This document shows, one piece after another, positions 1-64,000 of a DNA stretch of 64,000 nt; within the stretch, counting starts at the first letter, position 1, and the number at the start of each line of letters is the position of its first letter. The notes under the pieces were generated by a model. It did no database searches. It saw only the letters and a program-made list of their open reading frames with translations, and was not told the DNA's origin. This DNA comes from an uncultured delta proteobacterium (GTDB lineage Bacteria; Desulfobacterota; Binatia; Binatales; Binataceae), in contig CAVXXK010000001.1 of assembly GCA_963765675.1 (NCBI GenBank), positions 288,001 through 352,000 of the forward strand, read 5' to 3'. Position numbers and translations under genes: made by a program.

Positions 1-362
1 GTCGGCCGACGCGAAGCGTCATCTGGGTACGAGAGAAATCGCAGAGCGGCTTCTCACCCGCACGGTCATCGGCATGCGAAGACGGGCGCGTCGCGACGCG
101 CCCCTACGAATTGAATCTGTTTTAATAGGGGCGGCTCTCGAGCCGCCCGCTCGCATGGCCTCGATCAACATCGGTCAACCCTGTCCGTCATCCTGCCATG
201 AAAGTCGGTGGAGCGATGAGTATCGTAATCTGAGCCAAGCCCTCCGGCCGTCATTTCGAGCGCTGCGGAGAAATCCCGAGGCGGCCATGCTCGACGCGAA
301 CATCACGTGCTGCGACTCTTCGATCGGGATTCCTCGCGCGGCAGCCACGCGCGGGAATGACA
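1..362. repeat. Intergenic mosaic of REP-like palindromes
   Basis: 75-111 matches 51155-51192 and 56173-56209 (reverse orientation). 1-50 matches 51451-51498 in reverse complement. 325-362 is 37/38 identical to 47481-47518. 249-283 resembles 54422-54452. Confidence 0.8.
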
Positions 363-554
363 ACCGCAGAGACGGGAGAGCGTATCATCCACCTACTTGT
401 TTCGCTTGGCGATCACCTGTAGCATCTTCGCCTGAAGCCAATGACGGCTCTCACGCGCGTCGGATTCCGCGACGCCACACTCCAATCGCTCGACCCAGTA
501 TTCTGGCCTTCGCGCCAGACTCGAATCCGGGGGTTTTGCACCTGAGGTACTCTT

Positions 555-1772
555 TTGTCCTTTTCCGATTTTAACCTTTCACCCGAAATTCTTCGCGCGC
601 TCGCCGACCGCGGGCATCATGACCCGACCCCGATCCAAGACGGCGCAATTCCAGCCGCCCTCGAAGGACGCGATATCGTCGCCACTGCCGAGACCGGCAG
701 CGGAAAGACTTGCGCCTTTTTGGCGCCGACGCTCGACCGGTTGCATCGCAAGCACACCAATCATCTGGCCGCGATCGTTATTACTCCGACACGCGAGCTT
801 GCCGCGCAGGTCGGCCGCGAATTCCAGTTACTCGCGCGCCATCTGAAACTGCGCGCGGCAGTCGTGGTCGGCGGGGAATCCGAAAAACGTCAGATCGACG
901 AAATCCGCAAGGGCGCCCATGTTCTGATCGCGTGCCCGGGCCGCCTGATCGACTATCTCGAGCGCCACATCGTGAAGCTCGACCGGGTCGAGATCGTGAT
1001 CATCGACGAGGCCGACCGCCTGCTCGACATGGGTTTTCTGCCTCAGTTGCGCCGGATCATGAAGATGGTGCCGAAGCAGCGGCAGACCTTGATGTTCTCG
1101 GCGACGATGGCCTCGGGACCCGAGATGATCGCGCGCGAATTCCTGCACGAGCCTACGCGCGTGACGATCGGCTCCAAGCCCGCGCCACCCGCGAGTATCC
1201 GGCAGGCGATCTATCCGGTCGCGCTCGAAGACAAATCCAAGATGCTGCTGGAAATCCTGAAACGGCCCGAGATCGAAAGCGCGATCGTCTTTACTCGCAC
1301 CAAGAGCCGCGCCGATCGGGTCGCCAAGCTCCTCCAGCGCAACGACATCCGCGCGGTCCAGATTCATGGCGACCGCTCGCAGAGCCAGCGCAACGCCGCG
1401 CTGGCGGGATTCAAAGCGCGCCGCTACCGCGTGATGGTCGCGACCGACGTTGCGGCGCGCGGACTCGATATTCCCGACGTCTCGCACGTGATTAATTTCG
1501 ATCTTCCCGACGAGAGTGAGAATTATATCCATCGCATCGGCCGCACCGCCCGGATGGGCAAAGCGGGCGAGGCGATCTCGCTGGTCACGCCCGAAGAGCG
1601 GGTCACGCTGGCGCGCCTGGAGCGCACGCTCGGCGGCGAGCTCGATCGCGAGCACGTCGAGGGTTTCAACCGACTCGAAATCGCGCCGGCCAAACCGGTC
1701 AAGCTGTTCCGATCGGCGGGAGCGGGACGCAATCGTTCGCCGCGCAATCGCACACGTTCACGCTGGGCCTGA
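555..1772 (+). CDS. rhlE: DEAD-box ATP-dependent RNA helicase (RhlE-like)
   Basis: Q motif PTPIQ, AETGSGKT, PTRELA, DEAD, SAT, ARGLD, HRIGRTAR; basic C-terminal tail; TTG start. Confidence 0.9.
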   Translation: MSFSDFNLSPEILRALADRGHHDPTPIQDGAIPAALEGRDIVATAETGSGKTCAFLAPTLDRLHRKHTNHLAAIVITPTRELAAQVGREFQLLARHLKLRAAVVVGGESEKRQIDEIRKGAHVLIACPGRLIDYLERHIVKLDRVEIVIIDEADRLLDMGFLPQLRRIMKMVPKQRQTLMFSATMASGPEMIAREFLHEPTRVTIGSKPAPPASIRQAIYPVALEDKSKMLLEILKRPEIESAIVFTRTKSRADRVAKLLQRNDIRAVQIHGDRSQSQRNAALAGFKARRYRVMVATDVAARGLDIPDVSHVINFDLPDESENYIHRIGRTARMGKAGEAISLVTPEERVTLARLERTLGGELDREHVEGFNRLEIAPAKPVKLFRSAGAGRNRSPRNRTRSRWA

Positions 1773-1793
1773 AAAACCTGACTGACAGACAAG

Positions 1794-1830
1794 AGCGCGG
1801 CGCGCATAATGCGCGCCACGCTTATTTTTT
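1794..1830 (+). terminator. Intrinsic terminator after the helicase
   Basis: GGCGCGCA-TAA-TGCGCGCC stem followed by a T run, between convergent genes. Confidence 0.7.
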
Positions 1831-1847
1831 GCCCTCGAAATCGCCGC

Positions 1848-2567
1848 TCAATCTTTCGGAATCGCACCGACCAGCGACGCACGCTGCGAAATCTCGATCC
1901 AGTTGCCGTCGGGATCGCGGATAAACGAAATCCGCGCAACTGTGCCGAGCGTCACCGGCGCAGCGCCCTCCCGCACGCCCATCGACAGGAATCGCCGATG
2001 CTCCGCGTCGCAGTCGCGCACCTGGATCGTGATGTACCGGAAGCCGATCGCGCGCATCCCGGCGATCACCTGCGCGGCTGGAGCCGAGGGCGCATCTTCG
2101 GCGCGGCGCGCGGCGGAGTCGTGCGCAAAGCTGATCATGGTTTCGCCGATCTTGTAGTGACGCGCATCGATCTTTTCGCCGCCCAGCGCTTCGCCGTAAA
2201 AGCGCGCGAACGCGGCTTCATCGGTCACCGCGATATGGATCTCGATCTGATTGATGCCGCGCTGACCGGTCGGCACCAGCTCGATCTCGTTGCCGTCGGG
2301 ATCAGCCATGCGCATCGGAATCGGCGTGCGCGAATCCGCGATCGTGACGCGCGAGTATCCACCCGCGACGCGCGCGGGCAGCGCCTCGCGCGATTCGTTC
2401 AGCTTCAGCACCGAGCCATGCAGGCCCATGCGATGCTGCCGCATGCCGCCACCGAGCGGCAGGATCTCCTCGAACGGCAGCCGCAATCGCTCGGTGTAAA
2501 ACGCGCGCAGCTCTTCTACCCGGTTGGTAAAGAAGCCCACATCGACGAATCGTTTGGCCAGTTCCAT
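1848..2567 (-). CDS. VOC/glyoxalase-family protein (two VOC repeats)
   Basis: FY..LG segments and two DPDGNxIEL/I motifs. Confidence 0.85.
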   Translation of the reverse strand: MELAKRFVDVGFFTNRVEELRAFYTERLRLPFEEILPLGGGMRQHRMGLHGSVLKLNESREALPARVAGGYSRVTIADSRTPIPMRMADPDGNEIELVPTGQRGINQIEIHIAVTDEAAFARFYGEALGGEKIDARHYKIGETMISFAHDSAARRAEDAPSAPAAQVIAGMRAIGFRYITIQVRDCDAEHRRFLSMGVREGAAPVTLGTVARISFIRDPDGNWIEISQRASLVGAIPKD

Positions 2568-2624
2568 AGATTATCTCCGCTACCATATCGCGCCGCCGCG
2601 GCGCCATCGCATGACGCGCCGTCC

Positions 2625-5600
2625 TCACGCGCGATGCGGCCGTAGGGTGCCACGCCTCAGCGCGCGTTCCTTCATCATCGCGAAGAATACCGGCACCAGG
2701 ATCAGCACGTGAATCGTTGACGTGACCATCCCGCCAACGATCGGCGCCGCGATCGGCTTCATCACGTCGGCGCCGATTCCCGACTCCCACAGTATCGGCG
2801 CCAGGCTCAGCATCACCACCGCGACCGTCATCAGCTTCGGGCGCAGGCGATGCACCGCGCCGTCGATCGCGGCCTCTTCGATCGCGGCGTGATCGACGGT
2901 GCCCGCGGCAAGCCGACGGTCGAGCGCTTCGTCCAGATAGATCACCATCACGACTCCAGTCTCGACCGCGATTCCGAACAGATCGATATAGCCGATCGCG
3001 ACCGCGACGCTGAAGTCGTAGCCGAGGAACCATTGCAGCAAGAGTCCGCCCGTCAGCGCGTACACGCATGGAAACAACAGGACCAGCGTCTCCGCCACAG
3101 AGCCGAACAGCATGTAGAGCAGCACGAAAATCGCCGCGAACACTATCGGCAGAATGAGCGTCAGGCTTCGGCGCGCACGCAACTCGAACTCGTACTCGCC
3201 CGACCATTTGAACGAGTAACCGGGCGGCATCTTGAGGTGCTGATCGAGCAGGCGCTGGGCGTGATCGACGTAGCCGCCGTAGTCGCTGGTCGAGAGATCG
3301 ACGTACACGTAGCCGGTCAGCTCGCCGTCCTCGTCGCGGATCATCGTGGGTCCGGGAGCGACCGCGATCGACGCGACCTCGCTCAGTGGAACCTGCGCGC
3401 CAGACGGGGTCGCGAGCAGCACCGCACCGAGCGCCTCAGGATTCGAGCGATAGTCACTCAGGTAGCGCACGCTGATCGGAAACCGCTCGCGTCCGTTGAT
3501 AACGGTCGAGATATTGTCGCCACCGATCGCCGACCTGACCGCCGTCTGGATGTCGTCGACCGTCAATCCGTAACGCGCCGCAACCGCGCGGTTCGGCGTG
3601 ACGTTGATATAGAAGCCCTGCGACACGCGCTCGGCGAATACTCCGCGCGTGCCCGGCATACTGCCCAGAATCTCCTCCATCGCGAGGCCGATTCGCTGAA
3701 TCTCTTCTAGGTTTGGACCCTGGATTTTCAGCCCGACCGGAGTTTTGATTCCGGTAAGCTCCATGTCGAGACGATTCCCGACCGGCATCGTCCAGGTGTT
3801 CGCGAGCCCCGGGAAATGAAGCTTCGCGTCCATCGCTGCGACCAGGCGATCGTAAGTCATACCGGCAGGCCACTGGTTGCGCGGCTTCAGCATCACCGTC
3901 GTATCGAACATGTCCATCGGCGCGTTGTCGGTCGCGCTGTCGGAGCGACCCACGGTGCCGAACACGCTTTCGACTTCCGGGAACGCGCGGATAATCCGGT
4001 CCTGCTGCTGCAACAGCGCCGTCGCCGACGTGATCGAGAGGCCGGGCAGAGCAGTAGGCATATAGAGCATCGAGCCCTCGAACAACGGCGGCATGAACTG
4101 GCTTCCGATCTTGAGCACCAGCGGCAAGGTCAGCGCGAGGAAGGCCAGGTTGGCGACGATCGTTATCGCGCGATGCCGCAGGCACCACTTGATCACAGGC
4201 CGGTAGAGCGCCTGAAAAAATCGCGAGAGCGGATTTTCATTCTCGGGACGAATCCGCCCGCGAATCAGCCACAGCATCAGGATCGGAACGATCGTCACCG
4301 CCAGGATCGACGACGACGAAATCGCCAGCGTCTTGGTCCAGGCCAGCGGCCGGAACATCCGCCCCTCCTGCGCCTCAAGCATGAACACGGGCAGAAACGA
4401 GACCACGATTATCAGGAGCGAGTAGAACAGTGGGCGGCCGACCTGCTTCGCCGCGCCGAGCAGCACGCGATCGCGCTCGCCCGCTTGGGGAGCCGTCATG
4501 CTGTCGCGGCCGTGGTTTGCAATCCAGTCGCCCAGATGGCGATGCCCGTTTTCCACCATCACGATCGACGCATCGACCAGCACCCCGATCGCGAGTGCGA
4601 ATCCGCCGAGCGACATGATGTTCGAGCTCACGTGCAGGAAGTACATCGGGATGAACGACGCGAGCAGCGCGAGCGGGATCGAGGCGATCGGGATCAGCGC
4701 CGAGCGGAAGTGCCACAAGAACACGATGATCACCAGGCTCACGATGATCGCTTCCTCGACCAGGGCGCGGCGCAGGGTCTGGATCGAATCGCTGATCAGG
4801 CCCGCGCGATCGTAGCCCGCGACGATCTCGACGCCCGGCGGGAGCGTCTTCTGAACCTCTGTGATGCGCTGCTTGATGCCGTCGATAACGCGGAGCGCGT
4901 TTTCGCCGTCGCGCATCACGACGATCCCGCCGACCACTTCGCCCTGGCCGTCATAATCCGCCGCGCCTTCGCGCAGGTCGGGACCGAAGCTCACGACGCC
5001 AAGGTCGCGGATCAGGACCGGAGTGCCGCCATGATCGGCGACCGGAATATTTTCGAGATCGGCGAGCGACTTGATATAGCCGAGCCCGCGAATCTGGTAG
5101 TCGGCGCCCGACATCTCGAGCACGCGGCCGCCGACCTCGTTGTTGCTCGCGCGGATTTTGTCGATCACGGTCTGGAGCGGCACCTTTAGCGCCAGCATCC
5201 GGTTCGGATCGAGTTTGACCTGGTACTGGCGCACGAATCCGCCGATCGTGGCGACCTCGGCGACGCCGGGCACGGTTTCGAGCGCGTAGCGGATCTTCCA
5301 GTCTTGCAGCGCACGCAAATCCGCCAGGCTCTGGCTGTGCCCGCGATCGACCAGCACGTATTCGTAAACCCATCCGGCGCCGGTCGCGTCGGGGCCAAGC
5401 GTCGGCGAGACCCCGGCTGGGAGGCGCCCGGCGAGTTGCTGCATATATTCCAGCACGCGCGAGCGCGCCCAGTAGAGATCGGTGCCGTCCTGGAACACGA
5501 CGTACACGTACGAATCGTTGGCCATTGTCTGCGCGCGAACCGCCTTGACCTTCGGCGCCGCCAGCATTGCGGTAACGATCGGATAGGTCACCTGGTCCTC

Positions 5601-5783
5601 GATCAACTGCGGCGGCTGTCCCATCCATTGCGTGTGGATGATCACCTGCACGTCGGAGATATCGGGCAGCGCGTCGAGCGGAGCATGCTCGATCGACCAT
5701 CCGCCCCCGAGCACGATCACCAGGACGGCGAGACCGACCAGAAAGCGGTTGCGATTGCACGAATCGATTATATGTTCGATCAT
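2625..5783 (-). CDS. cusA: CusA/CzcA-family heavy-metal RND efflux permease
   Basis: LDALPDISDVQVII, IEDQVTYP, LGPDATG, VDASIVMVEN, RLRPKLMT; 1052 aa. Confidence 0.95.
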   Translation of the reverse strand: MIEHIIDSCNRNRFLVGLAVLVIVLGGGWSIEHAPLDALPDISDVQVIIHTQWMGQPPQLIEDQVTYPIVTAMLAAPKVKAVRAQTMANDSYVYVVFQDGTDLYWARSRVLEYMQQLAGRLPAGVSPTLGPDATGAGWVYEYVLVDRGHSQSLADLRALQDWKIRYALETVPGVAEVATIGGFVRQYQVKLDPNRMLALKVPLQTVIDKIRASNNEVGGRVLEMSGADYQIRGLGYIKSLADLENIPVADHGGTPVLIRDLGVVSFGPDLREGAADYDGQGEVVGGIVVMRDGENALRVIDGIKQRITEVQKTLPPGVEIVAGYDRAGLISDSIQTLRRALVEEAIIVSLVIIVFLWHFRSALIPIASIPLALLASFIPMYFLHVSSNIMSLGGFALAIGVLVDASIVMVENGHRHLGDWIANHGRDSMTAPQAGERDRVLLGAAKQVGRPLFYSLLIIVVSFLPVFMLEAQEGRMFRPLAWTKTLAISSSSILAVTIVPILMLWLIRGRIRPENENPLSRFFQALYRPVIKWCLRHRAITIVANLAFLALTLPLVLKIGSQFMPPLFEGSMLYMPTALPGLSITSATALLQQQDRIIRAFPEVESVFGTVGRSDSATDNAPMDMFDTTVMLKPRNQWPAGMTYDRLVAAMDAKLHFPGLANTWTMPVGNRLDMELTGIKTPVGLKIQGPNLEEIQRIGLAMEEILGSMPGTRGVFAERVSQGFYINVTPNRAVAARYGLTVDDIQTAVRSAIGGDNISTVINGRERFPISVRYLSDYRSNPEALGAVLLATPSGAQVPLSEVASIAVAPGPTMIRDEDGELTGYVYVDLSTSDYGGYVDHAQRLLDQHLKMPPGYSFKWSGEYEFELRARRSLTLILPIVFAAIFVLLYMLFGSVAETLVLLFPCVYALTGGLLLQWFLGYDFSVAVAIGYIDLFGIAVETGVVMVIYLDEALDRRLAAGTVDHAAIEEAAIDGAVHRLRPKLMTVAVVMLSLAPILWESGIGADVMKPIAAPIVGGMVTSTIHVLILVPVFFAMMKERALRRGTLRPHRA

Positions 5784-5798
5784 TTGCGTCGCTCCCGG

Positions 5799-7280
5799 TT
5801 ACATCGCCATCGGTCCGCTGACCGTGATGCTCATCCGTCTGGTCGCGATCGTGCGGCCGGCTTTTTCCGCGGACACCGTGACGGTAAAGGTCCCTCCGCT
5901 GGCGAGCGTTATCTCTGCGCCGTATTTGCCGCTGCCCTGATCGGCAAGAGCGGACTCGGCGCGGATCGCCGCCATCCCCATCGAGGGCATTGCCGGCATG
6001 AAGAAGACCACCTGCACCTTCGCGCCGGTGATCGGAGCGCCGCTCGGATTCGAGAGCGTTACCCGCACCGCGTTCTTACCTTTCGCTGGCGGGGACGGAT
6101 CGGTGGTGATAGCGAGCATCGCTGGGGGCGTGGCGCTTTGACCAGCGTTTGCGACCGCCTGTTGAGTCGAACCAGGCGGAGGCGGAGTGTAGCCGCCAAT
6201 CGCGGCCTGGAGCTGGCTTTCGGAATCGATCAGGAAATTCGCCGAGCTCACGACGCGATCGCGCGCGCGCAGACCTTTGCGCACGACAAAGTTGTCGCCG
6301 ACGCGCGCGCGCAGCTCGACCTCGACCGGAGTCAGATAGCCGTCGCCCTGATCGACGAACACGATATTGTGCGTCCCGGTCTGCAGCACTCCGGCGGCGG
6401 GAATCACCAACGCGCGTCCTAGCCTCGGCGTGAGCGCGACCTGCACAAACATCCCAAGCTTCAGCGCGGCATCGGGGTTATTGAGCACGGTGCGCACCCG
6501 CGCGGTGCGCGTGACCGGATCGATCGAGGGCCAGATGGAATCGACCTTGCCGCTGAAGATTCTGCCCGGATACGAATCGACGGTGATCGCAGCCGGGTCA
6601 CCGATTTTGATCTCGCCCAGACGATCTTGAAAGACCGCGGCGTAGACCCAAATCGTGTCGAGATTTGCGATCGTGTAAAGACGCGTCGAAGGATCGGCGT
6701 ACATATTCGGCAGCGCGGCGCGATCGGTGATATAGCCGGTCGCAGGCGAATCGATTTCGATTTCGCTATGGACAGTGCGCTCGCGTTCGAGGCGGCGAAT
6801 CTCGCGTTCGGGAACGCCGAACAGGCGCAGCCGATCGAGCGACGCCGCGACCATCGTGTTGGCTCCTCCCGCTACGCCCTCGACGGTGCTGTCCTTCACG
6901 CCGGCTCGCTCGCCAAGTGCGATCAGATATTCGTTCTCGGCGTTTACGAGGTCGGGACTGTAGATCGTGAAGAGCGCCTGGCCGCGACGCACGAGCTGCC
7001 AGTTCTGATTGGCGAAAACGCTGCGGATCCATCCCGGAAACCGCGTCTGGACATAGCTTTCGCGCTGCTCGTCGGCCTCGACGGTGCCGGTTGCATCGAT
7101 CCGGTCGGTAAGTGCGCGCTCCTCCACGGTCGCGAATTTGAGACCAATCATCTGGCGTCGCTCGGGCGGCACTTCGATCGGGACCAGGTGCGGGGCTCCC
7201 GCGCCTTGCGCGCGCGGGTGGCGTGGCGGCGTGACGAGCGCGATCCACAGAATCGCGAAGGCAAATATTGTGCGCTTCAT
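5799..7280 (-). CDS. cusB: CusB-like RND periplasmic adaptor with a C-terminal YtkA/FixH-like domain
   Basis: LFTIYSPDL, VVSSANFLIDSES; C-terminal extension containing MPAMPSMGM. Confidence 0.9.
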   Translation of the reverse strand: MKRTIFAFAILWIALVTPPRHPRAQGAGAPHLVPIEVPPERRQMIGLKFATVEERALTDRIDATGTVEADEQRESYVQTRFPGWIRSVFANQNWQLVRRGQALFTIYSPDLVNAENEYLIALGERAGVKDSTVEGVAGGANTMVAASLDRLRLFGVPEREIRRLERERTVHSEIEIDSPATGYITDRAALPNMYADPSTRLYTIANLDTIWVYAAVFQDRLGEIKIGDPAAITVDSYPGRIFSGKVDSIWPSIDPVTRTARVRTVLNNPDAALKLGMFVQVALTPRLGRALVIPAAGVLQTGTHNIVFVDQGDGYLTPVEVELRARVGDNFVVRKGLRARDRVVSSANFLIDSESQLQAAIGGYTPPPPGSTQQAVANAGQSATPPAMLAITTDPSPPAKGKNAVRVTLSNPSGAPITGAKVQVVFFMPAMPSMGMAAIRAESALADQGSGKYGAEITLASGGTFTVTVSAEKAGRTIATRRMSITVSGPMAM

Positions 7281-8572
7281 GAATTTGCTCCGATGATCCG
7301 CTCGACATGCGCGACCGCAATCTCGTGGTCCGCGATCGCACGCAGGTAGCCCTCGCGCAATTCGAGTACCGCGGTCACCGCCGAGAGCATCGTCTGGAAA
7401 TCGACTTTGCCGGTGCGATACGCGGCGCGCGCCGAGTTCATCGTCGCCTCGGATTGCGGAATCAGCCCGTCGCGGTACATCGCGATAATCCGGGTCTGGG
7501 TGCGAATCGAAACGAGGCTCGCCTGCAGGTCGGATAGCGTCGCCAAGCGCGCCGCGCGCAGCGCACTTTGGGCAGAGTGCTTTTCAAGCGCGGCCTGCTC
7601 GACCGCGGGAGTCTGCTTGCGCCAGAAGTAAAGTGGAATCTTCGCGCCGATCGAGAACATGTAGTAGTCGGCGAAGCCCGGCCCGGTCTTCTCGTACGTG
7701 TAGCCGACGTCAAAGTCGGGCCAGTAATCGTGACGCGCCAGCTCGAGCGCATTTTCGCTGCGCGCGACCGCGGTTTGCGCCATCTTCAGCTCCGGAGAAT
7801 CGGCGTCCGCGGCGGCCACGATTTCCGTTTCGCCGAGCTTGAGCGTGGTCGGTGTGATGTCGCCGATCTCGATATTGCGCGAATCCTGCTCGCGCCCGAG
7901 CATCGCCTTGAGATTCGCCTCGGCCACCTGGGTATCGTCGTGATTCAGCTCGAGCTGCTTGAGTATCGCGGTCGCCGCGAGCTGCGCCTTGAGCACGTCC
8001 TGCTGCTGCGCGCTGCCGGTGCGATATTGTGCCGCGGTAGCGCCGGCGATCGACGCGAGATCGACGCGCGTCTGTTCGAGCAGGCTGCGCGAGCGCGTCA
8101 GAAGGAAGAGATTGAACGCGTCGTCGCGGACCTTCTCGGCGACGTTGCGCTCTGCGGCGACGACGCTCTCGCCGGCGGTCTCGGCGTCTTTCTTCGCCTG
8201 CTCCGCGCGGAGCCTCAACTTTCCGGGTCCGGGAATTTCCTGCGAGAAGCCGAATCCGGTGTAGTAGAAATTGCTCGATTCATAGCCGGAAAACGGCTGT
8301 GGACTGCCGACCGTAAAATGCTGGAGCGAGATTTCCGGGTCGGGCAGGGTCGCGGCCTGGACCGGCACGCGCGTGGTTGCCTGCCAATGGCTTTGCGCGG
8401 CGGCGATCTCCGGGCTCGCGCGCATCGCCTCGCTCACCAGCGCGTCGACGGTAACTGGTGCGTCGCTTTGATCCGCCGATCCGCGCCCTGCGGAAAGTCC
8501 GATCCCGATCACGACTGCAAGCGCAAGCTGTGCGGAAACCCTTTTTCGCCGCGCCTTATGTTTCGGCTCCAT
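7277..8572 (-). CDS. TolC-family outer membrane efflux protein
   Basis: Signal peptide, ATLPDP, QEIPGPGKL, Y.TG repeats; 4-bp overlap with the adaptor gene. Confidence 0.9.
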   Translation of the reverse strand: MEPKHKARRKRVSAQLALAVVIGIGLSAGRGSADQSDAPVTVDALVSEAMRASPEIAAAQSHWQATTRVPVQAATLPDPEISLQHFTVGSPQPFSGYESSNFYYTGFGFSQEIPGPGKLRLRAEQAKKDAETAGESVVAAERNVAEKVRDDAFNLFLLTRSRSLLEQTRVDLASIAGATAAQYRTGSAQQQDVLKAQLAATAILKQLELNHDDTQVAEANLKAMLGREQDSRNIEIGDITPTTLKLGETEIVAAADADSPELKMAQTAVARSENALELARHDYWPDFDVGYTYEKTGPGFADYYMFSIGAKIPLYFWRKQTPAVEQAALEKHSAQSALRAARLATLSDLQASLVSIRTQTRIIAMYRDGLIPQSEATMNSARAAYRTGKVDFQTMLSAVTAVLELREGYLRAIADHEIAVAHVERIIGANS

Positions 8573-8718
8573 CTCGATTCACCCATCGCGTAAGTCTGAT
8601 TCGCCACGCACGATCGTGCGCGAGCGAGATTCCTCAACTGCGATTCGCGGCTCGGTGCGCGCAGGGGCGCATCGGCGCGAGTGATCGCGCTCAAAGAGTC
8701 ATTAACAATTTGGCGAAA

Positions 8719-9119
8719 TCAGATCTGGAACGAGCAGAGCCGCACCGGCGAAGGCGATTCCACGGGCGGAGATTCATCCGCGCGAGGATCGTCACCGCGA
8801 TGTCCCTTAGGGGAGTCAGGACGGCGAACCAGGACGCGGGCACGTGGCGATGCGCACTCGGCTCTTGAACCGACGACTTGGCAGACGCGACGGTAGCATC
8901 GTGCGGCGCGACGCGGCAGCACCGCGTGGCGTCGCGGCTATTCGGCGCAGGCGCCGGACAGGAAGTCGAGCAGCAGGTGCGCGCCGCGGAGGCGTTCAGC
9001 CCTGCCGTCGCGATCCCGCCGCTAGAGGCGAGCATCGCAAACGCAAGCAGGAACATGGCTGCACGCCGGAGCATCGCACCTAGGCTAAGGCGCGCGGCGA
9101 TCTTGCGCAATACCGTCAA
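8719..9119 (-). CDS. Cys-rich leader/metal-binding small protein upstream of the cus operon (apparent frameshift)
   Basis: Hydrophobic N-terminus and CCSTSC..CC in frame 8691..9119; the Pro-rich end ESPPVESPSPVRLCSFQI* lies in frame 8719..8922. Confidence 0.5.
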
Positions 9120-9206
9120 TCCATTCGGTTTCTGCGCGCGCTTCTATTTTTTTCCTATCTGGGTTATGTCTAGCCTGATCAATCACCATACCCGCGAGGA
9201 TGAGAG

Positions 9207-10397
9207 ATGGACTTTTCGCTTAGCCCGAAGACCGAAGATTTGCGCAAACGCGTTTCCGCCTTCATGGACCAGTACGTCTATCCGGCCGAGAAGGTCGTGA
9301 TTACGCAGGAGCGCGCCGATTCCCACGAAGAACATCCGGTAATGAAAGACATCAGGAAGAAGGCCAAGGCTGAAAAGCTCTGGAACCTTTTCCTGCCCGA
9401 CGAGAAGTGGGGCGCCGGCCTCAAGAACTACGAATACGCCCCGCTGTGCGAGGTCATGGGCCGCAGCCCGCTCGGCGCGCGTGCGTTTAACTGCATGGCG
9501 CCCGACACCGGCAACATGGAAATCCTGACCGAGTTCGGCACCGACGAGCAGAAGCAGAAGTGGCTTAAGCCTCTGCTCGAAGGCGAGATGCGCACCTGCT
9601 TTTCGATGACCGAGCCCGACACCGCGGGCTCCGATCCGACTCTGCTCAAGACCCGCGCCGTGCGCGACGGCGACTACTACGTGATCAACGGCCACAAGTG
9701 GTTCACCTCGAACGCGATCGGCTCGGCCTTCGCGATCGCGATGGTGGTGACCGACCCCGAGGCGGAATCGCATCGCCGTGCGAGCCAGATTATCGTCCCG
9801 ACCGATACTCCCGGATTCAATATGGTTCGTCCGGTGCCGGTGATGGGCCATACCGGGGGCGGCGGACATTGCGAGATCATCTATAAGGATTGCCGCGTGC
9901 CGATCACCAACGTGCTCGGGCGCGAGGGCGACGGCTTTGCGATTTCGCAGGCCCGTCTCGGACCGGGCCGAATCCATCATTGTATGCGCACGATCGGAAC
10001 CGCCGAGCGCGCGATCGAGCTGATGTGCAAGCGCGCCAATGTACGCTTTACCCACGGCAGCCTGCTCGCCGACAAGGCGAATATCCAGGAATGGATCGCC
10101 GACTCGCGAATCGAGGTCGACTCCGCGCGACTGATGGTGATGAACGCGGCGTGGCAGATGGACACTCTCGGCAAGAAAGAAGCGCGCCAGCAGATCTCGA
10201 TGATCAAAGTGCAGTGCGCGAACATGGTGATGCGCGTGCTCGACCGCGCGATCCAGCTCTACGGCGCGGCCGGGGTGAGCGACGATTATCCTCTGGCGCG
10301 GATGTGGCGCGAGGGCCGCGCGCTAAGGATCGCCGACGGTCCCGACGAAGTGCATCGCCAGACGATCGCGCGCCGCGAGCTGCGCAAATGGAAGTAG
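9207..10397 (+). CDS. Acyl-CoA dehydrogenase (ACAD10/11-like)
   Basis: APDTGNME, FSMTEP, INGHKWF, RLGPGRIHHCMR, RIADGPDEVH. Confidence 0.95.
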   Translation: MDFSLSPKTEDLRKRVSAFMDQYVYPAEKVVITQERADSHEEHPVMKDIRKKAKAEKLWNLFLPDEKWGAGLKNYEYAPLCEVMGRSPLGARAFNCMAPDTGNMEILTEFGTDEQKQKWLKPLLEGEMRTCFSMTEPDTAGSDPTLLKTRAVRDGDYYVINGHKWFTSNAIGSAFAIAMVVTDPEAESHRRASQIIVPTDTPGFNMVRPVPVMGHTGGGGHCEIIYKDCRVPITNVLGREGDGFAISQARLGPGRIHHCMRTIGTAERAIELMCKRANVRFTHGSLLADKANIQEWIADSRIEVDSARLMVMNAAWQMDTLGKKEARQQISMIKVQCANMVMRVLDRAIQLYGAAGVSDDYPLARMWREGRALRIADGPDEVHRQTIARRELRKWK

Positions 10398-10499
10398 TCA
10401 ATTAGCCAGCTACTATACTGGGCGCTCGTTCCTCGGGGGCGGGCGCCCGTTGCTTTGCATCTGAGTAATGAATTTGGCGGCAACTGAGACTGACCCATC

Positions 10500-11608
10500 A
10501 TGGCGGAAGCGATAGAAATCCTGCCCGAGTACGGCGAAGTCCGCGACGAGGAACAACTCGACTGGGCCAAGCTCCAAGCCTTCCTGAACGGACAAGCTGC
10601 CCGGCGCGGACCGCGAGCTCACCGTCAAACAGTTTCGCGGCGGACATTCCAATCTCACCTACCTGCTGCGCTTCGGTGACGGCGCGCAGACGCAAGAATG
10701 GGTCATGAGGCGGCCGCCGTTTGGTCCGCTGCCCGTTGGCGGACACGACATGGCGCGCGAGTACAAGGTGCTCTCGCGGCTGTGGCAGGCGTTCGAACCG
10801 GCGCCGCGCGCGATGCTGTTCTGCGACGACGTGTCGATTATCGGCGCGCCGTTTTTCGTGATGGAGCGGCGCAACGGAATCGTGATCAAAAATCGCCAGC
10901 CGCTCCCCGACGAGCTGCCGCAGGATCCTGACGTCGCTGCGCAAGCTCTCGGCGGGATTTATCGATACCGCCGCCGACCTGCACGGCGTCGATTACCGCA
11001 AGATCGGGCTCGAGACGCTCGGCAAGCCGGAAGGGTTCCTGGTCCGCCAGACCAACGGATGGATGAAAAGGTGGGAGGCCGCAAAGACCCGCGAAGTGCC
11101 GCTGATGGAAAAGCTCGGCGCGTGGTTCGTCGAGAATCTGCCGCCCGCGCAACCGCCCGCGATTATCCATAACGATTTCTACCTCCACAACGTGATGATC
11201 GACTCGCACGACCCGGGAAAAATCGTCGGTGTCTTCGACTGGGAGATGTCCACGCTCGGCGATCCGCTGGTCGATGTGGGGATCGCGCTCAACTACTGGC
11301 GCGACAACACCGACCCGCCCGAGCTGCTGGACACAAGCCAGGGCGAAGTTCACACGCTGCGCAAAGGCTTCATGACCCGCGATGAGCTGATCGACCGCTA
11401 CGCCAAACGGACGGGGCGCGATCTGAGCCGCATCGCCTACTACTGGGCATGGGCGCATTGGAAGAACGCCACGGTGGTCGAGCAGATCTACGTCCGCTAC
11501 GTGCGCGGCCAGACCACCGACCCCCGCTTCGCCGCGATGGGCACCCACGCCCCGGCTCTTGCAATCGCATCGGCCAGGGTCGCCTCGCGAATGGGATTTC
11601 GAGCCTGA
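10500..11608 (+). pseudogene. APH/phosphotransferase-family protein, two frameshifts (probably sequence errors)
   Basis: MAEAIEILPEYGEVR.. joins to GGHSNLTYLL..LRRPP-like (shift ~10588) and then to LGKPEGFL..HNDFYLHN..DWEMSTLGDP (shift ~10931). Usual partner of this ACAD type. Confidence 0.85.
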
Positions 11609-11723
11609 TACCCCGACTCCGTGACGCCCGGGCGCTCCCTTTCAGGAAATCCGGAAGTAGGCTATCTACAGGGTAGGCGAGTGTCACAACCCCGCCGAAA
11701 GCAATTGCGGAGGACTTCCACGC

Positions 11724-12593
11724 TTGCAGGCATTTAACTTTGACTCACCTACCAGCCTCGATGACGCGCTTAAGGTTCTTGCAGCGCATGGAGAGAAGGC
11801 GCGTCCGCTATGCGGCGGCACCGACCTGATTATCCAGATGCGTGCGGGAGTACGCCGTCCCGAGCATGTTGTCGATATCAAGCAAATCAAGGAGCTGCGC
11901 GAGCTCAAGTTCGACCCGAAAAGCGGCCTGCGCCTGGGCGCCGCGGTTTCGTGCATCGAGATTCACGAGAATCCTCTGATGCGCAAGCATTACCCTGGAC
12001 TCACCGAAGCCGCGCATCTTATCGGGTCGCTGCAGATTCAGAATCGCGCGTCGGTCGGCGGAAACCTGTGCAATGGATCGCCCGCCGCCGACTCAACTCC
12101 CGCGCTGATCGCGCTCGGCGCACGCGCGCGAATTGCCGGTCCCAAGGGCGAGCGCGAGGTCCCGGTCGATAAGTTCGTGCTCTCCCCGGGCCGCACCGTC
12201 CTCGAGCCGGGCGAGTTGTTGGTCCAGCTACTGATCGCTGCTCCGGCGCCCCACTCTAGCGACGCCTATCTGCGCTTCATTCCGCGCAACGAGATGGATA
12301 TCGCGGTGGTCGGCGTGGGCGCGTCGATTACGCTCGATGCCGGCAAGATCACGGCCGCGCGTATCGGTCTGGGCGCGATTGCCGCGACCCCGCTGGTCGC
12401 CGTCAAAGCCGCCGAATCGCTCATCGGCAAAAAGCTCGACGACGCGGCGCTCGCACTTGCGGGACGCCTCGCGTCGGAGGCCGGGTCGCCTATTGACGAT
12501 ATGCGCGGCACCGCCGAGTATCGCCGTCACATCACCGGCGTGCTGACCACGCGCGCACTCACGATCGCAGCCGAGCGCGCAGCGAAAATCTGA
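11724..12593 (+). CDS. Xanthine dehydrogenase/CoxM-family FAD-binding subunit
   Basis: GGTDL, QIQNRASVGGNLCNGSPAAD, PIDDMRGTAEYR. Confidence 0.92.
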   Translation: MQAFNFDSPTSLDDALKVLAAHGEKARPLCGGTDLIIQMRAGVRRPEHVVDIKQIKELRELKFDPKSGLRLGAAVSCIEIHENPLMRKHYPGLTEAAHLIGSLQIQNRASVGGNLCNGSPAADSTPALIALGARARIAGPKGEREVPVDKFVLSPGRTVLEPGELLVQLLIAAPAPHSSDAYLRFIPRNEMDIAVVGVGASITLDAGKITAARIGLGAIAATPLVAVKAAESLIGKKLDDAALALAGRLASEAGSPIDDMRGTAEYRRHITGVLTTRALTIAAERAAKI

Positions 12594-12621
12594 AACCGCG
12601 CAAAGGAATCGAGAGAAGAAC

Positions 12622-13129
12622 ATGTCCAGAAAGACATTGGTTGACGCGATCATAAACGGCGAGCCGACCGAGTTCCTGTGCGAGCCGCGCCAGAGCCTGC
12701 TCGAATGCCTGCGCGACGTCCTCGAGCTGACCGGCAGCAAGGAAGGATGCCTCACCGGCGATTGCGGCGCCTGCACCGTCATGATCGATGGTCGCGCGGT
12801 ATGCTCATGCCTGGTGCTCGGCCCCGAGGCCGCAAGGCAAGCGGATCACGACGGTCGAGGGTCTTGCCGACGCGACCAGGCTCCACGAGCTGCAGCAGCA
12901 ATTCCTCGAGCACGCGAGTCTGCAATGCGGAATCTGCACGCCGGGATTCCTGATGTCGGCCAAGGCTCTGCTCGAGCGCAATCCAAATCCGACCGAGCCC
13001 GAGATTCGATACGCGCTGGCGGGGAATCTCTGCCGATGCACCGGGTACGACAAGATCGTGCGCGCGGTGACCGACGCGGCCAAAACCCTGCGCGAAGGCG
13101 GACATGACCGCGCCGCGGCGCGGAGCTAG
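12622..13129 (+). pseudogene. CoxS-family 2Fe-2S subunit, one frameshift (probably sequence error)
   Basis: GCLTGDCGACTV..SC in frame 12622; ITTVEGL..QCGICTPG..GNLCRCTGY in the next frame; shift ~12830. Confidence 0.9.
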
Positions 13130-13169
13130 AATTACTAACGGAACTGCTTACCGACGAGGTAATTGAACG

Positions 13170-15461
13170 ATGGCAGCAGCAACGAGTAACGGACATTTCA
13201 AGGTGATTGGCACGCGTCCGATCCGCCACGACGGAATTGACAAAGTGATGGGCCGCGCCAAGTACGGCGCCGACTACGCTTTCCCCGGGATGCTGCATGG
13301 CAAGCTCTTGCGCAGCCCGCACGCGCACGCCCGGATCAAATCGATCAATCTCACCAAGGCGCTCGCGCTGCCCGGCGTCAAGGCGATCGTCACCGGCAAG
13401 GATCTCCCCAAGGCTGCGAACAAACTCGAGCAATCCGGAGAGATGACGGTCAATCCGTACTACCTGTCGATGAACATCCTCGCGCACGACAAGGTGCTCT
13501 ACGACGGCCATGCGATCGCCGCGGTCGCCGCGACCAGCCCGCATATCGCCGAAGAAGCGGTGCGCCTGATCGAGGTCGAGTATGAAGTGCTGCCGCCGGT
13601 GATGACGGTTGACGCCGCGATGAAACCAGGCGCGCCGATCCTGCTGCACGACCTGCGCAACAAGGAAGAAGGTAACAAGGAAACCAACGTCGCCCAGCAT
13701 CACCTGTTCAAGCGCGGCGATATCGAAGCAGGCTTCAAGGCCGCCGATTTTATTATCGAGCGCGAGTTCAACACCGCGATGGTGCATCAGGGGTATATCG
13801 AGCCGCACAACGCCGTCGGCATCTACAATACTGACGGTCAGGCCACCATCTATTGCTCGACCCAGGGCGCCTTCGATGTGCGATCGCTCAGCGCCCAAGT
13901 GCTCGGTATCGAGGTCGGCAAGATCAAGGTCGTACCGGCGGAAATCGGCGGCGGCTTTGGCGGCAAGACCACCATCTATCTCGAGCCGCTCTCGGTGCTC
14001 CTCTCGAAGAAGACCGGCGCGCCGGTCAAACTGGTGATGACGCGCGGCGAAGTGCTGCGCGCGACCGGACCGACCTCGGGCTCGAAGATCAAAGTGAAGA
14101 TGGGCGCGACCAAGGACGGCACGATCGTCGCCGCTCAGGTCTGGATGGCCTATGAAGCGGGCGCATATCCAGGTTCGCCGGTCGGCGCCGGCGCGATGTG
14201 CGTGATCGCGCCGTACGCGATCGAAAATCTCCAGATCGACGGCTACGACGTCGTCGTTAACCGGCCCAAGACCGCGGCCTATCGCGCACCCGGCGCGACC
14301 AACGCCGCGTTCGCGTCGGAAACGATCATCGACGAGCTGGCCGACAAGTGCGGGATGGACCCGATCGATTTCCGGATCAAAAACGGAGTCAAGGAAGGTT
14401 CGCCGCAAGTAGTCGGCCCTCCATTCAAGCGGATCGGATTTGTCGAGACTTGCGAAGCGATCAAGAACAGCGAGCACTACAAGTCAAAGCTGACCGGCAA
14501 GAACCGCGGACGCGGCGTCGCCACCGGCTTCTGGTTCAACGCCGGGATGCAATCCTCGGCGACGGTGAATATCCATACTGACGGCACCGCCAGCGTCGTC
14601 ACCGGCTCGGTCGATATCGGCGGCTCGCGCGCTTCGATGGCGATGATCGCCGCGGAGGTTCTGGCGCTGCCGATCACCGACGTGCGCCCTCTCGTCGCCG
14701 ATACCGATTCGATCGGACATACCGACGTGACCGGCGGCAGCCGGGTGACGTTCGCAACCGGGATGGCGGTGTACGAGGCCGCGCAGGACGCGATCAAGCA
14801 GCTCACGGAACGCGCGGCGAAGGTCTGGGAAATCAAACCCGACCAGATCGAATTTCGCGATGGCGCATTCCACGCCAAGACCGGCGACAAACCTCCCATG
14901 GCAATCAAGGAACTCGCCAAGCGCCTGGCGCGCACGGGCGGACCGATCACGGGGCGCGCGAGCGTCAACGCGCGCGGCGTAGGACCGGCGTTCGCCGCGT
15001 TGTGCGTCGATGTGGAAGTCGATCCAGATACCGCCAAGGTCAAGTTGCTGCGATGCACTGTCGCGCAGGACGCCGGGCGCGCGATTCATCCGAGCTACGT
15101 CGAAGGCCAGATGCAGGGCGGCACCGCGCAGGGGCTCGGATGGGCGCTCAACGAAGAATATTTTTACGACGAAAAGGGCACGCTCAGGAACACCGGCCTG
15201 CTCGACTACCGGATGCCGACTTGCCTCGATCTACCGATGATCGAAACGATAATCGTTGAGGTTCCCAACCCCGGCCATCCGCTGGGCGTGCGCGGAGTCG
15301 GCGAGGTATCGATCGTCCCGCCGCCGGCCGCGGTCGCCAACGCGATCTTCGACGCGGTGGGCGTCAGGATGACGGAGACGCCGATGTCGCCGCCGAAGCT
15401 GATGAAGGAAATTCTGAAAAAGCGCGCCGCCGAAAATGCGCAATCCGCGGCCGCTGACTGA
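13170..15461 (+). CDS. Xanthine dehydrogenase-family molybdopterin-binding large subunit
   Basis: LRSPHAHARI, GGGFGGK, AYRAPG, VEGQMQGG, RGVGE. Confidence 0.95.
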   Translation: MAAATSNGHFKVIGTRPIRHDGIDKVMGRAKYGADYAFPGMLHGKLLRSPHAHARIKSINLTKALALPGVKAIVTGKDLPKAANKLEQSGEMTVNPYYLSMNILAHDKVLYDGHAIAAVAATSPHIAEEAVRLIEVEYEVLPPVMTVDAAMKPGAPILLHDLRNKEEGNKETNVAQHHLFKRGDIEAGFKAADFIIEREFNTAMVHQGYIEPHNAVGIYNTDGQATIYCSTQGAFDVRSLSAQVLGIEVGKIKVVPAEIGGGFGGKTTIYLEPLSVLLSKKTGAPVKLVMTRGEVLRATGPTSGSKIKVKMGATKDGTIVAAQVWMAYEAGAYPGSPVGAGAMCVIAPYAIENLQIDGYDVVVNRPKTAAYRAPGATNAAFASETIIDELADKCGMDPIDFRIKNGVKEGSPQVVGPPFKRIGFVETCEAIKNSEHYKSKLTGKNRGRGVATGFWFNAGMQSSATVNIHTDGTASVVTGSVDIGGSRASMAMIAAEVLALPITDVRPLVADTDSIGHTDVTGGSRVTFATGMAVYEAAQDAIKQLTERAAKVWEIKPDQIEFRDGAFHAKTGDKPPMAIKELAKRLARTGGPITGRASVNARGVGPAFAALCVDVEVDPDTAKVKLLRCTVAQDAGRAIHPSYVEGQMQGGTAQGLGWALNEEYFYDEKGTLRNTGLLDYRMPTCLDLPMIETIIVEVPNPGHPLGVRGVGEVSIVPPPAAVANAIFDAVGVRMTETPMSPPKLMKEILKKRAAENAQSAAAD

Positions 15462-15487
15462 GCGATCGAAACTGACTGATGCTGTCC

Positions 15488-15525
15488 AACGGGGCCGGGC
15501 CGATTCGGTCCGGCTCCGTTTTTTT
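15488..15525 (+). terminator. Terminator-like hairpin between the large subunit and moaD-like gene
   Basis: AACGGGGCCGGGCCG-ATT-CGGTCCGGCTCCGTT followed by TTTTT. Confidence 0.65.
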
Positions 15526-15528
15526 CCG

Positions 15529-15795
15529 ATGCCCACCGCAATAATTCCCGCGCTGCTCCGCAAGCTCACCGCCGGCCGCGAACGCGTCGCGGTAAAAGGC
15601 CGCACCGTGCGCGCAATAGTCGCCGACCTCGAGCGCCAATTTCCCGGTCTCGCCGATCAACTGCTCGACGCCGGCGAGATCAAACCCTCGATTGCAATTT
15701 CGATTGATGGCGAAGTCGTGCCCGGCGGAGTGCTCGAGCCGGTCGGCGAAAACAGCGAGGTGCATTTTCTGCCGGCGCTCGGCGGAGGCGCGTGA
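15529..15795 (+). CDS. MoaD/ThiS-family sulfur-carrier protein
   Basis: IPALLRKLT..TVRAIVADLERQFPGL..V.FLPALGGGA ubiquitin-like pattern. Confidence 0.85.
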   Translation: MPTAIIPALLRKLTAGRERVAVKGRTVRAIVADLERQFPGLADQLLDAGEIKPSIAISIDGEVVPGGVLEPVGENSEVHFLPALGGGA

Positions 15796-15949
15796 TCCTC
15801 GAACGCAGGGCGTTCTAGGAAGTACGACGCGGCCAAGATCGATGCAGAGCGCGAACCGGATCCGGTCACGATGCACTCAAGCTGCCAATAAGCACTGTCA
15901 GGACTAACTAAGTTATAGCTTGCGCTTGCCACGCCGCCATCATTTTCGA

Positions 15950-15977
15950 TTGCAACAGTGTAGCAGTCGCGTAGAAT
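15950..15977 (+). promoter_or_regulatory. Sigma70-like promoter of the candidate sRNA
   Basis: TTGCAA-16 bp-TAGAAT; predicted start near 15984. Confidence 0.55.
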
Positions 15978-15983
15978 GTGGCT

Positions 15984-16109
15984 GCTGGCCGGGGTTTGCC
16001 CCCCTTTTCCCGGTTGGCTACGGGTCAGGCGGAGCAATTCGTCTGGCCCTATTTCTTGAAGAACAAATCCGGCGCGTGGTTTCGATCTCGCGCCGGATTT
16101 CAATTTTTT
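15984..16109 (+). ncRNA. Candidate small RNA with three hairpins
   Basis: Hairpins at 15984-16018 (C-rich loop), 16022-16049 (GCAA tetraloop) and 16065-16100 (TTCG loop) plus a T tract; G-U pairs favour the + strand; no credible ORF. Confidence 0.55.
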
Positions 16110-16184
16110 CTGAGCTTCAAATGCTCTGAACGGTCGTTCGACTTTTCCAAACGATCGTTCATCGCGCGCGTTCCCCAACGGTCT

Positions 16185-16583
16185 TCAGCTCATGAAAACC
16201 TCGCGCACGTGATTGGTATCGTTGTACTCGCGCGCCAGCGCAATCCGGTCGCCGTCGAAACGGAAATAGAAATGGTACCGATTCTGATATTTCTTCCCGT
16301 TGGCCGCGATCGTGTCCGACTCCGCCTGGATCGCCACGTGCGGTCCTTCGGAGATGGTGGTGTGGAATTTCATATTGAGCCCGTTGGGAAACATCGCCTT
16401 GAGCGTCGACGGCATCGCCTTCAAGAACGCGGCCTTGCCGCGAATCGCGCTGAAGCCCGGTAGCCGCGCCATCATCTCGAACTCGAAATCGTCGGTAAGC
16501 AGATCTTCATAGACCTTCGGATCAGGCCTCTCGAACCCCTTGAGAAACATCAGTGCGCGTTCTTTCTGTCCTGCGGAATCCAT
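16185..16583 (-). CDS. NTF2/SnoaL-like protein
   Basis: GGAGG RBS; LLTDD, ISEGPHVA, YQNRYHFYF.FDGDRI..REYNDT. Confidence 0.85.
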   Translation of the reverse strand: MDSAGQKERALMFLKGFERPDPKVYEDLLTDDFEFEMMARLPGFSAIRGKAAFLKAMPSTLKAMFPNGLNMKFHTTISEGPHVAIQAESDTIAANGKKYQNRYHFYFRFDGDRIALAREYNDTNHVREVFMS

Positions 16584-16618
16584 CGGCGGCCTCCAACTGT
16601 ATTGATGCGATCTGACGC

Positions 16619-17062
16619 CTAGCGCTGCGCCTTGCGATACACCAGTACCGAGCATGGGGCGTTGCGCGCGATCTTCTCGGCGACCGACCCGATCGTTAGA
16701 AACTCGGAGCCGGTATGGCCGTGCGTCGCCAGCATGATCAGATCGATCTGGTTCTGCTGCGCGTACTCGCACAGCCTGACCACTGGCGGTCCGGTAAGCA
16801 CCGCTGTGACGATCTTGGGCGAGTTGGCAAAGTCGACCTTCTTGATCCGCAAGAGCTCCTCTTCGGTCCCCTCTGCAATCGAAGCCTCACGGGCCATTTC
16901 GGTGGATTTCTGCTCGAGGAAACTGTGATGCACCGCCACCACGTTCACGATATGCATCTCGGCGCCGAGCTCGCTCGAGAGTTCCCACGCCGAGAGCATC
17001 GCTTCCCTCGAGTTCTCCGAAAAGTCGATCGGTGCCAGCACCTTCTTTACATTTTGAATCAT
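16619..17062 (-). CDS. Universal stress protein
   Basis: KKVLAPIDFSE, DLIMLATHG, GSVAEKIARNAPCSVL. Confidence 0.92.
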   Translation of the reverse strand: MIQNVKKVLAPIDFSENSREAMLSAWELSSELGAEMHIVNVVAVHHSFLEQKSTEMAREASIAEGTEEELLRIKKVDFANSPKIVTAVLTGPPVVRLCEYAQQNQIDLIMLATHGHTGSEFLTIGSVAEKIARNAPCSVLVYRKAQR

Positions 17063-17183
17063 CGCTGCCTCCGGAACCCTTGCAATTATCACGGCTTTCG
17101 CGCGGGCTGCAAACCCTTGCGCTTGTGTGCAATCATCGCGGCACCAGAACCCGCGCCAACCGCGCGGCATGGAGTCACCGCTG

Positions 17184-18239
17184 ATGAAGGCAACCATCTT
17201 CCACGGCCCCCGCGACGTGCGCGTCGAGCGCGTCGCCGATCCTGAAATCACCTCGCCCTCCGACGCGATCGTGCGCATCACCCGCGCCGCGATCTGCGGC
17301 TCCGACCTGCACTTCTACCACGGCCAGATGCCGGTCGAGCCTGGTTTCGTGCTCGGACATGAAGGCGTCGGCATCGTCGAGGAAGTTGGCAAGGGCGTAA
17401 CGCAGCTTCACAAAGGCCAGCGCGTCGTAGTCTCGGGACTGGTCGCCTGCGGCAACTGTTTCTATTGTCGGCGCGGCCAGCCCTCGCAGTGCTCTATCGC
17501 CGGCTCCGCGGTTTTCGGCTATGGCAAAAACGCGGCCGGCAAGCTCGGCAACCTGGGCGGCGAGCAATCCGAAGCAATCCAGGTTCCGCTGGCCGATTAC
17601 ACCTGCTATCCGCTTCCGGAAGGAGTTGACGACGATGCGGCGGTGTTCCTGGCCGATATCCTGCCGACCGCGTTCTTCGGCGCGTTAAACGGCGAGATTC
17701 GCCCCGGTGACACGGTTGCGATCTTCGGATGCGGCCCCGTCGGCCTGTGCGCGATCCTCGCGGCGCATCTGTTCGGCCCCGCAGAGGTGATCGCGGTCGA
17801 TAGCGTGCCCTACCGGCTCGAGCTCGCTCGCAAACTCGGCGCGACTCCCGTCACTCTGGCCGAAGCGAAGCAGAAGATCCTCGACCGCACCGACGGCCGC
17901 GGCGCCGACGTCACGATCGAGGCGGTCGGCAACCAAGGCGCGCTCGACGCGTCGTTCGAAAACGTGCGCGGCGGAGGCACCGTCTCAATGATCGGCGTGC
18001 TCGGCCAGCCGACCTATAACTTCCCGATGATGCTCGCGTTCCAGCGCGATCTGACCTTCCGCGTCGGCCTTGCCAATATCCGCGCGCACATTCCGCAGCT
18101 CGCGACGCTGATCGAGCACCATCGGATCGATCCGCGCCCGATCATCAGCCACACGCTCAAGCTCGAAGAGACTCCGCGAGGCTACCAGATTTTCGACGCG
18201 CGCGCCGAAGGCGCGATCAAAATATTGATCAAGCCGTAG
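17184..18239 (+). CDS. Zn-dependent alcohol dehydrogenase (FDH-like MDR)
   Basis: ICGSDLH, GHEGVG, CGNCFYC, DILPT, GCGPVG. Confidence 0.92.
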   Translation: MKATIFHGPRDVRVERVADPEITSPSDAIVRITRAAICGSDLHFYHGQMPVEPGFVLGHEGVGIVEEVGKGVTQLHKGQRVVVSGLVACGNCFYCRRGQPSQCSIAGSAVFGYGKNAAGKLGNLGGEQSEAIQVPLADYTCYPLPEGVDDDAAVFLADILPTAFFGALNGEIRPGDTVAIFGCGPVGLCAILAAHLFGPAEVIAVDSVPYRLELARKLGATPVTLAEAKQKILDRTDGRGADVTIEAVGNQGALDASFENVRGGGTVSMIGVLGQPTYNFPMMLAFQRDLTFRVGLANIRAHIPQLATLIEHHRIDPRPIISHTLKLEETPRGYQIFDARAEGAIKILIKP

Positions 18240-18285
18240 CGCGCCAATCGCGATCTCGAATCACATCCAAACGAGAGGAATCACA

Positions 18286-19095
18286 ATGGCGGACGAACTC
18301 ATCAAGATAAAAGTCGAAGGTGAAATCGCATATCTCGGACTCAACCGCCCCGACAAGCGCAACGCGGTCAGCGGAGCGATGCTCGAGGCGTTGCCGCGCG
18401 CGCTGCAAGAGGTCAATCGGCCCGAGGTCCGCGCGATCATCCTCTATGGCGAGGGTCAGGTCTTCTCCGCCGGAATCGATTTCATGTCGCTTTCAAACGA
18501 CACCGGCGCAAGCGGCGGCTCGGGCGGAGGTCCCGACCTTGCGCGCTTTCGCCATTTCGTCGGCGAGTCGCAGGCCGCGCTGTCGCGGATGGAATCGATC
18601 GAGAAGCCAGTTATCGGCGCGCTGCACGGCTACGCCGGCGGACTCGGACTGGAAATCGCGCTCGCCTGCGACGCGCGAATAGCGGCCAAGGGCACGCGCC
18701 TCGGAATGCCGGAAACGCGCATCGGTCTTGTCCCCGACGTGGGCGGCACTACGCGGCTGACCCGCACCGTCGGCTACGCGCTCGCAAAGGAACTGATCAT
18801 GACGGCAAGGCTGATCGACGCCGATGAAGCGCTGCGCATCGGGCTGGTGAATCGGGTCGTCGAGCCGGGAAAGCATCTCGCCGCCGCCGAGGAACTCGCG
18901 AGAGAAATTGCTCGCAACGCACCGGTCGCGGTTGGTCTGGCCAAACGAATCATCGATCGCGGCCACAGCCTCGACAAGCAGACCTTCATGGAACTCGAAG
19001 TCCTCGCGCAAAGCTCCCTCTTAACGACCGAGGATTTCCGCGAGGGCGCCCGCGCGCTGGCCGAGCGCCGCGACCCAAAGTTCAAGGGCAGATAA
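18286..19095 (+). CDS. Enoyl-CoA hydratase/isomerase family protein
   Basis: LNRPDKRNA, FSAGID, GLGLEIALACD, MPETRIGLVPD. Confidence 0.92.
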   Translation: MADELIKIKVEGEIAYLGLNRPDKRNAVSGAMLEALPRALQEVNRPEVRAIILYGEGQVFSAGIDFMSLSNDTGASGGSGGGPDLARFRHFVGESQAALSRMESIEKPVIGALHGYAGGLGLEIALACDARIAAKGTRLGMPETRIGLVPDVGGTTRLTRTVGYALAKELIMTARLIDADEALRIGLVNRVVEPGKHLAAAEELAREIARNAPVAVGLAKRIIDRGHSLDKQTFMELEVLAQSSLLTTEDFREGARALAERRDPKFKGR

Positions 19096-19212
19096 CGCCA
19101 CTCTGCCGCGAGTTCCACGATCGTGAGACCGATCGAAGAGTTGACGCTGGTTGCCACTATCGAGCAGTCGGACAAGAATTTCAGCCGAAATAAATGTTGA
19201 AGGAGATATGCG

Positions 19213-20268
19213 ATGGCGGTCGACGAGGCGAAGCTAAACGAATTGCTCGGGAAGATGCTCGGCGAGGTCGGCGCCGCGATGGCGATCGGACTGGTCATGC
19301 TGGGCGACAAGTTCGGATTGTACAAGGCGCTGGCGGCCGCCGGTCCCTTGACCTCCGACGAGCTCGCGGCGCGCACTGGCACTGCGCCGCGTTACGTGCG
19401 CGAGTGGGCGGCGGCGCAGGCGGCGGGCGGCTTTATCAACTTCGACGCGGCGAAGGAGCGATATTCGATCTCATCCGAGCAGGCGCTGCTCCTTGCCGAC
19501 GAGAACGGTCCCGCGTTTTTCCCCGCGATGTTCGAGATTGCCGCCGCGGCCGCGCGTGATCTTCCCAAGCTCGAAGCGGCGTTCAAAACCGGTGGCGGAG
19601 TTGGATGGCATGAGCACGACGCCTGCCTGTTCCGCGGCACCGAGAGATTTTTCCGCCCGGGCTACGCGATACATCTCGTGGCGGAGTGGATTCCCGCATT
19701 GGAGGGCGTCAAAGAAAAGGTCGAACGCGGCGCGCAGGTCGCCGATGTCGGATGCGGTCATGGCGCATCGACCATTTTACTGGCCAAGGCGTTTCCAAAG
19801 TCAAAGTTTACCGGCTTCGACTATCACGAACCGTCGCTCGTGCGTGCGCGCGAGCTGGCGCGAGAGGGCGGCGTCGCCGACCGCGTGACCTTCCAGCGCG
19901 CGTCGGCAAAGGAATTTTCCGGCTCCTACGATTTGGTTGCATTCTTCGATTGCCTGCACGACATGGGCGATCCTGTCGGCGTGGCTCAGCACGTCAAATC
20001 AACTTTGAAACCTGGCGGAACCTGGATGATCGTCGAGCCTTTCGCCGGCGATCGAATCGCGGACAATCTGGGTCCGATCGGCCGCATATTTTATTCGGCA
20101 TCGATGCAGATTTGCGTGCCAGCGTCATTGTCGCAGGAAGTCGGTCTGGCTCTCGGCGCCCAAGCCGGTGAAACCAGATTACGGGAAGTGATCTCGAGCG
20201 GAGGATTCTCGCGTGTTCGGCGCGCCACCGAAACCCCGTTCAATCTGGTGATGGAAGCGCGTCCCTGA
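19213..20268 (+). CDS. Class I SAM-dependent methyltransferase with an N-terminal wHTH (Rv2258c-like)
   Basis: ELAARTG..RYVREW, ADVGCGHG, FDCLHDMGDP, LGAQAGE. Confidence 0.9.
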   Translation: MAVDEAKLNELLGKMLGEVGAAMAIGLVMLGDKFGLYKALAAAGPLTSDELAARTGTAPRYVREWAAAQAAGGFINFDAAKERYSISSEQALLLADENGPAFFPAMFEIAAAAARDLPKLEAAFKTGGGVGWHEHDACLFRGTERFFRPGYAIHLVAEWIPALEGVKEKVERGAQVADVGCGHGASTILLAKAFPKSKFTGFDYHEPSLVRARELAREGGVADRVTFQRASAKEFSGSYDLVAFFDCLHDMGDPVGVAQHVKSTLKPGGTWMIVEPFAGDRIADNLGPIGRIFYSASMQICVPASLSQEVGLALGAQAGETRLREVISSGGFSRVRRATETPFNLVMEARP

Positions 20269-20285
20269 GCGCTCGGCGCGTTGCG

Positions 20286-20714
20286 CTATTTGCGCCACGG
20301 CGCTGGATATTCGCCGCGCTCGAGGAAGCGTATGTAATCGGCCAGAATCTCCGCATGATCGAACGCGAGCGGCGTCGGCGGATTGCGCGGGTCGCATAGC
20401 GTGGCATTTTTCGCGTCGTCGTCGCCGCGCGGCGTGCCGCTTGCGCGCGCGACGTACACAACCGTGATTGTCTGACCACGCGGATCGCGTTCGGGCCGCG
20501 AATAGACGCCCAGCAGCGCGCGAATCTCGACCTCGAGCGAGATCTCCTCGCGCGCCTCACGCACCGCAGCCTGTTCAACCGTTTCGCCAAAATCCACAAA
20601 GCCGCCCGGAATCGCCCATCCGAGCGGGAAATTGCGCCGCTCGATCAGAACGATCTTGTCGCCTATTTCGGCGATCACGTCGGCGGCGATTGGCGGGCAC
20701 TGCGGACGCGGCAT
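20286..20714 (-). CDS. NUDIX hydrolase
   Basis: Nudix box GGFVDFGETVEQAAVREAREE; RDPR; LAFDH. Confidence 0.92.
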   Translation of the reverse strand: MPRPQCPPIAADVIAEIGDKIVLIERRNFPLGWAIPGGFVDFGETVEQAAVREAREEISLEVEIRALLGVYSRPERDPRGQTITVVYVARASGTPRGDDDAKNATLCDPRNPPTPLAFDHAEILADYIRFLERGEYPAPWRK

Positions 20715-20882
20715 AACCGGAATTTATCACCTCGGCCGATATCACGCATTCCAAAAAAATGGTACTGCGCTCGTGTTTTCTAGCGAGCGCATACCAATGC
20801 TGTAAGGTGTTTGCGATTACTTGGCTAAACAAGTAACGTCACGCGCTAACTTCAAAAACTGACTGAACGCAGGTGTCATCGG

Positions 20883-23132
20883 ATGCGAATGCTTGAGACT
20901 CTACGTCAACACTGGATCGCCGGCCTTTTAACCGTCATAGCTCTCTCAATCTCGCTTCCCGTATCGATAGCATGTGCCGAGGACCAAATGGTTCCGATCG
21001 CCGGCAACCATTCCCCCACGGTTGACAAGCTGATCGCGCCCAAGCCGGCGCCCGGCAATACGATCCTTACGATGGGCATCAATTTGAATCCGACCAATCG
21101 TGCGGAACTCGACCGCCTGATCGCGGCCCAGCAGGACCCAACATCGCCCGACTATCATCGATGGCTCAAGACCGGTGAATTCGATAGCCGCTTCGGTCCT
21201 GATCCGGCCGTGCGCGCCGCGATCACACAGTGGCTCGAGCAAAAGGGATTCAAGCTCGCCGCTCCGGCCAGCGACCATCGCGTGATCAGGTTTCAAGGCA
21301 CTATCAGCCAGGCGCAGGATGCGTTCGGAGTGGCGATCTATTCGTCTGACGAGGGCAGGCATTACGGCAACCTGGGCGATCCGTCGATCCCGTCGCAATT
21401 CGCCGACGCGATCGGATTTATCGACGGACTCGACAACTTGCGCGGCTCCAACACTCCTCTTCACACGTCGCCGGGTTCTCCAGCCGCGCTAGCGCAAGCG
21501 AGTCCATTCGCTTCGCCAAAGGGATCCAGCGTGGGGCAGCCACAGGTGACGCGCGGTGATCTGACCGGATTCGCGCCGTCTGATCTCTATACGTTCTATG
21601 ACGAGACGCCGCTATTGAATAAGAACATCAACGGCACCGGCACAGGATGTATCGGAGTGATCGAGATTTCGGATTATTCCCCAACCGGCATGACTAACTT
21701 CGATAACGCGTTCAGCCTTCCTGCCGCCAACATCACCGACATAGTCGCTTCCGACAGCACCAACCCGGGACTGACGGACAGCCGCGCCGGCGAGACGATG
21801 CTGGATATCGAGTACTCGCACGCGATGGCGCCCGATGCTCCTATACACGTCTATATTTCGAATCCCGCCACATTCGGTGGCGACGTAATCGAAGGCACCG
21901 TCGATGCGCTCAACACCGCGGTCAACGATAACTCCTGCAGCGCCTTGAGCATCAGTATCGAGTCGTGCGGGTTTCCACCGACATACTACACCGGGGCGCT
22001 TCATACGACCTACATGCAAGCCGCTACCCAGGGACAAACGGTAATTATCGCGGAAGGGGATCAGGGTGCCGCGGAATATGACGTCGATACAGACACCAAC
22101 ACTTGCGTAGTCGGGACTACCCAGAACGTCAATGAACTTGCCTCGGATCCTTTGGTGACAGCGATCGGAGGGACCCAGTTCACGCCTAAGTACAAAAACG
22201 GCAATGATGTCGGCTTTGTTCCCGAATCGGTCTGGAATGAAGGTACTACCGATGGTGGCGACATTGGCTCCGGTGGTGGCGGCAAAAGCGTGGTGTTTGA
22301 CAAGCCCGATTTTCAGAATACCGGCACACCGGACGACGGCGCACGCGACGTTCCCGACATCTCGATGGAAGCGGCGTGCCATACTCCCGGGGTTTTCTCC
22401 GTATTTCCCACCCAGAGCAGCGGCACCGCCGTCTCTTGCTGCGCCTGCGGAACCAGCCTCGGCGCTCCCATATGGGCGGGAATCACCGAGCTGTTGGTGC
22501 AAAGCAACAGCGACACGCGGGTTGGTACTCTCAACACGCAGCTCTACAAGCTTGGAAATGAGCACAACACGGCGGCGACCGGAATCCGCGATGTCACCTC
22601 GGGCAACAACGATTTCAATGGCGTGACCGGATACAGCGCGGTGACCGGATTCGACCTTGCATCCGGATGGGGAACTCCCGACATCGCTACCTTCGTGCCG
22701 GCGTATCTCGGACAACCGGTGCCGACCCCGACGCCGAGCGGCACTCCCACCCGGACTGCAACTCCGACGGCCACGCCCACACCGGGAATGGCAAAGCTGA
22801 CCGTTACCGCCGCGATCAACTTCGGCAAAACCACGATCGTCGGTGCGACCAGCAAGCCCAAAGACGCGACGGTTAAAAACGCGAGCCCGAAAAAGGGCGG
22901 CGCGAGCGCCACGATCGGATCCGCGACCAGCAACAATTCGGTATTCGTGGTTACCGAGCAGTGCTCGCCCGCGACTCTCGCGCCGGGTAAGAGCTGCAAA
23001 ATAGCAGTAACGTTCAAGCCGACCGGCACCACGGCCGAAACCGGCGAGCTGACCATCACCGATAACGCGGCCGGTTCGCCACAGCACGTAGCTCTATCGG
23101 GGACCGGCAAAGCCCCGAAGGTGAAGAAGTGA
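20883..23132 (+). CDS. Secreted S53 (sedolisin) protease with prodomain, Pro/Thr linker and Ig-like (ASH-type) C-terminal domain
   Basis: Signal peptide; DPTSPDYHRWL prodomain; ETMLD (Glu/Asp), GDQG, RDVPD, GTS, GFDLASGWGTP; (PT)n linker. Confidence 0.9.
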   Translation: MRMLETLRQHWIAGLLTVIALSISLPVSIACAEDQMVPIAGNHSPTVDKLIAPKPAPGNTILTMGINLNPTNRAELDRLIAAQQDPTSPDYHRWLKTGEFDSRFGPDPAVRAAITQWLEQKGFKLAAPASDHRVIRFQGTISQAQDAFGVAIYSSDEGRHYGNLGDPSIPSQFADAIGFIDGLDNLRGSNTPLHTSPGSPAALAQASPFASPKGSSVGQPQVTRGDLTGFAPSDLYTFYDETPLLNKNINGTGTGCIGVIEISDYSPTGMTNFDNAFSLPAANITDIVASDSTNPGLTDSRAGETMLDIEYSHAMAPDAPIHVYISNPATFGGDVIEGTVDALNTAVNDNSCSALSISIESCGFPPTYYTGALHTTYMQAATQGQTVIIAEGDQGAAEYDVDTDTNTCVVGTTQNVNELASDPLVTAIGGTQFTPKYKNGNDVGFVPESVWNEGTTDGGDIGSGGGGKSVVFDKPDFQNTGTPDDGARDVPDISMEAACHTPGVFSVFPTQSSGTAVSCCACGTSLGAPIWAGITELLVQSNSDTRVGTLNTQLYKLGNEHNTAATGIRDVTSGNNDFNGVTGYSAVTGFDLASGWGTPDIATFVPAYLGQPVPTPTPSGTPTRTATPTATPTPGMAKLTVTAAINFGKTTIVGATSKPKDATVKNASPKKGGASATIGSATSNNSVFVVTEQCSPATLAPGKSCKIAVTFKPTGTTAETGELTITDNAAGSPQHVALSGTGKAPKVKK

Positions 23133-23153
23133 TCTGAGGGCGCGATCCAGACG

Positions 23154-23232
23154 GCGGGTTAAACCCGCCCTGCTGAATTCTGCCGAGACCGCCGCGCGGC
23201 GCGATGCTTGCGTTTTCTAGCAAGCATCGTGA
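23154..23232. repeat. REP-like palindromes
   Basis: GGCGGGTTAAACCCGCC hairpin; 23194-23232 nearly identical to 51367-51406. Confidence 0.65.
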
Positions 23233-23348
23233 GCCGCCGCGCGACGAGAGTGTCTGATCCGGCGCCATTTCAGGGCGAGGGATCAGAGCGCGGGACCGCT
23301 TCGAGCGGTTGACAAGTATCCGTGCGCCACACAAAGTTCGATTCCATC

Positions 23349-24371
23349 ATGCGAGTTGCACGTCTTTACGATTTCGGCGATATCCGGGTCGAGGAAGCGG
23401 CGCGGCCCGAGCCCGGTCCCGAGGAGATCGTGGTGCGCGCCACCGCCTGCGGCATCTGCTCGGGCGATATCATGCCCTGGTACATCAGGCGCAAGGCGCC
23501 ACTGGTCCTCGGACACGAGCCGGTCGGCGTCGTCGAGGCGGCGGGTGCGTCGGTGCGCGGTTTCAAACCCGGCGACCGCGTCTTCGCGCATCATCATGCG
23601 CCCTGCTTCCAATGCGCCGCATGCCGGCGCGGCGAGTACGTGCAATGCGCGACCTGGCGCGCATCGAATCTGCGTCCGGGCGGGATGGCGGAATATTTCC
23701 TGGTCGAGGCGCCCAATCTGCGCGACACACTCAAGCTTCCCGACCAGATCGACGACGCGAACGGCGTGCTGATCGAGCCCGCTGCATGTGTGGTGAAATC
23801 GCTTGGGCGCTCGGGGCTGAAACGCGGCGAATCGATCCTGATAATCGGGCTCGGGATCATGGGCATGATGCACGTGAAGATCGCGCGCGACCTCGGTGCG
23901 GGATTTATCATCGGCGCCGACCTGTTCGAGCGCCGCGCCGCGCGTGCGCGCGAGCTCGGCGCTGACGCCGCGATCGTGGTCGTGGGCGACAACCTGGCCG
24001 AGCAGGTGCGCGAGGTAACCAACGGCGCGATGGCTGACGTGGTGATCGTCGGACCCGGCACCAGCAGGGCGATCGCGACCGGAATCGCGTGCGCGGGCAA
24101 GGGCGCGACCGTGGTGCAGTTCACCGCGACCCCGCCGGAAGACGAGCTGCTGGTGCGCCCGCACGATTTGTATTTTAACGAGACCCGGCTGGTGCCGAGT
24201 TACTCCTGCGGGCCGGATGAAACCCGCGCGGCGCTAAAGCTGGTCGAGCGCGGGGTTATCAACGCCGCAGAACTGGTGACGCATCGGTTCGCGCTCGCAC
24301 AAATCACGCAGGCATTCGCCGCCGCGCAGAAGCCCGAGTCGCTCAAGGTGATTGTAACCTTCGACGAATAG
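23349..24371 (+). CDS. Zn-dependent dehydrogenase (L-iditol dehydrogenase-like MDR)
   Basis: GICSGD, GHEPVG, CFQCAAC, IEPAAC, GLGIMG. Confidence 0.88.
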   Translation: MRVARLYDFGDIRVEEAARPEPGPEEIVVRATACGICSGDIMPWYIRRKAPLVLGHEPVGVVEAAGASVRGFKPGDRVFAHHHAPCFQCAACRRGEYVQCATWRASNLRPGGMAEYFLVEAPNLRDTLKLPDQIDDANGVLIEPAACVVKSLGRSGLKRGESILIIGLGIMGMMHVKIARDLGAGFIIGADLFERRAARARELGADAAIVVVGDNLAEQVREVTNGAMADVVIVGPGTSRAIATGIACAGKGATVVQFTATPPEDELLVRPHDLYFNETRLVPSYSCGPDETRAALKLVERGVINAAELVTHRFALAQITQAFAAAQKPESLKVIVTFDE

Positions 24372-24386
24372 GTTTCGCGGGAATAG

Positions 24387-24418
24387 AAAAAGGGCGGATG
24401 CTTTCGCATCCGCCCTTT
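24387..24418. terminator. Terminator between convergent genes
   Basis: AAAGGGCGGATGC-TTTC-GCATCCGCCCTTT perfect stem with A/T flanks. Confidence 0.8.
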
Positions 24419-24441
24419 GCTTCAAACCGTTTTAAACTAAA

Positions 24442-24876
24442 TTACGGAGTGGCTGGCGAAGCGCCTGCGTCTGGAGCTGCCGGAGGAGCTGCTGCGCCTG
24501 CGTCCGCACCGCCTGCTGCCGCACCCGAGTCGGACGCTGCGGCCGCGTGGTGGTGATGATGATAATGGCGCACTACATGATGCGGTGCCGAGGACATCGT
24601 CTTTGCCGCGATTGCCTCTGCGCGATCCGCAGCCGCCTTGGCATCGCTGGCCGCCTGCTCGACGCGGCTTGCAGCAGCCTGGGCCGAAGCCGACGCCTGC
24701 TGAGCCTTCTGGCTCGCCGCTTCTGCGCGTGACGCGGCCTGGTCAGCGCGGTTCGCCGCGTTGACTGCGCGCTGCGCCGGATCCGGCTGGTTCGAGCAGC
24801 CCGCCACCAACGCAAGGGCCAATGCAGCCCCGGCCAGAGCAACCAGTTTCGAAGATTTTCTCATTAACCCTTCCAT
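24442..24876 (-). CDS. Alanine-zipper (Lpp/OprI-like) lipoprotein with a His-rich and Ala/Pro tail
   Basis: AGGAGG RBS; lipobox VAGC; Ala-rich heptads; HHVVRHYHHHHH. Confidence 0.75.
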   Translation of the reverse strand: MEGLMRKSSKLVALAGAALALALVAGCSNQPDPAQRAVNAANRADQAASRAEAASQKAQQASASAQAAASRVEQAASDAKAAADRAEAIAAKTMSSAPHHVVRHYHHHHHAAAASDSGAAAGGADAGAAAPPAAPDAGASPATP

Positions 24877-25107
24877 TTTTTCCTCCTGGGAAATTGCGCG
24901 GCGTCCCGAAGTCCACAGGATCAGACAACCGCCGTACGACCTTTGATTTCTCTCACCCAACCGGAGCTTCTGGGTAACTTTACACTAAGGACTGCCGCCA
25001 CTGCAACGACATTCCTTTGATAAGTGCCCTAAAGAACCCCACATTTCCTCGCAGATTTATTATTAACGATCGCCGTTCGGCGGTAAACCCCCAATTATGG
25101 TTTGCGT

Positions 25108-26829
25108 CTAGAAGTCATCGCCGCCGCCGAAATCGTCCATTCCGCCCATTCCACCCATACCTCCCATACCTCCCATTCCACCCATGCCTCCCATTCCACC
25201 CATCCCGCCCATGCCTCCCATTGCGCCGGGCATCGCGGCAGCGCGCGCCGGTTTCGCGGGGGCGTCGGCGATTGCCACTTCGGTCGTCAGCATCAGCGAG
25301 GCGGCGCTCACCGCGTTCTCGAGCGCGCTGCGGACCACTTTGGCCGGATCGATAACGCCGCTCGCAACCAGGTTCTCATACTCCTCGGTGCGCGCGTTGA
25401 ATCCGAAGTCGCCTTTGCCTTCCTTGACCTTGTTGAGCACGACGCTGGGCTCGTGACCGGCGTTGCGCGCGATCTGGCGGAGAGGATCGCTCATCGCGGC
25501 TGCGACCAACTTCGCGCCCTGCTTGCGCTCCTCGGGCAGACGCAATGATTCGACCGCGCTGATCGCGCGTACCAGCGCGACACCGCCGCCGGCGACTATT
25601 CCTTCTTCGACGGCGGCGCGCAACGCATGCACTGCATCATCGACGCGCGCCTTGCGCTCCTTGAGCTCGACCTCGGTCGCGGCGCCGACCTTGATCACGG
25701 CGACGCCACCGGAGAGCTTCGCCAATCGCTCTTGGAGTTTTTCCTTGTCGTAGTCCGAGGTCGTGTCCTCGATCTGGCGGCGAATCTGCGCGACGCGCGC
25801 GTCGATGTCGGACTTCTTGCCAGTGCCGCTGATGATCGTCGTGTTGTCCTTGTCGATTATCACGCGGCGGCATCGCCCCAGGAGCTTCGAGTCCACATTC
25901 TCGATCTTCATGCCCAGCTCTTCGGCGATAACCGTGCCGCCGGTCAGAATCGCGATATCCTCGAGCATCTCTTTGCGTCGATCGCCGAAGCCGGGCGCCT
26001 TGACCGCCGCGACTTTGAGCGTGCCGCGCAGCTTGTTCACCACCAGCGTCGCAAGCGCTTCGCTCTCGACATCCTCGGCGATGATCAGCAGCGGACGTCC
26101 GCCCTGCACGATACTTTCGAGCAGCGGCAGCATCTCGCGCAGGTTCGAGAGCTTCTTGTCATGCAGCAGGATAAGCGGCTCTTCGATCTCGCAGGTCTGT
26201 CGCTCCGGATTGGTGATGAAATAAGGCGACAGGTATCCGCGGTCGAAACGCATTCCTTCGGAATGTTCAAGGACGGTCTCGAGCCCGCGCGATTCTTCCA
26301 CGGTGATGACGCCTTCCTTGCCGACTTTGTCCATCGCATCGGCAACGATCTTGCCGAGCTCTTCGTCGCCGTTGGCGGAAACCACCGCGACCTGCTGCAT
26401 CGTCGCGTGATCCTTGACCGGCCGCGCGCTGGCCGCAATCGCCTCGACCGCTTTGGCCGCGGCCGCTTCCATCCCGCGCTTCAGATCGATCGGCGCAAAG
26501 CCCGCCGCAAGCAGCGCGACGCCTTCGCGCACCATTGCTCGCGCGAGGACGGTGGCGGTCGTGGTGCCGTCGCCGGCCACGTCGGAAGTTTTCTGCGCGA
26601 CTTCGCGGATCAGCTTCGCGCCCATGTTCTCGAAATGATCTTCGAGTTCGATTTCCTTGACCACCGTGACGCCGTCCTTGGTGACAACCGGCGCGCCGAA
26701 GCTGCGCTGGATCATCACATTGCGGCCTTTGGGTCCAAGGGTGACGCGCGCGGCGTCGGCGACAATATTTGCGCCGGCGACGATTCCGGCGCGGGCGCGT
26801 TCGTGCAGCTCAACCGTTTTGGCTGGCAT
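25108..26829 (-). CDS. groL: Chaperonin GroEL (no adjacent groES)
   Basis: [47 protein letters not shown]; GGM tail. Confidence 0.97.
25138..25218 (-). repeat. Coding 9-bp tandem repeat, about 9 GGM units
   Basis: Units of the form GGNGGNATG with synonymous variation. Confidence 0.85.
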
Positions 26830-27015
26830 CGGATTTATTCTCCATCGAATAATGCATCATGTAGCAAGTTTGAACGCGGACCCGATTTGTCCCTATGCAG
26901 CGGGTACGCGGCCATCACAAAATTAAGCAGCCTCCGGCGCATTGCAAGGGTAGTTCTGCGTGTATGTTCCCTTTATGTGCTCCGCCGGGCATGCAAGGAT
27001 GACTGTTGGAGGGTC

Positions 27016-27417
27016 ATGGTGTTGGCAAAAGTATCAGCAAGACGTCTGAAATTTCCTCGCCGCAGCGCGATGCTCGCAATCTGTTTATGCGGCGGTCTGG
27101 GCGCCGCGGCGATGGTCTCGGCGCATGCCGCGTCCGCAGCCCAGTTCACTCCGCAACTCCATCTCCGCCTGGCGCAGGACGATTCCTCATCCGCAGATCA
27201 GTCCGAAGTTCCGCCCGAGCAGGTTGAGAAATACATCGCGATCTATAAAGCGACGCAAGCCAATCACAGCCTGACGGTCGAGCAGGCCGCCACCCAGCAG
27301 GGGCTAACGGTTTCGCAGTTCCGCACGCTCGAAGGCAAGATCGAGCGCGACGACGCGTTGCGCGCGCGAGTTCGCAAGGCGCTCAGAAACAGCACCAGCA
27401 AGACTACCGAGCCTTGA
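27016..27417 (+). CDS. Secreted hypothetical protein (DUF4168-like)
   Basis: GGAGGG RBS; signal peptide; GLTVSQF..IERDDALRARV. Confidence 0.65.
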   Translation: MVLAKVSARRLKFPRRSAMLAICLCGGLGAAAMVSAHAASAAQFTPQLHLRLAQDDSSSADQSEVPPEQVEKYIAIYKATQANHSLTVEQAATQQGLTVSQFRTLEGKIERDDALRARVRKALRNSTSKTTEP

Positions 27418-27529
27418 TCCCCGGATCGCCGCCGGCGCGCGCGGCGTCGGATCGATCAGAGTGAAGTCGCGCAAAGTGAAGTGGCGGAAGGACTATCCTT
27501 CCGCCACTTCGCACTCAAACGATCTAAAA

Positions 27530-27811
27530 CTACTTGGTGACCGAGGTCGAGAAAGCCGCTTCGAGCCGCGACACCGCGTCATTGGCCCGGCGCACCGAAT
27601 CCTCGGCGCCGCTGGCCGCGTCCTCAGCCTTCTTGGCGGCGGCGTCGGCCTGAGCCGCCGAAGCCTCAGCCGAGTTGGCCGCTGCTTCTGATTGGGTCGC
27701 GTCCGCTTCAGCCTTGTCACTGGCCGCGTTGATGGTCTTCATGTCCGGTCCGCAAGCGCTCAAGAACGCCACGGCTGCCAGAACTCCGAGCACAGTTGCC
27801 AACCTTTTCAT
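27530..27811 (-). CDS. Lpp/OprI-like alanine-zipper outer membrane lipoprotein
   Basis: AGGAGG RBS; lipobox LSAC; Ala heptads; ends RLEAAFSTSVTK with a C-terminal Lys. Confidence 0.8.
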   Translation of the reverse strand: MKRLATVLGVLAAVAFLSACGPDMKTINAASDKAEADATQSEAAANSAEASAAQADAAAKKAEDAASGAEDSVRRANDAVSRLEAAFSTSVTK

Positions 27812-28121
27812 TCAGAAATCCTCCTACCAGTTCCAGTCCAACCGCCAGTCCCGGTTTTATTCCGCTGTCGAACGCGTTGGAAAAATCCTAGGGTCCATCA
27901 AACACACCCTGAAATAGTTACAAATCGTTTTGACCAACGCAAGACTGAAAGATCCCTGGGGGACAAATGCCGCCGGATTAGCCAACCTGTTTCAACAGCG
28001 GTTGACAGACAAAACCTGCTACAGTTATCGTTCGATTGGTGAGCCTTAATGGCTTCGAGACTTCGGTAAACCTTCACAGTGATTTCATCGAAATTGAGAG
28101 ATTGAGGTTGGGGTCCAGCGG

Positions 28122-29573
28122 ATGTCAACGACTATCACCAGCGAATGCATCAATTGCGGCGCCTGCGAGCCCGAATGCCCTAATACCGCGATCTACGCGG
28201 GCGGAGTCGAATGGGAGCTCAACGGTGCGGTAAGCCCCGCGATCGCGCAGGATATTTTCTATATTGTGCCGTCCAAATGCACCGAATGCGTGGGCTTTCA
28301 CGATCATGAAGCCTGCGCCGCCGTATGCCCCGTAGATTGCTGCGTGCCTGACCCGGCCAATCCTGAGACTGAGGCTGTGTTGCTGGCCCGCGCACGCGAG
28401 CTTCATCCTGAAGAGACTTTTCCCGACGACGCGCCTTCGCGCTTTCGCAAAGAAGGCGGCGGCGCGGCGGCGCCCGCAGCGGCACCTGCCGCGGCGTCAA
28501 CGGACGGTGCGGGCGCATCGGCAAATGGCGCGGCGGCGGCACCTAAGCCTGCGGCAGCGCCGGCACCTGCCAAAGCGGCCCCGGCGCCTGCGGCCGCGAT
28601 GGCGCCCGCAATTGCAGCGCCGATTGCGATGGTGAATCTGCCGAAGGATATCGGCGCGCTGCCCGGTCCGCTCGGCGAGAAGCACTTCTCCGGCGAACTC
28701 GAAGAAGATTTCGACACCGTCTTGGGATGGGTCGATACCGCGCCGGTCCTTCGCGCTCCGCTTCCGGTACGAATCGCACTCAGGCTCGGCGAGCCGATCC
28801 TCGGCGCGATGCCCGACGGCGTCAAGGCGTCGCTCGAAGAGGCGGTCGGAACGACGGCGGCCTTCTCGCGCGCACGCTCGACCGCGCTCAACATGATCTT
28901 CAACCTGATTCTTTATCCCGCAATCTTCATTGCGATCTCGGTCCTCCTGATCGGCGACCCGCTGTTTTCGCTCCACACCCGGGGATGGATTCTGCTCGGC
29001 GTCCTGATCGCGGCGGCCGAAGCCGCTTGGCGCCTGCGCGAGGGCGTCGTGCATGCAAAGCCCGCGTCGGAACTGACCTATCGCGGATGCTGGTACGGTC
29101 TGGCGCTCGCTCCCATCGGCAGCCTGCTCACTCGAGGCGGCAAACGCAAAACCGAGCGCAAAGTCGCCTTCGACGGCTTCGAAACCGATATCCACGACGA
29201 CAAGACCGAACGCGACCGCCGCTACGGCACGGTTTATACCGTGCGCGAGTTTGCGAACGCATACATCGTGCGGCTCGAGATGCCCCGCAAGATGCCGGCG
29301 TCGTCGCTCAAGCGGATTTGGAACCTGCCCGACGAGATGCCCGACTACGATTACAACATGGTTCTCGGCGACAGCGTGCTGGCGATAAGCGCGAGCGTCC
29401 GCGGCGAGGCGATCCGCAAGCTGTCGTACGTGTCGTCGGCGTTTCCGGCGGATTTCCTGACCCGGATTGAGTTCGGCACGCCAGTCGCCACGTTCAAGCA
29501 TCGGATGCAGAACAAGATCCTCGACGTGATCGTGATGAAAGGCGAATCCGACCAACTTCGCAGCGCCGCTTAA
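28122..29573 (+). CDS. YfhL-type 2[4Fe-4S] ferredoxin fused to a membrane domain and an Hsp20-like domain
   Basis: CINCGACEPECP and CTECVG..CAAVCP; Ala/Pro linker; 2-3 hydrophobic helices; C-terminal beta-sandwich pattern. Confidence 0.8.
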   Translation: MSTTITSECINCGACEPECPNTAIYAGGVEWELNGAVSPAIAQDIFYIVPSKCTECVGFHDHEACAAVCPVDCCVPDPANPETEAVLLARARELHPEETFPDDAPSRFRKEGGGAAAPAAAPAAASTDGAGASANGAAAAPKPAAAPAPAKAAPAPAAAMAPAIAAPIAMVNLPKDIGALPGPLGEKHFSGELEEDFDTVLGWVDTAPVLRAPLPVRIALRLGEPILGAMPDGVKASLEEAVGTTAAFSRARSTALNMIFNLILYPAIFIAISVLLIGDPLFSLHTRGWILLGVLIAAAEAAWRLREGVVHAKPASELTYRGCWYGLALAPIGSLLTRGGKRKTERKVAFDGFETDIHDDKTERDRRYGTVYTVREFANAYIVRLEMPRKMPASSLKRIWNLPDEMPDYDYNMVLGDSVLAISASVRGEAIRKLSYVSSAFPADFLTRIEFGTPVATFKHRMQNKILDVIVMKGESDQLRSAA

Positions 29574-29645
29574 GCTCGCCACAAGCAGTTTCGGCTTTTC
29601 GGCGGCAGCCGCCGGAGCTATGCTTAGGCAGGCAGGTGGTTTGCG

Positions 29646-30101
29646 ATGACGCCCCAGATTCGCGACGCAACGCATCGCGATCTTCCAAGGATCGTCGAGA
29701 TCGAACGCGTCGCCTTCCCAACACCTTGGAGCCTGAATTCATTTGAGCGCGAACTTACGCTTCCGTTTTCGCGCCTGACCGTAGCGGCGTCAGGTGACAT
29801 TGAATCTGCGCCGATATCGGGCTTCTTGTGCCGATGGATCGTCGCCGACGAATGCCACGTGCTCAATATCGCCGTCCATCCTGACTCCCGGCGCGCGGGA
29901 ATTGGCGCCAAACTCTTGAACGTCGCGATCGCGGACGCGAGAACCAAAAAAGCATCGGTAGTTACGCTGGAAGTCCGCCGCTCCAACCTGCCTGCGCGAT
30001 GCCTATATCGGAAGTATGAATTTGAGGAACGGCGTTTGAGGAAGCACTATTACGGACCCGGCGAGGACGCGATCGTGATGGAACTGCGCCTCGGCCAATG
30101 A
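29646..30101 (+). CDS. rimI: Ribosomal protein S18 alanine N-acetyltransferase
   Basis: FPTPWS, HVLNIAVHP..RRAGIG, LEVRRSN, YY..GEDAIVM. Confidence 0.92.
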   Translation: MTPQIRDATHRDLPRIVEIERVAFPTPWSLNSFERELTLPFSRLTVAASGDIESAPISGFLCRWIVADECHVLNIAVHPDSRRAGIGAKLLNVAIADARTKKASVVTLEVRRSNLPARCLYRKYEFEERRLRKHYYGPGEDAIVMELRLGQ

Positions 30102-30169
30102 TTTTTGGCGTCCAAAATCTAACGATGTTCGATTTCATAGATGCCCGATTTCTATTGAAAACTACGGGG

Positions 30170-30198
30170 TTACAAATCGCGTTCAAATGTGGCATAAT
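30170..30198 (+). promoter_or_regulatory. Sigma70-like promoter of carD
   Basis: TTACAA-17 bp-CATAAT with an extended -10 TG. Confidence 0.5.
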
Positions 30199-30203
30199 GG
30201 CGT

Positions 30204-30800
30204 ATGCTGCCCAGGCGAAATCAGAAGGTGATGAACACGCCGTCGTCAACCGCGCTGAAATCCAAGTCCGCCGTTCGCGCGCCCGCGCGCAGCGCCAAGG
30301 CCGAAATGAGTTTGCCGTTCAAGAAAGGTGAGAAGGTAGTTTATCCCGCCCACGGCGTTGCCGTTATCGACGACATCCAGATGCGCGTGATTTCCGGCAC
30401 CGAGCGTAGATTTTACATGCTGCGGATTCTCGGAGCCGAGAAAATGACGATCATGATCCCGACCGAGAACGTCGAGCAGGTCGGGTTGCGCCGCGTAATC
30501 GGCAAGGACATGGTCGATAAGATTTATAGAATCCTGCGCCAGCGCAAAGTCGAGGTCGACACTCAGACCTGGAACCGGCGCTACCGGGAATACACCGAAA
30601 AAATCAAAACGGGGTCACCGCTCGAGATCGCCAAAGTTTTGCGTGACCTGTTGGTGCTCAAGAGCGATAAGGAATTGTCGTTCGGCGAGCGCAAGATGCT
30701 CGACACGGCGCGAAGTTTGCTCGTCAAAGAGCTGTCGATTGCCAAGGCTCATCCAGAAGAGCAGATCATGGAAGAGTTGCGAACGATCTTCGCCAACTGA
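30204..30800 (+). CDS. carD: CarD/CdnL family transcriptional regulator (start could be 30231)
   Basis: FKKGEKVVYPAHGV, QTWNRRYREY, LSFGERKML. Confidence 0.93.
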   Translation: MLPRRNQKVMNTPSSTALKSKSAVRAPARSAKAEMSLPFKKGEKVVYPAHGVAVIDDIQMRVISGTERRFYMLRILGAEKMTIMIPTENVEQVGLRRVIGKDMVDKIYRILRQRKVEVDTQTWNRRYREYTEKIKTGSPLEIAKVLRDLLVLKSDKELSFGERKMLDTARSLLVKELSIAKAHPEEQIMEELRTIFAN

Positions 30801-30824
30801 ACGGCAGGTGCCAATAAGATCTCG

Positions 30825-30858
30825 AAAAGGGCCGACATCGTTCGGCCCTTTTTCTTTT
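30825..30858 (+). terminator. Intrinsic terminator after carD
   Basis: AAAAGGGCCGA..TCGGCCCTTTT stem followed by TCTTTT. Confidence 0.8.
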
Positions 30859-30874
30859 GGACGCGCGCATCACC

Positions 30875-30967
30875 ATGACGACGCTCTGGCGATTCCGAAC
30901 CCGATGGACTCTCGTGGTGCTCTACCTGGTCGCCGCGATCGTCCTGTTTCATCGGGCGATGACGTAA
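30875..30967 (+). CDS. Putative 30-aa single-pass membrane peptide
   Basis: MTTLWRFRTRWTLVVLYLVAAIVLFHRAMT*; the hydrophobic stretch uses G/C-ending codons. Below the ORF track cutoff. Confidence 0.4.
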   Translation: MTTLWRFRTRWTLVVLYLVAAIVLFHRAMT

Positions 30968-31090
30968 CGGTTCGTTTCATTTAACGAGTATCAAACTGTT
31001 TTTGTTGGCGAGCACGCTTTGACAGAGGCGAGCCGTACCTTACCGATGGACGGTCGAAGCGCGGAAGCGGGCGGGCTATAACTGTCAGCG

Positions 31091-31777
31091 ATGCGGGCGT
31101 CGGCGATCATTGTCGCGGCTGGAAGCGGGTCGCGCCTGGGACGGGCGGAGCCCAAGGCGTTCGTGCCGCTGGGCGGCCATCCGATGCTTTACTATTCGCT
31201 CGCCGCGGCCGCGCGCGTCACCGGAATTGCTGAAATCATCGTTACCGTTCCGGCCGGGATGGAAGCTGGGGCGCGCGCGTGCGGAGTCGCCGCAGGCGCG
31301 GCGCATCTACCGATCAAGATAACCCCGGGCGGCGCCGAGCGGCAGGATTCGGTGCGGATCGCTCTCGCGCTGGTCAGTGCCGAAAGCGATCTCGTGATCG
31401 TGCACGACGCCGCACGTCCTCTGGCGCGTCCGGAGTTGTTCGCGGCGTGCCTTGCCGCCGCCGAGCGCGCGGGCGGCGCGATCGCGGCGATACCGGTGGC
31501 CGACACGCTTAAGCGCGTCGCCGAAGGCGCGATCACCGCGACGATCGCACGGGCCGGGCTATGGCAGGCGCAGACGCCGCAGGCATTTCGCCGCTCGATT
31601 CTGATCGCGGCGCACGAGCGTGCGGCCAGCGAAAAGACCGCCGCGACCGACGACGCCGACCTGGCCGAGCGTATCGGCGCGACGGTCGAAGTGGTCGAGA
31701 GCGCCGCGCCCAATCTCAAGATCACGACTGCGGCGGATCTCTCGATGGCAGAAGCGATTCTCGCCGCGCGCGCGTGA
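31091..31777 (+). CDS. ispD: 2-C-methyl-D-erythritol 4-phosphate cytidylyltransferase
   Basis: AAGSGSRLG..PKAF, GGAERQDSV, VHDAARP, QTPQAF, NLKITT. Confidence 0.95.
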   Translation: MRASAIIVAAGSGSRLGRAEPKAFVPLGGHPMLYYSLAAAARVTGIAEIIVTVPAGMEAGARACGVAAGAAHLPIKITPGGAERQDSVRIALALVSAESDLVIVHDAARPLARPELFAACLAAAERAGGAIAAIPVADTLKRVAEGAITATIARAGLWQAQTPQAFRRSILIAAHERAASEKTAATDDADLAERIGATVEVVESAAPNLKITTAADLSMAEAILAARA

Positions 31778-31800
31778 ATCGCACAGAGCTGGACCTCCCC

Positions 31801-32010
31801 TCAGGAGGGGTCCTTCTGCACCTTGATTCCCGCCTTTTCTAGTTGTGCGACAGCGTCGTCAAGCGCGGCTTGATCAACCTCGATCACGGCATATCTAGTG
31901 AGCAGTTTTGTGCCGGGTAGCATCTGAATTCCCGCGTCGGCGAGGATGTTCAGCGCGGTCCGGAACGAATTCGACAGATCGCCGCCGCTTGGAATGATGA
32001 TTCGTCTCAT
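31801..32010 (-). CDS. Small hypothetical protein (69 aa)
   Basis: Protein-like alpha/beta pattern; fills the intergenic gap; no family recognised. Confidence 0.55.
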   Translation of the reverse strand: MRRIIIPSGGDLSNSFRTALNILADAGIQMLPGTKLLTRYAVIEVDQAALDDAVAQLEKAGIKVQKDPS

Positions 32011-32162
32011 CGTCGTCGAGTCTATCGCGAAAGTGTGAACGACGCTCGCCGATTGGATGAATTTTCTATTTCGAAATCCCTATCGCGGATTTTATCATGA
32101 CAACTTGATGCGAAGCGGTCGATCACGCGGTAGTAACAGGTCCGGAACCTCGCTCATTCATT

Positions 32163-32225
32163 GGCGGGGCGCGCCTGCGGCGCGCCAGTCTCCCACGGAG
32201 AATCACCGGCTAAAGCCGGTGCCAC
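32163..32225. repeat. REP-like palindromes
   Basis: CACCGGCTAAAGCCGGTGCCAC (32204-32225) belongs to the GTGGCACAGGCTTCAGCCTGTG family seen at 51566 and 56122. Confidence 0.6.
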
Positions 32226-32262
32226 CTTCAGAGGCCTACCGGCTCAGGATGACGGACCAATG

Positions 32263-33789
32263 TTACCTGCGATCTCGCGAGGTGTGACGCACGCTCACAG
32301 CCAGCAGCGCGATCATCGCGGCTGCCAGCAGGAGCATCAGGTCAGCGAACCAATTGCCGTGGCGCGCGTAGAATGTCGCACCGCTCCCCGGCGGCATCGC
32401 GAACACGATCATTGCGGGATCCTTGTCGAAGGTCGATTCGTGTTGGAGTAGCAGTCCGCGCGAGTCGCTGACCGTCACCAATCCCTGGCGCGCCGAGCGT
32501 GCGACCGAGAGTCCCGACTCGATTCCGAACACAATCGCCATCCGGGCATGAATCTCGTCCGAGCCTGGCCAATCCCACGCGGGCACGAACAGGAAGCGCG
32601 CGCCGGCGTCAGCGATCTGGCGTCCCAGCGCGGGAAAATCCAGGTCCTTGCTGATCGCGACCGCGGCTTTGCCTTGCGGCAGATCGAAGATCGTCAGATC
32701 GGTTCCCGGCGCATAACCCTGCTCGAGGCCCGGACTCGGATGATGCTTGTAATAGCGCGCAACGATATCGCCCGCCGGCGAGATGACGATCGCGAGATTG
32801 CGCTTGGGTTCGGGTTCGACCTCGTTCAGTCCGGCGATTAGCCAGACGTGATTGGCAGACGCCATCTGTGTGAAGCCGGAAAGCATGTCCTGCTCGTATT
32901 TCGGCCGCACGCCGATGAGCTTCTCGGGCAGCACGATCACCTGCGCGCCCTGAGCCGCCAGCTTCTGCACCATAGGCGCGTAAAGATCGAGCACCGGAGC
33001 GGCGTCGGCTGCTTCAATCGAGTCGAATGCCCCGAGCATATGATCGGTCGCAGCCAGGCCGACGGTGATCGGCGCTCCCGCGTCCTTGCCGCTTAGCCGG
33101 ACCGCGCCGATCGCCGAAATCAGCACGAACACGACCAGCGGAACCGCCGCCATAATCTCCCACTGCATGCGCCATCGGCGCCGATACCACGCAACCGCCA
33201 ATCCCGCAGGCACCCACGCCATCAGAAAGGTAACTCCGGCAAGTCCGGTTACCGAAGCGATCTGCATTATCGGCAGAAACGACGAGACCCAATACGCCGG
33301 CACGCCCCAGCTTCCCTGCGAGGATAGCGTTGCGATTCCGTGCCATGTGGCCGTGGTCAGGATTGGATAGACCAGCGCTGCAAGCAGGCCGACCCATCGG
33401 CGGGCAGCTTGGCAGTGCAGCACCACCAGCAGCGCGAACAGCAGCGCTCCGCAGGCGTGTAGCGCAGCCAGTTTCACCAGCGGAATCGCGAAACTCTCGG
33501 CCGGCCAGAGCGCCATGTTGCCAAGGAAGTAGGCGACGAATGCGCATCGCGCGGCGAACCAATCGGACATCTCGGGTGCCGCCGCCAGAACCGGTAGCGG
33601 GGCCAGAATCGCAACCGGCCATAACCTGATCTCCGCACCGGCGACCGCGTAAAGCATCACGGTCACCGCGACTGCGATTACCGCGGTGGAATAGTTATCC
33701 CATGGGCGCAGGTTGGCGGCCGACCTGAATTCGGCCGCGCGAAAGTCCCGCTCCGATTGCGGGCGATTATCTCGGAACCCGTCTTCCAG
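32263..33789 (-). CDS. Lnt-like membrane protein with a nitrilase/C-N hydrolase domain (start uncertain: CTG 33789 or GTG 33666)
   Basis: Multiple TM helices, QIASVTGLAGVTF, LPEK, YYKHH, AISKDLDF, VPAWD. Confidence 0.8.
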   Translation of the reverse strand: MEDGFRDNRPQSERDFRAAEFRSAANLRPWDNYSTAVIAVAVTVMLYAVAGAEIRLWPVAILAPLPVLAAAPEMSDWFAARCAFVAYFLGNMALWPAESFAIPLVKLAALHACGALLFALLVVLHCQAARRWVGLLAALVYPILTTATWHGIATLSSQGSWGVPAYWVSSFLPIMQIASVTGLAGVTFLMAWVPAGLAVAWYRRRWRMQWEIMAAVPLVVFVLISAIGAVRLSGKDAGAPITVGLAATDHMLGAFDSIEAADAAPVLDLYAPMVQKLAAQGAQVIVLPEKLIGVRPKYEQDMLSGFTQMASANHVWLIAGLNEVEPEPKRNLAIVISPAGDIVARYYKHHPSPGLEQGYAPGTDLTIFDLPQGKAAVAISKDLDFPALGRQIADAGARFLFVPAWDWPGSDEIHARMAIVFGIESGLSVARSARQGLVTVSDSRGLLLQHESTFDKDPAMIVFAMPPGSGATFYARHGNWFADLMLLLAAAMIALLAVSVRHTSRDRR

Positions 33790-33851
33790 AACCCCCTCCG
33801 CTCCTAAGATTGCGCCACAAGAGGGCCGTCAGATGCGTCTCCGGCCACGCT

Positions 33852-34694
33852 TCAGGAACGCGCCGCAGGCACGGCGAGACCTTCGTTGAGCGAGCCGGAG
33901 CGAAAGCCGCGCAGATCGATCGCGACGAAACGAAATCCGATCTTCTTGAACTCGCGATCGACCATCTCACGAATCTGCGGTTCGAAAATTCGCGCGATCT
34001 CGGCCTGCTCGAGTTCCAGGCGCGCCACATCGCCGTGATAGCGAACCCGCGCAACGCGAAACCCGAGCGCGCGCAGAAGATCCTCGCCAGCAGCCACTTT
34101 GCGCAAACCCTCGGGAGTGATTTCGGTTCCGTACGGAAAGCGCGACGACAGGCACGGAGACGCCGGACGATCCCACGTCTCGAGCTCCATCGCGCGCGAT
34201 AGTTCGCGAATCTCGGCCTTGCTGAGCTCGGCCTCGACCAGCGGATGGCGCACGCGCTTTTCCGCCGCGGCTTTCATTCCCGGCCGATAGTCGTGCAAAT
34301 CGTCGAGATTGAGCCCGTCGGCAATTTCGTCGATTCCAAGCTCGGCCGCCTTGGCTTCGCACACCGTGAACAGGTTCGACTTGCACAGGTAGCATCGATC
34401 GAGAGGATTGCGCGCGTAGCCGGGAATCTCGAGCTCGTTGGATTCGACGACCAGGTGCCGCGCGCCGATCTGCGCCGCCATCTTGAGCGCGGTATCGCGA
34501 TCCTGCTCGGGCATCGTGGGCGAAGTGGTGGTGAGCGCAAGCACCCGATCTCCGATCGTGTCGTGCGCAGCCTTGAGCACGAAAGTCGAATCGACCCCGC
34601 CCGAGAACGCAACGATCACCGAGCGCATCGGCGCGAAGATCGCGCGCAGCTTCTCGAGCTTGGCGGCCAGTTCAGGTGCGAGTTGCAAATCCAC
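33852..34694 (-). CDS. larE: ATP-dependent sulfur transferase LarE family
   Basis: PP-loop AFSGGVDS, RCYLCK, DYRPG, PASPCLSSRFPYG, GFRSGSLN. Confidence 0.92.
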   Translation of the reverse strand: MDLQLAPELAAKLEKLRAIFAPMRSVIVAFSGGVDSTFVLKAAHDTIGDRVLALTTTSPTMPEQDRDTALKMAAQIGARHLVVESNELEIPGYARNPLDRCYLCKSNLFTVCEAKAAELGIDEIADGLNLDDLHDYRPGMKAAAEKRVRHPLVEAELSKAEIRELSRAMELETWDRPASPCLSSRFPYGTEITPEGLRKVAAGEDLLRALGFRVARVRYHGDVARLELEQAEIARIFEPQIREMVDREFKKIGFRFVAIDLRGFRSGSLNEGLAVPAARS

Positions 34695-34703
34695 GATTGC
34701 GCC

Positions 34704-35639
34704 TCAAATCCCCTCGGCCTGGAACAGATCGGTCGTCAGGTAGCGCTCGCCGGTGTCGCAGAAGACCACCACCACGATCTTGCCGGGGCCGAGCCGCTTT
34801 GCGATTTTTAGCGCCGCGCAGCAGTTGGCGCCCGACGAGATCCCGACCAGGATTCCCTCTTCGCGCGCGAGACGGCGCGTGTAGAGCGTCGCGTCTTCGT
34901 CGCTGACGGTGATTATCTCGTCATAGGATTTGGTGTCGAGATTTTTCGGAATGAAGCCCGCGCCGATTCCCTGGATCTTGTGAAAGCCCGGTTCTCCGCC
35001 CGACAGCACCGGAGAATTTTTCGGCTCGACCGCGACCACCAGCACCTTGTTCTGGCAATGCTCGTGCAGGTAGCGGCCCGTGCCCGTGATCGTGCCACCG
35101 GTGCCGACGCCCGAGATGAACGCGTCGATGCGCGGCATCTGCTCGACGAGCTCAGGACCGGTCGTGTGATAGTGGATATCAGGATTGGCCGGATTACTGA
35201 ACTGCTGCGGCATGAAGTAGCCGGGATTGTCCCTGGCAAGTTCTTCGGCCTTCGCGATCGCGCCGTGCATCCCGCGAGTGTCGGGAGTCAGCACCAGCTT
35301 GGCGCCGTACGCGGCCAAGAGCGAGCGGCGCTCCTCGCTCATCGTGTCGGGCATCGTGAGAATCAGCTTGTAGCCCTTGACCGCCGCGACCAGCGCCAAT
35401 CCGATACCGGTGTTGCCGGAAGTAGGCTCGACGATCGTGTCGCCGGGCTTGATGCGGCCGGATTTCTCCGCCGCTTCGATCATCGCAAGGCAGATGCGAT
35501 CCTTGACGCTGCCGCCCGGATTGTAGTTCTCGAGCTTGGCCCAGATTTCGGCTTCATCCTTGCCGGGCAGGCGATTTAGGCGGACGACCGGCGTATGGCC
35601 GATAAGATCAAGTGGCGAATGTGCGACGCTCACGGGCAT
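34704..35639 (-). CDS. cysK: Cysteine synthase A
   Basis: [46 protein letters not shown]. Confidence 0.95.
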
Positions 35640-35811
35640 GGTCGCAATTCTAGCCGTAAATCGCGTCCTCATGCGACACCGTGGGAACCGGTAAGAAAAC
35701 ACCAAGGCACCAGGCGGCCACTAAGACACAAAGGCACAAAGAAGAATTTTTGGGTGGAAGACTTTAAGAACAGTTCGGTGCCGCTGTCGCTGCGATGCTA
35801 CTTTATTGCGC

Positions 35812-36745
35812 ATGGGTGGACGCGTGTTGATCATCTTTCCCGGGGCGCTTGGCGACCTGATTTGCCTCGGGCCGGCGATTCGCGCGCTCGGGCGGATGAA
35901 TCCGGGCGCGGCGGTCGAGCTGATGGCGCGTGGGGAGTTGGCGGAGTTCGCGGCCGGACGCCTCGGCGTCGTGGCGGGGCATTCGATCGATCGGCGCGAG
36001 ATGAGCGCGATGTTTCGCGAGGACGGCGCGAGCGATCCGGTCGCGCGGAAATTCTTCGGGCAGTTCGATAAGATCTATTCGTTCTTTGCGTTTGACGATC
36101 CGGTCTATCGCCGCAACCTCAGCCTCGCATCCGGCGGCACTGTAGCGTTTCATCAGTTTCGGCCCGAACGGCGAGGGACATATCGCGGAGCTTTATTTGA
36201 AATCGATCGGAGCCGGGAACGAACCAATCGAATCGCGAATCGATCTGACGCTGGAGGATCACGAAGCCGCTGCTCAAGTGATCGGGAGACTCAACCTGAT
36301 TCCCGATGAGTTCGTGATGCTCTTTCCCGGCAGCGGCAGCGAAAAGAAAAACTGGCCGGAGAAAAACTTCGCGCGGCTGGCGCTCGAAATCGAGGACCTG
36401 ATGCGGATACGTCCGCTCACGGTGCTCGGGCCGGCGGAAGAGGATCTGGGGCCGGTGTTCCACGACTTCGGAATCCCGACGGTTTCGATGCTGTCGCTGG
36501 CGACCGTCGCGTCGCTCGCGGGCTTCGCCGCTGGCTTTGTCGGCAACGATTCTGGAGTCTCGCATTTGGCGGCGGCGGCAGGAGCGTTGGGCGTCGTGAT
36601 CTTCGGGCCGACCGATCCAGCGCGATGGCGTCCGCTCGGACGCGTTACCGTCCTGCCCTCGCCGGAACTCAAAGAGCTTCAGGTCACGACCGTCACAAAT
36701 GCACTTCAAGCCGCGTGCGCGGGTCCGCCGCGATGCTTACATTGA
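35812..36745 (+). pseudogene. Glycosyltransferase family 9 (heptosyltransferase-like), one frameshift (probably sequence error)
   Basis: GALGD in the first frame; FPGSGS.KKNWP, GPAE, VGNDSGVSHLAAA, FGPTDP.RWRP in the second; shift ~36167. Confidence 0.85.
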
Positions 36746-36880
36746 CTGTGAAAATGGCGTGGCGTAGCTTCAAGATGCGCTTTCGTGCGGATAATTCACC
36801 CATGTTTTTCCTATCTCTTCCGCGCTTGGAATCACCGGGCACCTTGATGACGTGCGTTCGCGAGTCCGCCTGAAATCCAC

Positions 36881-37744
36881 ATGAGAAGCTTTCTCAAAAC
36901 CACCTTTCTGCTCGGCGCGATGACCGGGCTGCTGATGCTGATCGGCGGACTTATCGGAGGACGCGGCGGAGTCGTCATCGCGTTCGTGTTCGCCGCTATA
37001 CTTAACTTCGCGAGTTACTGGTTCTCGGATCGGATGGTGCTCGCGGCGTACCACGCGCAACCGCTGGACGCGACCAGTGCGCCCGAGCTGTACTCGATCG
37101 TCAACGAGCTGGCGCATTCGGCGGGTATCCCGATGCCGCGCCTGTTCATGATCGATGATGACACGCCCAACGCGTTTGCGACCGGACGAAATCCGACGCA
37201 TGCGGCGGTCGCGGTCACGCGCGGAATCATGCGCATCTGCGATCGCGAGGAGCTGAAGGGAGTGATCGGGCACGAGCTCTCGCACGTGATCAACCGCGAC
37301 ATCCTGACCAGCTCGATCGCGGCGACGCTCGCCGGCGCGATCATGATGCTGGCGTACGGAGCGCGATGGGGTGCGCTGCTCGGAGGGTTCGGCGGACGCG
37401 ACGACGACGAGCGCGGCGGAATTATCGGATTGCTCGCGATAAGCATCCTCGCGCCGTTCGCGGCCACGATGATCCAGCTTGCGATCTCGCGCACGCGCGA
37501 GTACCAGGCCGACAAGAGCGGTGCCGAGCTTACGCACAATCCGCTCTTGCTCGCGAGCGCGCTGCGCAAGCTCGAGAACGCCAACGAACGGATGCCGCTC
37601 GAATCCGCGGGACCGGCGACCGCGCATCTGTTTATCGTCAACCCTCTCAGCGCTGGGGGAGTCACGCGCCTGTTTTCAACTCATCCTCCGATCGAGGAAC
37701 GGATCCGGCGGCTCGAGAACATGGCGGCCGGACGCTCCGACTAG
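36881..37744 (+). CDS. htpX: Zinc metalloprotease HtpX
   Basis: PNAFATGRNP, HELSH, SRTREYQAD, FSTHPP. Confidence 0.96.
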   Translation: MRSFLKTTFLLGAMTGLLMLIGGLIGGRGGVVIAFVFAAILNFASYWFSDRMVLAAYHAQPLDATSAPELYSIVNELAHSAGIPMPRLFMIDDDTPNAFATGRNPTHAAVAVTRGIMRICDREELKGVIGHELSHVINRDILTSSIAATLAGAIMMLAYGARWGALLGGFGGRDDDERGGIIGLLAISILAPFAATMIQLAISRTREYQADKSGAELTHNPLLLASALRKLENANERMPLESAGPATAHLFIVNPLSAGGVTRLFSTHPPIEERIRRLENMAAGRSD

Positions 37745-37754
37745 GGAGGCGGCG

Positions 37755-38195
37755 ATGCGCGACGAAGAAGAAAAAGACAAAGGCTTCAAGGTTCAGGATC
37801 GGCGCCGCTTCTCGCCCGAAGGGGAAGCCAAACCGGACGAGGAGACCGAGGCCGCTCCCGCCGCGGCCGAAACCAAGCCAAACGCAAGTCAAACCGCCGA
37901 GGCATCCGCGCGTCCGTCGGCCAGCGCGCACGCTGCCGAGCCCGAAATCAATTTCGTGACCTTCGTGGTAGGGCTGTCGACCGAGGCGCTGGCGGCGCTA
38001 GGCGAGATGCCCGATCCCGCGACCGGAAAGCATTCGCGCGATCTGCGCGCCGCGCAACAGTTGATTGATATCATCGCAATGCTCGGCGAGAAGACGCGCG
38101 GCAACCTGGACGCGAACGAACAAAGCCTGATCGAGGCGATTCTCTTCGACCTCAGGATGAAATACGTTGAACTTGCGAAGGCGCCCGTGCGTTAA
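37755..38195 (+). CDS. DUF1844 domain protein
   Basis: GGAGG RBS; FKVQDRRRF, ALAALG..PDP.TG, IDIIAML.EKTRGNL, L.DLRMKYV. Confidence 0.85.
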   Translation: MRDEEEKDKGFKVQDRRRFSPEGEAKPDEETEAAPAAAETKPNASQTAEASARPSASAHAAEPEINFVTFVVGLSTEALAALGEMPDPATGKHSRDLRAAQQLIDIIAMLGEKTRGNLDANEQSLIEAILFDLRMKYVELAKAPVR

Positions 38196-38217
38196 TCGGC
38201 GGCCTCGCTCATTACCA

Positions 38218-39681
38218 ATGCCCCACAAATCAATTCGAGCCGCGCTTTGCGCCACCGCGATAACTGCCGCCGCGATTCTTGTACTGACGGGCGCGGCCGC
38301 CGCAGCCTCCGCCTCTCCGACGCGTTTCTGGACCGACCTGCCCGACGATGCCGGCGGTCATATCGCCAAGGCGCAAACGCTTCCTGATTTCGTCGATCTC
38401 GCCGCCAAGCTCTCGCCGGCGGTCGTCAATGTCTCGACCGAAGAGTCCGACAACTCCGAAGGCGAAGGCGACGACCCGGGCAGGCATCGCGGCGAGTTCT
38501 CCGGCCCCTTCGGGCATCAGCATTCCAAGAGCCTCGCGTCGGGCTTCATCATCTCGAAGGACGGCTACATCCTGACCAACGATCATGCGGTCGATAACCC
38601 GACCAAGGTCACGGTCACGCTGCAGAACGGGCACATCTATCCGGCCAAAGTTGTCGGCAGGGACAAGAAAACCGACATCGCGCTGATCAAGATCGACGCG
38701 GGACACGATTTGCCGGTCGCGCCACTGGGAGATTCGGATCAGGTGCGCGTGGGCGAATGGGTGATGGCGATCGGCAACCCGTTTGGCTTTGACCATTCGG
38801 TGACGGCGGGAATCGTGAGCGCCAAGGGCCGCTTTATCCCGGACAATTTCGATCAGTTCCTGCAGACCGATGCGTCGATCAATCCGGGCAACTCCGGCGG
38901 CCCGCTGATCGATCTGCGCGGCGCCGTCGTGGGCGTCAACTCCGCCATCTACACGCAGACCGGCAGCAGCATGGGAATCGGCTTCGCAATTCCGATCAAC
39001 CTGGTCAAGGAAGAGCTTCCGCAACTGCGCGACAAGGGCAAAGTGACGCGCGGATGGCTGGGCGTGTACATCCAGGCTGTCACTCCCGAACTCGCGCAGT
39101 CGCTCGGACTGAAAGACGCGCAAGGCGCTCTGGTCGCGCAGGTGCTGCCGCACGGGCCTGCGCTGGCGGCCGGTGTTTTGCGCGGCGACGTAATCACGCA
39201 GTATGACGGCAAACCGGTGCTGGATTCGCGCGAGCTGCCGCTGTTGGTCTCGCGCACGCCGCTCCGCAAGACGGTCACGATCACGATCGTCCGCGACCGG
39301 CAGACGAAAGATCTCTCCGCGACGATTACTGAATCGCAGGAAGCGCAGCTCGTGGCTGCCGAGAATCCGCAAAAGACCGGGCCCGAGGGAACGCCGTCGG
39401 AATTCGGGTTGAGGGTCAAGGATCTGAATAGCGAGCTCGCGAAGGAGCTCGGCCTCGACGCGAATCACGGCGTGGTCATCGCCTCGGTCGAGCCGGGCAG
39501 CTCCGCCGATCAGGCCGGGTTGCGTGCGCGCGACGTCGTGCTGGAGGTAAATCGCGCGCCCGTCAGCAACGTCGACGCCTACCAGGCCGCGATCAAGGCG
39601 GGAGCGTCCGGCAAGGTGGTGCTGCTGCTGGTCAAGCGCGCCGAGGGAACACTTTTCTTCGCGATCAAGCCGCAGGGCTAG
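38218..39681 (+). CDS. DegP/DegQ periplasmic serine endoprotease with two PDZ domains
   Basis: LTNDH, TDIAL, INPGNSGGPL, RGWLGV. Confidence 0.93.
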   Translation: MPHKSIRAALCATAITAAAILVLTGAAAAASASPTRFWTDLPDDAGGHIAKAQTLPDFVDLAAKLSPAVVNVSTEESDNSEGEGDDPGRHRGEFSGPFGHQHSKSLASGFIISKDGYILTNDHAVDNPTKVTVTLQNGHIYPAKVVGRDKKTDIALIKIDAGHDLPVAPLGDSDQVRVGEWVMAIGNPFGFDHSVTAGIVSAKGRFIPDNFDQFLQTDASINPGNSGGPLIDLRGAVVGVNSAIYTQTGSSMGIGFAIPINLVKEELPQLRDKGKVTRGWLGVYIQAVTPELAQSLGLKDAQGALVAQVLPHGPALAAGVLRGDVITQYDGKPVLDSRELPLLVSRTPLRKTVTITIVRDRQTKDLSATITESQEAQLVAAENPQKTGPEGTPSEFGLRVKDLNSELAKELGLDANHGVVIASVEPGSSADQAGLRARDVVLEVNRAPVSNVDAYQAAIKAGASGKVVLLLVKRAEGTLFFAIKPQG

Positions 39682-39715
39682 GCGCAAGTCGAAGCAGCAT
39701 AATCCGCAGACCGCG

Positions 39716-42085
39716 ATGTCCTTACGACGCATTCTCAAGATCGTCCTGCTGAGTGTGGCGATTCTGGCTCTGTTCTGCATTCCGCCGGCGCTTTACTACT
39801 TCAGTATCTATTACCGCGCGCTCGAGCAGGAAGTGGTAACTCGTTTTTCCGGCAAGCGATGGAATATACCGTCGCGGATCTATTCCGATACTACAATCGT
39901 CTATGCCGGCCAGAACCTGGACGATCTCGGGTTCTTCGAACGCCTGGCCCGGCTTAATTATCATCGTACCGATCCGGGCCACGTAACGACCCGCGGCGAG
40001 TACAGCTTCGATGCGAAGCGCGGCGACCTGGTTATCTTCCTGCACAGTTTCGCATATCCATACGGCAACTTCGGCGGACAGCTGGTCTCGATAGCGCTCT
40101 CGAAGGACGACACCATCGAATCGATGAGCGATCCGGTGACCAAAAAGCCGGTGTTCTCGATCGAGCTCGAGCCCGAATTGATTAGCGGCATCTTCGAGGG
40201 TAGTTGGGATCAGCGCCGGTTGGTGCGCCTCAACCAGATTCCGCCGCTGATGGTGGACGCGATTCTCGCCGCCGAGGATCATCGCTTCTACGAGCATCAC
40301 GGCATCGATCCGGTGCGAATCATCAAGGCGGCTATAGTCGATCTGACTTCGCACCATATCCAGCAGGGCGCCTCGACACTGACTCAGCAGTTGATGAAGA
40401 ATTTCTTTCTGACTAATCAGCGCAGCTACAAGCGAAAACTCACTGAAGCGCTGATGGCGTATATAGCGGAACGCAAGTACTCCAAAGATGAGATCCTCGA
40501 GAACTATATAAATGATATTTATCTCGGCAGGCGCGGACAGGAAGGTATCTACGGCGTCTGGGAAGCTTCCGAATACTATTTTTCGAAAGACCCGCGCGAT
40601 CTGACTATTGCGGAAATGGCGACTATCGCCGGAATGATCAGCTCGCCCAACCGCCTGAACCCGCTGCGCCATCCCGAGGACTCCCAGAAGCGGCGCAATG
40701 AGGTTCTCGCCTCGATGCTCCAGTTTGGCTACATCTCGAAGGCCGCCTACGACGGCGCGGTCGTCGAGCCGCTGCACGCGCGCGAGGTCTATGCCGAGGG
40801 CAACGACGCGCCCTACTTCGTCGAGTACGTGAAGAAGGAGCTGGCCGAGCGCTACCCGCCCGAAGTGCTCAACGACGAGGGCCTTAGAATCTTCACCTCG
40901 CTCGACGTGCATATGCAGAAGCTCGCCGAAGCGTCGATTACCCAGAACCTGACCGACCTCGAGACCAAGCATCCCAAGCTCCTGCGCAAGGAAAAAGACC
41001 AGAAGCTCGAGTCGTGCCTGATTTCGCTGGAGCCGCAAACCGGCAAAATTCGCGCGATGGTCGGCGGACGCAATTATCAATCGAGCCAGTTCAATCGGGT
41101 GATTCAATCCAAGCGCCAGCCGGGCTCCGCGTTCAAGCCGGTGACCTACATGGCCGCGTTCCAGGAAACGCTCGAAGGCGGTCCGGTAAAATTCCTGCCG
41201 ACCAGTTACGTCGATGACAGCCCTTGGACCTGGCAGTACGCCGACAACATGAGTTGGTCGCCGCGCAATTACAAGGACCGCTTCTTCGGAAACGTCACGC
41301 TCGAGTTCGCGCTCGAGGAATCGCTCAACGCCGCCACCTCGCGCGTCGCGTATACGATCGGCCTGGACCGCGTGGTCGCGATGGCGAAGAAGCTCGGCTT
41401 CGGCGACCTGCCGGAATATCCATCGATCGTGCTCGGCGGAATCGAGGTCTCGCCGATCCAGCTCGCTCACGCCTACGCGATAATCGCCAACTACGGCCAG
41501 GAGGTCGAGCCCTACGCGGTCACCTCCGTGGTCGATGAAAACGGCAAGGTGATCGAGGGCCACGAGCTCGAAGCCCACCAAGTCGTCTCGCCCGAGCTCG
41601 CATTCATGATGCAGTTCATGATGGAGCAGGTGATTAATCACGGTACCGGTTACGGCGCGCGCCAGGCCGGCTTCATGCGGCCCGCTGCTGGAAAGACCGG
41701 GACTACCAACGACTCGAAGGACGCGTGGTTCGCCGGCTTCACGCCCAATCTGCTGACCGTCGTGTGGACCGGATTCGATCAGAAAGACACGCTCGGGCTG
41801 ACCGGCGCGCAAGCCTCGTTGCCGGCGTGGACCAACTTTATGAAGAAGGCGACGGCGTCGCGCCCCGCACTTGATTTCACTCCGCCGCCGGATATGGTGA
41901 TCGAACGAGTCGATCCGCTGACCGGATGCAAGGCCGCGCCGGGTAACCCGGTTTCAATCGAGGGAGTATTTCCAAAGTCGATGGAACCGGCTGATCCTTG
42001 CCCCGCCAAAGCCACCGGCACGGTTCCCGCCTCGGTACGCGCGATGCCTGAACTGTCGAATCCTGCCACCGATCCCAACGACTGA
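39716..42085 (+). CDS. mrcB: Class A penicillin-binding protein 1B (UB2H-like region, GT51, transpeptidase)
   Basis: RWNIPSRIYS, EDHRFYEHHG, GASTLTQQ, QPGSAFK, SLN, KTGT. Confidence 0.9.
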   Translation: MSLRRILKIVLLSVAILALFCIPPALYYFSIYYRALEQEVVTRFSGKRWNIPSRIYSDTTIVYAGQNLDDLGFFERLARLNYHRTDPGHVTTRGEYSFDAKRGDLVIFLHSFAYPYGNFGGQLVSIALSKDDTIESMSDPVTKKPVFSIELEPELISGIFEGSWDQRRLVRLNQIPPLMVDAILAAEDHRFYEHHGIDPVRIIKAAIVDLTSHHIQQGASTLTQQLMKNFFLTNQRSYKRKLTEALMAYIAERKYSKDEILENYINDIYLGRRGQEGIYGVWEASEYYFSKDPRDLTIAEMATIAGMISSPNRLNPLRHPEDSQKRRNEVLASMLQFGYISKAAYDGAVVEPLHAREVYAEGNDAPYFVEYVKKELAERYPPEVLNDEGLRIFTSLDVHMQKLAEASITQNLTDLETKHPKLLRKEKDQKLESCLISLEPQTGKIRAMVGGRNYQSSQFNRVIQSKRQPGSAFKPVTYMAAFQETLEGGPVKFLPTSYVDDSPWTWQYADNMSWSPRNYKDRFFGNVTLEFALEESLNAATSRVAYTIGLDRVVAMAKKLGFGDLPEYPSIVLGGIEVSPIQLAHAYAIIANYGQEVEPYAVTSVVDENGKVIEGHELEAHQVVSPELAFMMQFMMEQVINHGTGYGARQAGFMRPAAGKTGTTNDSKDAWFAGFTPNLLTVVWTGFDQKDTLGLTGAQASLPAWTNFMKKATASRPALDFTPPPDMVIERVDPLTGCKAAPGNPVSIEGVFPKSMEPADPCPAKATGTVPASVRAMPELSNPATDPND

Positions 42086-42987
42086 TGCACCGCGATTACA
42101 TCGCGCGGCGCGGACGTGCTTTGGCGATCGCCGCCGCGATCGGAATATCTGTCGCGCCGCTGCTTGCCGTCCGACGCGCATCCGGCGCGCCGGTTGTCGT
42201 AGCGCTGGAAGAAGAATCGATCGGCGGGGCGGACCTCACGCCGACTCCGACGGTCACTCCAACTCCCGACGCGAATGGGAACCTGCCGCCGACTCCTTCT
42301 TCCACGCCGTCGGCCACGCCGACGGAAGCTCCCATCTTCGCCGAGCCGACTGCGATGCCGACCTCGAGCGACGAGGCGCCTCCGCTCGACATCGGCGCCA
42401 TCACCCCGACGCTGCGAGTCAGCGACGCTCCGCTGAACGCCGTGATCGCCGCCGAGCCCTCGCCAGCGCGCGCCGCGTCGCTGCGCGCAACCGATAAAGC
42501 ACGCCAGCAGCTCATCGCCAATCATCCGGACGAAGCCATTCGCACGCTAGGAAGCGCGATAGGAATCGATCCGGCAAATCCGTACGCATACTTTTATCTC
42601 GGCCGCGCGTACGTCGCGAAAAAAGACGACGAGCAGGCGCTGAGCTTCTTCAAACGCGCCGAGATCGGTTTCGGATCGAACAACGCCGTATGGCTCAGCG
42701 AGACGCTCGCTTTCGAGGGCCTCACCTACGAGGAATCGTCTCGCATCAATGCCGCCGCGGCCGCGTATCAGCAGGCAATCGCCGCCGATCCCGGCAACCT
42801 GATGGCGCGGGTCGGCTACACTCGAGTTTCGCCGGATGTAACCCCAGTCGCTCCCGCCGCACCCGAAGGTGCGCCTGCCGAATCGGGCATTACCGCGCCC
42901 CCTGCGGGCGACGCGGCGCAGCCGCCTCCGGCCGCGCCGCCGCCGCCCGGTCCGCCCAGCGATGAAGACGCTCCGGCGACCGACTGA
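42085..42987 (+). CDS. Exported TPR protein coupled to mrcB
   Basis: TGATG overlap; N-terminal hydrophobic segment, Pro/Thr linker, TPRs (AIGIDPANPYAYFYLGRAY). Confidence 0.8.
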   Translation: MHRDYIARRGRALAIAAAIGISVAPLLAVRRASGAPVVVALEEESIGGADLTPTPTVTPTPDANGNLPPTPSSTPSATPTEAPIFAEPTAMPTSSDEAPPLDIGAITPTLRVSDAPLNAVIAAEPSPARAASLRATDKARQQLIANHPDEAIRTLGSAIGIDPANPYAYFYLGRAYVAKKDDEQALSFFKRAEIGFGSNNAVWLSETLAFEGLTYEESSRINAAAAAYQQAIAADPGNLMARVGYTRVSPDVTPVAPAAPEGAPAESGITAPPAGDAAQPPPAAPPPPGPPSDEDAPATD

Positions 42988-43044
42988 TTCTTTTCGAGCG
43001 CGCTCGCGCGGACTATTCTCATCTGGGCGGGCACGATCCAAATC

Positions 43045-44049
43045 ATGTTAATTCTTGGAATCGAATCTTCGTGCGACGATGCCGCCGCCGCGATCCTGGA
43101 AACTACGCGCGCCGGCATCGCGACGGTCCGCGCGAGCGCGGTCGCCAATCAGGACGATATCCATCGCGCATACGGCGGTATCGTCCCCGAGCTCGCGTCG
43201 CGCAATCACGTCATCACGATCCTGCCAGTGATCAGCCGCGCGCTCGCCGGCGCCGGCGTGACGCTCGCGCAGATCGAGGGTATCGCGGTGACGCGCGGAC
43301 CCGGTCTGGTCGGCTCGCTGCTGGTCGGCCTGATGTGCGCGAAGGGGATCGCGCAGGCGAGCGGCACTCCGATGGTGGGCGTGAATCATATCGAGGGACA
43401 TCTGCTCGCGCCGATGCTGGAAAACGAAATCGCGATGCCGTATCTGGCGCTGGTGGTCTCGGGAGGCCACACTGCGCTGTTCGCCGTCGAGGATTTCGGG
43501 CGCTACCGCCGCCTCGGCTCGACTCGCGACGACGCCGCCGGCGAGGCGTTCGACAAGGTCGCGAAGTTGATGGGCCTCGGCTATCCGGGCGGGAAAGTGA
43601 TCGACGACCTGGCGCGGCAAGGAAATTCGAAGCAGGTGAAATTTCCGCGCGCCAAGGTACGCGGGGCGCCGCTCGATTTCAGCTTCTCCGGCGTCAAGAC
43701 TGCCGTCGCAACTTTTCTTGCCGGCGCGCCGGGACGCGCCACGGCGCAGCATGATCTGGCGGCGAGCTTTCAGGAAGCCGTCGTCGATATGCTGGTCGGC
43801 CCGACGATCGCGGCCGCGCGCGAGCTTGGCGCCGGCACGATCGCGCTGACGGGCGGCGTCGCCGCGAACTCACGCCTGCGCGCGCGCCTGGCCGACGCCG
43901 GCGCCGCCGAAGGCTTTCGCGTCGTTGCGCCTTCTCTCAAGTACTGCACCGACAACGCCGCGATGATCGCGATCGCGGGAAGCTGGCGTCTGCTGCGCGG
44001 CGAGCGCGACGATCTTTCGATCGACGCGGAAGCGAATCTGAGGCTCTAG
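43045..44049 (+). CDS. tsaD: tRNA N6-adenosine threonylcarbamoyltransferase
   Basis: LGIESSCDD, GGIVPELASR.H, NHIEGH, DDAAGEAFDK, CTDNAAMI. Confidence 0.97.
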   Translation: MLILGIESSCDDAAAAILETTRAGIATVRASAVANQDDIHRAYGGIVPELASRNHVITILPVISRALAGAGVTLAQIEGIAVTRGPGLVGSLLVGLMCAKGIAQASGTPMVGVNHIEGHLLAPMLENEIAMPYLALVVSGGHTALFAVEDFGRYRRLGSTRDDAAGEAFDKVAKLMGLGYPGGKVIDDLARQGNSKQVKFPRAKVRGAPLDFSFSGVKTAVATFLAGAPGRATAQHDLAASFQEAVVDMLVGPTIAAARELGAGTIALTGGVAANSRLRARLADAGAAEGFRVVAPSLKYCTDNAAMIAIAGSWRLLRGERDDLSIDAEANLRL

Positions 44050-44055
44050 CCTTTC

Positions 44056-44952
44056 ATGCGCTCCGCACCAAAATCGCACCGCGCGAGTATCGAGCCTTCC
44101 GCGCCGACGCGCGCAGTGCCCGCCCTGGCGGCAGTCGGCGTCCGCCCGTCCAAATCGCGCGGGCAGAATTTTCTCGTCCAGGCCGCGATCGCGAACCGTA
44201 TCGTCGATACCGCGGCGCTCACGGCAGGCGACGACGTCCTCGAAATCGGTCCCGGCCTCGGAATCCTGAGCGAGCGAATCGCGGCGCGGCCTATCGCGCG
44301 GATTACGATGGTCGAGATCGATCCGCGCCTCGCCGCCCGGCTCCAGGAGCGCTTCGTCGGCGATCGCCGCGCACGAGTCGTCGTCGGAGATTTCCTTGAG
44401 GTTGACCTGTCCGGCGTGTTCGATCGCCGTCCGATCAAAGTGATTGGGAATCTTCCGTTCAACGCCGCCGCCGCGATTTTGCGCCGCCTGTGCGGCGACT
44501 CACGCGCGATCGATTCGATGGTCTTGATGTTTCAGCGCGAGGTCGCCGAGCGTATCCGCGCCCAGCCCGGAGAGTCCGCCTACAGCGCGCTCAGCGTATT
44601 CACCCAACTCTACTTCGAGATCGAATCGCACTTCCGGGTCGGAGCGGGAAATTTTCATCCGCGGCCCAAGGTCGATGCGGAAGTGCTGGTGATGCGCCCG
44701 TATCGCAAGCCGCGATTTCCACTCGGCGACGAAGCGACGGTCCTGCGCACCGTCCGCGCCGCGTTTTCGGCGCCCCGCAAGACACTGCGCAACGCGCTGG
44801 GCCACGCGCTCGGAATCGATTCCGCGAAAATCGAAGCCGCCGTGCGCCGCGCCGCGATCGATCCCGGAGTCCGGGCCGAAACTTTGTCCGCGGACGACCT
44901 GCTGAGCCTTGCGCGCGAGCTCGGCGCCGATCTGAAGATAGCCGATGCCTGA
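44056..44952 (+). CDS. rsmA: 16S rRNA m6,2A1518/1519 dimethyltransferase
   Basis: GQNFL, EIGPGLG, GNLPFN, MFQREVAER, PRPKVD, RAETLS. Confidence 0.95.
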   Translation: MRSAPKSHRASIEPSAPTRAVPALAAVGVRPSKSRGQNFLVQAAIANRIVDTAALTAGDDVLEIGPGLGILSERIAARPIARITMVEIDPRLAARLQERFVGDRRARVVVGDFLEVDLSGVFDRRPIKVIGNLPFNAAAAILRRLCGDSRAIDSMVLMFQREVAERIRAQPGESAYSALSVFTQLYFEIESHFRVGAGNFHPRPKVDAEVLVMRPYRKPRFPLGDEATVLRTVRAAFSAPRKTLRNALGHALGIDSAKIEAAVRRAAIDPGVRAETLSADDLLSLARELGADLKIADA

Positions 44953-45779
44953 ACTTCCGGAAGTCGAATCGCTCCGGCGAATCCTGCGCCGCAGTGCGGT
45001 TGGCCGCGTGATCACCGGCGCGCGAATCAGCCAGATCGCGCTCAGGCGCAAGCCGCCCGGCGAGTTTGCCGCGCAAATCACCGGCCGCAAAATCCGCGAA
45101 ATCGCGCGCCGCGCGAAATATCTAGTCGTCGATCTCGACGGCGACAACGTGATCCTCGTGCATCTCAGGAATGAGCGGCAGCTTGACGCATCGCCGCCCC
45201 GGCTTCGACGGCGCCGACTTCGACCCGCGCCACGACCACATCGAATTTTTTCTCGACGACGGAACCCGCCTGGTGTTCAACGACCCGCGCCGATTCGGAA
45301 TCGTCAAGTTGATGGCGCGCGACGCGATGGCCTCGAGCGCGGAGCTGCGCGCGATCGGCCCCGAGCCTTTTTCCAAAGCCTTCAACGCGAAGTACCTGGC
45401 AGACAAGGCGCGCGGGCGCCGCGCCGCGATCAAGAACCTGATCATGGATCAACGAATCGTCGCGGGCGTTGGAAATATCTATGCTTCCGAAATTCTTTTC
45501 CATGCGCGCGTTCGGCCAACGCGCCGCGCGGGCAAAGTGACCGCCACCGAGATGGAAAAAATCGCCGACTTCACGCGCGAGGTCCTGCGTGCCGCGATCG
45601 GCAGCCGTGGCACCACGTTTCGCAGCTATCGCGATTCGAAAGGACGCCCGGGACGCTTCGCCGCGCGCCTACAGGTGTACGGACGCGAGGGCAAACGCTG
45701 CTACGTCTGCTCCACTCCGATACGCAACGTTGTGGTCGGACAACGCGCGAGCTTCTATTGCCCCAAATGCCAGAAGTAG
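44945..45779 (+). pseudogene. mutM: Formamidopyrimidine-DNA glycosylase, one frameshift (probably sequence error)
   Basis: MPELPEVE, RRAKYL; HLGMSG is broken by an extra A at 45167; DPRRFG, GVGNIYASE, C-terminal zinc finger. Confidence 0.93.
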
Positions 45780-45803
45780 CGCCCGCGACGCGGAGGCCGG
45801 TCG

Positions 45804-47216
45804 ATGCCAAAAGCAATTTCGATTTTCGCGATCCTGGTACTCTGCGCGTTCTGCTCCGCCGCGCGTGCGGCGGATAATCCCGCCCCCGACTGGAAAGCGC
45901 TCGACACCGAGGCGCTCGGCTACTATCAGACCTACCTCCGTTTCGACACGACTAATCCGCCCGACAACACCGTCGCCGCCATCACCTATCTGAAATCGAT
46001 TCTCGACAAGGAACAAATCGACAACCAGACTTTCGTCAGCACCGGCGGCGCGATGTCGCTCGTCGCGCGCCTGCCCGGTCCGGCGGACGTGAAGCCGCTT
46101 CTGCTGATGTCGCATGCCGACGTGGTACCCGCAGTCGCCGCCGACTGGTCGCATCCTCCTTTTTCCGCCGACCTCGACGACGGATTCGTGTGGGCGCGCG
46201 GCGCGATCGACAACAAAGCGCACGGCATCATGGCTCTCGCAACTCTGCTAGCGCTCAAGCGCAATCATGTCGCGCTGCGGCGCGGAGTCGAGATGATGAT
46301 CAATCCCGACGAAGAGGCCGGCGGCGAGGACGGCGCCGAGTGGATGGTGAAAAATCATTGGGACGCGATCGATCCCGCGTTTGCGGTGAATGAAGGCGGC
46401 TCGGCGGGTATCGATCCTTTCGGCGGCTCCGCGCCGATCTTCAAAGTCGCGATCGCGGAGAAGCGCGTGATGTGGCTGCGGCTGACCGCGCACGGACAGT
46501 CCGGACACGGCTCGGTGCCGACCGCCGATAATCCTACCCTGATACTAATCCAGGCGCTCGCGCGGCTGCTCCGGCGTCAGCCCGAGATCCGCGTGATCTC
46601 GCTGATGGCCAATGCCTTCGACGAGATCTCGCCGCACGAAAGATTTCCCGCCTCGTTCGAGCTGGACCATCTGGGGTGGCCCCTCGTGCTCGGATACGCG
46701 CTGCGCGGTCCGCTCCGTACCGACGACATCAGGGCGCTTCTGCGCGACACGATCTCGCCGACGATGCTCCGCGGCAGCCTCAAGATAAATGTGATTCCAT
46801 CGACCGCCGAGGCCGGGCTCGATTGCCGCCTGCTTCCCGGCACCGATGCGAAAGATTTCATGGCTCGGATGCGCGCGCTGCTGAACGACGACCGCATCAC
46901 GATCGATACTTTTCAAGCGCCCGATTCGCCGCCGCCGTCGCCAACCAGCGGCGAGATGTGGGACGCGATCGGCCGCGTGGTCGCCGCCGATTTTCCCGGC
47001 ACCTACGTCGTGCCGTGGATGACCTCGGGCGGAACTGACTCGCGCTTTCTGCGGGAAAAGGGAGTCCCGGCTTACGGCTTTATCCCGATCGTGCTACCGC
47101 CCAGTGAGGAGCGGCGCTTTCATGGCGTTGACGAGCGGCTCTCGGTCGAGAATCTGAACCGCGGAATCAAGGCGACTTACGATCTCGCGATCGATCTCTG
47201 CGCCGCCCGCAAATAG
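45804..47216 (+). CDS. Exported M20/M25/M40 metallopeptidase
   Basis: Signal peptide; SHADVV, RGAIDNK, DEE, NEGG, GHGS, GGTD, HGVDER. Confidence 0.9.
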   Translation: MPKAISIFAILVLCAFCSAARAADNPAPDWKALDTEALGYYQTYLRFDTTNPPDNTVAAITYLKSILDKEQIDNQTFVSTGGAMSLVARLPGPADVKPLLLMSHADVVPAVAADWSHPPFSADLDDGFVWARGAIDNKAHGIMALATLLALKRNHVALRRGVEMMINPDEEAGGEDGAEWMVKNHWDAIDPAFAVNEGGSAGIDPFGGSAPIFKVAIAEKRVMWLRLTAHGQSGHGSVPTADNPTLILIQALARLLRRQPEIRVISLMANAFDEISPHERFPASFELDHLGWPLVLGYALRGPLRTDDIRALLRDTISPTMLRGSLKINVIPSTAEAGLDCRLLPGTDAKDFMARMRALLNDDRITIDTFQAPDSPPPSPTSGEMWDAIGRVVAADFPGTYVVPWMTSGGTDSRFLREKGVPAYGFIPIVLPPSEERRFHGVDERLSVENLNRGIKATYDLAIDLCAARK

Positions 47217-47324
47217 CCCCGCGCTGGCTCCAGGAGCGACTCGGTCATGAGGGTCGCGCGCCGCGCCGACCTAACGGTGGATGCGGCGAACCAACTCAAG
47301 TCCGGAGCTTGACGCCAAAGGCAC

Positions 47325-47518
47325 GCAGAGCAGCACCCTCATCCGGCGCTCCGCGCCACCTTCTCCCGAAGGGAGAAGGCATCATTCGCGGTTTTTTTTG
47401 ATCCCTCTCCCTTCGGGAGAGGGTGCCGCGAAGCGGCGGGTGAGGGTGCTGCTCTGCCCAGGTTGAGCACGATCCAAACTCGGGATTCCTCGCGCGGCAG
47501 CGACGCGCGGGAATGACA
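47325..47518. repeat. REP doublet (CCCTCTCCC..GGGAGAGGG family) plus a GTCATTCC-type REP
   Basis: 17-bp perfect inverted ends GCAGAGCAGCACCCTCA (47325-47341 / 47441-47457); 47481-47518 matches 325-362. Confidence 0.85.
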
Positions 47519-47636
47519 GAAGAGGAACAACCGGCACGCCGCCAAACTCCGATGGCGCTCGCCCGCTCGCGTCCGTAATATCTGGTACTGGAATAATGAT
47601 GTTGGCCGGTCAAACCGGCGATGAGGGGGAGCAAGG

Positions 47637-48464
47637 ATGGACCTGCCGAGCGGAGTTGGCGTAGCGCTGGCGTTCATACTCGGAGCCGTAATCGGTAGCT
47701 TCGCGAATTCGGTGGCGTACCGGATGCCGCGCGATATATCAATCGTCGCGCCGCGCTCGTTCTGCGAGAGCTGCGAGCGCGCGATCCCGTTCTGGGCGAA
47801 TATCCCGATTCTCGGCTATCTCGGCCTGCGCGGGCGATGCCTGATGTGCGGCGCGGCGATTCCGTTTCGCCACTTCATGACCGAGCTCGCGCTGCCGATT
47901 ATCGCGATGTATCTCTATCTGACCTTTCCGCTCGGCGACGCGATCGCGCGCTTCATCCTGTGCACCGCCTTGTTCATCGTTGCGCTGATCGATTACGACT
48001 GGCGCCTGATTCCGAATCTGATCACCTTTCCCGGGATGTTGGTTGGCTTCGTTCTGGTCACGCTGTTCGTTCCCGAGGTCGGATGGAAAAGCTCGCTCAT
48101 CGGAATTCTCGCGGGCGGCGGAGTCCTGTTCCTGACCGGCTTCGTCTACGAGCTGGTCCGCGGACGCGAGGGCGTCGGGATGGGCGACGTCTGGCTGCTC
48201 GGGATGGTCGGAGGATTTCTCGGATGGCCCGGGGTGATCTTCACGCTGTTCTTCGGCTCGATGCTGGGCGCGGTCGGCGGGATCGTCTTCGCGATGACCG
48301 GCGGCCAGACCGCCGCGCCGGTCGCCGACCCCGCCGGCGACCAGGTCGAGGCCGACGCGTCGATCCTGCAGACCACCGTTCCTTTCGGACCCTTTCTGGC
48401 GCTTGCCGCGGGCGCCTTCGCGCTCTTTCAGCCGCAACTCACGCGCTGGTATCTTGGCGGGTAA
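47637..48464 (+). CDS. pilD: Prepilin peptidase / N-methyltransferase (A24)
   Basis: GSF.N..AYRMP, CESC..CLMC, GMGD, VPFGPFL. Confidence 0.92.
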   Translation: MDLPSGVGVALAFILGAVIGSFANSVAYRMPRDISIVAPRSFCESCERAIPFWANIPILGYLGLRGRCLMCGAAIPFRHFMTELALPIIAMYLYLTFPLGDAIARFILCTALFIVALIDYDWRLIPNLITFPGMLVGFVLVTLFVPEVGWKSSLIGILAGGGVLFLTGFVYELVRGREGVGMGDVWLLGMVGGFLGWPGVIFTLFFGSMLGAVGGIVFAMTGGQTAAPVADPAGDQVEADASILQTTVPFGPFLALAAGAFALFQPQLTRWYLGG

Positions 48465-49111
48465 TGGCACAAGGAATTTTCATCACGCTCGAAGGCGTCG
48501 AAGGCTCCGGCAAGACCACCCAGGCTGCGATACTCGCGGACTCGCTGCACGCCGCCGGCCGCCACATAGTGGTCACGCACGAACCGGGCGGCACTCGCGC
48601 CGGCGAGGCGATCCGCTCGATCTTTCTCGATCCCGCCGTCTCGCTCGACGTCGCGGCGGAGTTGCTGCTGGTGCTGGCCGATCGCGCGCAGCACGTGCGC
48701 GAGAAATTGCGCCCCGCCGTCGCCGCCGGCTCAATCGTAATCTCGGATCGCTATTCCGATTCCACAACTGCGTATCAAGGTTACGGGCGCGGTTACGATC
48801 TCAAGCTGCTCTCCGATCTGAACCGGCTCGCAAGCGACGGGATGAAGCCCGAGCTGACTATCGTCCTCGACCTTCCGGTCGAGACCGGCCTCGAGCGTAC
48901 CCGCGCCCGCGCCAAAGGAGCGATCAGCGGGCCCGACCGCTTCGAGGGTGAGGTGACCGACTTCCATCGCCGCGTGCGCGAAGGGTTTCAGGCGATCGCA
49001 CGGGCGGAACCCGACCGCGTCGTGATAATCGACGCGGCGCGCCCGCTCGAAGCCGTCAGCGCCGATATCCTCGCCGCGGCAACCGCGCTCGTCAAACGCC
49101 GATGCCTCTGA
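48464..49111 (+). CDS. tmk: Thymidylate kinase
   Basis: FITLEGVEGSGKTTQ, EPGGT, DRAQH, SDRYSDST.AYQG; TAATG overlap with pilD. Confidence 0.96.
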   Translation: MAQGIFITLEGVEGSGKTTQAAILADSLHAAGRHIVVTHEPGGTRAGEAIRSIFLDPAVSLDVAAELLLVLADRAQHVREKLRPAVAAGSIVISDRYSDSTTAYQGYGRGYDLKLLSDLNRLASDGMKPELTIVLDLPVETGLERTRARAKGAISGPDRFEGEVTDFHRRVREGFQAIARAEPDRVVIIDAARPLEAVSADILAAATALVKRRCL

Positions 49112-50184
49112 CCGGCCTGCGAGCGCATCGCGAGCTGGCCGAGCGCCTGCTCGCGGAGCTTACGTCGCGACCCTCGCACGCCTACCTGTTCTCCGGCCCG
49201 GCCGGCACGGGCAAGAGCCTCGTCACGACCGCGCTTGCGCATGCGATGCTATGCGAGCGCGCGCCCGGCGCGAATTTCTGCTGCATCGCCGAGCGATGCG
49301 CGGTGCGGATGGCGCCCGCGACCGCCGTGCGTCCGCGTTCCGCCGCTGCCGCACCGCGATGCGACTGCTGCGCGGCGTGCGTGCAAGTCGCGTCGGGGAC
49401 GCATCCGGATTTCATCCGGATCGGCCGCGCCGCCGGGCGCAGCGACGTGCTGATCGAGCAGGTGCGCACGCTGATCGCGCAGCTCGGCGTCAAGCCTTCA
49501 CGCGCCGGCGCGCGGATCGCGATTATCGACGACGCCGAGACCCTCAACCTGCCCGCGCAAAACGCGCTGCTCAAGACTCTCGAGGAGCCGCCCGGCCACG
49601 CGATCATCTTCATGATCACCTCGTCGGAACGCGCGCTGCTCGATACCGTGCGCTCGCGGATGCGCGCGGTGCGGTTCGGCGCTCTGGCGCCCGCCGATAT
49701 CGAGGCGATTTTATCCGCCCGCGGTGCCGGCGCTTCCGCCAACCGTGCCGCCGCGGCGCGCCTGGCGCGGGGCAGCGCGGCCCGCGCGATCGCCCTTCTG
49801 GACGGCGACGCACCGCCGATGAAAGACCTGCTCGCCGCGATCGGGCGCGCCCGCTCGCTCGACTTTGCCGGCGCCCAGCAGATCGCGCAGGAGTACTTCA
49901 AGACTCGCGACGAGGCGGCCGGCCACTTCGAGTTGATTGCGCGGATGCTCGAAGAAATACTATGTCTCAAGCTGCTCGGGGCGGATGAAATACCGGAATC
50001 GAAGGACGAAGAAGCGAAATTGATAAAACAGCTCGCCGGCGTTCTGGAGACTCGCGCGATCGTCGATTGTCTCGCGGCCGCGGTGAAGGCGCGCACCGCC
50101 GTCGACGCGATGGCGAATCCGCGGATGCAGGCCGAGCAATTCTGGATGACCGCCGCCGAGGCGATTCGCGAAAGATCCGAGTGA
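49102..50184 (+). CDS. holB: DNA polymerase III delta-prime subunit
   Basis: HAYLFSGPAGTGK, C..C..C, HPD, AQNALLKTLEEPP, TVRSR; follows tmk. Confidence 0.9.
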   Translation: MPLTGLRAHRELAERLLAELTSRPSHAYLFSGPAGTGKSLVTTALAHAMLCERAPGANFCCIAERCAVRMAPATAVRPRSAAAAPRCDCCAACVQVASGTHPDFIRIGRAAGRSDVLIEQVRTLIAQLGVKPSRAGARIAIIDDAETLNLPAQNALLKTLEEPPGHAIIFMITSSERALLDTVRSRMRAVRFGALAPADIEAILSARGAGASANRAAAARLARGSAARAIALLDGDAPPMKDLLAAIGRARSLDFAGAQQIAQEYFKTRDEAAGHFELIARMLEEILCLKLLGADEIPESKDEEAKLIKQLAGVLETRAIVDCLAAAVKARTAVDAMANPRMQAEQFWMTAAEAIRERSE

Positions 50185-50198
50185 AAGCGGAGTGAAAT

Positions 50199-51047
50199 AT
50201 GCCCGGTGAGATTGATCCCTTCGAGGGCGGCGCCGAGCTTCCCAAAATCGTCGCGATAAGCCTGCAGACCACCGGGCATCTGTACAACTATCTGGCCGGC
50301 GATCTTCGCCTGACGCGCGGCGACCGCGTACTGATCGACACCGAGAACGGCACCCGCGTCGGCACTGTCGAGATCGAGCCTCACGAGCCCGCGCATACGC
50401 TCAATCTCGCCGCGATGAAACCGGTGATGCGCCTGGCGTCGGATACTGACTTCGACGTCGAGCACGAAAATATTTTGCGCGAGGAGCGCGCGCGCCATCT
50501 ATGCCTCCAGCGCCTGCGCGAGCGCAACCTGCTGATGAAGCTGGTCAGCGCCGAGTACAGCTTCGACGGCCGCAAGGTGGTTTTCTATTTTATCGCCGAA
50601 GGGCGAATCGACTTCCGCGACCTGGTGCGCGACCTCGCCAACACGCTGCGCGTCCGCGTCGAGATGAAACAGATCGGCGCGCGCGACGAAACCAAAGTCA
50701 CCGGCGGCGTTGGCCCCTGCGGACGCGAGCTCTGCTGCTCCTCTTTCCTGCGCGACTTCGACGCGGTCACGGTCAAGATGGCGCGCGAGCAGGGCCTCGC
50801 GCTGAATCCTTCGCGCCTGGCCGGGATGTGCGGGCGCCTCAAGTGCTGCCTCAAGTACGAATACGGCACCTATCTCGAACTAAAGAAGTCGCTGCCGAAT
50901 CTCGGCCGCCGTGTGCAATCGGTAAAAGGCGACGGCAAGGTCGTCCGCCAGAACATCCTCAAGCAGACGGTAATGATCGCGCTGGACAACGAAGGCCCCG
51001 TCGTCGAAGCAACGCTCGAAGACCTCGTAACCTCGCGCCAGAACTAG
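50199..51047 (+). CDS. PSP1/RicT (YaaT) family protein
   Basis: RIDFRDLVRDLA, GPCGRELCC, GMCGRLKCCLKYE. Confidence 0.93.
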   Translation: MPGEIDPFEGGAELPKIVAISLQTTGHLYNYLAGDLRLTRGDRVLIDTENGTRVGTVEIEPHEPAHTLNLAAMKPVMRLASDTDFDVEHENILREERARHLCLQRLRERNLLMKLVSAEYSFDGRKVVFYFIAEGRIDFRDLVRDLANTLRVRVEMKQIGARDETKVTGGVGPCGRELCCSSFLRDFDAVTVKMAREQGLALNPSRLAGMCGRLKCCLKYEYGTYLELKKSLPNLGRRVQSVKGDGKVVRQNILKQTVMIALDNEGPVVEATLEDLVTSRQN

Positions 51048-51154
51048 CCAGTTCGCGATGAACCGAGGGGCGGGCGGCTCCCGACGAAAACAAATTCCTG
51101 CCTGTCGCGACTCGATTGTGCAAGCAAGCAGACCGCGAAGGCGGCAACGAATGG

Positions 51155-51615
51155 ATTCGTAGGGGGCGCGTCGCGACGCGCCCGTCTCCGCACTGCTGGT
51201 GCTCGGATGCCCTCTCCCACCGGGAGAGGGCGACGCGGCGCGGCGATTGCTCTTTTTAGCAATCGCCGTGACGCGCGGGTGAGGGCGGCCTTCCGCTGAG
51301 CTTTCGTTTCAAAATCGCGCGACGCGCTCGTCTTTGCTGGATACCCTCTCCCTCCGGGAGAGGGCGGCGCGGCGCGATGCTTGCGTTTTTTTCGCAAGCA
51401 TCGTGACGCGCGGGTAAGGGTGCTGCTGCCGCTTCCTGAATACCGCGAGCGCCGCGATTTCTCCGCACACATACAGATGACGCTTCGCGTGGCCGACGGG
51501 CCGTCGGCCGCCACTGGCAGAAGCGAGCCGGTAGAGCCGGCGTCTCGCCGGGTCCTTTCCGGTTCGTGGCACAGGCTTCAGCCTGTGTCCCGCACTGGCT
51601 GAAGCCGGTGCTCCA
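51155..51615. repeat. Composite REP mosaic (BIME-like)
   Basis: GTAG-type palindrome 51155-51192; two CCCTCTCCC-family units (about 51210-51286 and 51340-51428); a module matching 1-50; GTGGCACAGGC doublet 51566-51615. Confidence 0.85.
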
Positions 51616-52021
51616 ACACAATATATTCACCTAACACTCGTTAGTTTTTTGCCAGATTTGTTCATGGCTGAACTGTTCAGCCTTATCTTCGCCGCCGTTC
51701 TGTGTAGAATAGAGTGCGTGAAGATTCCTCCAATTCATGTCTCGTCACTGACCACCGAAATTTCGCAAGCCGATACTCCGTCGCGATGCTCAAATTTCGA
51801 GGCTGCAACCGATCGCTTCGCACAATGCGAAAGCCGGAACGAACTCCCTTCAGATACCAAATTATCAAGCAGATCTAAGGAATATCCCGGAATGCCGACA
51901 TGAAATCCGCCCAAACGAACCCACCGTTGAAACGACGTTTCCGTTCGCATACGTCTAGCTTTTTCTGCGGCGCCCGCGTTAGTCGCGTCGCAATTCTCGG
52001 GCGGTTATTCTCGGTAGTTCG

Positions 52022-53560
52022 ATGACGCAGCGAATCCATATCACCACGGCGATCCACTACAGCAACGGACCGCCGCATCTCGGCCACGCTTACGAGGATA
52101 TTGCCGCCGACGCCTACGCGCGCCATCTGCGGCGCAAAATCGGCGGCGCAAACCTGACCTTCGTCACCGGCACCGACGAGCACGGGCAGAAAAACCGCGA
52201 CGCCGCGGCGAAGGTCAACCTCGATCCAAAAGCGTTCGCGGATAAAATCAGCGCGCTGTTCCGGACCACCTTCGATCGGCTCGAAATCAGCTACACCAAT
52301 TTTGTCCGCACCACCGATCCGGTGCACGAGGCGTTCGTGCAGAAGATGCTCGCGCGAACCTACGAGCGTGGCGATATCTACTTCCGCGATTACGAGGGTC
52401 TCTACTGCGTCGGATGCGAGCGCTTCTACACCGAGAAGGAGTTGCTACCGGGAAATATCTGCCCGGAACATAACACGCCGGTCGAGCTCCTCAAGGAATC
52501 GAATTATTTTCTCAAGCTCGAAAAATATCGCGAGGCGATCCGCGCGCATATCAAGGCCAACCCCGGCTTCATCCGTCCTGAGCGCTACCGCAACGAAGCG
52601 CTCAGGATGTTCGATGAGCCCCTCGCTGATCTGTGCATCTCGCGCCCGAAGGCGCGCCTGGATTGGGGAATCGAGCTGCCGTTCGATCCCACCTACGTCA
52701 CCTATGTCTGGTACGACGCGTTCTGGGCGTATCTGAGCGAGCTGCCCGACACGAGCGATGCCGCGCTGGCGGCGCTGCTGCCCGCGACCGAGCACTTCAT
52801 CGGCAAGGACATCCTGAAGACTCATGCGGTGTACTGGCCCGCGATGCTGCTGGCGGTCGGGCTGCCGCTCTACGCGCGCCTCAACGTTCACGGGTTCCTC
52901 AACCTTGAAGGCTCGCGGATGTCGAAAAGCTCGGGCAACATGATCGATCCGCTCGAACTCGCCGAACGGCTCGGCCCTGACGTGTTGCGCCATTTCGTCT
53001 TGCGCGAGTTCGTATACGGACTCGACGGAGACTTCACCGAGGAGCGGCTCACCGAGCGCTACAACGCCGACCTCGCCAACGACCTCGGCAATCTCACCAG
53101 CCGCGTGCTCGCGATGGCGGCGCGATATTTCGGCGGCGAGCTCACGATGGCCCCAGGAGCGAACGCTGAGGATCGTGCGCTGTGCGATTCGTTCGCCACG
53201 GTCGCCGCGCGGAGCGCCGCTCAGATCGAAGAGCTTGCATTCAATCGAGCGCTCGAAGCGATCTGGCAATCGCTCGACGCCGCGAACAAATACATCGTCG
53301 CGACTTCTCCGTTCAGGCTCGCAAAGGATCCCGCGAAGCTGCCGCGTGTCGCGGAGATTCTGGCGAACTTGTGCGAGGGCCTGCGCGTCGTCGCCGACAC
53401 GCTCGAGCCGTTCATGCCGGCGACCTCGCGGAAAATCCTCGATCTCCTGAACGTCGATGACTCAACAGCGCACGCGCCGTTCGGCGAGGGCTTGAGGCCG
53501 GGGCATCGTGTGAAGGCGGCGACTCCTCTGTTTCCGCGAATCGAAAAAAAGAAAGCCTAG
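52022..53560 (+). CDS. metG: Methionine--tRNA ligase (short form)
   Basis: HLGH, GTDEHGQK, YVWYDA, GKDI, RMSKS, NDLGNL. Confidence 0.97.
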   Translation: MTQRIHITTAIHYSNGPPHLGHAYEDIAADAYARHLRRKIGGANLTFVTGTDEHGQKNRDAAAKVNLDPKAFADKISALFRTTFDRLEISYTNFVRTTDPVHEAFVQKMLARTYERGDIYFRDYEGLYCVGCERFYTEKELLPGNICPEHNTPVELLKESNYFLKLEKYREAIRAHIKANPGFIRPERYRNEALRMFDEPLADLCISRPKARLDWGIELPFDPTYVTYVWYDAFWAYLSELPDTSDAALAALLPATEHFIGKDILKTHAVYWPAMLLAVGLPLYARLNVHGFLNLEGSRMSKSSGNMIDPLELAERLGPDVLRHFVLREFVYGLDGDFTEERLTERYNADLANDLGNLTSRVLAMAARYFGGELTMAPGANAEDRALCDSFATVAARSAAQIEELAFNRALEAIWQSLDAANKYIVATSPFRLAKDPAKLPRVAEILANLCEGLRVVADTLEPFMPATSRKILDLLNVDDSTAHAPFGEGLRPGHRVKAATPLFPRIEKKKA

Positions 53561-53572
53561 CGCGGGGCTCCG

Positions 53573-54367
53573 ATGATGACGCCGATCATCGACACGCATT
53601 GCCATCTGGCCGATCCCAAACTCGACCAGGATCTCGAGGCCGTTCTCGAACGCGCCCGCATCGCAGGAATCGCGCGGATCGTTTCAGTCGGCGCGATCGG
53701 ATCTGTCGAATGCGATCGCCGCACGGTCGAAATCGCGGAGCGCCACGAACATATTTTCGCCGCGATCGGAGTGCATCCGCACGACGCGAAAGATTGCACT
53801 CCCGCGCGGATCGCGCAGTTGCGCGAGCTCGCGCGATCGCCGCGGGTGGTCGCGATCGGCGAGAGCGGCCTGGATTTTCACTACATGCACTCGCCTGCCG
53901 AGGCTCAGGAAGCGGCGCTGCGGCGTCATCTGAAACTCGCTTCCGAGCTTGGAAAACCAATCGTTATCCACTGCCGCGACGCCGAGGATCGGCTCGCCGC
54001 GATCGTGCGCGAAACCGCGATCCCGCGGGCCGGCGGCGTGATTCATTGTTTCACCGGCAACGCCGCCGCCGCCGCGCGATTTCTCGAGCTCGGATTTCAT
54101 ATTTCGTTCTCGGGAATCGTGACGTTCAAGAATGCCGCCGCGGTGCGCGAAGCCGCGCGCATCGTTCCGGACGATCGCGTGATGGTCGAAACCGACGCGC
54201 CCTACCTCGCGCCCGAACCGTATCGCGGCAAACGCAACGAGCCCGCCTTCGTCCGCCGCACGCTCGAGGTGCTCGCGGAAGTGCGCGGCGCCGACGTTGA
54301 CACTCTCGCGGAGCTGACCGCCACCAACGCAACCCGCCTCTTCCGATTAACGGCGGCGGCGAAGTAG
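53573..54367 (+). CDS. tatD: TatD-family hydrolase
   Basis: DTHCHL, GVHPH, IGESGLD, IHCR, HCFTG, ETDAPYLAP. Confidence 0.95.
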   Translation: MMTPIIDTHCHLADPKLDQDLEAVLERARIAGIARIVSVGAIGSVECDRRTVEIAERHEHIFAAIGVHPHDAKDCTPARIAQLRELARSPRVVAIGESGLDFHYMHSPAEAQEAALRRHLKLASELGKPIVIHCRDAEDRLAAIVRETAIPRAGGVIHCFTGNAAAAARFLELGFHISFSGIVTFKNAAAVREAARIVPDDRVMVETDAPYLAPEPYRGKRNEPAFVRRTLEVLAEVRGADVDTLAELTATNATRLFRLTAAAK

Positions 54368-54421
54368 TGCCAGGTCGAGGTCATGCAGGGGCTCGGACAA
54401 CTTAGGCGCCGAGACCTCAGT

Positions 54422-54528
54422 CGTCATTTCGACCTAAGGGAGAAATCCCGAGCGAAGGACCACCGCATGTGGCGTTGGTTCCGGAGCATGGACGCCTCGG
54501 GATTTCTCGCCCAAGGCTCGAAATGACG
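54422..54528. repeat. Inverted REP doublet (GTCATTTCGA family)
   Basis: CGTCATTTCGA..GAGAAATCCCGAG pairs with CTCGGGATTTCTC..TCGAAATGACG; same family as 249-283. Confidence 0.8.
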
Positions 54529-54591
54529 ATCGGTCTTTTGTCAATTTGCGCCGATTCACGGAATCGCTTCTGCGGGGTTATAGATACTGAG

Positions 54592-55104
54592 ATGCCCACG
54601 CTGGAAAAGCTCTCCCTTCCGCCGCCGTTCGAGGACGCGATGAAATCGCTCGAGAGCGAGATCATGCGCTTCATCCTGCGCAGCACGCGTGACCGCGAGG
54701 ACAGCCTGGACCTGTTTCAGGAGACGTGGCTGCGCGCATACCGCGCGTATCCGTCCCTGCGCTCGCACAATGGGCTGCGGCCGTGGGTATTCAGTATCGC
54801 GGCCAATCTGTGCCGCAATCGCGCGCGCGATCGGATGCGCCGGGCGCGCGTGATCGTGAACGACGGCCGCGACCCGGACGCGGAGGCCGAACGGTTCTTT
54901 CCGCACGCCGAGAGTTCTCCCGACGGCGTGATCGGACTTCGCCGCGCGCTCGCTGCGCTTCCGGGCAAGCAGGGCAAAGCGCTGATGATGCGCAAGTTCG
55001 GCGGGATGGAATACGCGGAAATCGCGACGGCGCTCAAATGTTCCCAGGAGAGCGCGCGGGCCAGCGTGTACCAGGCGCTCAAGAAGTTGAAGGCATCGCA
55101 ATGA
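54592..55104 (+). CDS. ECF RNA polymerase sigma factor
   Basis: Sigma2 region DLFQETWLRAYRAYP..LRPWVFSIAAN; sigma4 region ALAALP.KQ..YAEIA.ALKCS..SARA.V.QALKKL. Confidence 0.92.
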   Translation: MPTLEKLSLPPPFEDAMKSLESEIMRFILRSTRDREDSLDLFQETWLRAYRAYPSLRSHNGLRPWVFSIAANLCRNRARDRMRRARVIVNDGRDPDAEAERFFPHAESSPDGVIGLRRALAALPGKQGKALMMRKFGGMEYAEIATALKCSQESARASVYQALKKLKASQ

Positions 55105-55922
55105 AAACCACCAATCAGAACAAGCAGATGGAAGCATCGAAAGAATTTGACGATCGCGACGTCGAGGCGCTGGTGCGCGCCGCGCATCCGGGAATCCGCC
55201 GCGCGATGAAGATTCTGCGGCGTCCCGAGGCGCGGATCGGAATCGTTGCGTCGCCGGTCGGACAACTGCTGGTGGCCGAGGGTCCGCACGGTTTTGCGAC
55301 GATCCATTTTCTCTCGTCCAGCGACGCCGAGCGTCCGCTTGAAAAGCTGCGGCGTAAATTCGATCTGCTCGAGAATGAAACCTGGCGCGCGGATACCGTC
55401 CGCGAGCTCGGGCGATATTTCGGCGGCGACTTCTCGGTGCTCGCTCACGAGGTCGATCTGGTGATGGTCGAAAGCGAGTTTCAGCGCCGCGCGCTGATGC
55501 GGCTGCGCGAGGTTCCGATCGGCTCGGTGATCACCTACCAGGGATTGGCCACGGCGGTTGGAGAGCCCGACGCGCAGCGCGCGATCGGCAACACGATGGC
55601 GTCGAATCCGATCCCGATCTTCATCCCGTGCCATCGCGTAATTCGCTCCGACGGAACCATCGGGAATTACGGCGGCGGGGTCAAGAACAAGATCACGCTG
55701 TTGCGCAACGAAGGATTCGCGCTCGGCCCGAGTGCGCGGATGCCGTCGAACCTCAGGATGCCGGCGTCGGCGGTGATGGGGCATCGGCATACGCATATCT
55801 ACTGCCGGCCGGATTGCAGCGCGGCGAAGCGCGCCGACCCGCGCCGCTCATTGATCTTCGCCGACGCCCGCCACGCGCGCGCCGCAGGCCTGCGCGCCTG
55901 CAAGCTATGCAAGCCCGGCTGA
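55101..55922 (+). CDS. ogt: O6-methylguanine-DNA methyltransferase with a C-terminal Ada Zn-binding domain
   Basis: SPVG, FQRRAL..VP.G..ITY, active site IPCHRVI; C-terminal IYCRPDC..GLRACKLCKP; ATGA overlap with the sigma gene. Confidence 0.9.
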   Translation: MKTTNQNKQMEASKEFDDRDVEALVRAAHPGIRRAMKILRRPEARIGIVASPVGQLLVAEGPHGFATIHFLSSSDAERPLEKLRRKFDLLENETWRADTVRELGRYFGGDFSVLAHEVDLVMVESEFQRRALMRLREVPIGSVITYQGLATAVGEPDAQRAIGNTMASNPIPIFIPCHRVIRSDGTIGNYGGGVKNKITLLRNEGFALGPSARMPSNLRMPASAVMGHRHTHIYCRPDCSAAKRADPRRSLIFADARHARAAGLRACKLCKPG

Positions 55923-56237
55923 GTTGGGATTGAGCAGCACGCATCGCTCGACCAGCCGGCCAATCAGCCATCAACCGCCTATGGCAGAAGGAAACAATCT
56001 GCCAGTGGTGGCGGACGGCTCGTCCGCCTCTCCCCGCGAGAAGAGCCCATCGATAGTCGGCGAAGCGCGATCAGAAATGACCGGTGACGCCGATCCTCCT
56101 AAGAAACAGGATTGAGGATTCGTGGCACAGGCTTCAGCCTGTGCTGCTCACCCCGGGCACAGAGCAGAATCAATTCATAGAGGCGCATCGCGACGCGCCC
56201 GTCTTCGCAGTCCTCTGCCGGATACCCTCTCCCTCCG

Positions 56238-56447
56238 GATGATGTCGATTTTCTCGCGAATGCCCCCAGGATGTCATCCTGAGCCGTAGGCGAAGGATCT
56301 CCGCGAAGCGATTAGTGCAACTCTTCTGGGCGATTCGCACTAATCGCTTCGCGGAGATCCTTCACAGAGCCCGTCCTGAGCAACGCCGAAAGGGGGCAGC
56401 CTTCGTTCAGGATGACGGACAAGAATTCGGCATTTATCGAGAGCCTC
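56238..56447. mobile_element. MITE-like insertion (210 bp) in a REP loop, degraded TIRs
   Basis: Flanked by CTCCG direct repeats (56233-56237, 56448-56452); removing it restores GATACCCTCTCCCTCCGGGAGAGGG as at 51340; ends match 9/12. Confidence 0.55.
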
Positions 56448-56590
56448 CTCCGGGAGAGGGCAACGCGGCGCGGCGATTGCTTTTTTTTGCAATCGCCGTA
56501 ACGCGTGGGTGAGGGTGCTGCTCTGCTCATTTAATCGCGCGGCATGCGCGCCGCGCTGAAAAATGACCCTCACCTAACCTCTCCCTTTCA

Positions 56591-56855
56591 GGAGAGCTTT
56601 GCGTAATCGATTCCATTGAACGGGTCATGCGGCTGGCGAGATTCCTCGCGATGCGCGCAGCGCGAGCCGATCTGCACGCCGCAAAGCTGGCGCTGGATTC
56701 GCGCTCGGAATGACAACGTTTGCTGGTTTTGTGTCATTCCGAGCCCGTACAGGCGATGCGGATGGTGAGGTGCAGAGTACCGAATGGCAGCAATTGCGAG
56801 GAATCTCGCCCTGCGCACTGGGCACACTTTTCCGGTAGGTTATGCAAAGCTCTCC
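56591..56855. mobile_element. MITE-like element (265 bp) with 18-bp TIRs and a target-site duplication
   Basis: GGAGAGCTTTGCGTAATC and GGTTATGCAAAGCTCTCC are 16/18 inverted; CTTTCA is duplicated on both sides; no transposase. Confidence 0.7.
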
Positions 56856-56874
56856 CTTTCAGGGCGAGGAATCA

Positions 56875-56911
56875 GAAAAGAAGAAAGACGCCGCTAGGGG
56901 CGGCGTCTTTC
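56875..56911 (-). terminator. Intrinsic terminator of the glycine-zipper cluster
   Basis: GAAAGACGCCGC-TAGGG-GCGGCGTCTTTC stem followed by TTCTTTT on the minus strand. Confidence 0.8.
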
Positions 56912-56941
56912 GTGCGAATCTGAAATGTTAACCGAGATGAT

Positions 56942-57292
56942 CTATTCGGTTTCGTTCTGCTGTTGAAGTTGCTGCAACTGCTGGCGCTGCTGTTCGATTT
57001 CCTGCTGTTGCTGCTGCACTTGCTGACTGGTCTGGGCGTTGGCGTTCTCGTTGTTCTGCATCGAGTTGCCGACCGCATAGCCGGTCACTCCACCAAGTCC
57101 GCCACCGATAAGAGCGCCGGCTGCCGGATGTCCGACCGCTGCCCCTACCAGTGCGCCGCCGACGGCGCCGATTCCCGCACCGCCCAGCGTCCCTTCTTCT
57201 CGAGTCGAGAGCGGCTGGCTGCCAGCGCATCCTGCAATGAACAGCGCCGCTGCGAGCGTGATTCCTGCGATAAGGCCCGAGCGCGACCGCAT
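56942..57292 (-). CDS. Glycine-zipper lipoprotein (copy 3)
   Basis: Lipobox IAGC, LSTREEGTL, GxxxG repeats, Gln-rich tail ending NETE. Confidence 0.85.
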   Translation of the reverse strand: MRSRSGLIAGITLAAALFIAGCAGSQPLSTREEGTLGGAGIGAVGGALVGAAVGHPAAGALIGGGLGGVTGYAVGNSMQNNENANAQTSQQVQQQQQEIEQQRQQLQQLQQQNETE

Positions 57293-57330
57293 GATGGCCT
57301 CCTTGCCTACCCTTTACCTCGTAGGCCTGG

Positions 57331-57678
57331 TTATTCCGTTTCCTGTGATTGTTTCAACTGCTGGAGCTGCTCGCGTTGCTGCTCGATCTCCTGCTGCTGA
57401 GATTGAATTTGCGTTTCGGTCTGTGCGTTGGCGTTTTGCTGATTCTGCATCGAGTTGCCGACGGCGTAGCCGGTCACTCCGCCAAGTCCGCCGCCGATCA
57501 GAGCACCTGCAGCCGGATGCCCGACCGCAGCCCCGACCAGCGCGCCGCCGGCGGCGCCGATTCCCGCGCCGCCCAAGGTACCTTCTTCACGAGTGGAAAG
57601 CGGGTCACCGGAGCATCCCGCCACCAGAAAAAGAACAGCCAACGCGAGGGTTCCTGTCACAATTGCTGGCTTGCGCAT
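57331..57678 (-). CDS. Glycine-zipper lipoprotein (copy 2)
   Basis: Lipobox VAGC, same core, ends QETE. Confidence 0.85.
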   Translation of the reverse strand: MRKPAIVTGTLALAVLFLVAGCSGDPLSTREEGTLGGAGIGAAGGALVGAAVGHPAAGALIGGGLGGVTGYAVGNSMQNQQNANAQTETQIQSQQQEIEQQREQLQQLKQSQETE

Positions 57679-57714
57679 GATCGATCTCCCTGACTGATTA
57701 GACTCGGCAGGGAG

Positions 57715-58068
57715 CTATTCCGTTTCATTCTGTTGCTTGAGCTGTTGAATTTGTTGGCGCTGCTGTTCGAGCTGCTGCTGCTGCGACTGAATCTGGGATT
57801 GCGTCTGCGCGTTGGCATTCTCCTGATTCTGCATCGAGTTTCCGACCGCAAACCCGGTCACGCCTCCAAGCGCGCCGCCGATTGCCGCGCCGGCGCCGGG
57901 AGCTCCCACCGCCGCACCGATAATCGCGCCGGTCGCCGCGCCAAGGCCTCCGCCAATCAGGGTGCCTTTTTCACGGGTTGAGAGTGGCTGTCCACTGCAC
58001 CCGGTCATTACTCCGAGCGCAATTGCCATTAGAATCACGGTTAAGGTTTTAGTTGCGAATTGCAGCAC
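57715..58068 (-). CDS. Glycine-zipper lipoprotein (copy 1)
   Basis: GGAGGAGG RBS, GTG start, lipobox MTGC, ends NETE. Confidence 0.85.
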   Translation of the reverse strand: MLQFATKTLTVILMAIALGVMTGCSGQPLSTREKGTLIGGGLGAATGAIIGAAVGAPGAGAAIGGALGGVTGFAVGNSMQNQENANAQTQSQIQSQQQQLEQQRQQIQQLKQQNETE

Positions 58069-58243
58069 GGCCCTCCTCCATCATTAGCCGGGTAGTTTCG
58101 ACGCCGCTTTGCCCAGCTCGAACTGCAAACCCCGGGTGGCAGAACCCGAAGTTTCGTATCTTATCGAGGCACGATCAAGCAAGCCGACCACTTTCCTGAA
58201 CAATAATTAAGCATGATTGGAATCGTGCATCCATCGGAGCGCT

Positions 58244-58960
58244 TCACGGCAGGACGGCGAAGCATCGCGTCGGCCCTCCCGTGCCCTTGCCGATCTTCAT
58301 CGGAATACAGAAAATCGTCGCACCCTTAGGGGGCAATTTATCCGCATTGGCAAGGTTCTCGAACCCCGGCTTGCCGGCTCCGAGCCACGCGCGATGCACC
58401 GGGTAGTCCTTCGAGATGCCGGGGTCCATGCTTGCCGTATCAATCGCGATCGCGGCGACATTGCGGTTCTTGAGCATCCAGTTGACGGCCTCGGCCGAGA
58501 AGCCGGGAAAGCGCAGCCCGGCCACGTCGCCCGGTTTGTCGGTGCCCATGTAGGCTTTCGTGTCGGGCCAATATTTGCCCCATCCGGAACGCGCAACGAC
58601 GATCGCGCCGTCGGGAATACGGCCGTAGGTGGTTTCGTAACGCTCGAGGTCTGCGACGCTCAACGTCGCGTTGCGATCTTTCGCCGCGCGATCAGAAAAA
58701 TCTACGACCGCCGCGGGACCGACGCAGCTCGCGAGCGGCACCTGGTCGAGCGTCAGGCCATCGCGGCTATAGTGAATCGGCGCGTCGGCGTGGGTTCCGA
58801 AATGTTCGGGCGCGGCATAAGTGGCCGCCGAGTAGAAATAATTTTCGGACGTCCCGTTCTGAGCTTCGAACTTATGCTCGAAACGCCCCTCGCCCGGCCA
58901 ACCGATAGTCGTGCTGTCGAAGGTGTAGGTCAGGTCGATAATCTTTGCGGAATCTATCAA
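58244..58960 (-). CDS. Cyclase-family metallohydrolase (kynurenine formamidase-like)
   Basis: IIDLT, EHFGTHADAPIH, FPGFS, IDTAS.D, ENLAN, GTGGPTR. Confidence 0.9.
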   Translation of the reverse strand: MIDSAKIIDLTYTFDSTTIGWPGEGRFEHKFEAQNGTSENYFYSAATYAAPEHFGTHADAPIHYSRDGLTLDQVPLASCVGPAAVVDFSDRAAKDRNATLSVADLERYETTYGRIPDGAIVVARSGWGKYWPDTKAYMGTDKPGDVAGLRFPGFSAEAVNWMLKNRNVAAIAIDTASMDPGISKDYPVHRAWLGAGKPGFENLANADKLPPKGATIFCIPMKIGKGTGGPTRCFAVLP

Positions 58961-58984
58961 CTCGCGCCCGCCGTCATCATCCCA

Positions 58985-60754
58985 TCACCATCCGATTACC
59001 TGCGTAGGCATGACCGGTTGCGCCTGTCCGCGAGGGTCGCACGCCCCGCTGAGCAATCCCGGCGCGCGATCGATCGAAACCGCTATGACGTGGCCCTCGG
59101 ACCATGGCGGCCGCACCTCGATTTTGTGGCCGCGCTCGGCGAGCTCGGCGCGCACACGCGGATCGATTCGATCTTCGAGGCGCAGCACGCCCGGCATCGT
59201 GTTGTGCGGGTAAAAGGTGGACGGAAAGTGCGGGGTCGAGAATTTGGGCGCCTCGATCGCCTCTTGCAGATCCATTCCGAAATCGACTGCGTTGAGAAAA
59301 AACTGGAACGTCCACTGATCCTGCTGATCTCCGCCGGGCGTGCCGAATGCCATGTACGGCTCGCCCGCGCGCATCGCAAGCGACGGCGACAATGTTGTGC
59401 GCGGGCGCTTGCCCGGCACCAGCGCGTTGGGATGATTCTCGTCGAGGTAAAAGGTCTGCATCCGGCTTCCGAGCGGGAACCCGAGTGCCTCGATCACCGG
59501 CGAGCTCGGAATCCATCCGCCGCTCGCCGTCACCGCGATCATATTGCCCGCGCGGTCGCAGGCGGCGACGTGAATCGTTCCCTCGCCCCACGGACGGGCG
59601 GGAGCGGCGCCACCGGCGCGCAACGCCTGCATCGCAATCGGATCGCCGGGGCGCTGCTCCATCGACGCGCGGCGCGGATCGATAAGTCCTCGTCGCAGCT
59701 CCGCGTAGCGCGGCGCGAGCAGGCCGTCGATCGGCACGCGGGTAAATTCGGGATCGGCGTAGTAGGCCTCGCGATCGGCAAACGCGAGCTTGGCCGATTC
59801 GATCACGGTGTGGATATACTCCGCCGAGTTGTGGCGCATCGCGCGCAGGTCGAAGCCTTCCAGGACGCGGAGCTGCTGCAAGAACACGGGACCCTGTGAC
59901 CACGGACCGCATTTGAAGACGCTGACGCCGCGGTAATCGACGCTCAAAGGCTGCTCGATTCGAGTAGTGAAACCCGCGAGGTCGGATGCGTCGAGCAAGC
60001 CACCTTGCTCATCCGACCACGCCGCGATGTCGCGCGCGATATCGCCGCGGTAGAAGCGCTCGCGCGCCGCTTCCAGCGCAGGCTTGCGGCCCTGCTGCTT
60101 CGCGGAGGATTCGGAATCGAGCAGACGGCGGTAGAATCCTGCCAGCGCGGGGTTCTTGATAATCGCGCCCGGCTTCGGAACCTCGCCGCCCGGAAGATAG
60201 ACGCGCGCCGACGACGGCCATCGCGTGCGAAATCTTTCAGCGTTGGCGCGAATCGACGCGCCCGCTCCCGCCTGATACTGCTCGCCCGATTCAGCCGGCT
60301 CGCCGCACAATCCGACATGCATCGGAAATCCGTCCTCGGCCAGCTCGAGCGCGGGCTCCAGAACCTGCGCCAGCGACATCGTTCCGAACTCAGACAGCGC
60401 GGTGACAAGCGCGCCGAGCGCGGCGGGAACTCCAGCGGCGAGCAGGCCGGAGGGCGGAATCAGCTCTTTTCCCAGAGCGCGGAATTTGGCGATCGTCGCA
60501 CGCGCCGGCGCGATCATGTTGCCGTTGATCGCGACTACGCGGCGGGCATCAGCCGAGTAGATGAGCATCGGCGCTTCGCCGCCGATCGTATGCATATGCG
60601 GATTAACCACGCCCTCGACGAACGTCGCGGCGACCGCGGCGTCGATAGCGTTTCCGCCTCGGGCGAAGATTCGCGCTCCCGCCGAAGCCGACAGATAGTG
60701 CTGCGTTGCAACAACGGCCTGGCGGCCCATCACGAGCGGATACAATGTAGGCAT
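58985..60754 (-). CDS. Gamma-glutamyltransferase family protein (cytoplasmic, no signal peptide)
   Basis: GGNAIDAAVA, FYRGDIA, KLAFADR, Thr nucleophile in GTIH, PGKRPRTTLSP, GTPGGDQQ. Confidence 0.92.
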   Translation of the reverse strand: MPTLYPLVMGRQAVVATQHYLSASAGARIFARGGNAIDAAVAATFVEGVVNPHMHTIGGEAPMLIYSADARRVVAINGNMIAPARATIAKFRALGKELIPPSGLLAAGVPAALGALVTALSEFGTMSLAQVLEPALELAEDGFPMHVGLCGEPAESGEQYQAGAGASIRANAERFRTRWPSSARVYLPGGEVPKPGAIIKNPALAGFYRRLLDSESSAKQQGRKPALEAARERFYRGDIARDIAAWSDEQGGLLDASDLAGFTTRIEQPLSVDYRGVSVFKCGPWSQGPVFLQQLRVLEGFDLRAMRHNSAEYIHTVIESAKLAFADREAYYADPEFTRVPIDGLLAPRYAELRRGLIDPRRASMEQRPGDPIAMQALRAGGAAPARPWGEGTIHVAACDRAGNMIAVTASGGWIPSSPVIEALGFPLGSRMQTFYLDENHPNALVPGKRPRTTLSPSLAMRAGEPYMAFGTPGGDQQDQWTFQFFLNAVDFGMDLQEAIEAPKFSTPHFPSTFYPHNTMPGVLRLEDRIDPRVRAELAERGHKIEVRPPWSEGHVIAVSIDRAPGLLSGACDPRGQAQPVMPTQVIGW

Positions 60755-61000
60755 CGTGAAACCTCACCAGTATGTGGACATTTGTGCATCTTCAGGTCTT
60801 CGCGGGATGCGATCGCGCTACGCGTTCGGTTAAAGACCTGCCCCGAAAGAGCCATCGAAGCAAGCCTGCTACATCTTTCTACCTTCGCAATCAGCGTTTG
60901 AATTCGCGAAACCCAAGCATCGTTAGGAATATTGGGAATATAAAGATTTCCACAAGCTGGGGAAAACGAATCGGACGCTCATTAATAACGTCTAAATATT

Positions 61001-61016
61001 AGGCCCGAAGCTTGCT
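61001..61016 (+). promoter_or_regulatory. Candidate sigma54 (-24/-12) promoter
   Basis: AGGCCCGAAGCTTGCT has the GG-N10-GC spacing (consensus TGGCACG-N4-TTGCW) and follows an AT-rich tract. Confidence 0.55.
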
Positions 61017-61077
61017 AGAATAAAAATCGGTGGATGAGGAAAACTGACGACCGGACTGGCGCAAAGAGGACAAGACA

Positions 61078-61284
61078 ATGATGGCCAGCACAAGTATCGA
61101 GGCGGCGGTGGGGCGAAATTGCCGATTACTGAGACCAGTTCGCGATCATGAAGGTCGCAATCGTTTCGGTGAGAGACCCCTTATCCTGCGCGAGGTAAAC
61201 AACCTGGACCGGCACATGTACCTAGTGCAGTTCGACGACGGAGCCACCACTTTTCTGTTTCCCGACGAAGTCACGGTGGAATAA
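61078..61284 (+). CDS. Small hypothetical protein (68 aa)
   Basis: AGAGGA RBS; beta-rich ending YLVQFDDGATTFLFPDEV. Confidence 0.75.
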   Translation: MMASTSIEAAVGRNCRLLRPVRDHEGRNRFGERPLILREVNNLDRHMYLVQFDDGATTFLFPDEVTVE

Positions 61285-61375
61285 CCGCAAAGGTTTTTCG
61301 CTCGACTTTGTCCGCTGCGAAGCGTCGCTTGAGAATGCGCAAACTGCGCAGGAGGTTTTCTGCGCCGCCGACCGG

Positions 61376-62395
61376 CTAGGCCGGCTCTGCCGTAGGATCG
61401 CTTTGGCGAATCGCGGTCAGCTCTCGCGACGCGCGCGGCACGAAGAACAATCCGATCACCGCATTGCAGAACATGTAGGTGAACTGAGCCACTAGGCTGT
61501 ATGCGACCAGCTTTGCCGGCGACGCGCTGCCTGCGAAGAACAATAGCCACGCCGCCTGGCTGGTTCCCAGATGCGCGACCGAGATCGGCAGCGCGCCCGC
61601 CAGGAACACCAGCGGCAGAAATAGAATCAGCCGCAGAACCGGAATCGATACGCCATAGATCGCCAGCGCGAAGTAGTGCGCGACCGCTGACGCAAGAAAC
61701 GTCGGCGCCTTGATCGCGAGCACCGCCGCATAATCGAGCGGACGCGCCGCGATGAACGTCTGCGCGATCGCGCCGGCGCGTCCTTGCTCGACCCAATCGC
61801 GAATACGCGGGCTGCGCCGCACAATCGCAAAAAAAATCATCACGCCAAAGAGCAGCGTCCACGCGAGCAGATAGACGATGCGCAGGATTCCGATGATCCG
61901 CGCCTGCGTCGCTCCGACTGGCGTATAGAACAACACTCCGACCGTCGAGAACAGGAACAATTGGTAGATCTCGAGCATCGCGATGAACAGGATCGAGCTG
62001 AGCGCGGAAAGAAAGGAAAAGCCGCCCTTGCGATGCAGGTAGTACGCGACCCCGCCCTGCGCGAGGCCGGTGTTCAGCATCGCGAGCACGTACATGCTCG
62101 CGCGAATCGGCAGGATATCGCGCCAGCGCATCGGCGCGTTGAACCGCCGCACCACCCACGCGAGGCAATAGGAATCGATGATGCAGTAGAAGATCGAGTA
62201 GGGCAGAAAAATCGCGACGAACTTCGCAATCGGGACCTGGCGCAAATCGGCGGCGACCTTTGACGCCGAGATTCGCCAGAAGATCAGCACGAAGATGATG
62301 ACCGTGCCGGCGTAGGGAATCGCCTTGCGCCACAGCGGCGCGCCCGCTTTCGCTGCCGGCTGCTCGCGACGCTGCGATGCGCCGGGCGCGGTCAT
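61376..62395 (-). CDS. Lysylphosphatidylglycerol synthase TM-domain (UPF0104/flippase-like) protein
   Basis: About 8 TM helices; LPISVAHLGTSQAAW resembles the family P.s.gglG motif. Confidence 0.75.
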   Translation of the reverse strand: MTAPGASQRREQPAAKAGAPLWRKAIPYAGTVIIFVLIFWRISASKVAADLRQVPIAKFVAIFLPYSIFYCIIDSYCLAWVVRRFNAPMRWRDILPIRASMYVLAMLNTGLAQGGVAYYLHRKGGFSFLSALSSILFIAMLEIYQLFLFSTVGVLFYTPVGATQARIIGILRIVYLLAWTLLFGVMIFFAIVRRSPRIRDWVEQGRAGAIAQTFIAARPLDYAAVLAIKAPTFLASAVAHYFALAIYGVSIPVLRLILFLPLVFLAGALPISVAHLGTSQAAWLLFFAGSASPAKLVAYSLVAQFTYMFCNAVIGLFFVPRASRELTAIRQSDPTAEPA

Positions 62396-62820
62396 CGCGA
62401 GATGAGCGGCGCCCGCGCGGTGCCGGTCAGAACCGCCTCACCGCGTTGATTTTCGACCCGCATCGATAGCTCCGCGAATCCGTTCGCGATCCGCTCGATC
62501 TTCGCGCGCGCCGCCAGCGTGTCGCCGTAGAGCACCGGCTTGATGAGTGCAGCCTCGAAGCGGCCGCCGCGGTAGAAATCCTCGCCGAAGCGATCGGCGA
62601 TCAATTGCATCATCACCGCGATCGTCTGCTCGCCCGCAGCAATCGGCTTAGCGAATCCCGCCGCGGCTGCCGCCTGCGGATCGCTATGGATATTCTTGGT
62701 GCGCCTGCGCGCAGGCTCCTTGACGCTCGCGCCGTAGGCCTCGGCGGCTGCGTCGTCGAGCAGGTACGGCGCGGCGGCAATCACCTCGCCTTCGCTTGGA
62801 TGCCGATGTTCTTCGCTCAT
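62392..62820 (-). CDS. MaoC-family dehydratase (hotdog fold)
   Basis: NIHSD..AAAAGF.KPIA.G, KPVLYGDTL, VENQRGE.V..GTA. Confidence 0.8.
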   Translation of the reverse strand: MSEEHRHPSEGEVIAAAPYLLDDAAAEAYGASVKEPARRRTKNIHSDPQAAAAAGFAKPIAAGEQTIAVMMQLIADRFGEDFYRGGRFEAALIKPVLYGDTLAARAKIERIANGFAELSMRVENQRGEAVLTGTARAPLISR

Positions 62821-63263
62821 GCCATCCGTCCTTTTTCGTTGAGCAGCACCGAGGTTATCGCTTGCCGCGTCAGCAGCTCGCCGGTGGCGGCGTCGCGGGT
62901 TTCGTATTCGAGGGTGAAATAAAACTTGCCGCGCTTGTGCGCCGCGTCGGTGATCACGCCATCGACGCGCACCGCCTGCCCCGCGCGCATCGGCGCATGA
63001 TACTCGCACCAATGTTTCGCGTGCACTCCCCCTTTGCCGCCCTTGAAATGTTTCGTGATGAGTAGCGCGTAATCGAGCAGGCGCATCGTTGGCGGAGCGA
63101 TCGCGTTCTCTCCGGCATGCAGCAGATTCCTGCTGCCGATCGCGCGTGTGAACGCGCCGATCTGCTCGGCCGAGACGATGTAGAAGATCGGACCGAGCCG
63201 CATCCCTTCGCGGACGTTCTCCGCGCGCATCTCGAGCCGGGCTTCGCCGTCGTCTGCGCTCAT
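62817..63263 (-). CDS. MaoC/FAS1-like dehydratase partner subunit
   Basis: I.AF.RAIG..N, IAPPT, VHA..EYHAP.RAG, KRGK; 4-bp overlap with the next gene. Confidence 0.72.
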   Translation of the reverse strand: MSADDGEARLEMRAENVREGMRLGPIFYIVSAEQIGAFTRAIGSRNLLHAGENAIAPPTMRLLDYALLITKHFKGGKGGVHAKHWCEYHAPMRAGQAVRVDGVITDAAHKRGKFYFTLEYETRDAATGELLTRQAITSVLLNEKGRMA

Positions 63264-63321
63264 CTTGTTGATCCTCTGATTTGATCCCGGAACGCGGTCA
63301 TGGCAGATTCTGCGCACTCCG

Positions 63322-63990
63322 ATGCCGTATTCAACCGTACCATATGCGCGCGCCGCGCGGATGCATCTCGCGCGCGTCGATCCGGTGATGGCGGCGATTA
63401 TCGCCAAGGTCGGCGCGTGCCAGATCGTGCAGCGCCGCGAGCGCTTTCGGGCGCTCGCCCGCGCGATCATTTTTCAACAACTCGCCGGAGCCGCCGCCAC
63501 CGCGATCTACGGCCGGGTGGTTGGACTCTATCCGGGCCGCGCGTTTCCGCATCCTACCCAGATTCTCGCCACTCCCGACGCGATTCTGCGCAAGGCTGGA
63601 CTCTCGGCCAAGAAGGCGCTCTACATCAAGGACCTCGCGACGCACGTCGAAAAAAAGATTCTCAACTTTCATCGCTTCGCGCGCATGACCGATGAGGAAG
63701 TCATCGCCGACCTGACGCGCGTAAAAGGGATCGGGCGATGGACCGCCGAGATGTTCCTGATGTTCAATCTCGCGCGCCCCGATGTTCTGCCTGTAGACGA
63801 CCTGGGCGTGCGCAACGCCGTCGGACGCGCGTACTCGATGCGCAAGCCGCCGACGCCGAAAGAGTTGCGCGTCTTCGGACAGCGATGGAGCCCCTACCGG
63901 ACCGCGGCCGCATGGTACCTGTGGAAAAGCCTCGAGATCAAAACGCCCGGCACTGTGGATAGAAAGCCCGCGCCGCGCCAGCACCGCTAG
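63322..63990 (+). CDS. alkA: DNA-3-methyladenine glycosylase II (AlkA family, HhH-GPD)
   Basis: AIIFQQL, GLS..K, VKGIGRWTAEM.LMF.L.RPDVLPVDDLG, WSPYRT.A.WYLW. Confidence 0.9.
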   Translation: MPYSTVPYARAARMHLARVDPVMAAIIAKVGACQIVQRRERFRALARAIIFQQLAGAAATAIYGRVVGLYPGRAFPHPTQILATPDAILRKAGLSAKKALYIKDLATHVEKKILNFHRFARMTDEEVIADLTRVKGIGRWTAEMFLMFNLARPDVLPVDDLGVRNAVGRAYSMRKPPTPKELRVFGQRWSPYRTAAAWYLWKSLEIKTPGTVDRKPAPRQHR

Positions 63991-64000
63991 AGCTCGCGTA

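Follow-up and report, generated by a model that had tools for sequence, protein, structure and literature searches.

A class-wide gene of the Binatia that joins a YfhL-type ferredoxin, a predicted membrane hairpin and a divergent HSP20-fold domain

The gene described here encodes four parts in one conserved reading frame: an N-terminal ferredoxin, a disordered leash, a helical region with a membrane hairpin, and a divergent domain with the HSP20 fold. Across the class Binatia this four-part fusion is the prevailing form, and the combination of ferredoxin, leash, membrane anchor and HSP20 fold in one protein has not been described previously. Our full-text literature search returned no published description of the architecture; one homologue carries the automatic JGI annotation "ferredoxin/HSP20 family molecular chaperone IbpA". 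We tentatively favor a reading in which the protein would be a membrane-tethered electron carrier, with the HSP20-fold domain serving as an adaptor or assembly module rather than as a stand-alone holdase, and in which it would act alongside a zinc-ribbon paralogue.

The window (the whole 64,000-nt stretch of DNA analyzed) carries the gene as a single ORF of 483 amino acids plus a stop codon (Table 1), so that all the parts do lie in one frame, as the initial annotation had stated. A homologue search yielded 3067 of 8000 scored candidates at E ≤ 1e-3; nearly all of the best 120 of these 3067 were near full-length, with 64-93% identity over the aligned part, and the relatives that bear taxon labels name the class Binatia. 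The gene had a match in 114 of the 151 genomes of the class, most of them in frames of 450-530 aa and with closed or near-closed genomes among them, and a tblastn search found at least half of the ORF in 50 of 54 long genome loci. That an assembly or indel artefact fused two or three separate genes is scarcely conceivable: the near full-length homologues stem from many independent assemblies, most of the 114 class matches lie in fusion-length frames, and the 50 long loci contain at least half of the ORF. The fusion is genuine because full-length homologues were found across the class, which rules out an artefactual join. Public Logan contigs from four DNA runs aligned to the gene with no insertion or deletion, as short pieces, none of which bridged it. 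Separately, one Logan contig joined position 28824 to position 29399, with a side of 22 letters; it probably derives from another organism or a chimera. No RNA run contained the stretch.

Table 1. Positions in the window of the gene, its parts and its promoter.
Feature	Position	Strand	Evidence
Sigma-70-like promoter TTGACA-18-TATCGT, ~90 nt upstream of the start codon	28002..28031	+	Consensus scan, 10/12
Complete ORF	28122..29573	+	ORF list; full-length homologues
AlvinFdx/YfhL-type 2[4Fe-4S] ferredoxin domain, aa 1-110	28122..28451	+	Pfam, NCBIfam, 1rgv_A, family definition (PMC2984482)
Disordered Ala/Pro-rich leash, aa 111-172	28452..28637	+	pLDDT <50; alignment gaps
Conserved juxtamembrane helical region, aa 173-249	28638..28868	+	Invariant columns; AlphaFold helices
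Predicted membrane hairpin, aa 250-304	28869..29033	+	Hydropathy, flank K/R counts, AlphaFold helices
Third, weaker hydrophobic helix, aa 326-338, then basic stretch	29097..29135	+	Hydropathy; AlphaFold
Divergent HSP20-fold (alpha-crystallin/CS-like) beta-sandwich, aa 356-475	29187..29546	+	AF2, Foldseek, VIA, hhalign
C-terminal tail ending Ala-Ala	29547..29570	+	Alignment

The N-terminal part is a domain of the low-potential AlvinFdx/YfhL type and falls outside the set of free proteins. It matched Fer4_7 of Pfam at residues 9-73 (E 9.3e-7); against the NCBIfam YfhL model NF033683 it scored 83.0 bits over residues 1-92 (cut-off, 86), and a six-frame genome search with this model gave 88.9 bits "with its neighbours in the frame", above the cut-off. 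All eight cysteine ligands (C9, C12, C15 and C19-P; C53, C56, C65 and C69-P) were invariant in the 30 aligned homologues. The spacing C56-x8-C65 instead of the usual x2 amounts to a 6-residue insertion in cluster II, and in the AlphaFold model a helix (residues 84-94) follows the last ligand. A structure search with the full-length model, whose listing was taken up by matches to the two end domains, returned as its best match the ferredoxin of Thauera aromatica (1rgv_A; Z 11.8, rmsd 1.5, 80 of 80 residues, 42% identity). The Fer4_7 match, the invariant cysteines and this superposition uphold the YfhL-type 2[4Fe-4S] ferredoxin of about 110 residues that had been read from the sequence. The published AlvinFdx description (PMC2984482) defines the family by a 6-8 residue insertion between two cluster II cysteine ligands and by a partly alpha-helical piece of 20-43 residues beyond the last ligand; it inventories small free proteins of 100 aa or fewer, and reports a housekeeping gene that is essential in Pseudomonas aeruginosa. 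Both cluster motifs, the cluster II insertion and the helical C-terminal piece are shared with Allochromatium vinosum Fdx, P. aeruginosa Fdx1, Escherichia coli YfhL and Thauera 1rgv; however, those proteins are free and at most 100 aa long, whereas here the ferredoxin is leashed covalently to a membrane/HSP20-fold body in a protein of 483 aa and has an insertion of ~14 aa between the two cluster motifs.

The long Ala/Pro linker noted earlier is disordered in the AlphaFold model (pLDDT <50 across residues 110-148 and 150-173), and its length differs among homologues (50-110 aa). The juxtamembrane region beyond it bears the motif LPKD..LPGP..EKHF.GEL..DF and has modeled helices at residues 197-203, 214-222 and 232-242; the block means of pLDDT are 53 for residues 171-180 and mostly 82-95 in the rest of the region, with one block at 72. 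This region belongs to no known family and had no Pfam match, and the ESM Atlas gave no usable match for residues 170-340. The two to three hydrophobic helices of the initial annotation correspond to helices 250-277 and 284-304, which are joined by a short loop to form the predicted hairpin, and to the shorter third helix. Two stretches had Kyte-Doolittle values above 1.3 in 19-residue windows: 253-287, with a peak of 2.55 at 259-277, and 280-299, with a peak of 1.55. E300 within the hairpin was nearly invariant (at least 90% conserved in the family alignment). The third helix probably lies on the membrane surface rather than spanning the membrane, and both ends of the protein are predicted to be cytoplasmic, a topology derived from hydropathy, charge and the AlphaFold helices.

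AF2 modeled the C-terminal domain with a pLDDT of 87.8; the domain has a lead-in helix with the sequence ERDRRYG, an insertion of 16 aa that ends in MPDY, and the motif SFPxDF. Foldseek with the domain model gave 12 matches at E ≤ 1e-3 (E from 2e-4), and all among the matches listed were small heat-shock proteins (sHSPs), as were the top 12 rows of the VIA fold comparison (Z 8.2-8.5). When the 64-sequence family alignment was compared with eight canonical Hsp20s, hhalign returned a probability of 93.95% (E 1.5e-7, 107 columns), and the family profile weakly matched canonical sHSPs in four genomes (E 4e-4 to 9e-4). The Pfam HSP20 model (PF00011; threshold, 20.8 bits) did not match the whole protein, its C-terminal 143 aa or 30 homologues at E ≤ 10, nor any of 71 diverse representatives at E ≤ 0.01, and no Hsp20 turned up in sequence searches of the PDB, whether queried with the isolated domain or with the family profile. 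For this domain the ESM Atlas, used for leads only, returned a Binatota cluster of its own at 0.91, and clusters resembling Hsp20 at 0.86. Together, the profile and fold comparisons indicate that the domain is homologous to Hsp20 yet very divergent. The alpha-crystallin strand order claimed for this segment is supported by the model fold and by hhalign, while the Pfam and PDB sequence searches were silent. With it the HSP20 superfamily gains a Pfam-invisible clade that is membrane-anchored and ferredoxin-coupled.

The sHSPs of PF00011 (Hsp16.5, Hsp14.1, HspA and IbpA) share with the present domain the alpha-crystallin beta-sandwich and the strand order, and the arginine of the sHSP "F.R..LP" strand aligns with it. 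Unlike them, the domain carries its 16-aa insertion past the "LEMPR" strand and has a helix in place of the beta6 loop of bacterial sHSPs, and the sHSP N-terminal arm is replaced by the membrane hairpin and the ferredoxin. The C-terminal I/V-x-I/V motif of sHSPs bridges oligomers. Whereas sHSPs carry this tail and match PF00011, the present domain does neither: past the last strand it reads GESDQLRSAA, and the consensus of 30 homologues contains no such motif. Fold-level similarity to CS/p23 domains was about as good as that to sHSPs (VIA Z 5.8-8.1, with Sgt1 CS at 8.1, PIH1D1 CS at 7.6 and Ncb5or CS at 7.2); the C-terminal domain had no Pfam match to CS/p23 (PF04969). We regard human Ncb5or (6mv2), in which a CS domain stands between the b5 and b5-reductase domains, as an earlier example of a redox protein with a built-in HSP20-fold module. 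Unlike the present domain, which belongs to a bacterial, membrane-anchored protein, CS domains occur in eukaryotes and involve no membrane anchor. The ArsA-type ATPases Get3d/All4481 (8elf, 3igf) also have an HSP20-like domain (Z 6.0-6.6), in this case fused to a non-chaperone enzyme; they differ in their partner domain, in their lower scores and in being without a ferredoxin.

Fer4-type domains were present in 24 of the 71 diverse representatives of the C-terminal domain family, in five arrangements: YfhL-like (9), N-terminal Fer4_13 (5), Fer4_13 plus domain plus Fer4 array (3), domain plus Fer4 array (2) and compact N-terminal dicluster (5). The membrane body is kept with a ferredoxin of another type in P0185, P0207 and P0210. 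Distant relatives (P0246, P0249, P0202, P0237 and P0265) have the domain fused to a polyferredoxin (Fer4 arrays); unlike the present protein, these are soluble and have neither leash nor membrane hairpin. Iron-sulfur electron-transfer proteins have taken up the HSP20 fold repeatedly. Positional orthologues without the ferredoxin and membrane parts were found in 66 of 80 metagenome loci picked using the ferredoxin-less form as query, and in G410, G353 and G362; therefore, the beta-sandwich can work without a ferredoxin in cis. No separate YfhL-like gene stood beside the ferredoxin-less orthologue in these 66 loci, which rules out simple gene fission at that locus.

A further leashed ferredoxin is encoded in the genome: a paralogue of 280 aa whose ferredoxin and leash are near-identical to those of the present gene and which ends in a zinc ribbon and a coiled coil, without any chaperone-like domain. 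Among the 151 genomes, which are related and non-independent, 107 had both genes, 35 neither, 7 the HSP20-fold gene only and 2 the paralogue only (the last two groups making 9 discordant genomes). In six of six genomes the two genes had sister ferredoxin modules, with an identity of 85-100% within a genome versus a median of 72-75% between genomes, a sequence pattern indicating that the two modules evolve in concert. Two genera, G410 and G362, are missing the ferredoxin module from both genes. In the Binatia, abundant but uncultured bacteria that are present in soil, peat and wetland metagenomes, the two genes form a pair of leashed ferredoxins that spans the class and whose likeness is maintained by concerted evolution. 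In general, the premise of small, free-standing YfhL ferredoxins as the normal case holds; in this class, however, the fused modules were the only YfhL-type ferredoxins found in 54 of the 107 two-gene genomes. At least three YfhL-type matches occurred in 44 of these 107, and 19 of the 35 genomes with neither gene had no YfhL-type ferredoxin, which shows that the class can dispense with this type. Both counts contradict strict complementarity, under which free ferredoxins would be confined to genomes that lack the fused ones.

When 62 upstream regions were aligned, the promoter proved conserved (-35 hexamer, at least 90%; -10 region, 70-90%). A scan of the window for the CIRCE consensus, with up to three mismatches allowed, gave no match. 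The lone groEL reported about 1.3 kb away lies at 25108..26829 (-), 1293 bp upstream of the ORF, and no groES-sized ORF (at least 60 aa) adjoins it. This groEL neighborhood was conserved in 40 of the 54 long loci, within one lineage only, and therefore argues weakly for a functional link. None of the 54 long loci had an Fe-S assembly gene adjoining the present gene. Canonical Hsp20 genes are located elsewhere in the genome (four PF00011 matches, the present gene not among them), and the free AlvinFdx of the genome adjoins an ApbC/Mrp-type cluster carrier.

We favor the electron-carrier role on the basis of the conserved architecture, the HSP20 fold and the recurrent linkage of the domain family to ferredoxins. 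In such a protein, the ferredoxin on its leash would carry electrons while tethered at the membrane, the hairpin would supply the address of the protein, and the HSP20-fold domain, an adaptor or assembly module associated with the ferredoxin, would dock a partner or oligomerize. The protein would work together with the zinc-ribbon paralogue. That the ferredoxin may be a main function is suggested by the many genomes in which the fused modules are the sole YfhL-type ferredoxins and by the essential role of AlvinFdx in P. aeruginosa; co-occurrence, the sister ferredoxin modules and the joint loss of the ferredoxin in G410 and G362 argue for a paired system. The ferredoxin-less orthologues and the 19 genomes without any YfhL-type ferredoxin count against this role. 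The adaptor reading, if true, offers a handle on the routing of very low-potential electrons to particular cell sites. The sigma-70-like promoter, the absence of CIRCE from the window, the lack of a PF00011 match and the four canonical Hsp20 genes suggest that the gene is not heat-shock-like; nevertheless, since the domain is homologous to true holdases, chaperone activity is possible. A redox- or Fe-S-sensing membrane chaperone, whose holdase domain would be switched by the state of the O2-labile tethered clusters, is a serious but rather unlikely alternative. The same homology and fold matches would fit it, as would the nearby groEL and the ferredoxin-less orthologues, which show that the domain serves a function by itself. 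The terminal Ala-Ala does not vary among 30 close homologues; it resembles the SsrA tag at its end (the tmRNA tag of this organism ends ...ALAA) and might by analogy act as a degron, as for a proteolysis-controlled stress factor. However, the features that set the gene apart from heat-shock genes count against a chaperone, as do the missing I/V-x-I/V motif and the restriction of groEL synteny to one lineage; moreover, one cluster suffices for a sensor, whereas relatives carry 4-cluster arrays, electron-wire-like polyferredoxins, and the paralogue has the same ferredoxin module without a chaperone-like domain. A chaperone of this kind would represent a new coupling of Fe-S or redox status to membrane protein quality control.

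Two further readings give the HSP20-fold domain a role directed at the ferredoxin itself. As an Fe-S maturation or protection factor, it would hold or shield apo- or oxidized ferredoxin, whether fused to it or free, during cluster insertion or repair. The fusion of the domain to many ferredoxin types and the position of the free AlvinFdx beside a cluster carrier are consistent with such a factor, but we consider it improbable: no Fe-S assembly gene adjoins in the long loci, and the membrane anchor would be left unexplained. Alternatively, and unlikely in our estimate, although less so than the maturation factor, the domain may be a dedicated ferredoxin-docking module, the protein and its paralogue forming one membrane hub with two identical leashed low-potential ferredoxins, homogenized by gene conversion, that would serve shared partners and replace the free housekeeping ferredoxin in many genomes. 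Docking of this kind would give the alpha-crystallin fold a new function.

The fusion gene is a single open frame, as the initial annotation had described for its ferredoxin, Ala/Pro linker and hydrophobic helices. The N-terminal 110 residues form a two-cluster ferredoxin (Pfam Fer4_7, aa 9-73, E = 9.3e-7). The NCBIfam YfhL model NF033683 aligned with aa 1-92 at 83.0 bits against a cut-off of 86 in a protein scan, and reached 88.9 bits, above the cut-off, in a six-frame genome search once neighboring in-frame pieces were summed. The hallmarks of AlvinFdx (YfhL-type) ferredoxins, an insertion between two cluster II ligands and a partly helical C-terminal piece (PMC2984482), appear as C56-x8-C65 in the sequence and as helix 84-94 in the AlphaFold model; the Thauera aromatica ferredoxin 1rgv_A matched the full-length model with Z 11.8 and an rmsd of 1.5 Å (80/80 residues, 42% identity). 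The Ala/Pro-rich leash (aa ~111-172) is predicted to be disordered (AlphaFold pLDDT <50), differs in length between aligned homologues and is followed by a conserved helical region (aa 173-249). Hydropathy and AlphaFold placed hydrophobic helices at 250-277 and 284-304 and a third, weaker one at 326-338. With 2 Lys/Arg ahead of helix 1, 1 in the short connecting loop, 4 behind helix 2 and 8 behind helix 3, the flanking charges fit the predicted topology, in which both ends of the protein are cytoplasmic.

A homologue search returned 3067 of 8000 scored candidates at E<=1e-3. Among the best 120 of these, nearly all were near full length, with 64-93% identity over the aligned part, and some of the few shorter entries were flagged as partial by their source; where labels were present, they read Candidatus Binataceae/Binatus or "ferredoxin", and one entry was already annotated "ferredoxin/HSP20 family molecular chaperone IbpA". 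Invariant positions in 30 aligned homologues included every ferredoxin ligand and numerous residues in both the membrane region and the C-terminal domain. The gene was matched in 114 of 151 sampled genomes of the class, Binatia judging by the labelled relatives (105 of 132 high-quality ones; 17 of 19 families), mostly over the membrane region and the C-terminal domain inside frames of 450-530 aa. In a phylum sample of 301 genomes, strong matches were found in 8 of the 10 class genomes and in none outside the class. The near-full-length homologues and class-wide matches refute the alternative of two genes joined by an indel and exclude an assembly artefact, to which we assign next to no probability. 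One low-depth Logan contig (run X1) joins 28824 to 29399, skipping 574 bases, with just 22 letters on one side; it is probably a chimera or from a different organism.

Pfam gave no match in the C-terminal domain at E<=10 for the whole protein, its last 143 residues or 30 homologues, and PF00011 matched none of 71 diverse representatives at E<=0.01. The domain was unmatched in the PDB by phmmer or the family profile, and the fusion gene was absent from the four PF00011 matches of its genome. AlphaFold, run on a 64-sequence alignment, yielded a confident model of the domain (mean pLDDT 87.8, pTM 0.77), comprising seven strands, a lead-in helix and a further three short helices, including one in the tail. 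Foldseek found 12 PDB matches at E<=1e-3; all those listed were small heat-shock proteins (sHSPs; best 3w1z_B, 2e-4), and CS/p23 domains ranked behind them. In an independent structure search of 48,161 chains, the top 12 were sHSP alpha-crystallin domains at Z 8.2-8.5 (5ds1_A, rmsd 3.0, 81 residues), as compared with 8.1, 7.6 and 7.2 for the CS domains of Sgt1, PIH1D1 and Ncb5or and 6.6/6.0 for the Hsp20-like domains of All4481/Get3d, all of these values being only middling on the tool's own scale. The weight of the assignment therefore lies in how uniform the families in the list are and in an independent hhalign test, in which the family alignment matched eight canonical Hsp20s (four of this genome, four of others) with 93.95% probability and E 1.5e-7 over 107 columns. 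This alignment paired the strands from which an alpha-crystallin order had been proposed, together with the Arg of the "F.R..LP" strand, and the family profile weakly matched canonical sHSPs in four phylum genomes (E 4e-4 to 9e-4). On these structural and profile results, the C-terminal domain genuinely belongs to the HSP20-like superfamily, albeit as a very divergent member, and the proposed strand order stands. Unlike canonical sHSPs, it has a conserved ER-x-RRYG lead-in helix and a 16-residue insertion ending in MPDY, carries a helix at the place of the bacterial beta6 loop, and lacks the I/V-x-I/V tail, a motif that is defining for sHSP oligomers. The genome also has four canonical PF00011 sHSP genes (89, 81, 79 and 26 bits; loci L001-L004 on contigs C5, C1 and C7), so the fusion protein is not its sole alpha-crystallin-fold protein.

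When 1.84 billion representatives were searched exhaustively with aa 170-483 as query, just 157 proteins reached E<=1e-3. Ferredoxin domains were detected by Pfam in 24 of the 71 relatives scanned, in five arrangements: a YfhL-like N-terminus before the domain (9), an N-terminal single-cluster Fer4_13 (5), an N-terminal compact dicluster (5), Fer4_13-domain-Fer4 array (3) and domain-Fer4 array (2). The motifs ER.RRYG, MPDY and SFP are common to all of these. Three of the 24 (P0185, P0207 and P0210) match the membrane region too, and the body is thus retained while the ferredoxin type switches. The pairing of the HSP20-fold domain with some ferredoxin has originated or been retained repeatedly.

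The six-frame search revealed three YfhL-type ferredoxins in the genome: a free protein, whose gene directly adjoins that of an ApbC/Mrp-type carrier (NCBIfam ApbC, 318 bits, under the cut-off of 348), the fusion gene and a paralogue. The latter consists of a ferredoxin, an Ala/Pro leash, a zinc ribbon (CxxC...CxxC) and a coiled coil; its tail has no confident Pfam family, and its ferredoxin shares 108 of 110 residues with the fusion module, even though their DNA is just ~88% identical. The tail is present in 109 of the 151 class genomes. Both genes occur in 107, the fusion gene alone in 7, the paralogue alone in 2 and neither in 35, counts that come from related genomes and hence are not independent; the absences are distributed across at least nine families. 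In a tree of 17 ferredoxin modules from 9 genomes, the two fused modules of one genome were sisters in 6/6 genomes (support 93-100, or identical), and the five free ferredoxins clustered as a separate group (support 85/90). Fused modules were 85-100% identical within a genome versus a median of 72-75% between genomes, and the DNA of the pair was 98% identical over 395 nt in G370 and 77-86% in the other genomes. This sisterhood and identity pattern in the sequences indicates concerted evolution of the two modules via episodic gene conversion. The module is absent from both genes in two genomes of other genera in the window's family (G410 and G362). YfhL-type matches numbered exactly two (fused only) in 54 of the 107 both-gene genomes, three in 41, more in 3 and one or none in 9; where both genes are missing (35 genomes), there was no match in 19, one in 15 and two in 1. 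G378, which is flagged as unpublished, has one such match and neither fused gene, and none of the conclusions rests on it.

Features of the fusion gene locus and related loci ("flanking" counts refer to 54 genome loci >12 kb, all from Binataceae-type MAGs)
Feature	Position	Strand	Remarks
Fusion ORF	window 28122..29573	+	483 codons
Sigma-70-like promoter	window 28002-28031		conserved in 62 aligned upstream regions
Second conserved block	window about 27900..27960		upstream of promoter
Lpp/OprI-like lipoprotein	window 27530..27811	-	flanking in 46/54
Small ORF	window about 27105..27417	+	between groEL and lipoprotein
groEL	window 25108..26829	-	TIGR02348, 801.8 bits; flanking in 40/54
Second lipoprotein-like ORF	window 24442..24960	-	Pfam: no match
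rimI			TIGR01575, 112 bits; flanking in 52/54
carD			flanking in 51/54
ispD			flanking in 47/54
Free AlvinFdx-type ferredoxin, 111 aa	L170:1444-1779 (contig C3)	-	76% identity to fused module
ApbC/Mrp-type Fe-S cluster carrier	L170:1887-2951 (contig C3)	-	PF10609, E 8.6e-100
Paralogue, 280 aa	L171:934-1776 (contig C1, ~1.34 Mb)	-	outside window
tmRNA	C1:217207-217563		tag ADNNGYALAA (aragorn)

The groEL gene encodes a long GGM repeat at the C-terminus, and no ORF of groES size adjoins it. It is flanked by a pair of small, lipoprotein-like ORFs rich in Ala/Gln, of which the one at 27530..27811 resembles Lpp/OprI alanine-zipper lipoproteins (32.7 bits, under the cut-off of 43). Forms without ferredoxin and anchor occupy the same slot in 66 of 80 metagenome loci, which had been chosen with such a form as query. 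In these 66 loci, rimI lies downstream in 56 (median gap 26 bp), the lipoprotein is found in 47 and carD in 39, and none has a separate YfhL-like ORF. The small ORF beside groEL, with its hydrophobic N-terminus, is kept in 37 of the 66. Among the 151 class genomes, short forms occur in G410, G353 and G362 of the window's family; G337, G389 and G234 gave additional short matches. Since full length is the common state class-wide, the short forms look derived. The block upstream of the promoter has the consensus AATAGTTGCAAA in the 62 aligned regions, and the window contains no CIRCE element.

The anatomy, conservation and fold of the fusion protein are established, as are the recurrent link to ferredoxins and the concerted evolution of the pair, and its mechanism is proposed. 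The parts of the fusion protein are of known kinds. Its ferredoxin-leash-membrane-HSP20-fold architecture, the HSP20-fold clade undetectable by Pfam and tied to ferredoxins, and the concerted pair of leashed ferredoxins are new, all three having gone unfound in full-text literature searches. PMC2984482 gives "extremely low" potentials for the AlvinFdx clusters and describes the gene as essential in P. aeruginosa; the ferredoxin module may be a working low-potential electron carrier. The flexible leash would keep it close to the membrane, and the HSP20-fold domain could provide the ferredoxin or its partners with an adaptor or assembly module, comparable to the CS domain between the redox domains of Ncb5or. 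We tentatively favor this membrane-leashed electron carrier with an adaptor or assembly module, at somewhat less than an even chance.

A part in Fe-S maturation or protection appears improbable, and roles beyond the readings considered here take the share of probability left over. A redox-sensing chaperone is a less doubtful alternative, although we still consider it unlikely: the true Hsp20 homology of the C-terminal domain and the groEL neighborhood speak for it, synteny within one lineage being weak evidence of function. A possibly degron-like Ala-Ala end of the protein, invariant in 30/30 homologues, speaks for it too; the tmRNA tag of this genome ends in ALAA. A second, "permuted" tmRNA prediction overlapping that gene is probably spurious.

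Follow-up and report, generated by a model that had tools for sequence, protein, structure and literature searches.

We identified an overlapping gene pair that joins an ECF sigma factor to a DNA alkyltransferase, within a 64-kb stretch of the genome of an uncultured member of the Binataceae (hereafter, the window). The second gene, referred to below as the partner gene, encodes an O6-alkylguanine-DNA alkyltransferase (Ogt) with an N-terminal extension and a C-terminal Ada-type zinc domain. The pair is conserved in other genomes with the sites of the partner intact, there is a conserved motif upstream, and alkA, alkB, or tag is found in the same operons in relatives. Our tentative reading, held with somewhat less than even confidence, is that the pair constitutes a self-contained, probably self-induced alkylation-response module in which the transferase would act as a suicide anti-sigma factor.

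The two genes and their products

The sigma factor gene (54592..55104, plus strand, ATG to TGA) encodes a protein of 170 amino acids. ECF sigma factors are characteristically about 170-200 amino acids long, without region 1.1 or region 3. The window sigma factor has sigma-2 and sigma-4 domains only, as in ECF group 4, and no extension. Pfam placed Sigma70_r2 at residues 20-83 (9.7e-13) and Sigma70_r4_2 at residues 116-166 (5.1e-12), and the score against the NCBIfam sigma70-ECF model (TIGR02937) was 74.3 bits (cut-off 42.9); no NCBIfam equivalog model scored above its cut-off. The closest relatives in the PDB are the ECF sigma factors SigH, SigE, and SigW. The start codon at 54592 is backed by the differences between loci, which fall in third codon positions in frame with this ATG.

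The partner gene (55101..55922, plus strand, ATG to TGA, 273 amino acids) begins within the end of the sigma gene; four bases (ATGA, 55101..55104, plus strand) serve both genes, at the stop of one and the start of the other. A preliminary description of this DNA had pointed to this overlap, and it can be read directly in the sequence. The same description had given the partner an N-terminal extension, an Ogt domain, and an Ada zinc domain in that order, with intact PCHR and CRPDC...CKLC sites and no AraC output. Pfam searches and the sequence agree with it on each of these features.

The alkyltransferase core (55239..55715, plus strand) comprises an N-domain at residues 47-109, which scored barely above the Methyltransf_1N cut-off (22.1 bits; cut-off 21), and a DNA-binding/catalytic domain at residues 126-205 (DNA_binding_1, PF01035, 2.9e-28). 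The partner scored 96.1 bits against TIGR00589 (cut-off 46.4), and its PDB matches include human AGT (1eh6, 1.3e-21) and E. coli C-Ada (1sfe, 3.4e-20). The hallmarks of AGT proteins are the PCHR acceptor motif, an Asn hinge, an Arg finger, and a Tyr of the helix-turn-helix DNA-binding domain. In the partner, PCHR is encoded at 55626-55637 on the plus strand (residues 176-179, acceptor Cys177). Eight residues, Y146, R160, N169, C177, H178, R179, Y190, and E204, are invariant in 50 partner sequences and align with human AGT Y114, R128, N137, C145, H146, R147, Y158, and E172. The partner is thus a predicted enzyme of the O6-alkylguanine-DNA alkyltransferase (Ogt/AGT) type.

The Ada-type Zn(Cys)4 domain (55761..55916, plus strand, residues 221-272; PF02805, 2.2e-11) matches positions 14-64 of the 65-position Ada_Zn_binding profile, with positions 1-13 unmatched. 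CRPDC and CKLC occupy residues 235-239 and 267-270. Their cysteines, C235, C239, C267, and C270, are invariant in the 50 partner sequences and align with Cys38, 42, 69, and 72 of E. coli N-Ada (1adn residues 28-74). The accessible text of PMC4437013 identifies Cys38 as the methylphosphotriester acceptor of E. coli Ada, and Cys235 is its predicted equivalent. Both PCHR and CxxxC...CxxC were kept in all 121 of the 121 partner homologues examined. The partner does not have the composition of a bifunctional Ada protein of the E. coli type, where an AraC-type helix-turn-helix separates an N-terminal zinc domain from Ogt: the zinc domain comes after the Ogt domain, Pfam found no match to HTH_18 or HTH_AraC, and the score against the NCBIfam Ada model was 107.8 bits (cut-off 345).

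Conservation of the pair

We surveyed 80 genome loci, kept from 475 confirmed relatives. The loci were drawn by query-derived peptide patterns, mainly IPIFIPCH, and the sample is biased accordingly. An ECF sigma gene was directly upstream, on the same strand, at 11 of the 11 loci encoding an Ogt with the four-Cys tail and at 0 of the 69 others, a count that is inflated by relatedness, six of these loci being closely related and in conserved synteny. A profile search based on 54 sigma sequences recovered the same 11 loci, and none of the 69 plain-Ogt loci had a sigma gene in the flanking DNA examined. The paired loci include six of Binataceae type, four from Chloroflexota, and one on a MAG contig labelled Nitrosotalea.

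The pair is also present in Actinomycetota. A sigma and Ogt pair is annotated on plasmid 2 of Rubrobacter radiotolerans, there is a sigma-partner pair in Nonomuraea gerenzanensis, and Arthrobacter sp. StoSoilB13 has the pair without the Ada domain. The Arthrobacter operon, on a megaplasmid, contains, in this order, ogt, sigma, extended ogt, alkB-like, and tag genes, and thus also encodes a plain Ogt with no extension. In three of the four Chloroflexota loci, alkA is directly downstream of the pair. The presence of alkA, alkB, and tag in these operons fits the alkylation-repair theme of the preliminary description, and the survey (11/11 compared with 0/69), together with the Actinomycetota cases, answers in the affirmative its question of whether the pair is conserved in other genomes and phyla.

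Only the sigma and partner genes are common to the loci of different phyla. The flanking genes are metG and tatD plus lipoprotein genes in the window, whereas Chloroflexota loci have methyltransferase, PPDK, or GT87 genes there. In the window, the genes beside the pair include none for TetR, a kinase, or a two-component system. The intact sites in 121/121 homologues, along with adjacency across phyla, indicate that the association is more than chance.

The close spacing of the two genes is also conserved. The same 4-nt overlap was found at several other loci (L001-L006, L009, L010, L082, and L084), the overlap at L081 is 11 nt as annotated, and the two genes are separated by 0-4 nt at L007, L008, and L011. 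Overall, stop and start overlap in 12 of 15 sigma-partner loci, with a gap of 0-4 nt in the other three. Translational coupling is typical for sigma/anti-sigma pairs, and we read the ATGA overlap as probable translational coupling.

A natural sigma-Ogt fusion, which would be a sign of physical coupling, did not turn up. A search for longer proteins gave two among 1176 candidates, and neither was accepted as a fusion. The first, a 412-amino-acid protein (P0400), is a frameshift read-through; it displays sigma-Ogt adjacency, and its partner portion shares 83% identity with a protein bearing the name Candidatus Acidoferrum. The second (P0401) is an ordinary longer sigma factor. Eight relatives chosen for their length (252-491 amino acids) from the best 150 of the sigma factor all have sigma domains and no Ogt domain, and one of them also has zf-HC2.

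A tree of the window sigma factor and its nearest relatives (106 hits of 150-215 amino acids, from 150) contained approximately three sigma lineages linked to Ogt. The window sigma factor is apart from the clade with the Rubrobacter and Nonomuraea sigma factors (98 SH-aLRT); the window clade and the Chloroflexota/Actinobacteria clade are not mutual nearest relatives, and the ECF122-like sigma factor of Arthrobacter is elsewhere in the tree, not beside that of the window. This tree speaks against a single origin of the Ogt-linked sigma factors: the label needs four changes, at least three of them forced by supported branches. In a quick Ogt tree (81 rows), the sigma-linked label needs two changes, and one is compatible. 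The sigma-Ogt pairing may have more than one origin, or the deep branches may be poorly resolved.

The N-terminal extension of the partner

Residues 1-45 of the partner (55101..55235, plus strand) form an extension that we regard as a candidate sigma-binding element. The first Ogt strand motif, [ST]PxG, begins at residue 51 in the partner and at residue 10 in the plain Ogts compared, in keeping with the N-terminal extension noted earlier. All of the sigma-linked Ogts compared have the extension and the plain Ogts compared do not; its recognition here as a mark common to the sigma-linked Ogts compared appears to be new. The conserved part spans approximately residues 17-45 (DDR..D.l....ar..i.RAMK.lRRPeAR). 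Between clades, the extension is the least conserved region of the protein (2-10 of 45 positions identical, compared to 41-45 of 85 in the catalytic domain). Identity between the sigma factors of these clades is similarly low (24-29%), and the parallel divergence fits a co-evolving interface. In our reading, the extension would be the likely sigma-binding part of the partner.

The extension does not resemble known anti-sigma domains. Class I anti-sigma domains have four helices and often HxxxCxxC; the extension contains no Cys, and the partner has no domain of this class (ZAS/zf-HC2). There was no Pfam match to residues 1-50 of the window protein or to three Chloroflexota extensions, no match of residues 1-50 to the anti-sigma Pfam families even at E values up to 10, and no sequence relative in the PDB for a profile of eight Chloroflexota and Actinobacteria extensions.

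The preliminary description had called the Ada zinc domain a sensor and had suggested that the Ogt-Ada protein might act on the sigma factor. The domain is indeed present, but it is probably not what is essential for the link to sigma: the sigma-linked, extended Ogt of the Arthrobacter ECF122-type system has no Ada domain.

A promoter-like motif and possible targets

A promoter-like element, TTCAC-N17-GTTATAG, is located at 54555..54583 on the plus strand and can be read as the -35 and -10 of an ECF-type promoter. It ends 8 nt from the sigma ATG, a distance that implies a leaderless or near-leaderless transcript. The window copy and those of six of six Binataceae-type loci match fully or almost fully, and the DNA further upstream is unalignable. 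It occurs once in the 64-kb window when up to three mismatches are allowed (0.02 expected by chance), and once in each related locus, always upstream of the sigma gene. We take the element to be a putative promoter. The Binataceae alignment showed no conserved element on the 5' side of the -35 block, which argues against a DNA-bound activator with an Ada box. A promoter-like motif is found directly before the first gene in three lineages: a second lineage has GTG[AC]AAC-N16-GTGTTGTA, and the Arthrobacter motif, CTCAC-N17-CGTCTAC, is the predicted ECF122 motif in the supplement of PMC7826278.

The one target visible in 64 kb is the sigma-partner operon itself. The preliminary description had proposed alkA (63322) as a possible target, and this proposal was not sustained, as the sole copy of the motif in the window (up to three mismatches) precedes the sigma gene. 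The region at 63000-63400 was considered as a candidate and set aside: it has a GGAAC-containing intergenic stretch with no matching -10. The gene in question (63322-63990) encodes an HhH-GPD glycosylase (6.3e-16) that resembles AlkA weakly (38.8 bits; cut-off 229).

A terminator scan found no convincing intrinsic terminator after the partner gene; there were three terminator-like sites compared to 1.8 expected, all on the minus strand. Rfam had no match between 54000 and 57000. Separately, there is a 3' region rich in hairpins (z = -3.3).

A proposed mechanism and its alternatives

From the gene arrangement and the protein sequences, we infer that the partner binds the sigma factor, that it acts as an anti-sigma factor, that the extension has a role in this, and that the operon is autoregulated. 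The transferase is predicted to have two irreversible methyl acceptors, Cys177 of the Ogt domain for O6-alkylguanine and the Ada-type Cys235 for methylphosphotriesters. An anti-sigma factor, in the functional sense, binds its sigma and keeps it from joining core RNA polymerase. In the resting state, unmethylated transferase would hold the sigma factor as a soluble anti-sigma factor, probably through the N-terminal extension. Upon alkylation of the DNA, the transferase would carry out repair, become permanently methylated, and hold the sigma factor less tightly; this could occur through loss of sigma binding, through destabilization, or through tighter DNA binding by way of the Ada electrostatic switch. 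The freed sigma factor would transcribe its own operon from TTCAC-N17-GTTATAG, and both proteins would be made until fresh, unmethylated transferase titrated the sigma factor again. The amount of active transferase would in this way be kept in step with the level of damage. The circuit would follow the same logic as Ada does in E. coli, except that an ECF sigma factor takes the place of the AraC domain.

The transferase could instead be cargo only. The sigma factor would then be controlled by something unlinked, be it transcription from another regulator, an anti-sigma factor encoded elsewhere, or turnover, and the transferase would be an expressed repair enzyme whose extension serves repair (DNA binding, dimerization, or stability) and not sigma binding. 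This is possible, and in our view rather unlikely. It is consistent with the lack of a match between the extension and any anti-sigma family, and with the fact that repair genes are ordinary ECF targets, alkA, alkB, and tag being in the same operons. The published reading of ECF203, in the accessible text of PMC7826278 and PMC8999054, favors transcriptional control by TetR. However, a sigma factor with positive autoregulation and no brake would run away, there is no other regulator conserved beside the pair across phyla, and the stop/start overlap in most loci suggests 1:1 synthesis. The restriction of the extension to sigma-linked Ogts, among those compared, also speaks for a role connected to sigma, and the plain Ogt of the Arthrobacter operon indicates that repair in itself can do without the extension.

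It is improbable that the partner is an Ada-like co-activator, a form of sigma adaptation in which methylation of Cys235 would raise the DNA affinity of the zinc domain, and the methylated protein would bind at or near the promoter, contact sigma region 4, and activate an otherwise weak ECF holoenzyme. According to the accessible part of PMC4437013, methylated E. coli Ada activates transcription and requires contact with a sigma subunit (citing Landini et al. 1998), and reads the A box with R45 and R71. The zinc domain and its acceptor Cys are invariant in the partner, and R45 aligns with a basic residue (K243/R244), whereas the R71 position has a hydrophobic residue (Leu, Val, or Ile) in the partner family. 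Moreover, the partner is missing a sequence-specific DNA-binding domain, AraC being absent, there is no conserved box upstream of the -35 block, and the ECF122-type system manages with an extended Ogt that has no zinc domain at all. ECF sigma factors usually require no activator. It is very improbable that there is no functional link, the two genes being neighbors by a local accident in this part of the genome or through an error of gene calling. The one point in its favor is that six of the loci are close relatives with conserved synteny; order, strand, and coupling are the same in Binatota, Chloroflexota, and Actinomycetota with different flanking genes, and the accessible part of the ECF classification (PMC7826278) records the association independently. 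With 0/69 plain-Ogt loci having a sigma gene in the flanking DNA examined, the comparative data effectively refute this explanation.

Significance

The sigma-Ogt module extends beyond Actinobacteria, has repeatedly been joined to alkA, alkB, and tag, and has a promoter-like motif close against its first start codon. A specific N-terminal add-on is common to those sigma-linked transferases that were compared. With these properties, what was an oddity of annotation becomes a concrete hypothesis that can be put to the test at named residues (1-45, Cys177, and Cys235), and the pair is available from cultured sources in Rubrobacter radiotolerans (plasmid 2), Nonomuraea gerenzanensis, and Arthrobacter sp. 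StoSoilB13.

The alkylation adaptive response is a textbook circuit, and to our knowledge its mechanism is known only in the AraC-type (Ada) form. A suicide anti-sigma factor, if confirmed, would tie transcription to a count of chemical lesions in a way that is new, and would give synthetic biology an alkylation sensor that is compact and orthogonal. A broader proposal, which we consider doubtful, gives the repair enzyme a second role as anti-sigma factor and thereby as a stoichiometric "damage counter". In Binatota, Chloroflexota, and Actinomycetota it would stand in for the AraC-type Ada switch, and the extension would represent a new class of short, soluble anti-sigma domain. Each methyl group taken from DNA would consume one inhibitor molecule, release of the sigma factor would be proportional to damage, and the response would shut off only once newly made, unmethylated enzyme had built up.

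Comparison with known systems

In ZAS anti-sigma factors, such as RsrA and RshA, a soluble partner encoded at +1 releases an ECF sigma factor when zinc-bound Cys residues are modified. The proposed partner is similar in concept, as a soluble cytoplasmic +1 protein with a reactive zinc-bound Cys. Unlike RsrA and RshA, it has no HxxxCxxC anti-sigma domain (no zf-HC2 match) and has an Ada-type zinc site, and its modification would be an irreversible methyl transfer from DNA rather than a reversible oxidation.

Like E. coli Ada, the partner has two predicted suicide methyl acceptors, Zn(Cys)4 and PCHR, and the logic proposed for the pair is one of auto-induction. Unlike Ada, it has no AraC HTH, its zinc domain is C-terminal with the first 13 profile positions missing, and its output would presumably be an ECF sigma factor. 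The split AdaA/AdaB (Ogt)-AlkA operons of Firmicutes offer another parallel, alkA or alkB being co-operonic in relatives of the pair; at three Firmicute loci in our survey (L031, L042, and L079) AdaA is followed by Ogt, and AlkA is next in L079.

The systems most similar to the pair are ECF groups with an Ogt neighbor. We found no experimental study of the sigma-Ogt pair in the literature outside subscription journals. One of these groups, ECF122, is reportedly treated in Huang et al. 2015. In the accessible parts of the ECF classification of Casas-Pastor et al. 2021 (PMC7826278), ECF122 and ECF203, both from Actinobacteria, have an O6-methylguanine methyltransferase at +1, which bears out the mention, in the preliminary description, of ECF-ogt neighborhoods in other phyla. 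[quoted passage not shown] The window pair resembles ECF122 in having Ogt at +1 and in its -35, TTCAC compared to CTCAC with a common TCAC core, and the -35/-10 spacing of 17 nt is also that of the Arthrobacter ECF122-type motif. It differs in the -10 (GTTATAG compared to CGTCTAC, three of seven positions the same) and in belonging to Binatota, whereas ECF122 is recorded in Actinobacteria only and the accessible text reports no Ada zinc domain for it.

ECF203, as covered in the accessible text of PMC7826278, is 100% from Actinobacteria, with 1.44 O6-methylguanine methyltransferase and 1.22 Ada_Zn_binding domains per ECF in its context, TetR, HTH, and MFS neighbors, and no conserved promoter motif. 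It is read there and in PMC8999054 as possibly controlled by TetR and not autoregulated, and the latter, a 2022 review of non-canonical ECF sigma factors, files the groups with Ogt neighbors under "unknown mechanism" in its accessible part. The window pair is like ECF203 in combining an ECF sigma factor that has no recognized anti-sigma factor with an Ogt at +1 and an Ada zinc domain. It is unlike ECF203 in coming from Binatota, in having no adjoining TetR or MFS gene, and in its sharply conserved upstream motif. The window sigma factor is also apart from the sigma factors of Rubrobacter, Nonomuraea, and Chloroflexota that have the same partner, a comparison made by description and by tree. 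The sigma-Ogt pairing itself is thus already known from ECF122 and ECF203; what appears to be new here is its occurrence in the phyla Binatota and Chloroflexota and with a separate sigma lineage.

A sigma factor gene overlapping an Ogt-Ada gene

The window encodes a 170-aa ECF sigma factor (54592-55104, + strand) followed by a 273-aa partner protein (55101-55922, + strand). The sigma factor consists of Sigma70_r2 and Sigma70_r4_2 with no other domain; in NCBIfam it scores above the cut-off of the ECF superfamily model but of no equivalog model. By Pfam, the partner has four parts: an N-terminal stretch of ~45 aa with no family match, an Ogt N-domain that barely exceeds the cut-off (residues 47-109), a DNA-binding and catalytic Ogt domain (2.9e-28) that spans residues 126-205 and holds PCHR at 176-179, and an Ada_Zn_binding domain (residues 221-272; 2.2e-11). 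The domain scan found no AraC domain in the partner. The preliminary description had reported overlapping genes, and a partner with an N-terminal extension, an intact PCHR site, a C-terminal four-cysteine domain and no AraC domain. The sigma TGA and partner ATG do share four bases (ATGA, 55101-55104), and every detail of the partner was borne out by the domain scan and alignments.

Cysteines 235, 239, 267 and 270 of the partner align with Cys38, 42, 69 and 72 of E. coli N-Ada. Across 50 aligned family members these four cysteines were invariant, as were Y146, R160, N169, C177, H178, R179, Y190 and E204, which are AGT residues matched by alignment to human AGT. The partner appears to be a functional double suicide methyl acceptor and not a decayed relic.

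The partner frame is open for a further 375 bases 5' of its ATG, across the last two-thirds of the sigma gene, making a 398-aa ORF (54726-55922, + strand). This explains read-through "fusions" in databases, such as the database protein P0400 (412 aa), in which sigma region 2 and an out-of-frame stretch precede a partner that shares 83% identity with a protein named Candidatus Acidoferrum. We interpret P0400 as a product of frameshift read-through and not as a true sigma-Ogt fusion. It still shows that the sigma-partner adjacency is present in the lineage of the Candidatus Acidoferrum-like partner.

Conservation of the pair

The 120 best of 1842 partner homologs all contained PF01035 and PF02805 and were 244-273 aa long; the named ones among them were Candidatus Binataceae, Binatus or Acidoferrales. 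PCHR and the four-cysteine pattern were kept in 121/121 sequences, window protein included. A second large partner clade comes from the Ktedonobacterales (Chloroflexota), with both domains in 119 of the 120 best matches to A4, a profile used to search for partner homologs. ESM Atlas clusters with Ogt and Ada_Zn domains, queried with the homolog P0045, came most commonly from Binatota, Chloroflexota and Actinomycetota.

Genome neighborhoods were scanned for the best 80 of 475 confirmed relatives, a biased sample seeded with query peptide patterns. An Ogt with a four-cysteine tail was present in 11 of the 80 loci, and in all 11 an ECF sigma gene lay directly upstream on the same strand; neither feature occurred in the remaining 69. 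A 54-sequence sigma profile recovered the identical set of 11 loci. Six are of the Binataceae type, closely related and with a shared gene order (metG, tatD, sigma, partner, lipoproteins), and were therefore counted as one lineage. Four are Chloroflexota loci with flanks that differ from these, and one lies on a contig that binning assigned to the archaeon Nitrosotalea, where the zinc domain is too diverged for Pfam and the four cysteines are kept. That contig (L011, DATLSE010000018.1, labeled Nitrosotalea sp., an ammonia-oxidizing archaeon bin) encodes a bacterial-type ECF sigma and Ogt, and is likelier to be a mis-binned bacterial contig than to carry an archaeal sigma factor.

Searching plasmid records with tblastn gave three further Actinomycetota cases of the pair: Rubrobacter radiotolerans plasmid 2, where the overlapping genes are annotated as "RNA polymerase sigma factor" and methyltransferase, Nonomuraea gerenzanensis, and Arthrobacter sp. 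StoSoilB13. With the 11 surveyed loci, these confirm that the pair is kept in other genomes and phyla, as the preliminary description had suggested. Stop and start overlap in 12 of 15 loci, and a gap of 0-4 nt separates them in the other three.

A candidate promoter upstream of the sigma gene

In the window and six related loci, the DNA 5' of sigma could be aligned only from one sharply conserved block onward. This block, CGATTCACGRAA-N-GGGGTTATAG, ends 8 nt 5' of the sigma ATG. Read as TTCAC-N17-GTTATAG, the block has ECF geometry and is a candidate promoter. Because it leaves no space for a Shine-Dalgarno leader, the sigma transcript is probably leaderless; synonymous third-position changes 3' of the ATG at 54592 support that start codon. 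Further 5' than the -35 region, the aligned Binataceae sequences showed no other conserved box.

The block is present once per related locus and is unique in the 64-kb window with up to three mismatches allowed (0.02 expected). The gene at 63322, an HhH-GPD gene that is weakly AlkA-like, had been proposed, as alkA, to be a possible target of the sigma factor. Because the block has no second copy in the window and no TTCAC-N17-GTTATAG-type motif was found at 63322, this proposed target is not supported. The preliminary interpretation has partial support, in that a sigma-driven alkylation response is likely.

In Arthrobacter, CTCAC-N17-CGTCTAC lies 5 nt upstream of the first ATG of the operon and is identical to the motif that the PMC7826278 supplement predicts for ECF122. 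Rubrobacter (L081 3419-3445) and Nonomuraea (L082 3354-3380) have GTG[AC]AAC-N16-GTGTTGTA in common, 0-5 nt 5' of the sigma start. That three lineages each have their own motif at the equivalent position fits autoregulated operons.

The N-terminal extension of sigma-linked Ogts

In the plain Ogts compared, those without the extension, the [ST]PxG motif of the first strand starts at residue 10. It begins at residues 39-68 in the sigma-linked Ogts in which this anchor was found (the window, the Binataceae-type L006, two database homologs, the Chloroflexota loci L007-L010, L011, Rubrobacter and Arthrobacter); the Nonomuraea partner has APIG about 30 residues in. Both kinds of Ogt occur in the Arthrobacter operon, and only the gene after sigma carries the extension.

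Chloroflexota and Actinobacteria extensions can be aligned with each other (LLxxLRxLAxxxAPxxLxxRxLxxxGLADRY), whereas the window type differs (DDR..D....ar..i.RAMK..RRPeAR). Between the window and Chloroflexota partners, identical positions number 2-10 of 45 in the extension, 41-45 of 85 in the catalytic domain and 17-20 of 50 in the zinc domain; the sigmas are 24-29% identical. The extension had no match in Pfam, and the Chloroflexota/Actinobacteria type had no relative among PDB sequences. We infer that the extension is the candidate part for dealing with sigma, and that the zinc domain may be an added sensor and not the essential link.

Genes surrounding the pair

The neighboring genes suggest a role in alkylation repair. 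An AlkA-type glycosylase gene lies 3' of the partner on the same strand in three of the four Chloroflexota loci. The resulting order (sigma, Ogt-AdaZn, AlkA) mirrors that of L079, a Firmicute locus that the scan also recovered (AdaA with Zn and AraC domains, Ogt, AlkA). The Arthrobacter order is plain Ogt, sigma, extended Ogt without the zinc domain, AlkB-family oxygenase and Tag glycosylase; this five-gene operon is unannotated (L084 2329-5506, megaplasmid NZ_AP024649.1). In the window lineage the two genes alone form the unit; upstream of them are metG and tatD, and downstream, on the opposite strand, are three genes for glycine-zipper lipoproteins.

These tandem paralogous lipoprotein-like genes (56942-57292, 57331-57678 and 57715-58068, - strand) encode ~116 aa each, with a glycine-zipper core, a Gln-rich C-terminal tail and a weak match to the YiaD glycine-zipper model. 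They are identical pairwise at 76-92 of ~116 residues and are kept downstream of the pair in related loci. In two Chloroflexota loci (L007 3055-3210 and L008 2811-2993), a small ORF of 51-60 aa lies 5' of the sigma start and overlaps it, encoding a hydrophobic N-terminal helix and then a conserved G[AT]DSRDWRxAG[DE]WxW. It could be another regulator; a regex scan found no DSRDW-motif ORF upstream of sigma in L009 or L010. The Ktedonobacterales locus L010 has a GT87-family glycosyltransferase gene (4881-6131) 3' of the pair, echoing published reports of GT87 genes in the neighborhood of ECF122s4, a subgroup of ECF122.

Elsewhere in the window, fpg/mutM (44945-45779, + strand) is apparently frameshifted. 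MPELPEVE...VILVHL is in one frame to about 45165, and the remainder (GMSGSL... to the C-terminal zinc finger; Fpg profile positions 76-274) is in another (45153-45779). The gene could be a pseudogene, or the break could stem from an error in sequencing or assembly.

Sigma lineages

A quick tree was computed from 121 ECF sigmas: 15 are Ogt-linked, and 106 are those of 150-215 aa among the window's 150 best representative matches. The Ogt-linked sigmas occupy three places: a window/Binataceae clade that includes seven unlabeled relatives (SH-aLRT 97), a clade of Chloroflexota, the Nitrosotalea-labeled contig, Rubrobacter and Nonomuraea (SH-aLRT 98), and Arthrobacter alone. Deep branches are weak and the choice of rows is biased; repeated recruitment and a common ancestry that the tree does not resolve are both possible. 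By the Ogt tree, a single origin of the partner is possible.

Models for control of the sigma factor

The preliminary description had suggested that the partner may act as a methylation-sensing anti-sigma factor or co-activator. We tentatively prefer, at less than even probability, the most economical model, in which the transferase serves as a cognate, soluble anti-sigma factor. In repairing DNA it would methylate itself irreversibly and so lose its hold on sigma. The released sigma would then drive renewed expression of both genes, until it is titrated again by unmethylated transferase. Translational coupling of the two genes, the lack of any other conserved regulator and an extension specific to sigma-linked Ogts argue for this. 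With few known exceptions, an ECF sigma is also regulated by the product of its +1 gene. Against it, the extension is unlike any known anti-sigma domain, and independent lineages are few. A somewhat less probable alternative is that the transferase is mere cargo and sigma is controlled elsewhere; the translational coupling and the extension confined to sigma-linked Ogts count against it.

Methylated transferase might instead act as an Ada-like co-activator that touches sigma region 4, which we consider improbable. Contact between Ada and sigma was reportedly described by Landini et al. in 1998. E. coli Ada requires sigma contact, and reads the A-box with R45 and R71 (PMC4437013). In the partner, R71 is replaced by Leu, Val or Ile, and there is no upstream activator box, both of which count for the anti-sigma role.

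Comparison with known ECF groups

Full-text literature searches, which covered few subscription journals, turned up no experimental work on an ECF-Ogt pair, and the available text of reviews of Ada and SOS-independent damage responses (PMC4437013, PMC7617703) does not mention a sigma-based variant of the Ada response. In the supplement of their 2021 paper, Casas-Pastor et al. (PMC7826278) describe ECF203 as 100% Actinobacteria, with Ogt at +1, TetR, MFS and Ada_Zn_binding and no conserved motif, and the main text suggests TetR control. They also describe ECF122, an Actinobacteria-only group that has a conserved Ogt at +1 and lacks an anti-sigma factor. Rubrobacter and Nonomuraea do share a motif, and are only candidate members of ECF203. 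In the 2022 review PMC8999054, ECF203 is listed under proposed transcriptional regulation and ECF122 under "unknown mechanism". To an ECF specialist the sigma-Ogt pairing would be unsurprising. The comparative anatomy turns an acknowledged unknown into a sharp, testable hypothesis and names cultured organisms for the tests. The locus is of a known kind without an explained mechanism, in a phylum and a sigma lineage beyond the published groups.
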